From contig JAWMAR010000531.1 of assembly GCA_036785375.1 (NCBI GenBank), positions 1,116,001 through 1,180,000 of the forward strand: a stretch of 64,000 nucleotides of DNA, given 5' to 3'. This document shows, one piece after another, positions 1 through 64,000 of this stretch (its first letter is position 1; every line of letters begins with the position of its first letter). The stretch is from Leucoraja ocellata (lineage: Eukaryota). The notes below the pieces were generated by a model that ran no database searches, was not told the origin of the DNA, and saw nothing but the letters and a program-made list of their open reading frames with translations. Both the position numbers and the translations under genes were made by a program.

Positions 1-981
1 TAATGATCTGGATGAGGGAATTGAATGCAACATCTCCAAGTTTGCAGATGACACAAAGCTGGGGGGGGGGGGCAGTGTTAGCTGTGAGGAGGATACTAGG
101 AGGCTGCAAGGTGACTTGGGTAGGTTGGGTGAGTGCGCAAATGCATGGCAGATGCAGTATAATGTGGATAAATGTGAGGTTATCCACTTTGGTGGCAAAA
201 CCAGGAAAGTAGACTATTAACTGAATGGTGGCCGATTAGGAAAAGAGGAGATGCAACGAGACCTGGGTGTCATGGTACACCAGTCATTGAAAGTAGGCAT
301 GCAGGTGCAGCAGGCAGTGAAGAAAACAAATGGTATGTTAGCATTCATAGCAAAATAATTTGAGTATAACAGCAGGGAGATTCTATTGCAGTTGTACAGA
401 GTCTTGGTGAGACAACGCCTGGAGTATTGCGTACAGTTTTGGTCTCCTAATCTCAGCAAATACATTATTGCCATAGAGGGAGTACAGAGAAGGTTCACCA
501 GACTGATTCCTGTGATGGCAGGACTTTCAAATGAAGAAAGACTGGATAGACTCGGCTTGTACACGCTAGAATTTAGAAGATTGAGGGGGGATCTTATAGA
601 AACTTACAAAATTCTTAAGGGGTTGGACAGGCTAGATGCAGGAAGATTGTTCACGATGTTGGGGAAGTCCAGAACAAGGGGTCACAGTTTAAGGATAAGG
701 GGAAAATCTTTTAGGACCGAGATGAGAAATAAAATTCACACAGAGAGTGGTGAATCTGTGGAATTCTCTGCCACAGAAGGTAGTTGTGGCCAGTTCATTG
801 GGCATATGTAAGAGGGAGTTGGATGTGGCCCTTGTGGCTAAAGGTATCAGGGGGTATGGAGACAAGGCAGGTACAGGATATTGAGTTGGATGATCCGCCA
901 TGATCATATTGAATGGTGATGCAGGCTCGAAGGGCCGAATGGCCTACTCCTGCACCTATTTTCTATGTTTCTATGTTTCTA
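1..981 (+). mobile_element. CR1-clade LINE (HER1-like) 3' fragment, degenerate
   Basis: ORF2 C-terminus (LEYCVQFWSP, RRLRGDLIETYKI) with stops/frameshifts; ends in (TTTCTATG)n tail. Confidence 0.9.
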
Positions 982-1281
982 TCCTAAGAAATCATATGTA
1001 TAAATTCATTTGCCGGATAAACGACTCTAAAAATGTATTTAACGATGCCTTGTCAAATATAAGGTTTAGCACTACACGCTACGGAGACACTGGTATCGCT
1101 GGCTCGTTGTGGGACATTGATCTTTTCTATTCTGGATGTTAAATCATGTATTGTGTTTTTTTATATATAATTTATGATGTGTTTATGTGATATACTCAGA
1201 TTTTATATGTATTTTATGGTGCAATGTATTTTTATATAATGTTGTCGTTTGTCTGGACCTTGAGTCCGAAATAATGTGTAT
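982..1281 (+). mobile_element. RTE-X-like LINE 3' end
   Basis: Homologous to 29370-29690, ends GAGTCCGAAATAA. Confidence 0.6.
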
Positions 1282-2915
1282 TAACGATAGAGAAGATTAA
1301 CCAATATTCAGATAAGCAGAACTCTGTAAAGAACTATATTCTGGACTATAGTGACTTAATGTGGAACACAACTAAAGGGATGGTCGAATTCTTTGTGGCA
1401 TTAAAAAAAAACAATCAACAGAACAATGAATTGTATTAATAAAGGAATATGACTGTGTTGCTACATCAGAGATCAGATATGAATTTTTTTTTTAATATTG
1501 TAAGGAAACCGAAGCTGAGGTTGAGGGTATAAAACCTTACTTGCAACACGACAGTGGTAGTCCTTACAAATCAGAACCAGGCCCAATTCTGCCTACTCTC
1601 TGTTTCATGAAGCCAGCCTTCGCTTCACGATAGCATGTGACCTCTAGTACATGTATAATTTTCCTTCTTTGGAAATTGCACGTTAATCTTCAAAGTATTC
1701 CAATACATTAGACAAACGTTGCCTGCCAAGTTGCTTGAGCACTTCGGCACAAACGCATGTGATAGTTTTAATATTCAATAATATTCACGTTTCCAAATAT
1801 CCTACTATGACGCTTATTCTCGTCAAATTTGATCTAAAGCAGCCAAAGAAATACTACGTCGGCAAAATACCTCTAATATCATTTGTGATCACATGCCTGT
1901 GAAAGGAATGGACGTTGTGGATAAAAGAATATCTAGGAGTGCTTTCTGTGCCAGTGCCAGACCCACTGAGAATAAATGGCCAGGTAAGAGGATGAAGCAT
2001 CAGTGTGCTGATATTTTGAGGGTACAAAACCATTGCATTTTACCCGTAAAGAATGTATTGGAAGGAATAAGAATAGTCCCGAAATCAGGTTTCAGAATTG
2101 CAAGAAGGCCGATGTCAGTAACATTGTAAGAAGTACATTCTGGATCGGTATTCCTAGTGGGTTGGAGCTGTATTTTCGCCAAACGGACTGCATCAATTCT
2201 AGAGAAGGTGGTCCTTAACGATTACAGAGTCCACATCACATCCCTATATTGAATGTATTAAGGATCACAGTCTTCTGTCCGTTCATCTTTACCTGAAATT
2301 GCACTGCTACATAATCTCCGGGATAACCTACGGGAACAGATTGCTTCTCGACCAGGCTGCCCTGGTAACGCTGCCCCTCGCTGGACCATCACAATGTGTG
2401 TGGTTTTGCTCCAACCGAGCAATTTGGAAGCGCGCTTCGCATACAGGAAACATTCCACACAGAAGTGAATGCTTGTTAGTCATTAACCCCGTTATTCTTC
2501 AGCTGTGGCTTCTATGCAATGTACATCTTCCCTGCGTAAAACGATAAAACTATATTTAAATACGTAATCTTATTTATTTTAGAGAATATCTAGGTTGCTT
2601 TAATACTTCACTTCCATTAATTTGTTAATGTGATGAATGTCCACTCCATTGTCAAAGTGCTAGAGTAATTCAGCAGATAGGGCAGCATCTTTGGAGGACA
2701 TGGATATGTTATGTTTTTGGTGGGGACCCTGTTCCAGAGTCTAAAGAAGGTTCTCGATCCGAAATATCCTTACGAGACCATCTACTCCAGCATTGTGCGT
2801 TTTACTGAAGATCCCAGCATCTCACAGTCTCATCTCATTGAACGTCACAACCCCGTTCTGTTCAACATTTCATTACAAATGTTAATCTTTTGAGACTTTC
2901 AGTCTGCCTGTCTAC

Positions 2916-2918
<3 letters not shown>

Positions 2919-2946
<28 letters not shown>
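2919..2946. repeat. (TC)n microsatellite
   Basis: Directly visible. Confidence 0.85.
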
Positions 2947-4736
2947 GTTGTTCTTACCATAATGCTCGCACGTAGAGTTACACTATGGATCAAGCAGAAA
3001 TAATATTCTGCCAAACTCCAACAAGACGAGTAGAACATCTCTATTACCCTATAATCTCCTTTTGTTTCCAAAACCTAAAGTTCCATCAATACGCCAAATT
3101 TTCATCAACATTGATAGCAAGATGCGGATTAGTATGCACTGGTAAGCTTCTTGAATCACTGAAGTATTCTGGCGATAGGACCCAAATGCTGCAATTAGAA
3201 AGGGATTTCCAAGAAATGAGCCCCCAACAATCGCAAAGCATAGCAATGTATTTCGCACTCAACATCGCCTGTGACTTGTCTAGCAAGAGAGGTGCTCCTA
3301 TGCACACCCTTTGCTCTTATCCTGATTCGGCACGGAGGTGTTGTCCGTGAGTCCTAGGCATAATTGTAATGTATTTTACGTATTGCCAAGAGAGTCGTGG
3401 CAATATATTGTTACTTGGGAGAGGATGAATATTTGGAATGAGAAAAGTATCAAAGAGCGGATTACTTTCTTCTGGATGAACTTGATTGTTGTTTTACCTG
3501 CATGAGGAATTGTCCAATGTATCCAGTTTATGTAAAGCGTTAATGTGGAGAGATCAGAGGATAACTGAGCAAAGGCAACTACACTGCGTACTGAAACATA
3601 GTCTGATGTCATCATTTCAACTAAAATATTGTTAATGCCAGTTAAATGCTGCATAATCATGCCACGGTATCACAGGAATGATTCCGCTGTTCCAACAGAG
3701 ATAGCATTTCCGAAGTACCGAAGAGTAGAACAATTTCGGAAACAATGTTTGGGACATTGATGCCTTTGCTTGACCTGTGTGCATGTCATCGATTTGCGGA
3801 CTTTAATGAGATGCGAGTATTAACTGTCCAGACACATCAGCAGAACAGCCCGGTCTCCTTTGATTAATTACCAGCGAAATCGTTAGTCCAAATATCAACA
3901 TTTTGAAAATGTAGACTGTTTTTTGACTGTATTTTCTTGTTCATCGCCGTTAGCACTGATTCGCCCGGTGTTACTACCCTGCAGGGATAATCCACAAAGC
4001 GAAAGGAGCGCTGCCGCGACAACTAGCGCGATTGGGTTGCGATATAAAATCTGCGTACATTAGATCAGGTATAAGGCAACGCTGGTTGCATGTAAATATA
4101 ATTTCATATGTCAGATGAAGTTGGACAGAATTAATATCATAGCAACGCAAGCACTTGCAGACATCGAGGTCTTTCATATATAAAACTCGCCAGCAGCTAC
4201 TAACATGTCGATTAAATATGTTTCTCAATTTATTTTCTCAAATAAGTCAATTGCCCGTGCTAAGCCAGTGAACATGTGTGCTGCTAGCAAGCATGATTTC
4301 CAGAATTACAGCGGTGTTGACGGTGCATTGACACCCAAATCTGCAAATTCGTAACTAATTTTGAAGACAATTGTTTCTTCACATTGCGCTTTGAAAGATT
4401 TCCTACACACCGTCTTCACCAGAATATTTACCAGTTTCAAATAAAATGTGGGTGTGCAACTAAAAGGGTGAAGATACATGTCGCGTACAGTAGTGCGAGA
4501 CCATGAGATCGGATTCTTCAGCCCCTGTTGGAATGTATCCCTTCATTTTTCAAGAGTGAATGAGCAGTCGCCAGAAATTATGATGAGGTTATTCGATTAA
4601 TTTATTTGAAGGCGCATGCGGTGCAACTGCACAGCAAAAGATTCAGAATAAATGAAAAGGAATAATTCAACACCTCCTTACAAACGAAACAAAGTATCTT
4701 ATGTGATTGAGTCTATATTAAATCGGCCCGAGGTAC

Positions 4737-4973
4737 AAATGTACCGAGATAAATTGTACCGAGATATTCGACACCAAATCCTTATTTACCTTGGAAATAA
4801 TTTGACACAGGACGAATCTGGCAACTTCTGATTGGCGCAACACGCATTCTGATTTGACTGTTGAAGGATAGATAAGGAACTCGAGGTGACGCCTTGTCAC
4901 ACGGTTCATAAGCGACCTGGAGAGAAACACTGACGAGCCACTTCACATGGCGTTCTCCGCTCAATTCATTACA
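4737..4973 (+). promoter_or_regulatory. Putative IgL proximal promoter (equivalents upstream of 17951, 32312, 47679)
   Basis: Tandem AAAT(T)GTACCGAGAT repeat 4737-4765, inverted CCAAT (ATTGG 4831-4835), AGATAA/GGAA motif, GTGAC-N5-GTCAC containing a CRE half-site (4886-4900), TATA-like CATAAG 4907-4912. Function inferred from position. Confidence 0.5.
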
Positions 4974-5022
4974 ATGTCTCGCTGGATCTCTCTAGTCTAT
5001 GCGTTAGCATTTTCCGCAGCTT
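4974..5022 (+). CDS. Ig light chain cluster 1, leader exon (MSRWISLVYALAFSAA + phase-1 nt)
   Basis: ATG at 4974, hydrophobic signal peptide, donor T|GTGAGT at 5023; splices in frame to 5148. Confidence 0.9.
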
Positions 5023-5147
5023 GTGAGTATTTACTTCAACCGACATGATATTTAATCTCGAGTACGATTAAACCTTTCTATCTGTGACAATTTTGCTGTT
5101 TCTCTGATATTAGTTAATATTCTACTTTTTTCTGGTTTGTTTTCCAG

Positions 5148-5492
5148 ATATAAATGCGGAATTTGCACTAAATCAGCCGTCTTCAAAATCCACATCTCTG
5201 GGACAGAACGTGGAAATAGCCTGTACCCTGTCTGGCGGCAGTTTAAGTACTAGCACCGTTTACTGGTACCAGCAGATTCCAGCAACTGTTCCGCGGTTTC
5301 TGTTCTACACTTCGTCGGGCGGCAGCATTAATAGAGGCTCGGGAGTTTCTGACCGTTTCTCCGGATCAGTGTCAGGCAACACTATAACATTGACAATATC
5401 GAACGTGCAGTCGGGGGACGCTGCTGACTACTACTGTGCTGTGTGGAAAAGTGCTATAATCTTCGGCAAAGGAACGAGGCTGGGTATTGGCA
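5148..5492 (+). CDS. Ig light chain cluster 1, germline-joined VJ exon
   Basis: Acceptor TTTCCAG|AT. Encodes (Y)INA-EFALNQP...IAC...WYQQ...DAADYYC-AVWKSAII-FGKGTRLGIG, then donor A|GTAAGT. V and J (FGxG) are contiguous in frame with no RSS. Confidence 0.95.
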
Positions 5493-5521
5493 GTAAGTAA
5501 AATACCTTCTATCTTTGCGTA

Positions 5522-5997
5522 AACACAAAAAGCTGGAGTAACGCAGCGAGACAGGCAGCATCTCTGGAGAGAGGGAAAGGGTTGTAGGAAGGAACTGTAG
5601 ATGCTGATAGACACAAGCTGGACTGACAGCATCGCTGATGTTAGGCGGGCTGTTTGTATTTTTTACACAAAATATCTTCAAATAAAAGGTATTTAATGAT
5701 GATATTTTTTAAGTTCCCGGACACGATCGAGTCTATTTTGGCAAATGAGTTGACAACAGCAATGAAAGGACGAAATGGCTGTCCGGTTGTGTTATTATTC
5801 TTAACTACTTTGCGGACGGCGAGCTAATAATTAAGAATTAGACCGAGAGTAAGGGAACGGGAAATAACTTTGGAGGGACAAGGAACTGCAGATGCTGGTT
5901 TACAAAAAAAGACACAAAGCTCTGGGGTGACTCAGCGGGTAGGGCAGCGTCTCTGTGAACATGGATAGGTGACTTTCGGTTCGGGTCCCTTCTTCAA
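5522..5997 (-). mobile_element. Short Penelope-associated/SINE-like repeat fragments in the J-C intron (all four clusters)
   Basis: ACACAAAAGCTGGAGTAAC..GGCAGCATCTCTGGAG and AAGGAACTGCAGATGCTG motifs, reverse-complementary to 10575-10705. Confidence 0.6.
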
Positions 5998-6669
5998 ATC
6001 AGTTTTGTTCCGTATGACATCATATAACTCATTTTGCTGTTGTGCCATTAAGCGAAAGGAATAAGATTCGCTATTCAACCAGAATTCTGAGCTGAATTAT
6101 GACTTCAAAGAGAAGAGACTGATCGAGAAAAAACAAACATATCGGTTTCAGCATTAATGTAAATCATATCAACGACTATTTAAAATGCGAGAAAACGGTA
6201 AATTTAACGAGGCTGCAACTCTAGTCTGTTCATTGATGGTTAAAACGACAACATATTCTTGTCGCTAAAATCCAACCAATAGGAACATTTCGGTATCTGG
6301 TCTTAACAAATGAACAGATGAATTAAGGGAAGGTATTTAAACAAAACTAAAGTTTTAAGCGCGTTTAGTGGAACTTTGGCAGCAATGAAAACCCGCAACT
6401 GGCTGTCGGGTAAAACAGTTGGGTTTTTTTAATTGTAGCTGGGGTCAACGAAAATAATACTCTGGAGATCAATTAAAAACACTGCCGAAATAATATATTT
6501 TACGCTGCTGCGCATATTCTGTCCCATTGCCATAAATAGCAGTTATTGTTTGGAGATCTCACTTGGAACGAATGAATCCATGTTATACCAACTGGATTTT
6601 TAACAAAGATAATGTTTTAACCGAAGCAGTTCTGCCAGCCCTACTAATCTGTGACTTTATTTTAAATAG

Positions 6670-6992
6670 ATCCTCAGCCCCCCGCGGTGTCCGTGCTTGG
6701 ACCTTCAGCGCAAGAATTGACGGGAAAGGGAACGGCCACCCTGGTGTGTTTGGTGAACGGGTTTAATCCGGGCGCAGTGGAAATTGACTGGACCGTGGAC
6801 GGCAGTGCGAGGAGTGATGGCGTTGAGACCAGCCGGATCCAACAGGAGGCGGACAACACGTTCAGTGCGAGCAGTTACCTGACTCTGCCAGCCACAGTGT
6901 GGAACGCACACGATCTTTACTCCTGTGTGGTTAAACACGAGTCGCTGGCAAGCCCGCTGCAGGGAAACATCGCCAGGTCCAGCTGTCTGTAA
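6670..6992 (+). CDS. Ig light chain cluster 1, C exon (lambda family, cartilaginous-fish type II-like)
   Basis: Acceptor AAATAG|AT, phase 1. NPQPPAVSVLGPS...ATLVCLV...W...SSYLTL...YSCVVKH...RSSCL*: C1-set domain with penultimate interchain Cys. Confidence 0.95.
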
Positions 6993-7206
6993 AACCTCTA
7001 GATTCCAACTAATCAAATTGACAAATATTGTTGCTCCGTCTTTCATTTGTCAAAAATTGATATAAAAATATTCTCTATTATCGACTAGCATTTGCGGTAA
7101 CATTGTCCTTTGTCTCGCTGTTTGTAAACGTCATTCGATTGAAGCAACTCGTTGTGAATTGAAACTCCAATGTTATTCAATCTGTTAAATGCATTCCCAA
7201 ATATTC

Positions 7207-7212
7207 ATTAAA
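7207..7212 (+). promoter_or_regulatory. Polyadenylation signal ATTAAA of cluster 1 (also 20379, 34744, 50168)
   Basis: About 215 nt after the stop, followed ~25 nt later by GT-rich GGTTTGTTTTGT; present in all four copies. Confidence 0.65.
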
Positions 7213-7634
7213 AGACAGTGGTCTAAAGATTACATTCAGGTTTGTTTTGTTTACCCACGTGACTAACATACAAATACAGCTCGCGACTAAAATCAATAAT
7301 TCAATCTTAAGAGCAATACATGTGTTGGATTTTTATTTCTGATCAGAGAAAATCAAATGTATTTAATCAACCTTCATTATTTTACCTTATGGAAGAACCG
7401 GTGATAAATGTTGCCGAACGTTATGTTATAAACTGGTGTGATGATAAATTGGTTCATAGAGCCGCGCGCGCGCACACGCGCACACACGAACAAAATGGGG
7501 CGCTCATGTAGAAACGTATTCGAGGGCAGACAGTAATCGTTATATGTGACCTTGCTAATACTATTCACTTAGCAATTCCAACCTATTTCATCTGTGAATT
7601 AACTGGGTGGGGCTGGTGGTGAGTGAGATTAATA

Positions 7635-7827
7635 TGGAAACATAGAAACATAGAAAATAGGTGCAGGAGTAGGCTGTTCGGCCATTTGAGCATGCACCGC
7701 CATTCAATATGGTCATGGCTGATCATCCAACTCAGTGTCCCATAAGGCCTTCTCTCCGTACCCCCTGATCCCTTTAGCCACAAGGGCCACATCTAACTCC
7801 CTCTTAAATATAGCCAATCAACTGGCC
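7635..7827 (-). mobile_element. CR1 LINE 3' end fragment (equivalents near 20805, 35170, 50595)
   Basis: (CATAGAAA)n tail plus the reverse complement of the CR1 3' UTR. Confidence 0.85.
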
Positions 7828-8019
7828 TCATTGCCTGGCAGAATATGGTCTTTCTGCCTTTATATAGGGCGCTAGCACACATGGAGTATCACATATAGTT
7901 TTACTTTCCTCGCCTAATAGAGGTACTGAAGTTCTTGGTTGGTTCCTGCTGAGCTGATTAGCGGGATAAGTGCACGCTGCGTGGAACGACTGAGAAGCGT
8001 AGCCTACCTTCTCATCCAC

Positions 8020-8215
8020 TCCCTACACAGTGGGGGCAATTTTACAGAGGTCAATTAACCTAGAAACCCGCAATCTTTGGGATGTGGGAGGCATACCACG
8101 GCACCACATGGGAAACGTGTAAACTCCTCACAGACAGCATCCGAGCTCGGGATCGAACCCTGGTCTCTGGCGCTGTCGAGGCAGCTGCTCTACCAGGTGC
8201 GCCACTGTGCCGCCC
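8020..8215 (-). mobile_element. tRNA-derived SINE (HE1/V-SINE-like); also ~35550-35746, ~50980-51177, ~52440-52580
   Basis: Minus strand reads GGGCGGCACAGTGGCGCA..GGTAGAGC (A box) ...GGGTTCGATCC (B box). Confidence 0.7.
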
Positions 8216-8850
8216 CACAATATATAATATATCAGCCACTGTAATATCTAAATCTCGTAGTGGTCTTGGCAGGAAAGGTGCAGACGTAATTTCTCCTGAT
8301 TGATGAGTGCAAACTATAATTTGCAGTATCCACAAAGCGAAGAACATAGTGCAGCACAGCACACGAACAAGCCTTTCCGCACTACATGCCTCTGCCGAAA
8401 TGATGCCAAAACCAAATCTTATCTGCGGGCACGTGATCTGGATCCAGAAATCTTACAAATGCCACTGTTGCTTGTGCCGCCACCACCACCCTCGCCAACG
8501 CCTTCACAGTCCTCACCAACCTCTGTATATAAAATGTCCATGCGTCTCTCTCCTTAAAGCTATGTCATCTAGTCCTTGATATTTCCATTCTGGGGGGAAA
8601 TGGTAATCATTCTCTGCCCTATCTAGGACTCATAATTTTATATATTTCTAGCAGGTCTCCTCTCATCGTTAACGGTTACAGAGAAAACAACCCGATTCTG
8701 TCCAACCTGTGCTCGTAGTTAATATCCCTAATTCAGGTATCATGCTGGTAAACATCCTCTGCGCCTTTTCCAAGGCCTCCACTTCCATCTAGTATTGGGG
8801 CGAAGGACATGATGGCAGTACCCGAAATGCAGCCTAGCAGAAGTCCTTTA

Positions 8851-9084
8851 CCCCTGTCCTACTTAGGAAACCTGAACGGAAACCTCTGGAGACTTTGTAC
8901 CCCACCCAAGGTTTCCGTGCGGTTCCCGGAGGTTCCCTGAGGTTTTTGTCAGTCTGCCTACCCGCTTCCACTAGCTGCAACCTCCGGCAACCACCTGCAA
9001 CTTCTGGGAACCGCACGGAAACCTTGGGTAGGGCGCAAAGTCTCCGGAGGTTTCCGTTCAGGTTTCCTAAGTGGGACAGGGGCA
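8851..9084. mobile_element. Palindromic MITE (~234 bp, ~80-bp TIRs, PIF/Harbinger-like TWA flanks)
   Basis: CCCCTGTCC(T/C)ACTTAGGAAACCTGAACGGAAACC... is the reverse complement of ...GGTTTCCGTTCAGGTTTCCTAAGTGGGACAGGGG; flanked by TTA and TAA. Confidence 0.8.
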
Positions 9085-10077
9085 TAAAGTAGCATCATGA
9101 CGCCTGCCCTTATCCTGAATGCCCTGCTCAATGAAGCAAAACATAAAATATGCCTTCTCACCACTCTATATTTAAGTTGCCACTGAGGGAGATACAGACT
9201 TGGATCCCAAAATTCCTCTGTACATCAATAGTGTTGTTATTAATCAAAAGTAGATACAAAATGCTGGAGTAAGTCAGCGGGTCAGGCAGCGTCTCGTATA
9301 TTTCCCCTCACAATCGACCCCTCCCCCAACATTTCAGTGCTCTGGTTAATCAGCATCTATCATTTCATCTCTCATTTTTATACCTATCCTGCTGTTTACT
9401 TTGACAGCCTTCCTCACTGTCCGCAACCCAAACAATCTAGCTGTCATCTGTAAACGTATTAACTACTAGAGAAGGTGCAGAGATCTTTGTCATGGCTCCT
9501 GCAATCTCGTCTGTTGCGTCTCTCAATATGCTGTCCATTCATGCACACTGCCCCTCAAGACACCCAACACCTACTTCTTAATCACACAGTGCCCTTGCAT
9601 ATGAATATTCGCCACATTGATCTCACTCTCCTTCTTGTCCTTCTCCTTGGTTAAAAGACATACAACGCATCCATTTAATATCTCGCCTATATCCCTTGAC
9701 TCAAAGCACAAATTCCTCCCTTTATCCTCGAGTTACCATCTTTCTGGTTACCCTCTTGCATTTAAATCAGGTACATAAACCTTGCGAACTTCTTTAATCT
9801 AGCTCGACAAACCCGTTTCATGCCCCCTTTTGGCTCTTCTAATCGACCGCTTAAGTTATTTCCAACTCGATTTCATATTTCTGCCTGATTTCATCTTCAG
9901 ATAATGGGCTGGGTCATCAGGACTGAAAAGAAAAGTATTCTTGGCTGGATGCGATTATAATGGTTTGGATACTTTACTCCATATGCTTGCCGATACTCAA
10001 ACAGATTGACATCGAAAGAACTTTAAGCGATTCAAGGGAGTTGGGAAAAGGGCGGGACACTGGAGTTGTTTAAACGT

Positions 10078-10850
10078 TCAACTTCCTTTCCCATTCCCCC
10101 ACTGACCTTTCTGTCCTGGGCCTCCTCCACTGTCAGAGTGAGGCCCAGTGTAAAGTGGAGGAACAGCACCTGCTTGGGCAGATTACAACCAGGAAATCAA
10201 TGAATATTGATTTCTCTAACTTTTCAAGTAACCCTTGCATCACCGCTCTCCCTGGCCCTCCCCCATGCTAGTCATCGTACCAGTTTCACTGTCGTCCCGG
10301 TGAGTTTCATTGAATGCATGGTAGACAACAATGCTGGAGAAACTCCGCGGGTGAGGGAGCGTCGATGGAGCGAAGGAATGGGTGACTATTCAGGTCGAGA
10401 CCCTTCTTCAGACAAAGAAATTGAATGCATAACTCGTTATCACCTTGCCCACCGCGAACAATGCAGCTCCACCTTTCCTTGATCATCGTTACTTTTTTTT
10501 GCATATCTTTCATTCATTTGTTCTATATGCACCTCTGTATCACCGTCTATATCTCTCGTTTCACTTTACCTGGCTCAGTCTGAGGAATGGTCTCGACCCG
10601 AAGTGTGACCTATTCCTTTTCTCCGGAGATGCTGCCTGACCTGCTGAGTTACTCCGGCCTTTTGTGTCTATCTTAGGTTTAAAGCAGCATCTGCAGTTCC
10701 TCCCAACACAAACATTGAACCACTGTGGTCGAGTTTTACTAGGGGGAGTCTTGACTCTTGACTGGGGTGTGAGCTGCCAAGCGAAATATGAGGTGCTGTT
10801 CCTCCAATTTGCGCTGGGCCTCACTCTGACAATGGATGAGGCCCAGGCCC
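10078..10850. mobile_element. Penelope-like element 3' fragments (+ 10078-10705; inverted copy ~10760-10850); equivalents near 22700 and 38435
   Basis: Degenerate DLSVLGLLHCQSEA..KVEEQHL..LG GIY-YIG C-terminal-like coding, followed by a terminal repeat with GGGTCTCGACCCGAA. Confidence 0.6.
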
Positions 10851-11145
10851 ACTTACCTGGCAGGGGAACGACCGTGATCAAAAAGGCAGTTCTGCCTGGA
10901 AGAGTCTATCCCATTCGATCCAATTTGAGATACCAGCTACTAAGACTGATGTGTTCAGCATTCTTCCCCTGCACAATTAAAGCATGGAATAGTCTTCACC
11001 CTACATAGATACCCAACCAGACGCAACTACATTTAAGGTAGCTCTTCTTCTCCAAGGGCCCATTTTTGCTTAAGTCCACCCTCCGCCACCTCCAGTTTAA
11101 ATTCCATTTGGAATATTTTGGAGAACCAAGAACCAAGAAGAAGAA
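10851..11145 (+). pseudogene. U1 snRNA 5' fragment (10851-10915) fused to a LINE 3' end
   Basis: ACTTACCTGGCAGGGGA..ACCGTGATCA..AAGG..GTT matches the U1 5' end and stem-loop I. Downstream encodes ..FFPCTIKAWNSL.. (LINE ORF2 end) and an (AACCAAG)2(AAG)n tail. Confidence 0.75.
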
Positions 11146-11812
11146 CACATGACTCCCGGTGAAGCCTTGAACAACTTACTTATTCCTTCTTCTTATGTTC
11201 CCGGTTTGAATTTGGCAAAAGGGAGACATGTGACAATAATAATAAACCACAAACAAACATAGCATATTAGTTTTCTCCACACTGATCTCACCGTCATCCA
11301 CGTCTTTCTCCTTGGTGAATACAGATGCAGTACACATTCGCTTAACAATTCCACTATATCCGTTATACTTGATCAGGCCTACCATATCTCTTGGCATCCT
11401 TCTTGTTTTAACATATGTATAAAAAGCCGCAGGATTTTCTGAAACCCAACTCATCAATTATATTTCATGACCAGTTTGGCCTTACTAATCACCCGGTTCA
11501 GCTCTTTGCTACTTGCCATTCCTCACAATCCCCGTATGATGCCACTTTGTTAAATCTGTCATAGCTTCCGTTTTGTTTCTGAAAAGGTTTATAACCTCCG
11601 TGGTCATTCACGGGTCCCTTACCATGCCATCGTTATCTATCCTCCTTACTGGAACGTGCTGATCCTGTACTTTGGTTAAATAACTCCCATATGATAGCTG
11701 TGAACATACTCAATAACAACTGCTCCCAAGCTCCTGACTAATGACATTTTAATCTGTTTTGCTTCTGTGAAGATCCAGACCAATACTTATTCAAACAAAT
11801 ATTAAACCTTGT

Positions 11813-12187
11813 AACTTACAAAATTCTTAAGGGGTTGGACAGGCTAGATGCAGGCAGACTGGTCCCGATGTTGGGGAAGTCCAGACCAAGGGGTCACAGT
11901 TTAAGGATAAAGGGGAAATCTTTCAGGACTGTGATGAGAAAAAAAATTTTTACACAGAATGTGGTGAATCTCTGCCACAGAATGTAGTTGAGGCCAGTTC
12001 ATTGGCTATATTTAAGAAGGAGTTAGATGTGGCACTTGTGGCTAAAGGGATCAGGGGGTATGGAGAGAAGGCAGGTACAGGATACTGAGTTGGATGGTCA
12101 GCCATGATCATATTGAATGGCGGTGCAGGCTCAAAGGGCCGATTGGCCTACTCCTGCACCTATTTTCTATGTTTCTATGTTTCTATG
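11813..12187 (+). mobile_element. Young CR1 3' fragment (equivalents ~24812-25199, ~40416-40790)
   Basis: TYKILKGLDRLD.. through to a (TTTCTATG)3 tail. Confidence 0.85.
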
Positions 12188-13354
12188 TAAAGTTGTGGTC
12201 ACTATTGCCAAATGCTCTTACATAGAAACATAGAAACATAGAAACATAGAGAATAGGTGCAGGAGTAGGCCACTATTCCAGCATACCACCAGTCACCTGG
12301 CCAAGTTCATTTCCCAACACAATGTCCAGTATCGTCCCTCCTGGATTCAGACTACCCAAACACCGTTTAAGGAAAATTTCTTGGATATACTTCATAAATT
12401 CTGCCTCATTTAACCCCCATCCACTGAACATAAAACCGTCAATGTTGGGGAAGTTAACGATACCCAATACAACAACACTGTAGTTATGTTTACATCTCTG
12501 ATCCATCTCCCGCTGCTTATTGGGTGTCCCATAATATAATCCCATTAGAGAGACTGTTCCTTTCTTATTTTTATGCACACCCCATATGCCTCAATGGATG
12601 TATCCTCCAGTTATGTCCCCTCTGAGTACCACCATCTTAAATATCGAAGTCCTGATACATTGAACTGCCAGTCATGTCTCTCCAACAAACAAGTTTCCAT
12701 AATGGCCACAACTTTATTACTCCAAGCACTGATCTCGACTATCTACGTTCATTTTGCTTTATCCACAATAATCCCTGCACTGAAGTAAACATTTCATCCT
12801 CTAATTGCCACATAATCATGAACCACTCCCTGCTCATCTTTCCTTTGAGCATTACTTGTTATAACCTCCACTTCTTGTCAGCCTTTCCATTTGCAAACTT
12901 GCTCCTTTCGTTCCCATTCTCTGTCCATTCCATTTTAAATTATCCAGAGTAGTACGAGCAAACTTCACCGCAAGGATGTTGGTGTCCCTTCAGTTCAAGT
13001 GCAGCCTGTCCCTCTTGTGCAGGTCGCCTTTACGGCAATAGAAATCTCAATGGTCTACAATCTGAATCCTTTCCCCTGCACCAACTCCTCAGTCGTGCAT
13101 TCATCTGTCCTATCCTCCTATTGCTACCCTCACTAACGTGGTAACTGTAGTAATCTAGAGATTACCACCCACCAGGTGGGAATGTTAACCTTTTACCTAA
13201 CTCCCCATAGACACTCCGTTGGACCACATTGCCCTTCGTTATATTTTGCTGAACTCCCTATATTCTCTCCACAGGACCCATTCCCTTTTCCTAACTTTTT
13301 TCCCAAATCTTTTTACTCCTCTTTAGGACCTCATCCAGTTTTCTACATATGTGT

Positions 13355-14930
13355 TTGAGTAAATGAAGCTCACTAATACAAGATACAAGTATGGAGTTCG
13401 CTTCATCTGTAAAAATGAGCAAACTATGAGGGCTGATTCCATGGCTAAGAAGCTGCTACGTAACAATGATACTGATTTTTGGAAAGAGCTCTTAACAGTT
13501 GTAAAACATCTCTACCATGCACTGTAGATGGAATCTCCAGGACAGCTAATATCGCGGACTTATGGCGACAACATTATAGCACTTTATTCAACTATGTCCA
13601 AGATGATTTGTATAGGGTGGACAATATTGAGAGTAATTACTCAGTGGTGATGTCACATGAGGTGTATCATGTCATGAACAAGCTGTCCAACAACAAAGCA
13701 AGTGGCTTGGATCATATTTCTGCTGAACATCTTAAGTATGCGAGTATGAGGATAGCTCCTCTCCTTGCTATTTGTCTTACTGGCTTTATGATTCATGGCT
13801 TGTTACCAGCCTCAATGTAGCCTGTTCTGCTACTGCCGGTCATTAAGGACAAAGCTGGTAAAATAGGCAGCCTAAATAATTACAGGCCCATAGCTTTAGC
13901 CAGCATATTGTCAAAGGTCTTAGAAAGAATTCTGCCGGATAGAGTAAATGAGTTTGTTAACTCCACAGATAACCAGTTTGGTTTTAACGCTAAACATGGC
14001 ACTGACTTGTGCATATATGACCTAAAGGAGATTGTAAACAAATATAGAGGCACAAATTTCAATTCTTATGTGCTTTATTGATGCTTCCAAAGCTTTTGAT
14101 AATGTTAATCATAGAAAGCTGTTTGTTAAAATGAGTCAGAGGGCGGTGCCTATATACATTCTGATAATTCTGGTTTGCGGATGACACGAAGCTGGGGGGC
14201 AGTGTTAGCTGTGAGGAGGATGCTAGGAGGCTGCAAGGTGGGGGAATCTTACAGAAACTTACAAAATTCTTAAGGGGTTGGACAGGCTAGATGCTGAAAG
14301 ATTGTTCCCGATGTTGGGGAAGTCCAGAACAAGTGGTCACAGTTTAAGGATTAGGGGGAAATATTTTAGGACGGAGATGAGGAAAACATTTTTCACACAG
14401 AGAGTGGTGAATCTCTGGAATTTTCTGCCACAGAAGGTAGTTGAGGCCAGTTCATTGGCTATATTTAAGAGAGAGTTAGATGTGGCCCTTGTGGCTAAAG
14501 GGATCAGGGGGTATGGAGAGAAGGCAGGTACAGGATACTGAGTTGGATGATCAGCCATGATCATATTGAATGGCGGTGCAGGATCGACGGGCCAAATGGC
14601 CTACTCCTGCACCTATTTTCAATGTTTCTATGTTTCTATTATAATTTTTATAGGCAACGACTATGCTGTATGTACAGGCGAATATTCTCTTGCATAAGTT
14701 TGGTGCGTGTACAGATGTGGTGAAGATGTCGCTGTTTAGAGCATACTGCACACCACTCTATACTGCACACCTGTGGTTGAACTACTGAAAGACAAGTTTG
14801 CAGAGACTAAAGGTGGCATACTAAGATTTTATATGTATTTTATGTTTTTTATATGCAAAGTGTTTTTATGTAATGTTGGCCCTTGTCTGGACCTTGAGTC
14901 CGAAATAAAGTTATTATTATTATTATTATT
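13355..14930 (+). mobile_element. RTE-X-like LINE with nested CR1 fragment (14173-14638), internally deleted
   Basis: RT N-terminal motifs KASGLDHISAEHLKY, NYRPIAL, NQFGF; ends AATAAAG(TTA)n. Confidence 0.7.
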
Positions 14931-17900
14931 ATATCATTTGCGCTGACATGCAAAACGACTTCTGTCTGTCCACCCACCACTTTGAAAATGATCTGCAGCC
15001 GCTCCAGGACATCCTAGATCCTTGCACCAGAGAGGCAACAGTCCATCCATGAGGCCTATTTGCTCCTGTCAACCTCACCAATGTATTTATCACAATCACT
15101 CTGTCTAACTTCATACTGTTGCACATCAGAGACAGGCCCAGTGCCACAGACCTGACTGCTGCTGCTGTCCCCACAACAGTTGCAAAAGAACATAACAGTT
15201 TTGCAGGGGAATGTCTACGGGGGATTCCTGAACCCTCTACCTATTCCCTTTGCTGGTTGTCACCCATCTATTCTTTGTCCTCACCACAGGTATGAGCACC
15301 TCACTATGACTTGCTCACTGTCTGGACGAACACGAGGTCATCCAATTGCAACTGCAGATCACTAGTCTTTCAGGAGCTGCACCTGGACACACCACATGCA
15401 GATGTAATGTTCAGAGACGCTACGTCTTCTTCAGTCCCAACATCCCGCAGGCTGAGCATACTAGCCTCCATCTCTATCACACCAAGACCAGGTTGTGCTG
15501 CAAAGCAAACATCAAGTGACAGACCAAACCTTATCCTCCGGTAACCCTCACAGAAGCCTCTTGAGCTTAAGCCTCAATAAACCAATCTCAATATGGCCGC
15601 TCCACTTATGTTTACCTTCAGTTTATTGACTGTTATTTAGCCAAATAACCAAGCTGTGACACTTGCCCGCAAATAACGATATAGATATTTCTCGATAGAG
15701 AAGATTAACCAATATTCAGATAAGCATAACTCTGAAAAGAACTATATTCTGGACTATAGTGACTTTATGTGGAACACAACTGAAGGGATGGTCGAATTCT
15801 CTGTGGCAAAATAAAAACTATCAACAGAACAATCAATGGTATGAATAAAGGAATATGACTGTGTTGCTACATCAGAGATCAGATCATATGGAATTCAAAT
15901 ATATTGTAAGGAAACCGAAGCTGAGGTTGAGGGCACACACCCTTACCTGCAATACGACAGTGGTAGTCCTTACAAATCAGAACCAGACCCAATTCTGCCT
16001 ACTCTCTGTTTCATGATAGCTAGCATTCGATTTACGATAGCATATGGCCTCTAGTACATGCATCGTTTTCCTTCTTTGGACAATACACTTAAAAGAAATG
16101 CTACTTCGCCAAAATACCTCTAATATCATTTGTGATCACAGGCATGTGGAAGGAATACGCGTGGTAGATAAAATAATAGCTAGGAGTGCTTTCTGTGCCA
16201 GTGCTAGACACACTGCCAATAAATGAAGCCGGGTAAGAGGATGCATAAAAGTATGCATAGGAAGGGGTAAGAATAGTCCCGAAATTAGGTTTCTGAATTG
16301 CAAGAAGGTCGATTTCAATAGCTTTGTAAGAAGTAAATTCTGGAATGGTATTCCTAGTGGTTTGGACCTGTATCTTCGCCAAAAAGGACTACTAAAAGAT
16401 TACTTTATTCTGGATGTAGTTCAACTACCTGCTTGTTGTTTTACCTGCATGGGGAATTGTCCAATGTATCCAGTTTATGTAAAGCGTTCATGTGCAGAGA
16501 TCAGAGGATAACTTAGCAAAGGCAACGCACATTGGTAATAGGCGGGTACGGGTGTCATGGTTGCGCACTGAAACATATTCTGATCTCATCATTTCAACTA
16601 AAATATTGTTAATGCCAGTGAAATGGTGCATAATCACGCCACGGTATCACAGGAATGATTCCCCTGTTCCAACAGAGATAGCATTTCAGAAATACCGAAG
16701 AGTAGAACAATTTCGGAAACAATGTTTGAGACATTGATGCCTTTGCTTGACCTGTTTGCATGTCATCGATCTGCGGACTTTAATGAGATGCGAGTATTAA
16801 CTGTCCAGACACATCAGCAGAACAGCCCGGTCTCCTTTGATTAATTACCAGCGAAATCGTTAGTCCAAATGTCAACATTTTGAAAATGTAGACTGTTTTT
16901 TGACTGTATTTTCTTGTTCATCGCCGTTAGCACTGATTCGCCCGGTGTTACTACCCTGCAGGGATAATCCACAAAGCGAAAGGAGCGCTGCCGCGACAAC
17001 TAGCGCGATTAGGTTGCGATATAAAATCTGCGTACATTAGACCAAGTATAAGGCAACGCTGGTTGCATGTAAATATAATTTCATATGTCAGATGAAGTTG
17101 GACAGAATTAATATCATAGCAATGCAAGCACTTGCAGACATCGAGGTCTTTCATATATAAAACTCGCCAGCAGCTACTAACATGTCGATTAAACATGTTT
17201 CTCAATTTATTTTCTCAATTAAGTCAATTACCCGTGCTAAACCAGTGAACATGTGTGCTGATAGCAAGCATGCTTTCCAGAATTACAGCGGTGTTGACGG
17301 TGCATTGACACCCAAATCTGCAAATTCGTAAATAATTTTGAAGACAATTGTTTCTTCACATTGCGCTTTGAAAGATTTCCTACACACCGTCTTCATCAGA
17401 ATATTTACCAGTTTCAAATAAAATGTGTGTGTGCAACTAAAAGGGTGAAGATACATGTCGCGTACAGTAGTGCGAGACCATGAGATCGGATTCTTCAGCC
17501 CCTGTTTGAATGCATCCCTTCATTTTTCAAGAGTGAATGAGCAGTCGCCAGGAATTATGATGAGGTTATTCGATTAATTTATTTGTAGGCGCATGCCGTG
17601 CAACTGCACAGCAAAAGATTCAGAATAAATGAAAAGGAATAATTCAATACCTCCTTACAAACTAAACAGAGACTCTTATGTGCTTGAGTCTATATTAAAT
17701 CATCCCGAGGTACAAATGTACCGAGATAAATTGTACCGAGATATTCGACACCAAATCTTTATTTACTTTGGAAATAATTTGACCCAGGAAGAATCTGGCA
17801 ACTTCTGATTGGCGCAACACGCATTCTGATTTGACTGTTGAAGGATAGATAAGGAACTCGAGGTGACGCCTTGTCACACGGTTCATAAGCGACCCGGAGA

Positions 17901-17950
17901 GAAACACTGACGAGCCACTTCACATGGCGTTCTCCGCTCAATTCATTACA

Positions 17951-17999
17951 ATGTCTTGCTGGATCTCTCTAGTCTATGCGTTAGTGTTTTCCGCAGCTT
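17951..17999 (+). CDS. Ig light chain cluster 2, leader exon
   Basis: MSCWISLVYALVFSAA, donor GTGAGT at 18000. Confidence 0.9.
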
Positions 18000-18108
18000 G
18001 TGAGTATTTACTTCAACCGACATGATATTTAATCTCGAATCTCTGTGACAATTTTGCTGTTTCTCTGATATTAGTTAATATTCTACTTTTATCCGGTTTG
18101 TTTTCCAG

Positions 18109-18453
18109 ATATAAATGCGGAATTTGCACTAAATCAGCCGTCTTCAAAATCCACATCTCTGGGACAGAACGTGGAAATAGCCTGTACCCTGTCTGGCGGC
18201 AGTTTAAGTACTAGCACCGTTTCCTGGTACCAGCAGATTCCAGCAACTGTTCCGCGGCTTCTGTTCTACACTTGGTCGGGCGGCAGCATTAATAGAGGCT
18301 CGGGAGTTTCTGACCGTTTCTCCGGATCAGTGTCAGGCAACACTATAACATTGACAATATCGAACGTGCAGTCGGGGGACGCTGCTGACTACTACTGTGC
18401 TGTGTGGAAAGATGCTGTAATCTTCGGCAAAGGAACGAGGCTGGGTATTGGCA
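18109..18453 (+). CDS. Ig light chain cluster 2, germline-joined VJ exon
   Basis: Same structure as cluster 1; CDR3 AVWKDAVI then FGKG; AG/GT splice sites intact. Confidence 0.95.
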
Positions 18454-19841
18454 GTAAGTAAAATACCTTCTATCTTTGCGTAGACACAAAAAGCTGGAGT
18501 AACGCAGCGAGACAGGCAGCATCTCTGGAGAGAGGGAAAGGGTTGTAGGAAGGAACTGTAGATGCTGGTTTAAACCGAAGATAGACACAAGCTGGAATGA
18601 CAGCATCTCTGTAGGGGATGAATGCGTCTGCAGCTCCTTCCTGCATATTCTGTCTTTGGGTTAATGATATAGCAGTGAAAAGTAATTGGTTTTCTGTCGC
18701 TAATCGATGGTTCAAATGAAAAGCTTTTAACGCTAATATGTTCAGCGTTCGACTAAAGCCGAGTTTCCTTTGCAAAATTATTAGACGTAGCTCTATCAAA
18801 GGGCCCAGATGTTAGAACGGCTGTTTGTATTTTTTACACAAAATATCTTCAAATAAAAGGTATTTAAAGATGATATTTTTTAAGTTCCCGGCCACGATCG
18901 AGTCTATTTTGGCAAATTAGTTGACAACAGCAAAGAAAGGATGAAATGGCTGTCCGGTTGTGTTATTATTCTTAACTACTTTGCGGACGGCGAGCTAATA
19001 ATTAAGAATTAGACCGAGAGTAAGGAAACGGGAAATAACTTTGGAGGGACAAGGAACTGCAGATGCTGGTTTACAAAAAAAGACACAAAGCTCTGGGGTG
19101 ACTCAGCGGGTATGGCAGCGTCTCTGTGAACATGGATAGGTGACTTTCGGTTCGGGTCCCTTCTTCAAATCAGTTTTGTTCCATGCGACATCATATAACG
19201 CATTTTGTTGTTGTGCCTTTAAGCGAAAGGAATAATATTCGCTATTCAACTTCAGAAATCTGAGCTGAATTATGACTTCAAAGAGAAGAGACTGATCGAG
19301 AAAAAACAAACGTATCGGTTTCAGCATTAATGTAAATCATATCAACGACTATTTAAAATGCGAGAAAACGGTAAATTTAACGTGGCTGCAAATCTAGTCT
19401 GTTCATTGATGGTTAAAACGACAAAATATTCTTGTCGCTAAAATCCAACCATTAGGAACATTTCGGTATCTGGTCTTAACAAATGAACAAATGAATTAAG
19501 GGAAGGTATTTAAACAAAACTAAAGTTTTAAGCGCGTTTAATGGAACTTTGGCAGCAATGAAAACCCGCAACTGGCTGTCGGGTAAAACGCTGGGGTTTT
19601 TTTATTGTAGCTGGAGCCAACGAAAATAATACTCTGGAGATCAATTAAAAATACTGCCGAAACAATATACTTTACGCTGCTGCGCATATTCTGTCCCATT
19701 GCCATAAATAGCAGTTATTGTTTAGAGATCTCACTTGGAACGAATGAATCCATGTTATACCAACTGTATTTTTATCAAAGATAATGTTTTAACCGAAGCA
19801 GTTCTGCCAGCCCTACTAATCTGTGACTTTATTTTAAATAG

Positions 19842-20164
19842 ATCCTCTGCCCCCCGCGGTGTCCGTGCTTGGACCTTCAGCGCAAGAATTGACGGGAAAG
19901 GGAACGGCCACCCTGGTGTGTTTGGTGAACGGGTTTAATCCGGGTGCTGTGGAAATTGACTGGACCGTGGACGGCAGTGCGAGGAGTGATGGCGTTGAGA
20001 CCAGCCGGATCCAACAGGAGGCGGACAACACGTTCAGTGCGAGCAGTTACCTGACTCTGCCAGCCACAGTGTGGAACGCACACGATCTTTACTCCTGTGT
20101 GGTTAAACACGAGTCGCTGGCAAACCCGCTGCAGGGAAACATCGCCAGGTCCAGCTGTCTGTAA
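19842..20164 (+). CDS. Ig light chain cluster 2, C exon
   Basis: NPLPPAVSVLGPS...RSSCL*, open frame, AG acceptor at 19840-19841. Confidence 0.95.
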
Positions 20165-21498
20165 AACCTCCAGATTCCAACAAATCAAACTGACAAATAT
20201 TGTTGCTCCGTCTTTCATTTGTCAAAAATTGATATAAAAATATTCTCTATTATCGACTAGCATTTGCGGTAAAATTGTCCTTTGTCTCCCTGTTTGTAAA
20301 CGTCATTCAATTGAAGCAACTCGTTGTGAATTGAAACTCCAATGTTATTCAATCTGTTAAATGCATTCCCAAATATTCATTAAAAGACAGTGGTCTAAAG
20401 ATTACATTCAGGTTTGTTTTCTTTACCCACGTGACTAACATACAAATACAGCTCGCGACTAAAATCAATAATTCAATCTTAAGAGCGATACATGTGTTGG
20501 ATTTTTATTTCTGATCAGAGAAAATCAAATGTATTTAATCAACCTTCATTATTTTATCTTATGGAAGAACCGATGATAAATGTGGCCGAACGTTATGTTA
20601 TAAACTGGTGTGATGATAAATTGGTTCATAGAGCCGCGCGCGCGCACACGCACACACACGAACAAAATGGGGCGCTCATGTAGAAACGTATTCGAGGACA
20701 GACAGTAATCGTTATATGTGACCTTGCTAATACTATTCACTTAGCAATTCCAACCTATTTCATCTGTGAATTAACTGGGTGGGGCTGGTGGCGAGTGAGA
20801 GTAATATAGAAACATAGAAACATAGAAATTAGGTGCAGGAGTAGGCTATTCGGCCCTTTGAGCATGCACCGCCATTCAATATGATCATGGCTGATCATCC
20901 AACTCAGTCTCCCATAAGGCCTTCTGAAGTTCTTGGTTGGTTCCTGCTGAGCTGATTAGCGGGATAAGTGTACGCTGCGCGGAACTACTGAGAAGCGTAG
21001 CCTACCTTCTCATCCACTCCCTACACAGTGGGGGCAATTTTACAGTTTTACGCCAAAACCAAATCTTATCTGCGTGCTCGTGATCTGGATCCAGAAATCT
21101 TACAAATGCCACTGTTGCTTGTGCCGCCACCACCACCCTCGCCAACGCCGTCACAGTCCTCACCGACCTCTGTATATAAAATGTCCATGCGTCTCTCTCC
21201 TTAAAGCTATGTCATCTAGTCTTTGATATTTCCATTCTGGGGGAAATGGTAATCATTCTCTGCCCTATCTATGACTTTCATAATTTTATATATTTCTAGC
21301 AGGTCACCTCTCATCGTTAACGGTTACAGAGAAAACAACCCGATTCTGTCCAACCTGTGCTCGTAGTTAATACCCCTAATTCAGGTATCATGCTCGTAAA
21401 CATCCTCTGCGCCTTTTCCAAGGCCTCCACTTCCATCTAGTATTGGGGCGAAGGACATGATGGCAGTACCCGAAATGCAGCCTAGCAAAAGTCCTTTA

Positions 21499-21732
21499 CC
21501 CCTGTCCCACTTAGGAAACCTGAACGGAAACCTCTGGAGACTTTGTACCCCACCCAAGGTTTCCGTGCGGTTCCCGGAGGTTCCCTGAGGTTTTTGTCAG
21601 TCTCCCTACCCGCTTCCACTACCTGCAACTTCCGGCAACCACCTGCAACTTTTGGGAACCGCACGGAAACCTTGGGTGGGGCGCAAAGTCTCCGGAGGTT
21701 TCCGTTCACGTTTCCTAAGTGGGACAGGGGCA
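21499..21732. mobile_element. Palindromic MITE, unit 2 copy
   Basis: Same TIRs and flanks as 8851-9084. Confidence 0.8.
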
Positions 21733-23858
21733 TAAAGTAGCATCATGACTCGCCTGCCCTTATCCTGAATGCCCTGCTCAATGAAGCAAAACATAAAATA
21801 TGCATTCTCACCACTCTATATAGTAGTGTTGCCACTGAGGGACATATAGACTTGGATCCCAAAATTCCTCTGTACATCAATAGTGTTGTTATTAATCGAA
21901 AGTAGATACAAAATGCTGGAGTAAGTCAGCGGTTCAGGCAGCGTCTCGTATATTTCTCTTTACAATCGATCCCTCCCCCAACACTTCAATGCTCTGGTTA
22001 ATCTGAATCTATCATTTCATCTCTCATTTTTATACCTATCCTGCTGTTTACTTTGACAGCCTTCCTCACTGTCCGCAACCCAAACAATCTAGCTGTCATC
22101 TGTAAACGTATTAACTACTAGAGAAGGTGCAGATATCTTTGTCTGTTGTGTCTCTCAATAATCTGTCCATTCATGCACACTGCCCCTGAAGACACCCAAC
22201 ACCTACTTCTTAATCACACAGCGCCCTTGCATATGAATATTCGCCACATTGATCTCACTCTCCTCCTTGGTGAAAATAGATACAACGCATTCAATTAATA
22301 TCTCGCCTATATCCCTTGACTCAAAGCACAAATTCCTCCCTTTATCCTCATGTTACCATCTTTCTGGTTACCCTCTTGCATTTCAATTAGGTACATAAAC
22401 CTTGCGAACTTCTTTAATCTAGCTCGACAAACCCGTTCCATGCCCCCTTTTGGCTCTTCTAATCGACCGCTTAAGTTATTTCCAACTCGACTTCATATTT
22501 CTCCCTGATTTCATCTTCAGATAATGGGCTGGGTCATCAGGATTGAAAAGAAAAGTATTCTTGGCTGGATGCGATTATAATGTTTTGGATACTTTACTCC
22601 ATATGCTTGCCGATACTCAAACAGATTGATATCGAAAGAACTTTAAGCGATTCAAGGGAGTTGGGAAAAGGGCGTGACACTGGAATTTGTTTAAACGTTC
22701 AACTTCCTTTCCCATTCCCCCACTGACCTTTCTGGCCTGGGCCTCCTCCACTGTCAGAGTGAGGCCCAGTGTAAAGTGGAGGAACAGCACCTGCTTGGGC
22801 AGATTACAACCAGGAAATCAATGAATATTGATTTCTCTAACTTTTCAAGTAACCCTCTCCCCCATGCTGGTCATCGTACCAGTTTCACTGTCGTCCCGGT
22901 GAGTTTCATTCAATGCATAGTAGACAACAATGCTGGAGAAACTCCGCGTGTGTGGCAACGTCGATGGAGCGAAGGAATGGGTGATTATTTGGGTCGAGAC
23001 CCTTCTTCAGACAAAGAAATTGAATGCATAACTCGTTATCACCTTGCCCACCGCCAACAATGCAGCTCCACCTTTCCTTGATCATCGTTACTTTTTTTTG
23101 CATATCTTTCATTCATTTGTTCTATATGCACCTCTGTATCACCCTCTATATCTCTCATTTCACTTTACCTGGCTCAGTCTGAGGAAGGGTCTCGATCCGA
23201 AGTGTGACCTATTCCTTTTCTCCGGAGATGCTGCCTGACCTGCTGAGTTACTCCGACCTTTTGTGTCTATCTTAGGTTTAAAGCAGCATCTGCAGTTCCT
23301 CCTAACACAAACATTAAACCACTGTGGTCGAGTTTTACTATAAAGGGGAAATCTTTCAGGACTGTGATAAGAAAAACATTTTTTACACAGAGAGTGGTGA
23401 ATCTCTGGAATTCTCTGCCACAGAATGTAGTTGAGGCCAGTTCATTGGCTATATATAAGAAGGAGTTAGATGTGGCCCTTGTGGCTAAAAGGATCAGGGG
23501 GTATGGAGAGAAGGCAGGTACAGGATACTGAGTTGGATGGTCAGCCATGATCATATTGAATGGCGGTGCAGGCTCGAAGGGCCGATTGGCCTACTCCTGC
23601 ACCTATTTTCTATGTTTCTATGTTTCTATGTAAAGTTGTGGTGCCTGACCCGCTGAGTTACTCCGGCCTGTTGTTCCTATCTTAGGATTAAACAGCATCT
23701 GCAGTTCCTCCCAACACAAATATTGAACCAATGTGGTCGAGTTTTAGTAGGGGGAGTCTTGACTCTTGACTGGGGTGTGAGCTGCCAAACGAAATATGAG
23801 GTGCTGTTCCTCCAATTTGCACTGGGCCACACTCTGACAATGGATGAGGCCCAGGCCC

Positions 23859-24150
23859 ACTTACCTGGCAGGGGAACGACCGTGATCAAAAAGGCAGTTC
23901 TGCCTGGAAGAGTCCATCCCATTCGATCCAATTTGAGATACCAGCTACTAAGACTGATGTGTTCAGCATTCTTCCCCTGCACAATTAAAACATGGAAGAG
24001 TTTTCTACCATAGTTACCCAACCAGACGCAACTACATTTAAGGTAGCTCTTCTTCTCCAAGGGCCCTTTTTTGCTTAAGTCCACCCTCCGCCACCTCCAG
24101 TTTAAATTCCATTTGGAATATTTTGGAGAACCAAGAACCAAGAAGAAGAA
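23859..24150 (+). pseudogene. U1-LINE chimera, second copy
   Basis: Same sequence and flanks as 10851-11145. Confidence 0.75.
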
Positions 24151-26350
24151 CACATGACTCCCGGTGAAGCCTTGAACAACTTACTTATTCCTTCTTCTTA
24201 TGTTCCCGGTTTGAATTTGGCAAAAGGGAGACATGTGACAATAATAATAAACCACAAACAAACATAGCATATTAGTTTTCTCCACACTGATCTCACCGCC
24301 ATCCACATCTTTCTCCTTGGTGAATACAGATGCAGTACACATTCGCTTAACAATTACACTATATCCTTGATCAGGCCTACCAAATCTCTTGGCATCCTTC
24401 TTGTTTTTAACACATGTATAAAAAGCCGCAGGATTTTCTGAAACCCAACTCATCAATTATATTTCATGACCAATTTGGCCCTACTAATCACCCGGTTCAG
24501 CTCTTTGCTACTTGCCATTCCTCACAATCCCCGTATGATGCCACTTTGTTAAATCTGTCATAGCTTCCGTTTTGTTTCTGAAAAGGTTTATAACCTCCGT
24601 GGTCATTCACGGGTCCCTTACCATGCCATTGTTATCTATCCTCCTTACTGGAACATGCTGATCCTGTACTTTGGTTAAATAACTCCCATATGTTAGCTGT
24701 GAACATACTCAATAACAACTGCTCCCAAGCTCCTGCCTAATGACATTTTAATCTGTTTTGCTTCTGTGAAGATCCAGACTAATACTTATTCAAACAAATA
24801 TTAAACCTTGTAAATTACAAAATTCTTAAGGGGTTGGGCAGGCTAGATGCAGGAAGATTGTTCCCGATGATGGGGCAGTCCAGAACAAGGGGTCACAGTT
24901 TAAGGATAAAGGGGAAATCTTTCAGGACTGTGATGAGAACATTTTTTACACAGAGAGTGGTGAATCTCTGGAATTCTCTGCCACAGAATGTAGTTGAGGC
25001 CAGTTAATTGGCTATATTTAAGAAGGAGTTAGATGTGGCCCTTGTGGCTAAAGGGATCAGGGGGTATGGAGAGAAGGCAGGTACAGGATACTGAGTTGGA
25101 TGGTCAGCCATGATCATATTGAATGGCGGTGCAGGCTCGAAGGGCTGAATGGCCTACTCCTGCACCTGCACCTATTTTCTATGTTTCTATGTTTCTATGT
25201 AAAGTTGTGGTCACTATTGCCAAGTGCTCTTACATAGAAACATAGAAAATAGGTGCAGGAGTAGGCCACTATTCCAGCATACCACCAGTCAGCTGGCCAA
25301 GTTCATTTCCCAACACAATGTCCAGTATCGTCCCTCCTGGATTCAGACTACCCAAACACCGTTTAAGGAAAATTTCTTGGATATACTTCATAAATTCTGC
25401 CTCATTTAACTCCCATCCACTGAACACAAAACCGTCAATGTTGGGGAAGTTAACGATACCCACTACAACAACACTGTAGTTTTGTTTGCATATCCGATCC
25501 ATCTCCCGCTGCTTATTGGGTGTCCCATAATATAATCCCATTAGAGAGACTGTTCCTTTCTTATTTTTATGCACACCCCATATGCCTCAATAGATGTATC
25601 CTCCAGTTATGTCCCCTCTGAGTACCACCATCTTAAATATCGAAGCCCTGATACATTGAACTGCCAGTCATGTCTCTCCAACAAACAAGTTTCCATAATG
25701 GCCACAACTTTATTACTCCAAGCACTGATCTCGACTATCTACGTTCATTTTGCTTTATCCACAATAATCCCTGCACTGAAGTAAACATTTCATCCTCGAA
25801 TTGCCACATAATCATGAACCACTCCCTGCTCATCTTTCCTTTGAGCATTACTTGTTATAACCTCCACTTCTTGTCAGCCTTTCCATTTGCAAACTTGCTC
25901 CTTTCGTTCCCATTCTCTGTCCATTCCATCTTAAATTATCCAGAGTAGTACGAGCAAACTTCACCGCAAGGATGTTGGTGTCCCTTCAGTTCAAGTGCAG
26001 CCTGTCCCTCTTGTGCAGGTCGCCTTTACGGCAATAGAAATCTCAATGGTCTACAATCTGAATCATTTCCCCTGCACCAACTCCTCAGTCGTGCATTCAT
26101 CTGTCCTATCCTCCTATTGCTACCCTCACTAACGTGGTAACTGTAGTAATCTAGAGATTACCACCCACCAGGTGGGAATTTTAACCTTTTACCAAACTCC
26201 CCATAGACACGCCGTTGGACCACATTGCCCTTCGTTATATTTTGCTGAACTCCCTATATTCTCTCCACAGGACCCATTCCCTTTTCCTAACTTTTTTCCC
26301 AAATCTTTTTACTCCTCTTTAGGACCTCATCCAGTTTTCTACATATGTGT

Positions 26351-29300
26351 TTGAGTAAATGAAGCTCACTAATACAAGATATAAGTATGGTGTTCGCTTC
26401 ATCTGTAAAAATGAGCAAACTATGAGGGCTGATTCCATGGCTAAGAAGCTGCTACGTAACAATGATACTGATTTTTGGAAAGAGCTCTTAACAGTTGTAA
26501 AACATCTCTACCATGCACTGTAGATGGAATCTCCAGGACAGCTAATATCGCGGACTTATGGCGACAACATTATATCACTTTATTCAACTGTGTCCAAGAT
26601 GATTTGTATAGGGTGGACAATATTGAGAGTAATTACTCAGTGGTGATGTCACATGAGGTGTATCATGTCATGAACAAGCTGTCCAAAAACAAAGCAAGTG
26701 GCTTGGATTATATTTCTGCTGAACATCTTAAGTATGCGAGTATGAGAATAGCTCCTCTCCTTGCTATTTGTCTTACTGACTTTATGATTCATGGCTTGTT
26801 ACCAGCCTCAATGTTGCCTGTTCTGCTACTGCCGGTCATTAAGGACAAAGCTGGTAAAATAGGCAGCCTAAATAATTACAAGCCCATAGCTTTAGCCAGC
26901 ATATTGTCAAAGGTCTTAGAAAGAATTCTGCCGGATAGAGTAAATGAGTTTGTTAACTCCACAGATATCCATTTTGGTTTTAACGCTAAACATGGCACTG
27001 ACTTGTGCATATATGACCTAAAGGAGATTGCAAACAAATATAGAGGCAAAAACTTCAATTCTTATGTGCTTTATTGATGCTTCCAAAGCTTTTGATCATG
27101 TTAACCATAGAAAGCTGTTTGTTAAAATGAGTCAGAGGGCGGTGCCTATATACATTGTGATAATTCTGGTTTACTGTTATGTGCACCAGATTATGCAAAT
27201 AAAATGGGGCAATAGGGTCTCACCCTCATTTAGGGTTGCCAATGGTGTTAGACATGGGGGAATTTTCTCCCCAGTCCTTTTTAATCTTTATATTGGTGAT
27301 CTGTCCAAGCAATTGAAAGCCTGTAATACTGGGTGCATGATTGGTAATATTTTAGTGAACCATATTATGTATGCAGATAATCTTGTGGTCTTTAGTCCAT
27401 CTAGCGCTGGTCTGCAGCAGCTCCGTACTGAATGTTCTGTGTATGGTGTGGAACATGATATTAAATGTAACGCTTGTAAGACTGCTGTTATGATCTGTAG
27501 AACCAAAGGGGATAAATGTCTAACATTTCCTGATTATAAATTGTCTGACAATAATCTTAGTGTCTGTAATAAGGTAAAATATCTTGGGCATGTTATTACA
27601 GAACAAATGACAGATGATGAATCAAAACTCTTTAGATTCTGGAGTAGTTCCTGAGGATTGGAGGGTAGCTAATGTAACCCCACTTTTTAAAAAGGGAGGG
27701 AGAGAGAAAACGGGGAATTACAGACCAGTTAGTCTAACGTCGTTAGTGGGGAAACTGCTAGAATCAGTTATTAAAGATGGGATAGCAGCACATTTGGAAA
27801 GTGGTGAAATCATTGGACAAAGTCAGCATGGATTTATGAAAGGTAAATCATGTCTGACGAACCTTATAGAATTTTTCGAGGATGTAACTAGTAGAGTGGA
27901 TAAGGGAGAACCAGTGGATGTGTTATATCTGGACTTTCAGAAGGCTTTCGACAAGGTCCCACATAAGAGATTAGTATACAAACTTGCACACTGTATTGGG
28001 GGTTCAGTATTGATGTGGATAGAGAACTGGCTGGCAGATAGGAAGCAAAAAGTAGGAGTAAACGGGTCCTTTTCACAATGGCAGGCAGTGACTAGTGGGG
28101 TACCGCAAGGCTCAGTGCTGGAACCCCAGCTATTTACGATATATACAGTATTAATCATTTGGACGAGGGAATTCAATGTAACATCTCCAAGTTTGCGGAT
28201 GACACGAAGCTGGGGGGGCAGTGTTAGCTGTGAGGAGGATGCTAGGAGGCTGAAAGGTGACTTGGATAGGCTGGGTGAGTGGGCAAATGCATGGCAGATG
28301 CAGTATAATGTGGATAAATGTGAGGTGGCAAAAACAGTAAAGTAGACTATTATCTGAATGGTGGCCGATTAAGAAAAGGCGAGATGCTACGAGACTTGGG
28401 TGTCATGGTACATCAGACATTAAAAGTAGGCATGCCAGTGCAGCAGGCCGTGAAGAAGGCAAATGGTATGTTAGCATTCATAGCAAAAGGATTTGACTAT
28501 AAGAGCAGGGAGGTTCTTCTGCAGTTGTACTGGGTCTTGGTGAGACCACACCTGGAGTACAGTTTTGGTCTCCTAATCTGAGGAAAGACATTCTTGCCGT
28601 AGAGGGAGTACAGGGAAGATTCACCAGACTGATTCCTGGGATGTCAGGACTTTCATATGAAGAAAGACTGGATAGACTCGGTTTGTACTCGCTAGAATTT
28701 AGAAGATTGAGGGGGGATCTCATAGAAACTTACAAAATTCTTAAGGGGTTGGACAGGCTAGATGCTGAAAGATTGTTCCCGATGTTGGGGAAGTCCAGAA
28801 CAAGGGGTCACAGCTTAAGGATAAGGGGGAAATATTTTAGGACGGAGATGAGGAAAACATTTTTCACACAGAGAGTGGTGAATCTCTGGAATTTTCTGCC
28901 ACAGAAGGTAGTTGAGGCCAGTTCATTGGCTATATTTAAGAGAGAGTTAGATGTGGCCCTTGTGGCTAAAGGGATCAGGGGGTATGGAGAGAAGGCAGGT
29001 ACAGGATACTGAGTTGGATGATCAGCCATGATCATATTGAATGGCGGTGCAGGCTCGACGGGCCAAATGGCCTACTCCTGCACCTATTTTCGATGTTTCT
29101 ATGTTTCTATTATAATTTTTATAGGCAACGACTATGCTGTATGTACAGGCGAATATTCTCTTGCATAAGTTTGGTGCGTGTACAGATGTGGTGAAGATGT
29201 CGCTGTTTAGAGCATACTGCACACCACTCTATACTGCACATCTGTGGTTGAACTACTGAAAGACAAGTTTGCAGAGAGTAAAGGTGGCCTATAATAATGC

Positions 29301-29710
29301 CATGAGAATACTGCTAAGGAAACCTAGATGTTGTAGTGCTAGTAACATGTTTGTGGCTGCAGGACATATCCTAAGAAATCATATGTATAAATTAATTGGC
29401 AGGATAAATGACTTGAAAATGTAATTATCGTTGCTTTGTCAAACATAATGTTTAGCTCTACACGTTACGAATCCCACTTATGGAGACACTGGTATCGCTG
29501 TTTCGTTGTTGGACATTGATCATTTTATTCGGGATTTTTAATCATGTATTGTGTTTTTTTTATATATAATGTATGATGCTATTATGTGACATACTAAGAT
29601 TGTATATGTATTTTATGTTTTTTATATGCAATGTATTTTTATGTAATGTTGTCCCTTGTCTGGACCTCGAGTCCGAAATAAAGTTTATTATTATTATTAT
29701 TATTATTATT
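26351..29710 (+). mobile_element. RTE-X-like LINE (most complete copy), interrupted by CR1
   Basis: Frameshifted RT: FIDASKAFD, GVRHGGIFSPVLFNLY, MYADNLV, KVKYLGH; (ATT)n tail at ~29686-29710. Confidence 0.75.
27620..29108 (+). mobile_element. CR1 LINE, 5'-truncated, nested in the RTE-X-like element
   Basis: RT motifs NYRPVSLTS, YLDFQKAFDKV, GVPQGSVL; frameshifts; TTTCTATG tail. Confidence 0.9.
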
Positions 29711-32311
29711 ATATCATTTGTGCTGACATGCAAAACGACTTCTGTCTGTCCACCCACCACTTTAAAAATGATCTGCAGCCGCTCCAGGACATCCTAGATC
29801 CTTGCACCAGAGAGGCAACAGTCCATCCATGAGGCCTATTTGCTCCTGTCCACTTCACCAATGTATTTATCACAATCACTCTGTCTAACTTCATACCGCT
29901 GCACATCAGAGACAGGCCCAGTGCCAAAGACCTGACTGCTGCTGCTGTCCCCTCAACAGTTGCAAAAGAACATAGCAGTTTTGCAGGGGAATGTCTACGG
30001 GGGATTCCTGAACCCTCTATCTATTCCCTTTGCTGGTTGTCACCCATCTATTCTGTGTCCTCACCACAGGTATGAGTACCTCACTATGACTTGCTCACTG
30101 TCTGGACGAACACGAGGTCATCCAATTGCAACTGCAGATCACTAATCTTTCAGGAGCTGCACCTGGACACACCTCCTGCAGATGTAATGTTCAGAGACGC
30201 TACGTCTTCTTCAGACCCAACATCCCACAGGCTGAGCACACAAGCCTCCATCTCTATCACACCAAGACCAGGTTGTGCTGCAAAGCAAACATCAAGTGAC
30301 AGACCAAACCTTATCCTCCGGTAACCCTCACAGAAGCCTCTTGAGCTTAAGCCTCAATAAACCAATCTCAATATGGCGCTCCACTTACGTTTACCTTCAG
30401 TTTATTGACTGTTATTTAGCCAAATAACCAAGCTGTGACACTTGCCCGCAAATAACGATCGAGATATTTTTCGATAGAGAAGATTAACCAATATTCAGAT
30501 AAGCATAACTCTGAAAAGAACTATATTCTGGACTATAGTGACTTTATGTGGAACACAACTGAAGGGATGGTCGAATTCTCTGTGGCAAAATAAAAACTAT
30601 CAACAGAACAATCAATGGTATGAATAAAGGAATATGCCTGTGCTGCTACATCAGAGATCAGATCATATGGAATTCAAATATATTGTAAGGAAACCGAAGC
30701 TGGGGTTGAGGGCACACGCACTTACTTGCAATACGACAGTGGTAGTCCTTACAAATCAGAACCAGACCCAATTCTGCCTACTCTCTGTTTCATGATAGCT
30801 AGCATTCGATTTACGATAGCATATGGCCTCTAGTATATGCATCGTTTTCCTTCTTTGGACAATACACTTAAAAGAAATACTACTTCGCCAAAATACCTCT
30901 AATATCATTTGTGATCACAGGCCTGTGAAAGGAATACGCGTGGTAGATAAAATAATAGCTAGGAGTGCTTTCTGTGCCAGTGCTAGACACACTGACAATA
31001 AATGAAGAGGATGCATAAAAGTATGCATAGGAAGGGGTAAGAATAGTCCCGAAATTAGGTTTCTGAATTGCAAGAAGGTCGATTTCAAAAGACATTGATG
31101 CCTTTGCTTGACCTGTTTGCATGTCATCGATCTGAGGACTTTTATGAGATGCGAGTATTAACTGTCCAGACACATCAGCAGAACAGCCCGGTCTCCTTTG
31201 ATTAATTACCAGCGAAATCGTTAGTCCAAATATCAACATTTTGAAAATGTAGACAGTTTTTTGACTGTATTTTCTTGTTCATCGCCGTTAGCACTGATTC
31301 GCCCAGTGTTACTACCCTGCAGGGATAATACACAAAGCGATAGGAGCGCTGCCGCGACAACTAGCGCGATTAGGTTGCGATATAAAATCTGCGTACATTA
31401 GACCAAGTATAAGGCAACGCTGGTTGCATGTAAATATCATTTCATATGTCAGATGAAGTTGGACAGAAATTATATCATAGCATTGCAAGCACGTGCAGAC
31501 ATCGAGGTCGTTCATATATAAAACTCGCCAGCAGCTACTAACATGTCGATTAAACATGTTTCTCAGTTTCTTTTCTCAATTAAGTCAATTACCCGTGCTA
31601 AACCAGTGAACATGTGTGCTGCTAGCAAGCATGCTTTCCAGAATTACAGCGGTGTTGACGGTACATTGACACCCAAATCTGCAAATTCGTAACTAATTTT
31701 GAAGACAATTGCTTCTTCACATTGCGCTTTGAAAGATTTCCTACACACCATCTTCACCAGAATATTTACCAGTTTCAAATAAAATGTGTGTGTGCAACTA
31801 AAAGGGTGAAGATACATGTCGCGTACAGTAGTGCGAGACCATGAGATCGGATTCTTCAGCACCTGTTGGAATGCATCCCTTCATTGTTCAAGAGTGAATG
31901 AGCAGTCGCCAGGAATTATGATGAGGTTATTCGATTAATTTATTTGAAGTCGCATGCCGTGCAACTGCACAGCAAAAGGTTCAGAATAAATGAAAAGGAA
32001 TAATTCAACACCTCCTTACAAACTAAACAAAGTCTCTTATGTGATTCAGTCCATATTAAATCGTCCCGAGGTACAAATGTACCGAGATAAATTGTACCGA
32101 GATATTCGACACCAAATCTTTATTTACTTTGGAAATAATTTGACCCAGGAAGAATCTGGCAACTTCTGATTGGCGCAACACGCATTCTGATTTGACTGTT
32201 GAAGGGTAGATAAGGAACTCGAGGTGACGCCTTGTCACACGGTTCATAAGCGACCAGGAGAGAAACACTGAGGAGCCACTTCACATGACGTTCTCCGCTC
32301 AATTCATTACA

Positions 32312-32360
32312 ATGTCGTGCTGGATCTCTCTAGTCTATGCGTTAGTGTTTTCCGCAGCTT
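32312..32360 (+). CDS. Ig light chain cluster 3, leader exon
   Basis: MSCWISLVYALVFSAA, donor GTGAGT at 32361. Confidence 0.9.
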
Positions 32361-32485
32361 GTGAGTATTTACTTCAACCGACATGATATTTAATCTCGAG
32401 TACGATTAAACCTTTCTATCCGTGATAATTCTACTGTTTATCTGATATCAGTTAACATTCTACTTTTATCTGGTTTGTTTTCCAG

Positions 32486-32830
32486 ATATAAATGCGCAAT
32501 TTGCACTAAATCAGCCGTCTTCAAAATCCACATCTCTGGGACAGAACGTGGAAATAGCCTGTACCCTGTCTGGCGGCAGTTTAGGTAACAGTGACGTTTC
32601 CTGGTACCAGCAGATTCCCGGAGCGGTCCCGCGATATTTGTTCTACTATTACTCGGGCAGCAGCATTTACAGAGGCTCGGGAGTTTCTGAACGTTTCTCC
32701 GGATCAGTGTCAGGCAACACTGCAACATTGACAATATCGAACGTGCAGTCTAGGGACGCTGCTGACTACTACTGTGCTGTGTGGAAAGATGCTTTCATCT
32801 TCGGCAAAGGAACGAGGCTGGGTATTGGCA
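32486..32830 (+). CDS. Ig light chain cluster 3, germline-joined VJ exon
   Basis: QFALNQP...C...WYQQ...YYC-AVWKDAFI-FGKG; splice sites intact. Confidence 0.95.
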
Positions 32831-34206
32831 GTAAGTAAAATACCTTCTATCTTTGCGTAGACACAAAAAGCTGGAGTAACGCAGCGAGACAGGCAACATC
32901 TATGGAGAGAAGGAAAGGGGTTTAGGAAGGAACGGCAGATGTTGGTTTAAAACGAAGATAAGGACAACAAGCTGGACAGGCAGCATCTCTGCAGGAAATG
33001 AATGGGTCTGCAGTTCCTTCCTGCATATTTTGTCTTTGAATTAATGATATAGCAGTGAAAACTAATTGGTTTTCTGTCGCTAATCGATGGTTCAAAGGAA
33101 AAGCTTTTAACGCTAATATGTTCAGCGTTCGACTAAAGTCGAGATTCCTTTGGCAAATTATTAGACGTAGCTCTATCAAAGGGCCCAGATGTTAGAACGG
33201 CTGTTTGTATTTTTTACACTAAATAACTTTAAATAAAAGCTGATTATTTTTTTTTAATTCCCCGCCACGAATGCGTCTTTTTTGGCAAATTAGTTGAGAA
33301 CAGCAATGAAAGGACGAAATGGCTGTCCGTTTGTGTTATTATTCTTAATTACTTTGCGGACAACGAGCTAATAATTAAGAATTAGACCGAGAGTAAGGGA
33401 ACGGGAAATAACTTTGGGGGGGACAAGGAACTGCAGATGCTGGTTTACAAAAAAAGACACAAAGCTCTGGGGTGACTCAGCTGGTAGGGCAGCATCTCTG
33501 GTGAACATGGATAGGTGACTTTCGGTTCGGGTCCCTTCTTCAAATCAGTTTTGTTCCATGCGACATCATATAACGCATTTTGCTGTTGTGCGAAAGGAAT
33601 AATATTCGCTATTCAACCTCGGAAATCTGAGCTGAATTATTACTTCAAAGAGAAGAGACTGGTCGAGAAAAAACAAACATATACGTTTCAGCATTAATGT
33701 AAATCATATCAACGACTATTTAAAATGCGAGAAACGATAAATTTAACGTGGCTGCAACTCTAGTCTGTTCATTGATGGCGAAAACGGCAAAATATTCGTG
33801 TCGCTAAAATCCAACCATTAGGAATATTTCGGTAACTGGTCTTAATAAATGAACAGATGAATTAAGGGAAGGTATTTAAACAAAACTAAAGTTTTAAGCG
33901 CGTTTAGTGGAACTTTGGCTGCAATGAAAACCCGCAACTGGCTGTCGGGTAAAACGCTGTTTTTTTTTATTGTAGCTGGAGCCAACGAAAATAATACTCT
34001 GGAGATCAATTAAAAATACTGCCGAAACAATATACTTTACGCTGCTGCGCATATTCTGTCCCATTGCCATAAATAGCAGTTATTGTTTGGAGATCTCACT
34101 TGGAACGAATGAATCCATGTTATACCAACTGTATTTTTAACAAAGATAATGTTTTAACCGAAGCAGTTCTGCCAGCCCTACTAATCTGTGACTTTATTTT
34201 AAATAG

Positions 34207-34529
34207 ATCCTCAGCCCCCCGCGGTGTCCGTGCTTGGACCTTCAGCGCAAGAATTGACGGGAAAGGAAACGGCCACCCTGGTGTGTTTGGTGAACGGGTT
34301 TAATCCGGGCGCTGTGGAAATTGACTGGACCGTGGACGGCAGTGCGAGGAGTGATGGCGTTGAGACCAGCCGGATCCAACAGGAGGCGGACAACACGTTC
34401 AGTGCGAGCAGTTACCTGACTCTGCCAGCCACAGTGTGGAACGCACACGATCTTTACTCCTGTGTGGTTAAACACGAGTCGCAGGCAAGCCCGCTGCAGG
34501 CAAACATCGCCAGGTCCAGCTGTCTGTAA
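34207..34529 (+). CDS. Ig light chain cluster 3, C exon
   Basis: Open C1-set domain ending RSSCL*. Confidence 0.95.
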
Positions 34530-36380
34530 AACCTCTAGATTCCAACAAATCAAACTGACAAATATTGTTGCTCCGTCTTTCATTTGTCAAAAATTGATAT
34601 AAAAATATTCTCTATTATCGAGTAGCATTTGCGGTAAAATTGTCCTTTGTCTCGCTGTTTGTAAACGTCATTCAATTGAAGCAACTCGTTGTGAATTGAA
34701 ACTCCATTGTTATTCAATCTGTTAAATGCATTCCCAAATATTCATTAAAAGAAAGTGGTCTAAAGATTACATTCAGGTTTGTTTTGTTTACCCACGTGAC
34801 TAACATACAAATACAGCTCTCGACTAAAATCAATAATTCAATCTTAAGAGCAATACATGTGTTGGATTTTTATTTCTGATCAGAGAAAATCAAATGTATT
34901 TAATCAACCTTCATTATTTTATCTTATGGAAGAACCGATGATAAATGTTGCCGAACGTTATGTTATAAACTGGTGTGATGATAAATTGGTTCATAGAGCC
35001 GCGCGCGCGCACACGCACACACACGAACAAAATGGGGCGCTCATGTAGAAACGTATTCGAGGACAGACAGTAATCGTTATATGTGACCTTGCTAATACTA
35101 TTCACTGAGCAATTCCAACCTATTTCATATGTGAATTAACTGGGTGGGGCTGGTGGTGAGTGAGAGTAATATAGAAACATAGAAAATAGGTGCAGGAGTA
35201 GGCTATTCGGCCCTTTGAGCATGCACCGCCATTCAATATGATCATGGCTGATCATCCAACTCAGTATCCCATAAGGCCTTCTCTCCATATCCCCTGATCC
35301 CTTTAGCCACAAGGGCCACATCGAACTCCCTCTTAAATATAGCCAATGAACTGGCCTCGTTGTCTGGCAGAATATGGTCTTTCTGCCTTTATATAGGGCG
35401 CTAGCACACATGGAGTATCACATATAGTTTTACTTTCCTCGCCTAGTAGAGGTACTGAAGTTCTTGGTTGGTTCCTGCTGAGCTGATTAGCGGGATAAGT
35501 GCACGCTGCGTGGAACGACTGAGAAGTGTAGCCTACCTTCTCATCCACTCCCTACACAGTGAAGGGTAATTTTACAGAGGTCAATTAACCTAGGAACTCG
35601 CAATCTTTGGGATGTGGGAGGCAACCCACGGCACCACATGGGAAACGTGTAAACTCCTCACAGACAGCATCCGAGCTCAGGATCGAACCCTGGTCTCTGG
35701 CGCTCTCGAGGCAGCTGCTCTACCAGGTGCGCCACTGTGCCGCCCCACAATATATGATATATCACCCACTGTAATATCTAAATCTCGTAGTGGTCTTGGC
35801 AGGAAAGGTGCAGACGTAATTTCTCCTGATTGATGAGTGCAAACTATAATTTGCAGTATCCACAAAGCGCAGAACATAGTACAGCACAGCACACGAACAA
35901 GCCTTTCCGCACTCCATGCCTCTGCCGACATGATGCCAAAACCAAATCTTATCTGCGGGCACATGATCTGGATCCAGAAATCTTACAAATGCCACTGTTG
36001 CTTGTGCCGCCACCACCACCCTCGCCAACACCTTCACAGTCCTCACCAACCTCTGTATATAAAATGTCCATGCGTCTCTCTCCTTAAAGCTATGTCATCT
36101 AGTCCTTGATATTTCCATTCTGGGGGGAAATGGTAATCATTCTCTGCCCTATCTATGACTCATAATTTTATATATTTCTAGCAGGTCACCTCTCATCGTT
36201 AACGGTTACAGAGAAAACAACCCGATTCTGTCCAACCTGTGCTCGTAGTTAATATCCCTAATTCAGGTATCATGCTGGTAAACATCCTCTGCGCCTTTTC
36301 CAAGGCCTCCACTTCCATCTAGTATTGGGGCGAAGGAAATTATGGCAGTACCCGAAATGCAGCCTAGCAAAAGTCCTTTA

Positions 36381-37437
36381 CCCCTGTCCCACTTAGGAAA
36401 CCTGAACGGAAACCTCTGGAGACTTTGTACCCCACCCAAGGTTTCCGTGCGGTTCCCGGAGGTTCCCTGTCAGTATCAGTATCAGTATCAGTATATCTTT
36501 ATTGTCATTTCCTGAGTACTCACACACTCAGAGGAAACAAAAAAACGTTGCTCAACCAGCGTCCATTCAGTGTGCAGTACAAATAACAACAAGTAAATAG
36601 AAATAAAAATACATATATCATGAACAAATTAAATTAAACACTCTACTCTCTACTAAACATCAACAGGCGTTCCGATCGACAGCTGCTGCAGTGTGTCCAG
36701 GTTGATGGTTGGTGCGCGATACTTTGGCAGGGGATTAAGTCCGTTTATCAGTCTTATAGAAGCTGAGGAGCATCCTGCTGGTTTTGCAGCTAATGCTTCT
36801 GTACCTCTTCCCAGATGGCAGGATGGAGAATATGTGATGCGATGGGTGGTAGGGGTCTTTGATGATGGAGGTGGCTCTGTTGATACATCTCTTCCTGTAT
36901 ATGTCCAGCAAGAAAGGGAGTGGAGCACCAATAATCCTGCTGGCGGTCTTCACAATCCTGTCAAGTTGGTGCCGTTCGTACGCCTTGCAGCTCCCGAACC
37001 AGGAAGTGATGCCGTTGGTTAATGTGCTCTCGACTGTCCCCCTATAAAAAGTTCGTAGATGTGTAGTGGGGAGACCTTCTTTACGTAGTCTTCGGAAAGG
37101 GTGTAGTCGCTGCTGGGCTCTCTTGACCAGTGCTGTGGTGTTGGTTGTGGACATCAGGTCATCTGACAGGTGGAGTCCTAGGAACTTCACGCTGCTGACC
37201 CTTTCCACATCAGCTCCATCCATGTGCAGGGGTGTATGGTGTTGTTTTCCCGCCCTCCTGAAGTCAACCACCATCTCCTTAGTTTTTCCCTGAGGTCTTT
37301 GTCAGTCTCCCTACCCGCTTCCACTGCCTGCGACCTCCGGCAACCACCTGCAACTTCTGGGAACCGCACGGAAACCTTGGGTGGGGCGCAAAGTCTCCGG
37401 AGGTTTCCGTTCAGGTTTCCTAAGTGGGACAGGGGCA
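36381..37437. mobile_element. Palindromic MITE, unit 3 copy, interrupted by a LINE insertion
   Basis: Left arm 36381-36469, right arm resumes at ~37286-37437. Confidence 0.8.
36470..37285 (-). mobile_element. 5'-truncated Rex1/Babar-like LINE
   Basis: ORF 36735-37274(-): EMVVDFRR..VERVSSVKFLG..KRAQQRL..FYRGTVES..HPSH..LPSGKRYRS. AATAAA plus (TACTGA)4 tail. TSD TTCCCTG at 36463-36469 and 37286-37292. Confidence 0.85.
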
Positions 37438-39459
37438 TAAAGTAGCATCATGACTCGCCTGCCCTTATCCTGAATGCCCTGCTCAATGAAGCAAAACATA
37501 AAATATGCCTTCTCACCACTCTATATAGTAGTGTTGCCACTGAGGGACATATAGACCTGGATCCCAAAATTCCTCTGTACATCAATAGTGTTGTTATTAA
37601 TCGAAAGTAGATACAAAATGCTGGAGTAAGTCAGCGCGTCAGGCAGCGTCTCGTATATTTCCCCTCACAATCAACCCCTCCCCCAGCAGTTCAATGCTCT
37701 GGTTAATCTGCATCTATCATTTCATCTCTCATTTTTATACCTATCCTGCTGTTTACTTTGACAGCCTTCCTCACTGTCCGCAACCCAAACAATCTAGCTG
37801 TCATCTGTAAACGTATTAACTACTAGAGAAGGTGCAGAGATCTTTGTCATGGCTCCTGCAATCTCGTCTGTTGTGTCTCTCAATAATCTGTCCATTCATG
37901 CACACTGCCCCTCAAGACACCCAACACCTACTTCTTAAACACACAGTTACCTTGCGTATGAATATTCGCCACATTGATCTCACTCTCCTTCTTGTCCTTC
38001 TCCTTGGTGAAAAGACATACAACGCATACATTTAATATCTCGCCTATATCCCTTGACTCAAAGCACAAATTCCTCCCTTTATCCTCAAGTTACCATCTTT
38101 CTGGTTACCCTCTTGCATTTAAAACAGGTACATAAACCTTGCGAACTTCTTTAATCTAGCTCGACAAACCCGTTTCATGCCCCCTTTTGGCTCTTCTAAT
38201 CGACCGCTTAAGTTATTTCCAACTCGATTTCATATTTCTGCCTGATTTCATCTTCAGATAATGGGCTGGGTCATCAGGACTGAAAAGAAAAGTATTCTTG
38301 GCTGGATGCGATTATAATGTTTTGGATACTTTACTCAATATGCTTGCCGATACTCAAACAGATTGACATCGAAAGAACTTTAAGCGATTCAAGGGAGTTG
38401 GGAAAAGGGCGGGACACTGGAGTTTGTTTAAACGTTCAACTTCCTTTCCCATTCCCCCACTGACCTTTCTGTCCTGGGCCTCCTCCACTGTCAGAGTGAG
38501 GTCCAGTGTAAAGTGGAGGAACAGCACCTGCTTGGGCAGATTACAACCAGGAATTCTCTAACCTTTCAAGTAACCCTTGCATCACCTCTCTCCCCGGCCC
38601 TCCCCCATGCTAGTCCGTCCGTTTCCTTGATCATCGTTACTTTTTTTAGCATATCTTTCATTCATTTGTTCTATATGCACCTCTGTATCACCGTCTATAT
38701 CTCTCGTTTCACTTTACCTGGCTCAGTCTGAGGAAGGGTCTCGACCCGAAGTGTGACCTATTCCTTTTCTCCGGTGACATTCTAATCTGTTTTGCTACTG
38801 TGAAGATCCAGACCAATACTTATTCAAACAAATATTAAACCTTGTAACTTACAAAATTCTTAAGAAGTTGGACAGGCTAGATGCAGGAAGATTGTTCCCG
38901 ATGATGGGGAAGTCCAGAACAAGGGGTCACAGTTTAAGGATAAAGGGGAAATCTTTCAGGACTGTGATAAGAAAAACATTTTTTACACAGAGAGTGGTGA
39001 ATCTCTGGAATTCTCTGCCACAGAATGTAGTTGCGGCCAGTTCATTGGCTATATTTAAGAAGGAGTTAGATGTGGCCCTTGTGGCTAAAGGGATCAGTGG
39101 GTATGGAGAGAAGGCAGGTACAGGATACTGAGTTGGATGGTCAGCCATGATCATATTGAATGGCGGTGCAGGCTCGAAGGGCCGATTGGCCTACTCCTGC
39201 ACCTATTTTCTATGTTTCTATGTTCTTATGTAAAGTTGTGGTGCCTGACCCGTTGAGTTATTCCGGCCTTTTGTGCCTATCTTAGGTTTAAAGCAGCATC
39301 TGCAGTTCCTCCCAACACAAATATTGAACCAATGTGGTCGAGTTTTACAAGGGGGAGTCTTGACTCTTGACTGGGGTGTGAGCTGCCAAGCGAAATATGA
39401 GGTGCTGTTCCTCCAATTTGCACTGGGCCGCACTCTGACAATGGATGAGGCCCAGGCCC

Positions 39460-39755
39460 ACTTACCTGGCAGGGGAACGACCATGAGCAAAAAGGCAGTT
39501 CTGCCTGGATGAGTCTTTCCCATTGGATCCAATTTGAGATACCAGCTACCAAGACCGATGTGTTCAGCATTCTTCCCCTGCACAATTAAAGCATGGAATA
39601 GTCTTCACCCTACCATAGTTACCCAACCAGACGCAACTACATTTAAGGTAGCTCTTCTTCTCCAAGGGCCCTTTTTTGCTTAAGTCCACCCTCCGCCACC
39701 TCCAGTTTAAATTCCATTTGGAATATTTTGGAGAACCAAGAACCAAGAAGAAGAA
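39460..39755 (+). pseudogene. U1-LINE chimera, third copy
   Basis: Same sequence and flanks; has ACCATG as in canonical vertebrate U1. Confidence 0.75.
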
Positions 39756-41949
39756 CACATGACTCCCGGTGAAGCCTTGAACAACTTACTTATTCCTTCT
39801 TCTTATGTTCCCGGTTTGAATTTGGCAAAAGGGAGACATGTAACAATAATAATAAACCACAAACAAACATAGGATATTAGTTTTCTCCACACTGATCTCA
39901 CTGTCATCCACGTCTTTCTCCTTGGTGAATACAGATGCAGTACACATTCGCTTAACAATTACACTATATCCTTGATCAGGCCTACCATATCTCTTGGCAT
40001 CCTTCTTGTTTTTAACATATGTACAAAAAGCCGCAGGATTTTCTGAAACCCAACTCATCAATTATATTTCATGACCAGTTTGGCCCTACTAATCACCCGG
40101 TTCAGCTCTTTGCTACTTGCCATTCCTCACAATCCCCGTATGATGCCACTTTGTTAAATCTGTCATAGCTTCCGTTTTGTTTCTGAAAAGGTTTATAACC
40201 TCCATGGTCATTCACGGGTCCCTTACCATGCCATCGTTATCTATCCTCCTTACTGGAACATGCTGATCCTGTACTTTGGTTAAATAACTCCCATATGATA
40301 GCTGTGAACATACTCAATAACAACTGCTCCCAAGCTCCTGCCTAATGACATTTTAATCTGTTTTGCTTCAGTGAAGATCCAGACCAATACTGATTCAAAC
40401 AAATATTAAACCTTGTAACTTACAAAATTCTTAAGAGGTTGGACAGGATAGATGCTGGAAGATTGTTCCCGATGATGGGGAGTCCAGAAAAAGGGGTCAC
40501 AGTTTAAGGATAAAGGGGAAATCTTTCAGGACTGTGATGAGAAAAACATTTTTTACACAGAGAGTGGTGAATCTCTGCCACAGAATGTAGTTGAGGCCAG
40601 TTCATTGGCTATATTTAAGAAGGAGTTAGATGTGGCCCTTGTGGCTAAAGGGATCAGGGGGTATGGAGAGAAGGCAGGTGCAGGATACTGAGTTGGATGG
40701 TCAGCCATGATCATATTGAATGGCGGTGCAGGCTCAAAGAGCCGATTGGCCTACTCCTGCACCTATTTTCTATGTTTCTATGTTTCTATGTAAAGTTGTG
40801 GTCACTATTGCCAAATGCTCTTACATGGAAACATAGAAACATAGAAAATAGGTGCAGGAGTAGGCCACTATTCCAGCATACCACCAGTCACCTGGCCAAG
40901 TTCATTTCCCAACACAATGTCCAGTATCATCCCTCCTGGATTCAGACTACCCAAGCACCGTTTAAGCAAAATTTCCTGGATATACTTCATAAATTCTGCC
41001 TCATTTAACCCCCATCCACTGAACATAAAACCGTCAATGTTGGGGAAGTTAACGATACCCAATACAGCAACACTGTAGTTCTGTTTACATCTCCGATCCA
41101 TCTCCCGCTGCTTATTGGGTGTCCCATAATATAATCCCATTAGAGAGACTGTTCCTTTCTTATTTTTATGCACACCCCATATGCCTCAATAGATGTACCC
41201 TCCAGTTATGTCCCCTCTGAGTACCACCATCTTAAATATCGAAGTCCTGATACATTGAACTGCCAGTCATGTCTCTCCAACAAACAAGTTTCCATAATGG
41301 CCACAACTTTATTACTCCAAGCACTGATCTCGACTATCTACGTTCATTTTGCTTTATCCACAATAATCCCTGCACTGAAGTAAACATTTCATCCTCTAAT
41401 TGCCACATAACCATGAACCACTCCCTGCTCATCTTTCCTTTGAGCATTACTTGTTATAACCTCCACTTCTTGTCAGCCTTTCCATTTGCAAACTTGCTCC
41501 TTTCGTTCCCATTCTCTGTCCATTCCATTTTAAATTATCCAGAGTAGTACGAGCAAACTTCACCGCAAGGATGTTGGTGTCCCTTCAGTTCAAGTGCAAC
41601 CTGTCCCTCTTGTGCAGGTCGCCTTTACGGCAATAGAAATCTCAATGGTCTACAATCTGAATCCTTTCACCTGCACCAACTCCTCAGTCGTGCATTCATC
41701 TGTCCTATCCTCCTATTGCTACCCTCACTAACGTGGTAACTGTAGTAATCTAGAGATTACCACCCACCAGGTGGGAATTTTAACCTTTTACCTAACTCTC
41801 CATAGACACTCCGTTGGACCACATTGCCCTTCGTTATATTTTGCTGAACTCCCTATATTCTCTCCACAGGACCCATTCCCTTTTCCTAACTTTTTTCCCA
41901 AATCTTTTTACTCCTCTTTAGGACCTCATCCAGTTTTCTACATATGTGT

Positions 41950-44610
41950 TTGAGTAAATGAAGCTCACTAATACAAGATATAAGTATGGTGTTCGCTTCA
42001 TCTGTAAAAATGAGCAAACTATGAGGGCTGATTCCATGGCTAAGAAGCTGCTACGTAACAATGATACTGATTTTTGGAAAGAGCTCTTAACAGTTGTAAA
42101 ACATCTCTACCATGCACTGTAGATGGAATCTCCAGGACAGCTAATATCGCGGACTTATGGCGACAACATTATAGCACTTTATTCAACTGTGTCCAAGATG
42201 ATTTGTATAGGGTGGACAATATTGAGAGTAATTACTCAGTGGTGATGTCACATGAGGTGTATCTTGTCATGAACAAGCTGTCCAACAACAAAGCAAGTGG
42301 CTTGGATCATATTTCTGCTGAACATCTTAAGTATGCGAGTATGAGGATAGCTCCTCTCCTTGCTATTTGTCTTACTGGCTTTATGATTCATGGCTTGTTA
42401 CCAGCCTCAATGTTGCCTGTTCTGCTACTGCCGGTCATTAAGGACAAAGCTGGTAAAATAGGCAGCCTAAATAATTACAGGCCCATAGCTTTAGCCAGCA
42501 TATTGTCAAAGGTCTTAGAAAGAATACTGCCGGATAGAGTAAATGAGTTTGTTAACTCCACAGATAACCAGTTTGGTTTTAACGCTAAACATGGCACTGA
42601 CTTGTGCATATATGACCTAAAGGAGATTGCAAACAAATATAGAGGCAAAAACGTCAATTCTTATGTGTTTTATTGATGCTTCCAAAGCTTTTGATCATGT
42701 TAATCATAGAAAGCTGTTTGTTAAAATGAGTCAGAGGGCGGTGCCTATATACATTGTGATAATTCTGGTTTACTGTTATGTGCACCAGATTATGCAAATA
42801 AAATGGGGCAATAGGGTCCCACCCTCATTTAGGGTTGCCAATGGTGTTAGACAAGGGGGAATTTTCTCCCCAGTCCTTTTTAATCTTTATATTGATGATC
42901 TGTCCAAGCAATTGAAAGCCTGTAATACTGGGTGCATGATTGGTAATATTTTAGTGAACCATATTATGTATGCAGATAATCTTGTGGTCTTTAGTCCATC
43001 TAGCGCTGGTCTGCAGCAGCTCCGTACTTAATGTTCTGTGTATGGTGTGGAACATGATATTAAATGTAACGCTTGTAAGATTGCTGTTATGATCTGTAGA
43101 ACCAAAGGGGATAAATGTCTAACATTTCCTGATTATAAATTGTCTGACAATAATCTTAGTGTCTGTAATAAGGATTTATGGATTTATGAAAGTAAATCAT
43201 GTCTGACGAACCTTATAGAATTTTTCGAGGATGTAACTAGTAGAGTGGATAAGGGAGAACCAGTGGATGTGTTATATTTGGACTTTCAGAAGGCTTTCGA
43301 CAAGATCCCACATAAGAGATTAGTATACAAACTTAAGGCACACTGTATTGGGGGTTCAGTATTGATGTGGATAGAGAACTGGCTGGCAGATAGGAAGCAA
43401 AAAGTAGGAGTAAACGGATCCTTTTCACAATGGCAGGCAGTGACTAGTGGGGTACCGCAAGGCTCAGTGCTGGAACCCCAGCTATTTACGATATATACAG
43501 TATTAATCATTTGGACGAGGGAATTGAATGCAACATCTCCAAGTTTGCGGATGACACGAAGCTGGGGGGCAGTGTTAGCTGTGAGGAGGATGCTAGGAGG
43601 CTGCAAGGTGGGGGAATCGTATAGAAACTTACAAAATTCTTAAGTGGTTGGCCAGGCTAGATGCTGAAAGATTGTTCCCGATCTTGGGGAAGTCCAGAAC
43701 AAGGGGTCATAGTTTAAGGATTAGGGGGAAATATTTTAGGACGGAGATGAGGAAAACATTTTTCACACAGAGAGTGGTGAATCTCTGGAATTTTCTGCCA
43801 CAGAAGGTAGTTGAGGCCAGTTCATTGGCTATATTTAAGAGAGAGTTAGATGTGGCCCTTGTGGCTAAAGGGATCAGGGGGTATGGAGAGAAGGCAGGTA
43901 CAGGATACTGAGTTGGATGATCAGCCATGATCATATTGAATGGCGGTGCAGGCTCGACGGGCCAAATGGCCTACTCCTGCACCTATTTTCGATGTTTCTA
44001 TGTTTCTATTATAATTTTTATAGGCAACGACTATGCTGTATGTACAGGCGAATATTCTCTTGCATAAGTTTGGTGCGTGTACAGATGTGGTGAAGATGTC
44101 GCTGTTTAGAGCATACTGCACACCACTCTATACTGCACACCTGTGGTTGAACTACTGAAAGACAAGTTTGCAGAGAGTAAAGGTGGCCTATAATAATGCC
44201 ATGAGAATACTGCTGAGGAAACCTAGATGGTGTAGTGCTAGTAACATGTTTGTGGCTGCAGGACCTATCCTAAGAAATCATATGTATAAATTAATTGGCA
44301 GGATAAATGACTTGAAAATGTAATTATCGTGGCTTTGTCAAACATAATGTTTAGCTCTACACGTGACGAATCCCACTTGTGGAGACACTGGTATCGCTGT
44401 CTCGTTGTTGGACATTGATCATTTTATTCGGGATTTTAAATCATGTATTGTGTTTTTTTTATATATAATGTATGATGCTATTATGTGGCATACTAAGATT
44501 TTATATGTATTTTATGTTTTTTATATGCAATGTATTTTTATGTAATGTTGTCCCTTGTCTGGACCTTGAGTCCGAAATAAAGTTTATTATTATTATTATT
44601 ATTATTATTA
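41950..44610 (+). mobile_element. RTE-X-like LINE with nested CR1 (~43172-44008)
   Basis: Homologous to 26351-29710 with different internal deletions. Confidence 0.75.
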
Positions 44611-47600
44611 TATCATTTGTGCTGACATGCAAAACGACTTCTGTCTGTCCACCCACCACTTTAAAAATGATCTGCAGCCGCTCGAGGACATCCTAGATCC
44701 TTGCACCAGAGAGGCAACAGTCCATCCATGAGGCCTATTTGCTCCTGTCCACCTCACCAATGTATTTATCACAATCACTCTGTCTAACTTCATACCGCTG
44801 CACATCAGAGACAGGCCCAGTGCCACAGACCTGACTGCTGCTGCTGTCCCCTCAACAGTTGCAAAAGAACATAGCAGTTTTGCAGGGGGAATGTCTACGG
44901 GGGATTCCTGAACCCTCTACCTATTCCCTTTGCTGGTTGTCACCCATCTATTCCGTGTCCTCACCACAGGTATGAGCACCTCACTATGACTTGCTCACTG
45001 TCTGGACGAACACGAGGTCATCCAATTGCAACTGCAGATCACTAATCTTTCAGGAGCTGCACCTGGACACACCTCCTGTAGATGTAATGTTCAGAGACGC
45101 TACGTCTTCTTCAGTCCCAACATCCCACAGGCTGAGCATACAAGCCTCCATCTCTATCACACCAAGACCAGGTTGTGCTGCAAAGCAAACATCAAGTGAC
45201 AGACCAAACCTTATCCTCCGGTAACCCTCACAGAAGCCTCTTGAGCTTAAGCCTCAATAAACCAATCTCAATATGGCCGCTCCACTTAAGTTTACCTTCA
45301 GTTTATTGACTGTTATTTAGCCAAATAACCAAGCTGTGACACTTGCCCGCAAATAACGATAGAGATATTTCTCGATAGAGAAGATTAACCAATATTCAGA
45401 TAAGCATAACTCTGAAAAGAACTATATTCTGGACTATAGTGACTTTATGTGGAACACAACTGAAGGGATGGTCGAATTCTCTGTGGCAAAATAAAAACTA
45501 TCAACAGAACAATCAATGGTATGAATAAAGGAATATGACTGTGTTGCTACATCAGAGATCAGATCATATGGAATTCAAATATATTGTAAGGAACCCGAAG
45601 CTGAGGTTGAGAACACACGCACTTACTTGCAATACGACAGTGGTAGTCCTTACAAATCAGAACCAGACCCAATTCTGCCTACTCTCTGTTTCATGATAGC
45701 TAGCATTCGATTTACGATAGCATATGGCCTCTAGTACATGCATCGTTTTCCGTCTTTGGACAATACACTTAAAAGAAATACTACTTCGCCAAAATACCTC
45801 TAATGTCATTTGTGATCACAGGCCTGTGAAAGGAATATGCGTGGTAGATAAAATAATAGCTAGGAGTGCTTTCTGTGCCAGTGCTAGACACACTGACAAT
45901 AAATGAAGCCGGGTAAGAGGATGAAGCATCAGTGGGCTGAAATTTGAGGGTCCGAAACCATTGCATTTTACCCTTAAAGTATGCATAGGAAGGGGTAAGA
46001 AGAGTCCCGAAATTAGGTTTCTGAATTGCAAGAAGGTCGATTTCAATAGCTTTGTAAGATGTAAATTCTGGAATGGTATTCCTAGTGGTTTGGAGCTGTA
46101 TCTTCGCCAAAAGGACTACTAAAAGATTACTTTCTTCTGGATGTAGTTCAACTACCTGCTTGTTGTTTTACCTGCATGGCGAATTGTCCAATGTATCCAG
46201 TTTATGTAAAGCGTTCATGTGCAGAGATCAGAGGATAACTTAGCAAAGGCAACGCACATTGGTAATAGGCTCGGTACGGGTGTCATGGTTGCGTACTGAA
46301 ACATATTCTGATCTCATCATTGCAACTAAAATATTGTTAATGCCAGTGAAATGGTGCATAATCACGCCACGGTATCACAGGAATGATTCCCCTGTTCCAA
46401 CAGAGATAGCATTTCCGAAATACCGAAGAGTAGAACAATTTCGGAAACAATGTTTGAGACATTGATGCCTTTGCTTGACCTGTTTGCATGTCATCGATCT
46501 GAGGACTTTTATGAGATGCGAGTATTAACTGTCCAGACACATCAGCAGAACAGCCCGGTCTCCTTTGATTAATTACCAGCGAAATCGTTAGTCCAAATAT
46601 CAACATTTTTAAAATGTAGACTGTTTTTTGACTGTATTTTCTTGTTCATCGCCGTTAGCACTGATTCGCCCGGTGTTACTACCCTGCAGGGATAATCCAC
46701 AAAGCGAAAGGAGCGCTGCCGCGACAACTAGCGCGATTGGGTTGCGATATAAAATCTGCGTACATTGGATCAGGTATAAGGCAACGCTGGTTGCATGTAA
46801 ATATAATTTCATATGTCAGATGAAGTTGGACAGAATTAATATCATAGCAACGCAAGCACTTGCAGACATCGAGGTCTTTCATATATAAAACTCGCCAGCA
46901 GCTACCAACATGTCGATTAAACATGTTTCTCAATTTATTTTCTCAAATAAGTCAATTACCCGTGCTAAGCAAGTGAACATGTGTGCTGCTAGCAAGCATG
47001 CTTTCCAGAATTACAGCGGTGTTGACGGGGCATTGACACCCAAATCTGCAAATTCGTAACTAATTTTGAAGACAATTGTTTCTTCACATTGCGCTTTGAA
47101 AGATTTCCTACACACCATCTTCACCAGAATATTTACCAGTTTCAAATAAAATGTGTGTGTGCAATTAAAAGGGTGAAGATACATGTCGCGTACAGTAGTG
47201 CGAGACCATGAGATCGGATTCTTCAGCCCCTGTTGGAATGTATCCCTTCATTTTTCAAGAGTGAATGAGCAGTCGCCAGAAATTATGATGAGGTTATTCG
47301 ATTAATTTATTTGAAGGCGCATGCCGTGCAACTGCACAGCAAAAGATTCAGAATAAATGAAAAGGAATAATTCAACACCTCCTTACAAACGAAACAAAGT
47401 ATCTTATGTGATTGAGTCTATATTAAATCGGCCCGAGGTACAAATGTACCGAGATAAATTGTACCGAGATATTCGACACCAAATCTTTATTTACTTTGGA
47501 AATAATTTCACACAGGACGAATCTGGCAACTTCTGATTGGCGCAACACGCATTCTGATTTGACTGTTGAAGGATAGATAAGGAACTCGAGGTGACGCATT

Positions 47601-47678
47601 GTCACACGGTTCATAAGCGACCAGGAGTGAAACACTGAGGAGCCACTTCACATGGCGTTCTCCGCTCAATTCATTACA

Positions 47679-47727
47679 ATGTCTTGCTGGATCTCTCTAG
47701 TCTATGCGTTAGCGTTTTCCGCAGCTT
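47679..47727 (+). CDS. Ig light chain cluster 4, leader exon
   Basis: MSCWISLVYALAFSAA, donor GTGAGT at 47728. Confidence 0.9.
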
Positions 47728-47852
47728 GTGAGTATTTACTTCAACCGACATGATATTTAATCTCGAGTACGATTAAACCTTTTTATCCGTGATAATTCTA
47801 CTGTTTATCTGATATTAGTTAATATTCTACTTTTATCTGGTTTGTTTTCCAG

Positions 47853-48197
47853 ATATAAATGCGCAATTTGCACTAAATCAGCCGTCTTCAAAATCCACAT
47901 CTCTGGGACAGAATGTGGAAATAGCCTGTACCATGTCTGGCGGCAGTTTAGGTAGCAGTGTTCTTGCCTGGTACCAGCAGATTCCAGGAACGGTCCCGCG
48001 ATATTTGTTCTACTATTACTCGGGCAGCAGCATTAATAGAGGCTCGGGAGTTTCTGAACGTTTCTCCGGATCAGTGTCAGGCAACACTGCAACATTGACA
48101 ATATCGAGCGTGCAGTCGGGAGACGCTGCTGACTACTACTGTGCTGTGTGGAAAGATGCTGTAATCTTCGGCAAAGGAACGAGGTTGGGTATTGGCA
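47853..48197 (+). CDS. Ig light chain cluster 4, germline-joined VJ exon
   Basis: QFALNQP...C...WYQQ...YYC-AVWKDAVI-FGKG; splice sites intact. Confidence 0.95.
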
Positions 48198-48805
48198 GTA
48201 AGTAAACTACCTTCTATCTTTGCGTAGACACGAAAAGCTGGAGTAACGCAGCGACAGAGGCAGCATCTCTGGAGAGAAGGAAAGGGTTTTAGGAAGGAAC
48301 GGCAGATGTTGGTTTAAAACGAAGATAGGCACAACAAGCTGAACAGGCAGCATCTCTGTAGGGTATGAATGGGTCTGCAGTTCCTTCCTGCATAGTCGGT
48401 CTTTGGGTTAATGATATATAACAGTGAAAAGTAATTGGTTTTCTGTCGCTAATCGAAGGTTCCACGGAAAAGCTTTTAACGCTATTATCTATGTTCAGCG
48501 TTCGACTAAAGTCGAGTTTCCTTTGGCAAATTATTAGACGTAGCTCTATCAAAGGGCTTGATGCTATGACTGCTGTTTGTATTTTTTACACTAAATAGCT
48601 AAAATAAAAGGTATTTAAAGCCGCTATGTTTTAAATTTTCGGCCACGATCGAGTCTTTTTTGACAAATTAGTTGACAACAGCAATGAAAGGACGAAACGG
48701 CTGTCCAGATGTTTTTGTTTATTCTTAATTACTTTGCTGACGGCAAGTTGACAATTATCAAACCTGGATAAGAATTAGACAAGAGTAAGGTAACGGTAAA
48801 TAACT

Positions 48806-48807
<2 letters not shown>

Positions 48808-48839
<32 letters not shown>
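48808..48839. repeat. Poly-G tract (~32 G) in the cluster 4 J-C intron
   Basis: Directly visible. Confidence 0.85.
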
Positions 48840-48841
<2 letters not shown>

Positions 48842-49630
48842 AGGAACTGCAGATGCTGGTTTCCAAAAAAAGACACAAAGCTCTGGGGTGACTCAGCGGG
48901 CAGGGCAGCATCTCTGGTGAACATGGATAGGTGACTTTCGGTTCGGGTCCCTTCTTCAAATCAGTTTTGTTCCATGCGACATCATATAACGCATTTTGCT
49001 GTTGTGCCATTAAGCGAAAGGAATAATATTCGCTATTCAACCTCGGAAATCTGAGCCGAATTATGACTTCAAAGAGAAGAGACTGGTCCAGAAAAAACAA
49101 ACATATACGTTTCAGCATTAATGTAAATCATATCAACGACTATTTAACATGCGAGAAATGGTAAATTTAACGTGGCTGCAACTCTAGTCTGTTCATTGAT
49201 GGTTAAAACGACAAAATATTCTTGTCGCTAAAATCCAACCATTAGTAACATTTCGGCATCTGGTCTTAATAAATGAACAGATGAATTAAGGGAAGGTATT
49301 TAAACAGAACTAAAGTTTTAAGCGCGTTTAGTGGAACTTTGGCAGCAATGAAAACCCGCAACTGGCTGTCGGGTAAAACGCTGGGTTTTTTAATTGTAGC
49401 TGGAGCCAACGAAAATAATACTCTGGAGATCAATTAAAAACACTGCCGAAATAATATATTTTACGCTGCTGCGCATATTCTGTCCCATTGCCATAAATAG
49501 CAGTTATTGTTTGGAGATCTCACTTCGAACGAATGAATCCATGTTATACCAACTGTATTTTTAACAAAGATAATGTTTTAACCGAAGCAGTTCTGCCAGC
49601 CCTACTAATCTGTGACTTTATTTTAAATAG

Positions 49631-49953
49631 ATCCTCAGCCCCCCGCGGTGTCCGTGCTTGGACCTTCAGCGCAAGAATTGACGGGAAAGGGAACGGCCAC
49701 GCTGGTGTGTTTGGTGAACGGGTTTAATCCGGGCGCAGTGGAAATTGACTGGACCGTGGACGGCAGTGCGAGGAGTGATGGCGTTGAGACCAGCCGGATC
49801 CAACAGGAGGCGGACAACACGTTCAGTGCGAGCAGTTACCTGACTCTGCCAGCCACAGTGTGGAACGCACACGATCTTTACTCCTGTGTGGTTAAACACG
49901 AGTCGCAGGCAAGCCCGCTGCAGGCAAACATCGCCAGGTCCAGCTGTCTGTAA
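49631..49953 (+). CDS. Ig light chain cluster 4, C exon
   Basis: Open C1-set domain ending RSSCL*. Confidence 0.95.
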
Positions 49954-51432
49954 AACCTCTAGATTCCAACAAATCAAACTGACAAATATTGTTGCTCCGT
50001 CTTTCATTTGTCAAAAATTGATATAAAAATATTCTCTATTATCGACTTGCATTTGCGTTAAAATTGTCCTTTGTCTCGCTGTTTGTAAACGTCATTCAAT
50101 TGAAGCAACTCGTTGTGAATTGAAACTCCAATGTTATTCAATCTGTTAAATGCATTCCCAAATATTCATTAAAAGACAGTGGTCTAAAGATTACATTCAG
50201 GTTTGTTTTCTTTACCCACGTGACTAACATACAAATACAGCTCGCGACTAAAATCAATAATTCAATCTTAAGAGCGATACATGTGTTGGATTTTTATTTC
50301 TGATCAGAGAAAATCAAATGTATTTAATCAACCTTCATTATTTTACCTTATGGAAGAACCGATGATAAATGTGGCCGAACGTTATGTTATAAACTGGTGT
50401 GATGATAAATTGGTTCATAGAGCCGCGCGCGCGCACACGCACACACACGAACAAAATGGGGCGCTCATGTAGAAACGTATTCGAGGACAGACAGTAATCG
50501 TTATATGTGACCTTGCTAATACTATTCACTTAGCAATTCCAACCTATTTCATCTGTGAATTAACTGGGTGGGGCTGGTCGTGAGTGAGAGTAATATGGAA
50601 ACATAGAAACATAGAAAATAGGTGCAGGAATAGGCTGTTCGGCCCTTTGAGCATGCACCGCCATTCAATATGGTCATGGCTGATCATCCAACTCAGTATC
50701 CCATAAGGCCTTCTCTCCGTACCCCCTGATCCCTTTAGCCACAAGGGCCACATCTAACTCCCTCTTAAATATAGCCAATCAACTGGCCTCATTGCCTGGC
50801 AGAATATGGTCTTTCTGCCTTCATATAGGGCGCTAGCACACATGGAGTATCACATATAGTTTTACTTTCCTCGCCTAATAGAGGTACTGAAGTTCTTGGT
50901 TGGTTCCTGCTGAACTGATTAGCGGGATAAGTGCACGCTGCGTGGAACGACTGAGGAGTGTAGCCTACCTTCTCATCCACTCCCTACACAGTGGGGGCAA
51001 TTTTACAGAGGTCAATTAACCTAGAAACCCGCAATCTTTGGGATGTGGGAGGCAAACCACGGCACCACATGGGAAACGTGTAAACTCCTCACAGACAGCA
51101 TCGGAGCTCAGGATCGAACCCTGGTCTCTGGCGCTGTCGAGGCAGCTGCTCTACCAGGTGCGCCACTGTGCCGCCCCACAATATATAATATATCAGCCAC
51201 TGTAATATCTAAATCTCGTAGTGGTCTTGGCAGGAAAGGTGCAGACGTAATTTCTCCTGATTGATGAGTGCAAACTATAATTTTATATATTGCACCATAA
51301 TTTTATATATTTCTAGCAGGTCACCTCTCATCGTTAACGGTTACAGAGAAAACAACCCGAGCACTTCCATCTAGTATTGGGGCGAAGGAAATTATGGCAG
51401 TACCCGAAATGCAGCCTAGCAAAAGTCCTTTA

Positions 51433-51666
51433 CCCCTGTCCCACCTAGGAAACCTGAACGGAAACCTCTGGAGACTTTGTACCCCACCCAAGGTTTCCGT
51501 GCGGTTCCCGGAGGTTCCCTGAGGTTTTTGTCAGTCTCCCTACCCGCTTCCACTACCTGCAACCTCCGGCAACCACCTGCAACTTCTGGGAACCGCACGG
51601 AAACCTTGGGTGGGGCGCAAAGTCTCCGGAGGTTTCCGTTCAGGTTTCCTAAGTGGGACAGGGGCA
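51433..51666. mobile_element. Palindromic MITE, unit 4 copy
   Basis: Same TIRs and flanks as 8851-9084. Confidence 0.8.
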
Positions 51667-52849
51667 TAAAGTAGCATCATGACTCGCCTGCCCTTATCCT
51701 GAATGCCCTGCTCAATGAAGCAAAACATAAAATATGCCTCCTCACCACTCTATATAGTAGTGTTGCCACTGAGGGAGATATAGACTTGGTTCCCAAAATT
51801 CCTCTGTACTTCAATACTGTTGTTATTAATCGAAAGTAGATACAAAAATGCTGGAGTAAGTCAGCGGGTCAGGCAGCGTCTCGTATATTTCCCCTCATAA
51901 TCGACCCCTCCCCCAGCAGTTCAATGCTCTGGTTAATCTGCATCTATCATTTCATCTCTCATTTTTATACCTATCCTGCTGTTTACTTTGACAGCCTTCC
52001 TCACTGTCAGCAACCCAAACAATCTAGCTGTCATCTGTAAACGTATTAACTACTAGAGAAGGTGCAGAGATCTTTGTCATGGCTCCTGCAATCTCGTCTG
52101 TTGTGTCTCTCAATAATCTGTCCATTCATGCACACTGCCCCTCAAGACACCCAACACCTACTTCTTAATCACACAGTGCCCTTGCATATTAATATTCGCC
52201 ACATTGATCTCACTCTCCTTGTCTTCTCCTTGATGAAAAGACGTACAACGACTATATGTTGGTTCACTCTCCCGCGCGCGCACACACGCACACACTCACA
52301 CTAATACAATAGCGCGCTCATGCACAAACCCATCCGAGAGTGACCACTAACCGTTGCATAAGATCCTTCTAATCACTTGGGAATCCGATCAATTTCATCT
52401 TGAAGTGAAATGGGTGGGGCTGGTATTGAGTGAGAGTAATGGGAGGCAACCGGGGAGCCCGGAGAAACCCATATTGTCACGTGGAGAATGTGCAAACTCC
52501 CAGCCTTGGTCAGGATCGAACCCTGGTCTCTAGAGTTGTGAGGCAGCAGCTCCACTCCACACAGGTGCGCCGCTGTGGCACCCTACAATATATAGTATAT
52601 ATGCCTCTGTAAAATTCTTAGTGGTATTAGCAGAACATTTGCAGACGGTGTTTGACCTGATTAGTGTGTGCAAGACTGAAGTTTGCAGTCTTCATAAAAC
52701 GTAGAACGTAGAACAATACAGCAAACGAACAAGCCCTTCGGCCCACAATTTCTCTGCAGACATGAAGCCAAAACCAAACCTGATTTGCATGCACATGATC
52801 CGTATCCCTGCATTCTTTATATATACTCACCAGCACCTCTCACATTAAA

Positions 52850-54160
52850 GCTATGCCATCTCGTCCTTGATTTTTCCATTTTGGGGAGAAAGTGTTTTGA
52901 CTCAATCCAATCTATGACTCATAATTCTGCATACGTTTGGGAGGTCCCATCTCATCCTCGGGCGTTGCAGGGAAATCAATCCAATTATGTCTCACCTCAT
53001 CTTGTGGTTATTCTGGTTAAACAACATCTGCCATTTTGTCGCCCATTTCTGCACCTGGTCTCTAACCTGCTGCATTCCCCCTAATTGGGCATCATTCTGC
53101 TAAACATCCTCTGCATCCTTTGTAAAGCCTCCACATCCATCTAGTACTGGACCGCTCAGAAATGTAGACAGTAGCCACACTGAAGCATAACAAAAGTCCA
53201 AAAAGTAGCATCATGACTCTATGGCCGTTATCCTCAATGTCCCGACCAATTAAGGCAAGCATGCCATCTACCTTCTTAGCACGATATCTAGTTGTATTGT
53301 CCATTTCAGAGAATTACGGACTTGGTTCCTACGCTCGCTCTGTACACCAATACTGTTGTAATTCATTCTATATTTTCCCCCTTACATTCGACCTCCTAAA
53401 GTGTCGCACCTCACACTTATTCTGGTTAAACTACATCTGCCATTTTGTCGCCCACTTCTGTACCTGGTCTCTTTCCTGCTGCGTGCGTTGACAGCCCGCA
53501 GTCCGCAACCCAAGCAATCTTGGTGTCATCTGCAAATTTACTAACCAACCCATCTACATTTACAACCATGTAATTCATATATATATCACACGCAACTGAG
53601 GAAGGTGCACAGGTGGCTGCAGAACTCCATAGGTTGTCGATCTCCTGTCTGGAAAGTGTCCTTCCACCACAACACTAACTTCTATCCGTAAAATAGTTCC
53701 AAATCCACACGTCCAAGTCACTGTTAATCCCGTGCAATTTAATCTTCTGGATCAGCCTACCATAGGGGACTTTATCAAATGCCTTATAAAATCCACGTGC
53801 ACGATGTCCACTGCCGAGTTATTGATTACCTTGGTCACCTCCTCAAAAACTTCGATCAAGTTAGTAAGGCACCAGCTGCCGCGGATAAAGCCATGCCTAT
53901 TAATATGTCTAAGTAAACCATTCTCTTCCAAATCCCAATCTGAAGAATCCTCTCCGTAGTTTATCATTCACTGATTAGTGGCGCACTGGCCCATAAATTC
54001 CCGGATTCTCTCTACTTCCTCGGTTAAACAAAGGATCAACACTAATTACTCTCCAGTCCTCAGACCTGGCCTGTTGCTGGAGGTGCAAGGATCTTCGTCG
54101 AGGCTCCTGCAATATTCCATTTTGTCTCTCGAATAACTTGTTGATGTATCCACCTCAACG
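52850..54160 (-). mobile_element. Old degenerate CR1 ORF2 (RT) remnant
   Basis: RHGFIRGSWCLTNLIEVFEEVTK..VDIVHVDF on the minus strand. Confidence 0.7.
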
Positions 54161-57100
54161 ATCACCTTTATTCACGACCACCAATACCCACTCCTTCTTA
54201 GTCTCACAGTGTCCTTACATCCATGAAACTACCAGAGCAAAGAATATAGTAAAGAGAGGTTACAATATTACAGTTGCAGATAAAGTGCAAATAGATAATG
54301 CAAGGTCAATGAAGTAGGTTTGGAGACAACAGCGAGGAAGAAACGTCCCTGACTCTGGTGGTACATGTTTACAAGCTTTTGTGTCTTCTGTCCGATGGAA
54401 GAGCGGAGACCAGAGGGATAATGGTCTATGATCATGTTGGCCGCTTTCTGAAGCAGCGTAAAATGTCGTAAAATGACAGTCTCTGAAATGTAGACGGAGT
54501 CCATTGGGAGAGGTTGCTTTTGTGATAGACGAGGGTACATTAGCAACTCTCTGTAGCATTTAGAATTAACAATAATGTAATTGTTTACAGAGCTATCAAC
54601 AGAATCTAGACGGCATATATCGACCATGGAGTGAAAGCACGCAGTAAAAACTGGTTTGTTTTGATTTTCTGCCTAATGACTAATTGTGGCGACCAGTTGA
54701 GTTCCTCCTGCAATTTGTTTTTTTTATCGCTCCACCTGAGAAGCATCTCCTTTAATGTGTCCATATGTCTACAGGCAGGTCAGCCTGGGAGGGAAGGTAT
54801 TGCATTTGTATTTAGAGGTGCTCGGAATGGCGAACAGTGGCAGAGATGGGGCAGCATGCAAGCAATCACGACTGTACCTCGCGACACTGAATTTCCGAAC
54901 CTAATTAAACTTTTCAACATTATCATTGTGGCGCCTCACATATTCGCGTACACATCCACCTACATTTTTACTGTGATGCATATCCCGGTTGCACATGGCC
55001 TTTATTTATCAATTACTTTCGGTCGGATGACACAAAGTAATCACAAATCAGGAGAACGCACGACAAATATTCGCCTCACTCGTCTGGATTAAAACCTCAG
55101 TAGTTCTGTCAATGTTCAATTGTAGGCCTAAATATGTGTAAATATTCTGGCAAATACAGTAATAAATTGAATGGGCAGATGGTCGATTAGAATGTAATTA
55201 GAAGCAACTTGGCAAAAGATGCTTATGTAGTAAGAATGATTGATAAGTTTGTTGATGGCACGAAAATTCGTGGCATTGTTAATATTGAGATTGCAGTCAG
55301 TTTGCAGATTGATGTTGATCACCTGGTCAAATGTGCAAGATAATGCCAAGTAGAATTTAATCCTGATAATTATGTTCTGTTGTACATTGCGACATTAAAT
55401 AAGTGTAAGTCACAAATCATGCATGGTAGGTTCCAGCATTGAGCAACAACATTCGTTAATCAGCAAGTCTAAAGTTCCATGCAAATGACAGGGCAGGTAT
55501 GACATGCTAAAGAAGGCTTATGAAGTACTTTCTCAGATGGCAACCGCTCTTTGGATGAGGCATCTATTCCTCAGATCACCGCTAGTTTCTCAATGTTCAT
55601 CTTAGACCTGTGCCCTTCAGGCTTTCACACCTCTGCTATGAATATAAGTGCCTTATTGTCTGCGCTATAGATGTCCCTCATATTTTTTTAATATCCCAAT
55701 CATGTTTGCAAAACAGCCTCAGATGCACCTAACAAAACGGCACCGGCATATCGCGGCTTTCCTTATAGCGGAAACATTCCATCACAGGCAATATCAAGAT
55801 GAAGATTCTGTGCAATCTCTCCAGAATATTCCTGTGCGTCCGATGCAATGCTGATCAGAACGGCACCGAGTATTCTAGCTGTGACATAACCACTACAAAA
55901 TCCATGTAGACAACATCCACCGCCCTACCTTCATCGATCACCTTCCTCGTCTCGTCAAAACATGATCAAGTTAGTAAAATAGGAGTCATTTACAAAGTCA
56001 TTCCAATTAATGCCCCTAATTAACCCATTCTCTTTCAAAGTGGAGTAAATCCTATCTGGGAGAATCCTCAACAATAGCTTCTCTACCACAGACGAGAGGA
56101 TCGCCGGCCTATATATTTTTTCTAGATTCTCTCTACCTCCCTTCTCAAATAAAGGAACACAATTATCTACTTTCCAGCGCTAATCACATCGCGTGTGGCT
56201 AGAGAACATCAAGGATCTCCGTCAATGCTTCTGCTATCTGCCCGTCTCAATAATCTGGGACCTCCTGGGGATTTATCTGTTGTAATGCTTTTCAAGAGCC
56301 CCAACACTTCCCCATCTTAATCCAAAATTTTCATGGCATAATAGCATTCTCCACACTGAACTCACAATCCACCATGTCCTTGTCCTTTGCCTTTGTAATC
56401 CAACGCAACAAAAAGGGTCTCGACCAGAAACACCACCCATCCCTTTTCTCCAGAGATGCTGCCTGTCCCGCTGCGAGTCCAGCTATTTATGGCTATCTTC
56501 GGTTCAAACCAGCATCTGCAGTTTCTTCCTGTGCAACAAAGAGCTTTATCACTTACCCACTTGGCCATTCTAATCGCCCACGTGAGTTCTTTCCCCATTG
56601 TTTTATGTTCATCAAAAGCTGACTTCATCTTCAAGTAATGGGTTGGGTAATCAGGACTAAAAAGGAAAGCATTCTTCGCTGAGTGCAATTACAAAGTTTT
56701 GGATTCTTTACTGCAGGTGATCGCCAATACCTATATATATTCCAGATAGTAATATAGATATAATAATATAATAATACAATAATATAATATATTATTATAC
56801 CTATAGCACTATGTACACGTTATATTTCCGGTTTCGGCATATCCTGCACCTAAAAAAGCAGCCTCCAAATCTCATTTTTTCACATTATAAAGGGTGCATT
56901 TAAATTAATTAAAGTTCATACAGATTAATTTTCATAGATTCAGACTTTAGATCTTACCTTTCAGTTTGAGTTGATTCACAAAGTTTCACAACTTTGTGTT
57001 GCAGCATCTCAGAAGGGACTTTGCTTTCAAGACTTTCTTCCACTTCTATCCACTTAGCTGCACATTTTTCAGACTTCTTAATGCTTTTCTCACTAAATTC

Positions 57101-57424
57101 AATTCCTGAACAAAGAACCTTCATCGGAATCTCCAGTAAAACAGGCATCAGTGAAGCCCTCTCAGCTATGATGTGTGCTAGTCTGAAACAAAGCGCGTGA
57201 TTGGCCAACTGGCAGACAACTCAATGTTAAACATCCTTTGATTGGACTAAAACTGCCCGATATTTTTCCAGTTTTTCTCTAATTTAATAAAAATGTGCAA
57301 GTCTTGTTCATGACGAGTTTCAGGGGCGATTTATATAATTTTTTAAAACAATATATGAACATTTCCTGTAGTTCTGTGACTTGGGTCACGAAACACTGGA
57401 ATAAATCTCCTCGGCGAACAGCCT

Positions 57425-57655
57425 ATTAGCCACAAGGGCAACATCTTAAATATAGCCAAATGAACTGGCGTCAACTACCTTCTGTGGCAGATAATTCCAG
57501 AGATTCACCACTCTCTGTGTGAAAAATGTTTTTCTCATCTCGGTCCTAAAGGATTTCCCCTTTATCCTTAAACTGTGACCCCTTGTCCTGGACTTCCCCA
57601 ACATCGGGAACAATCTTCCTGCATCTAGCCTGTCCAACCCCTTAACAATTTTGTA
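57425..57655 (-). mobile_element. CR1 ORF2 3' fragment
   Basis: YKIVKGLDRLDAGRLFPMLG..FFTQRVVNLWN. Confidence 0.85.
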
Positions 57656-59655
57656 TCTTCTACCGAAGATAACCACAAACGCACGACAGGGAGCATCTAT
57701 AGAGAAGGAATTGGTGACCTTTCGGGTCGAGACACTTCTTCAGACTGAGAGTCAAGGGAGAGGGAGACATAGAGATAAGGAAGGGTTACGTGTGAAACGA
57801 GAGATCAGAGGGGACGTGAATCAAGGAAAATGTAGAATAGATCATTGTTAGCTGAGGGGAAGGCGGCAACGAGGCACACAAAGTTATTTTAATCAGGACA
57901 AGGGGGACTAGTCGGTGAGCTAGGATGGGGGAGGGGATGGAGAGAGAGAGAAAGCAAGGGTTACTTGAAGTTAGAAAAGTCAATACTTTATGTTCCAACG
58001 TTCTCCGTCATTCTATCACACATACCATATCACCCAATCCCTGACTACACCCAGTCCTTCATCCACATTCACACTGCATTAGACAACCTTGAATCTACTA
58101 CCTCACCCTTACACCTCTTGCACAAGCACGTTCAAGAGATGCAGAAACACTGGACAGAACACATACGTATCACCTGATGTGCCAGGAATCTCAGTGTGAG
58201 AGCAGAGCAGAGAGAGCAGAGCCACAATGGTAACAGACTCTGCTTGTGTCCCGATATCACAGACTGGCTTTACAGTCATTGTATTCGAACAAAAATCAGT
58301 CCTCGATGACCACAGACTAACTGACCATGACGGGCAAAATCCGAGAACAACAAAACTACAGGAACATGACCAACATACGTTTGGGCTGGTTTATCAACTT
58401 TGGTTGGAGCTCAGATTTTTAAGCTATCTTCATGAACTAACATTTTTAAAAATGAGCCATCGAGCAGTTGGTAGTAGGTTGCAATCACCATCTTAACCAA
58501 TAATGTGGAGATAATACCCGATAACACTATTGATTTAGGGATATTTGCCAGGGATGGCGGACTAGTTATGGGGAGACCTCCAACCCTGTGCCGCAGCCAG
58601 GTCAATAGACATTTGTAGCAACGTTAAGACTCGATATTGTTAATAACGTTGGATTTGAATAACACAAAATGGTGCTGGAAACGTGGCGACTATTGCGTGC
58701 CGTCTTAGTATCATGCACTATTCTTGCACTCTTGTAGCTTTATACTGCAAGATTTTTTTTACTAAACTGTATGCCAAAAAAGAAATGTCACTGTACCTTG
58801 ATACATGTGACCATTAAAAACACACGTCAATGTAACCATGTAATCAGCAAGAGGTCCACCTTCTTGATGCCCACAATGAAATCTAGTACATTCTCCAATG
58901 TGAATCATTTGAAAGGCATTGTTCTGTGCATGATAACCCCATCAATTTGTTTGGTGCAACCAGACTTTTGAGGTTGAAAGCATGTATAGACCAAAATGTC
59001 AAGGAATATGCCTGCCCTTTTCTCACCTGCAATATTGTTTGCCCAAAACCACTGTTCAAAATATTGCAAATAATCATTGGATTACCAAATTGTGCTAAAA
59101 TCATGCATGGGTTTCCATCTTATAAAGTGCTATCTCAAAATCCATATAAACTATGTGCATGGACATTTTCCATGTCCATTGCACTAACTACACAATTAAA
59201 AGATGTGAACATGCTCAATAGACTTGTGCTACCCTTTACATGTCCATGTTGGCTCTCTCAAATCAAGAGACTTTTTACTGTCAACCTTTAATTACAAATG
59301 CCAATAACCTCCCAACAACTATCAATAAACTGACAAGTTTGAGCTTCCCTCACCGTTTTTAAATAATGGAACTGCATAAGTATTTTTGCAATTTAAGAGG
59401 GCCAATTCAAGAAATAATCCCTGTAAAGGATATTAGACGTAGTCCTTAGTCCTTCACTAAGTCTTTATTAAGACACTACATCCACACATCCCAGCACTGA
59501 CCACAACTGGTCTACACACGTACTGGAACCTACAGGGGGAGGGTGCATGCAGATACTACAGTTATACTACATAAGGTGGGAGTGTCAATATGGTAATCAG
59601 GTAACTACATATTTGGTTTCATGCATAACCATCTACAATCCCTATTGATGATTAT

Positions 59656-60539
59656 TGATTTGGACGAGGGAATGCAACATCTCCAAGTTTGCGGATGACA
59701 CGAAGCTGGGGGGCAGTGTTAGCTGTGAGGAGGATGCTAGGAGACTTGGATGGGCTGGGCGAGTGGGCAAATGCATGGCAGATGCAGTATAATGTGGATA
59801 AATGTGAGGTTATCCACTTTGGTGGCAAAAACAGGAAAGTAGACTATTATATAAATGGTGGCCAATTAGGAAAAGGGGAGATGCAACGAGACCTGGGTGT
59901 CATGGTACACCAGTCGTTGAAAGTAGGCATGCAGGTGCAGCAGGCAGTGAAGAAAGCGAATGGTATGTTAGCATTCATAACAAAAGGATTTGAGTATAGG
60001 AGCAGGGAGGTTCTACTGCAGTTGTACAGGGTTTTGGTGAGACCACACCTGGAGTATTGCGTACAGTTTTGGTCTCCAAATCTGAGGAAAGACATTCTTG
60101 CCATAGAGGATGTGCAGAGAAGGTTCACCAGACTGATTCCTGGGATGTCAGGACTTTCATATGAAGAAAAACTGGATAGACTCGGTTTGTACTCGCTAGA
60201 ATTTAGGAGATTGAGGGGGGATCTTATAGAAACTTACAAAATTCTTAAGGGGTTAGACAGGCTAGATGCAGGATGATTGTTCCCGATGTTGGGGAAGTCC
60301 AGGACAAGGGGTCACAGTTTAAGGATAAAGGGGAAATCCTTTAGGACCTAGATGAGAAAAACATTTTTCTCACAGAAAGCGGTGAATCTCTGGAACTCTC
60401 TGCCACAGAAGGTAGTTAAGGCCAGTTCATTGGCTATATTTAAGAGGGGGTTAGATGTGGCCCTTGTAGCTAAACTGATCAGGAGGTATGGAACGAAGGC
60501 AGGTACAGGATACCGAGTTGGATGATCAGCTATGATCAT
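59656..60539 (+). mobile_element. CR1 LINE 3' fragment; its 3' UTR resumes at 62895-62967
   Basis: ORF2 C-terminus with stops; UTR is cut after TGATCAT. Confidence 0.85.
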
Positions 60540-62894
60540 GATTGAGTAATGAGGAAGGGTTAGTTAGCAATCTTGTTGTACGTGCCCCCTTGGGCAAGAG
60601 TGACCATAATATGGTTGAGTTCTTCATTAGGATGGAGAGTGACATTGTTAATTCAGAAACAATGGTTCTGAATTTAAAGAAAGGTAACTTTGAGGGTATG
60701 AGACGTGAATTGGCCAAGATTGACTGGCAATTAATTCTAAAAGGGTTGACGGTGGATATGCAATGGAAGACATTTAAAGACTGCATGGATGAACTACAGA
60801 AATTGTTCATCCCAGTTTGGCAAAAGAAGAAATCAGGGAAGGTAGTACATCCATGGATAACAAGGGAAATCAGGGATAGTATCAAAGCGAAGGATGATGC
60901 GTACAAATTAGCCAGAAAAATCAGCATACCGGAGGACTGGGAGAAATTCAGAGACCAGCAGAGGAGGACAAAGGGCTTAATTAGGAAAGGAAAAATAGAT
61001 TATGAAAGAAAACTGGCAGGGAACATAAAAACTGACTGCAAAAGTTTTTATAGATATGTGAAAAGAAAGAGATTAGTTAAAACAAATGTAGGTCCCTTGC
61101 AGTCAGAAACAGGCGAGTTGATCATGGGGAACAAGGATATGGCGGACCAATTGAATAACTACTTTGGTTCCATCTTCACTAAGGAAGACATAAATAATTT
61201 GCCGGAAATAGCAGGGGACCGCGGGTCAGAGGAGTTGGAGGAATTGAGTGAAATCCAGGTTAGCCGGGAAGTGGTGTTGGGTAAATTGAATGGATTAAAG
61301 GCCGATAAATCCCCAGGGCCAGATAAGCTGCATCCCAGAGTACTTAAGGAAGTAGCTCCAGAAATAGTGGATGCATTAGTAATAATCTTTCAAAACTCTT
61401 TAGATTCTGGAGTAGTTCCTGAAGATTGGCGGGTAGCAAACGTAACCCCACTTTTTAAGAAGGGAGGGAGAGAGAAAATGGGGAATTACAGACCAGTTAG
61501 TCTAACATCGGAAGTGGGGAAACTGCTAGAGTCAGTTATTAAAGATGGGATAGCAGCACATTTGGAAAGTGGTGAAATCATTGGACAAAGTCAGCATGGA
61601 TTTACGAAAGGTAAATCATGTCTGACGAATCTTATAGAATTTTTCGAGGATGTAACTAGTAGCATGGATAGGGGAGAACCAGTGGATGTGGTGTATCTGG
61701 ACTTCCAGAAGGCTTTCGACAAGGTCACACATAAGAGATTAGTATACAAACTTAAAGTACACGGCATTGGGGGTTCAGTATTGATGTGGATAGAGAACTG
61801 GCTGGCAAACAGGAAGCAAAGAGTAGGAGTAAACGGGTCCTTTTCACAATGGCAGGCAGTGACTAGTGGGGTACCGCAAGGCTCAGTGCTGGGACCCCAG
61901 CTATTTACAATATATATTAATGATCTGGATGAGGGAATTGAAGGCAATATCTCCAAGTTTGCGGATGACACTAAGCTGGGGGGCAGTGTTAGCTGTGAGG
62001 AGGATGCTAGGAGACTGCAAGGTGACTTGGATAGGCTGGGTGAGTGGGCAAATGTTTGGCAGATGCAGTATAATGTGGATAAATGTAAGGTTATCCATTT
62101 TGGTGGCAAAAACAGGAAAGCAGACTATTATCTAAATGGTGGCCGACTAGGAAAAGGGGAGATGCAGCGAGACCTGGGTGTCATGGTACACCAGTCATTG
62201 AAAGTAGGCATGCTGGTGCAGCAGGCAGTGAAGAAAGCGAATGGTATGTCAGCTTTCATAGCAAAAGGATTTGTGTATAGGAGCAGGGAGGTTCTACTGC
62301 AGTTGTACAGGGTCTTGGTGAGACCACACCTGGAGTATTGCGTACAGTTTTGGTCTCCAAATCTGAGGAAGGACATTATTGCCATAGAGGGAGTGCAGAG
62401 AAGGTTCACCAGGCTGATTCCTGGGATGTCAGGACTGTCTTATGATGAAAGACTGGATAGACTTGGTTTATACTCTCTAGAATTTAGGAGATTGAGAGGG
62501 GATCTTATAGAAACTTACAAAATTCTTAAGGGGTTGGACAGGCTAGATGCAGGAAGATTGCTCCCGATGTTGGGGAAGTCCAGGACAAGGGGTCACAGCT
62601 TAAGGATAAGGGGGAAATCCTTTAAAACTGAGATGAGAAGAACTTTTCTCACACAGAGAGTGGTGAATCTCTGGAACTCTCTGCCACAGAGGGTAATCAA
62701 GGCCAGTTCATTGGCTATATTTAAGAGGCAGTTAGATGTGGCCCTTGTGGCTAAGGGGATCAGAGGGTATGGAGAGAAGGCAGGTACGGGATACTGAGTT
62801 GGATGATCAGCCATGATCATATTGAATGGTGGTGCAGGCTCGAAGGGCCGAATGGCCTACTCCTGCACCTAATTTCTATGTTTCTATGTTTCTT
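60540..62894 (+). mobile_element. Young 5'-truncated CR1 (HER1-like) LINE with uninterrupted 751-codon ORF2 portion (60542-62797)
   Basis: End of APE (PLGKSDH), KSPGPD, NYRPVSLTS, YLDFQKAFD, GVPQGSVLGP, KFADDTKL, C-terminal domain, 3' UTR and TTTCTATG tail. Confidence 0.93.
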
Positions 62895-63684
62895 TGATCA
62901 TATTGAATGGCGGTGCAGGCTCGAAGGGCCGAATGGCCTACTCCTGCACCTATTTTCTATGTTTCTAAGAGAGGCAATAACCAAAGTGTCTGCTGTTTAC
63001 CAGCCTTTAAATTCCAGCATGGAAACCTTTTAGTCCTCACCAACATTTCTGTCAATTGTAGTGAGTTTCAGTCCTCAAATTATTAAATTCCCTTGTATAT
63101 TGAATGTATTTTTGCAAGCGGATTGGGATTAAGATGGTTTTGTACAATGGTACGGGGTGTTGTTGAAATGGTACCTGGAGTATTGTTCACAGTTTTGCTC
63201 CCCTTAACGTAAAAGATGGATACAGTAGCAACAGAAATGCCAAATGAAATCCACGATGCCATTTCCTGAGATTAACAGGTTGTCCTACCGAGGATAGTCC
63301 TATCAAATGGAGCTAAACAGGTTGTGTCTATATTTTCTAGAGATTAGAACTAAGATGACCCTACAGAGAAATAGAAGATTTTGAGCAGGCATGACAGGGT
63401 AGATGTTAAGATGTTCCTACTAGTAGGAGAGTCTTGAACAAGGAGGCATGTTACAAAATAATACATCAGTCATATAAAACAGAGGAGCATGACATTTTAT
63501 TTTTCAATGGATGGTGAAGACCTGGAAGTATTTACATCGCTTCCAGTTTTCTAAGTTAAGAATATTTTTTACTTTTTTCCATTCACCGTCATTTAGTGTT
63601 ACGATATATCCCAAATTTTATATCATGATGGGTGTATATTTGGAATGTCAGTTATTTTCACAATGAGAAGTATTGATCATACCC

Positions 63685-63815
63685 NNNNNNNNNNNNNNNN
63701 NNNNNNNNNNNNNNNNNNNNNNNNNNNNNNNNNNNNNNNNNNNNNNNNNNNNNNNNNNNNNNNNNNNNNNNNNNNNNNNNNNNNNNNNNNNNNNNNNNNN
63801 NNNNNNNNNNNNNNN
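63685..63815. other. Assembly gap (N run)
   Basis: 131 N characters. Confidence 1.
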
Positions 63816-63990
63816 ACCTTCAATGGGATCCCACTACTAGCCACATCTTCCCATCTCCAGCCCTTTCTGCAGAGACCGTTCCCTCCAAAGCTCCCAGGTC
63901 AACACGTCCCTTCCCACCCAAACCACCCCTTCCCCAGGTACTTTCCACTGCAACCACAGGAGATGCAACACCTTTCCCTTTACAGCCCCC
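63816..63990 (+). mobile_element. Penelope-like element coding fragment
   Basis: Degenerate DPTTSHIFPSP..RDRSL..PGTFHCN..RCNT, resembling the linker/Zn-knuckle preceding GIY-YIG. Confidence 0.55.
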
Positions 63991-64000
63991 CCCCCCCCCC

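Follow-up and report, generated by a model that had tools for sequence, protein, structure and literature searches.

SINEU elements, whose 5' region derives from U1 or U2 snRNA, are described only from crocodilians in the account of Kojima (2015; PMC4494074). The promoter of U1 is external, and that account leaves open how elements without an internal promoter are transcribed, suggesting a part for upstream flanks. Extensions of 31-42 nt in SINEU-2A and SINEU-2B are read there as a sign of upstream transcription. The families so presented have poly-A tails, Tx1 partners, 137-7,700 copies, and no LINE with the same 3' end. An SVA subfamily with a MAST2 promoter, reported through the same account, is likewise a LINE-mobilized composite in which an upstream-transcribed source copy carried its 5' flank along. 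Chimeras of U6 with L1, L2, and RTE (PMC4476161) also join an snRNA 5' part to a LINE 3' part, in non-L1 clades too, and are described there as separate events. In the available parts of PMC7245038 and PMC5786205, snRNA heads are mentioned only through citation of the crocodilian paper. A literature survey at listing level returned no report of a family like the one below in cartilaginous fish.

The window, which is the whole 64,000 nt stretch of Leucoraja ocellata DNA that was analysed, carries immunoglobulin light-chain clusters in a tandem array; in each, the VJ exons are pre-joined and a C exon follows. Such clusters are a mark of cartilaginous fish. VJ exons lie at 5114-5500, 18075-18461, 32446-32838, and 47819-48205, and C exons near 6669, 19841, 34206, and 49630; the clusters vary chiefly around CDR1 and CDR2. 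A U1-LINE element lies between clusters, 3' of the C exon, and is present in three of the four spacers. It starts at 10080 rather than at 10851, as about 770 nt upstream of U1 belong to the mobile unit. At full length this unit is about 1.1 kb and consists of a Penelope remnant, nt 3-67 of U1, and a LINE tail. The features are as follows.

5114-5500, + strand: pre-joined VJ exon of an immunoglobulin light-chain cluster (context, outside the element)
About 6669-6992, + strand: C exon of the same light-chain cluster (context, outside the element)
10080..10709, + strand: extension part 1, a Penelope-like 3' remnant (end of the GIY-YIG ORF and terminal-repeat sequence, with an inverted piece inside)
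10580..10609, + strand: candidate degenerate minimal hammerhead-like motif in the Penelope repeat, layout as in PMC4209133
10710..10759, no strand assigned: 50-nt linker found only in the family, by pattern matches
10760..10847, - strand: extension part 2, an inverted piece of the Penelope GIY-YIG ORF (tblastn E 2e-8)
10851..10915, + strand: nt 3-67 of a U1 snRNA variant (the end that pairs with the 5' splice site, stem-loop I, and the start of stem-loop II)
10912..10915, + strand: CATT overlap, U1 nt 64-67 and LINE alike; the junction
10912..11123, + strand: 3' end of a CR1-group-like LINE (ORF2 terminus, 3' UTR, and a stem-loop at about 11089-11123)
11124..11145, + strand: LINE tandem-repeat tail, (AACCAAG)2(AAG)2AA
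22701..24150, + strand: array copy 2, U1 part from 23859, extension split near 23330-23640 by a later repeat insertion
38438..39755, + strand: array copy 3, U1 part from 39460, extension split near 38775-39240 by a later repeat insertion

The initial annotation had taken the copies at 10851, 23859, and 39460 for one insertion multiplied by the array, and the three do have both flanks in common; together with two copies on contig C384 they are counted here as one insertion. Single insertions, this one included, were later multiplied by DNA duplication, here along with the light-chain array. Exaptation of the element as a splice donor, conceivable in that the U1 5' end, when reverse-complemented, gives a donor consensus, is unsupported; the genes of the window are on the + strand and end upstream.

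The 65-nt U1-like string stands at 10851-10915 just as first annotated. It is identical to nt 3-67 of the main U1 of this genome at 55 of 65 positions, ungapped, and to the U1-variant copies of the genome at 55-57 of 65, so the likeness is not due to chance. The Rfam U1 covariance model, proposed earlier as a check, bears this out in part: searched against the window at the gathering score, Rfam returned no family, U1 included, but on a 601-nt stretch the U1 model gives a partial match of 22.1 bits (E=0.0018), with a gathering score of 69.5 and with 156.8 bits for the main U1 genes of the genome. Stem I had also been said to pair still (GGAAC/GTTCT). That pairing does form in RNAfold, but its register is shifted, and in the Rfam alignment several of the canonical pairs of stem I are shown as disrupted. 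The head has a compensatory pair, G26 and C39, that also occurs in U1 copies of the genome (L072, L120, and L148, for example); the donor was therefore a U1 variant of the skate's own genome, and a source in a foreign organism is rejected. The U1 variants of the genome (L053-L072) differ chiefly in stem-loop I, with compensatory stems, and some have promoter-like upstream sequence of their own. Among the U1 loci fetched there was no intact gene with the exact stem-loop I of the donor, L135 and L136 being close but bearing an insertion.

What the head lacks is as consistent as what it has. A functional U1 gene has 164 nt, an Sm site, an upstream promoter, and a 3' box, and the head comprises nt 3-67 only. 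U1 nt 1-2 occur in none of the family's copies, three extra C's standing in for them where extension and U1 join, and the upstream sequence of U1 genes, hence the U1 promoter, is absent from all copies. The U1 piece is likely a passenger, not a promoter. Changes private to the family, at nt 21, 46, 49, and 57, are found in 18-20 of the 20 ungapped heads tallied among 30 loci examined. A stop at the methylated cap, conceivable as a cause of the missing nt 1-2, is weakened by other U1 retrocopies and Tx1 heads, which retain these two nucleotides. Insertion of a U1-targeting LINE into a U1 gene is rejected as well, there being no chimeric locus with the rest of U1 after it or a U1 promoter before it.

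The similarity to U1 ends in an overlap with the LINE that could have served as junction microhomology, as first supposed, although it comprises the four letters CATT and not CCATT: in 13 LINE copies compared across this point, the preceding letter is G in 11 and C in one, and one has a change in CAT itself. A few bases upstream of the junction, both U1 and the LINE read GACGAGG. The ORF2 terminus and repeat tail reported after the head are both where they were placed; in the window copy the terminus is in two frames, joined over a 5-nt deletion that belongs to the younger subfamily. The LINE part of the chimera is the last ~230 nt of an abundant LINE. A 26-nt tail pattern has 3593 exact matches in the genome, and the LINE's own sequence across the junction has 1869 (at most one mismatch). 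All 40 tails sampled, 20 from the head of the list for each of two contigs, are plain 5'-truncated LINE copies, which puts chimeras at about 1% of tails.

The tail thus led to a partner LINE, as had been suggested, one with thousands of copies. Its long copies have an RT domain and a weak match to an endonuclease (APE), the domains likewise found in CR1-group LINEs of cartilaginous fish (bioRxiv 10.64898/2026.01.13.699120), and it shares 33% identity over 669 aa with a canonical CR1-like ORF in the window. By these sequence comparisons the partner is classed as CR1-group-like and not as canonical CR1; Crack or Daphne is possible. Both, along with Zenon, are reported to occur in elasmobranchs in the same preprint, which gives Zenon a poly-A tail, whereas the partner LINE has a repeat tail. 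Our protein homologue search with the partner yielded no usable clade name. Its best matches (P0001-P0007) are 64-73% identical and unnamed, and the named ones, at about 43%, come from a bivalve or else from symbiont bins.

The initial annotation had left two readings, a template-switch chimera or a U1-headed SINE family, with a genome-wide comparison of junctions and flanks as the means of separating a family from a one-off event. A search with the 295-nt core as query gave 40 scored matches, 34 of them with head sequence, and pattern searches added seven loci, for a total of 41 loci with a head, which is a lower bound. Left out of the counts were L217 (a non-member), L218-L220 (repeat fetches), and L043, L044, L237, L238, and L254 (cut at or below the junction and so impossible to assign). 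Clustering of 38 records by 3' flank made 22 groups, with unrelated 3' flanks in 21 of the 22; two tail-less insertions bring the number of independent insertions to 24. The junction is at the identical place in all copies that bear it, with one copy showing a deletion across it. One and the same junction thus recurs at 24 independent sites whose 3' flanks differ, as in a family and not in a one-off chimera. A template-switch origin fits as well. A U1-headed SINE is nonetheless unsupported, because U1 is internal in 19 of 24 insertions, nt 1-2 are missing, there are only about 41 loci, and the CR1-group-like tail is unlike that of SINEU.

Because one junction and the private head changes are shared among copies, the chimera arose once and then spread. 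Among 20 independent copies the mean tail distance is 5.4%. In a tree of 62 tails, 35 chimeric tails and the LINE copy L046 form one branch (support 94/85) inside a single LINE sub-lineage; there is no clean chimeric clade in this tree, since the chimeric label needs two changes, with one change sufficing in 0% of bootstrap trees, and monophyly is therefore not shown by the tail alone. A G at a diagnostic 3' UTR site has 27 matches, comprising 23 chimeric loci, the LINE copy L046, and three too short to assign. The 5-nt deletion near the ORF2 terminus separates two subfamilies, and changes at U1 nt 20 and at -17 are linked to it (negative positions being upstream of the U1 part). Extension, head, and tail thus vary together: the 12 of 12 scored copies with intact CAATT or G20 differ from the deletion group in step at -17 and nt 20, with few exceptions. 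The diagnostic sites nest imperfectly (L132 against L009). Of the 24 insertions, 14 are present in near-identical pairs or in arrays, with tail distances of 0-3.8% in ten such pairs; these may be haplotypes or DNA duplications.

Upstream of U1, 19 of the 24 insertions carry the extension, variably truncated at its 5' end to lengths from 43 to ~820 nt; the longest reach about -760, -806, and -820. Since 3' flanks differ between insertions, the extension is cargo and not target. Upstream sequence that is shared, with ragged 5' ends and a fixed 3' end, is the pattern of 5' transduction. Part 1, common to the independent insertions L006 and L022, matches the end of a GIY-YIG ORF (tblastn E 5e-13), and the extension as a whole fits a Penelope-like element as PMC4209133 presents it. 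The inverted piece in part 2 comes from the same ORF whose 3' end opens the extension, and alignment to ordinary Penelope copies departs after 10847. Between the two parts, the linker pattern (at most three mismatches) has 17 matches, all 17 upstream of the U1-LINE junction and one of them across a later insertion. The 3' half of part 2, about 10811-10849, is predicted to form a strong hairpin, at -24.5 kcal/mol in the sister copy L006. In L022/L027 and L049/L050 the 3' arm of this hairpin, near -40, is locally inverted, and the hairpin is still predicted in L022. Neither a founder locus nor an empty site was found in this genome. The truncated member L125 (G000:C64:4227487) lies inside another inverted Penelope piece, close to where its own extension would align, a hint that 5' attachment may be guided by homology. 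It is the only copy in which the rest of the inverted Penelope piece follows the chimera, as would be expected of a founder, but it has the younger deletion and another copy upstream.

The two ends of the insertions behave differently. At the 3' side they end within the tail repeat, in variable repeat number. At the 5' side, setting aside L012 (interrupted) and L125 (the one insertion of 24 with an ambiguous start), and with ends adjusted by eye by a few nt, six of 22 fall in the 8-nt window from -43 to -50, with members of either subfamily among them. Modelled as exponential, such clustering has a p value of 0.0004 with the fitted mean, 0.01 with a mean of 150, and 0.04 with a mean of 100. 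These ends lie directly 5' of the -24.5 kcal/mol hairpin, which is in the top 2% of windows. Ten of the 40 LINE tails begin just 5' of the tail stem-loop, in a sample that could not hold shorter copies. Four further 5' ends are at -241 to -255 and two at -105, with no strong hairpin there (20th-85th percentile); the latter belong to independent insertions in different subfamilies (L106/L107 and L019/L020) and are identical. A hairpin can thus explain the -43 to -50 cluster, but hairpins do not account for 5' ends in general, as neither the -105 pair nor the ends at -241 to -255 fit. Target-site duplications are short or absent. End matches of 4-5 nt are seen in 8 of 21 insertions; among 420 shuffled pairs, 60 match by at least 4 nt, and the excess over chance is weak.

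Our preferred reading, which we regard as probable, is of a small family of non-autonomous retroposons, a composite of ~1.1 kb that arose through a single template switch and was spread by a LINE enzyme acting on RNA started upstream. The LINE reverse transcriptase, some 230 nt into its own RNA, would have jumped at CATT to the RNA of a U1 variant, and the U1-LINE product would then have ended up behind a Penelope remnant. Read-through from a promoter located at -820 or farther upstream, a step to which the shared extension points, would have yielded an RNA with extension, U1, and tail together. The LINE protein would presumably have used the stem-loop and repeat of the tail for priming, and the resulting pattern, 24 or more insertions in which 3' ends are fixed and 5' ends ragged, from at least two successive source copies, is what the genome contains. 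A promoter or transcription start site for the composite was not found.

The Penelope part might instead have been joined when the founding event itself included two template switches, from LINE to U1 and on to a Penelope-containing RNA, with source copies later expressed within host transcripts of their landing sites. We judge this unlikely. It would account for the lack of a founder with continuing Penelope flank, for the three extra C's in place of U1 nt 1-2 at the join, and for the two longest copies ending close together, at about -806 to -820; however, the extension is nested and rearranged, has its private linker, and so looks like a genomic locus, and no copy has sequence from a second, different upstream flank.

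A true U1-headed SINE of the SINEU kind, with the 295-nt core as the unit and the Penelope flank as a preferred target, is largely refuted here and very improbable. A target should resume on the 3' side, and the unrelated 3' flanks show no such continuation, even though SINEU families are reported to favour another transposon as target (PMC4494074). The extension, with its private linker, is moreover 5'-truncated just as the element is. The core is short, and four of 24 insertions do begin at or inside U1 (at -2, +3, +4/+7, and +37), but none of the copies has nt 1-2 or upstream promoter sequence of U1, and L015 begins with the CC of the composite.

Mobility driven by the Penelope part, its repeat promoter or hammerhead defining the RNA and a Penelope enzyme copying the unit, is hardly credible. 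Every 3' end is at the LINE tail. The extension does contain repeat sequence and a hammerhead-like motif, and two independent 5' ends (-241 and -242) are 3-4 nt 3' of the predicted cut; against this, six insertions run into or through the motif, four of the six, including the window copy, without the GAAA core, and minimal hammerhead motifs are described as cleaving weakly, as dimers (PMC4209133). Hammerhead cleavage as a source of 5' ends is accordingly unsupported. Just as improbable, and refuted for the 24 sites unless longer alignment shows homologous flanks, are independent template switches, for which a tail in thousands of LINE copies and the U6 chimeras formed with several LINE clades (PMC4476161) provide the conditions but which the one junction, private head changes, shared extension, and near-private tail variant exclude, and DNA duplication with no source element, which fits the 14 paired or arrayed insertions (by duplication or haplotype retention) but not ragged 5' ends with tail-bounded 3' ends.

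On the preferred reading of an upstream-transcribed composite, the family works like the extended SINEU-2 copies. It shares with SINEU a non-autonomous nature and the absence of an internal promoter, has a U1-derived piece in its 5' part, though one that is internal in 19 of 24 insertions, and shares with SINEU-2A and SINEU-2B a 5' extension from a transposon flank, there read as transcription upstream of a master copy (PMC4494074). Descent from master elements is apparent here too, in one junction, private changes, and two subfamilies. The family nevertheless falls outside SINEU in tail, partner, size, and position of U1. Its tandem-repeat tail is identical to that of an identified CR1-group-like LINE, where SINEU has poly-A; its 3' flanks are unrelated, where SINEU is Tx1-mobilized with target preference; its core has 295 nt and its longest insertions about 1.1 kb, where SINEU is under 500 bp; and its U1 piece, nt 3-67 without nt 1-2, is internal in most insertions, behind an extension of up to ~820 nt. 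As in SINEs generally, the 3' tail is shared with a partner LINE, although no internal Pol III promoter in a tRNA, 5S, or 7SL head was found, Rfam giving no such match. As in the U6 chimeras (PMC4476161), a single insertion holds an snRNA 5' part and a 5'-truncated LINE; unlike such retrocopies, where every copy would be a separate event joined at a point of its own, one chimera was recopied at least 24 times, with the same junction wherever it is kept, and the snRNA is a U1 variant cut at its 3' side. From the SVA subfamily as reported via PMC4494074 it differs in parts, host, and LINE clade.

A different LINE family of this genome has mosaic snRNA heads, in which the U1 variant seen in the composite runs to about nt 56 and then gives way to a U2-like piece. 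The loci are L221-L228 (for example G000:C114:1216729, C594:432574, C237:2838442, and C185:3040221), L134, L137-L140, and L143-L147; L225 is U1-U2-U2-like and L228 is U2-U1-U2-like, and the eight copies fetched differ in flanks and in head layout. We take this LINE to be Tx1-like from the motifs at its ORF2 end. It parallels the U1 and U2 heads of crocodilian Tx1 and SINEU, and by that analogy may be a stronger counterpart of SINEU than the composite family.

RNA depth over the U1 part had means of 0, 2, and 1 in three raw-read runs (1-6% read), and was 0 in an RNA contig run (X15). At least half of the sampled words are contained in runs of four organisms, one of which may be the source of the assembly, and all four runs examined show depth over the U1 part. 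A contig from organism D spans both junctions (10826-10929, two differences) and one from organism C spans the U1-LINE junction, each with fewer than 31 letters on the short side and so short of a full bridge.

The reach of the finding is limited, with about 41 loci and no sign of present expression. The family is young (about 5% pairwise tail divergence) and small enough to be traced copy by copy, and its partner LINE is identified. The borrowed flank is visible directly in 19 of 24 insertions, which bears on the transcription question that the SINEU account leaves open (PMC4494074). The family forms a link between one-off snRNA-LINE chimeras and SINEU-like families, and offers a compact example, open to tracing, of a route by which repeats derived from U1 could spread although promoter-less. 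It may be a SINEU in the making outside crocodilians, a one-off chimera that propagates itself through transcription from a Penelope flank and is cut back, guided by the hairpin, to a ~340-nt form (six independent times) or to a U1-first form; we entertain this seriously while leaning somewhat against it. If it holds, then together with the mosaic heads of the Tx1-like LINE it would mean that snRNA-headed retroposons arise repeatedly in vertebrates, through more than one LINE clade and with no need of a promoter of their own.
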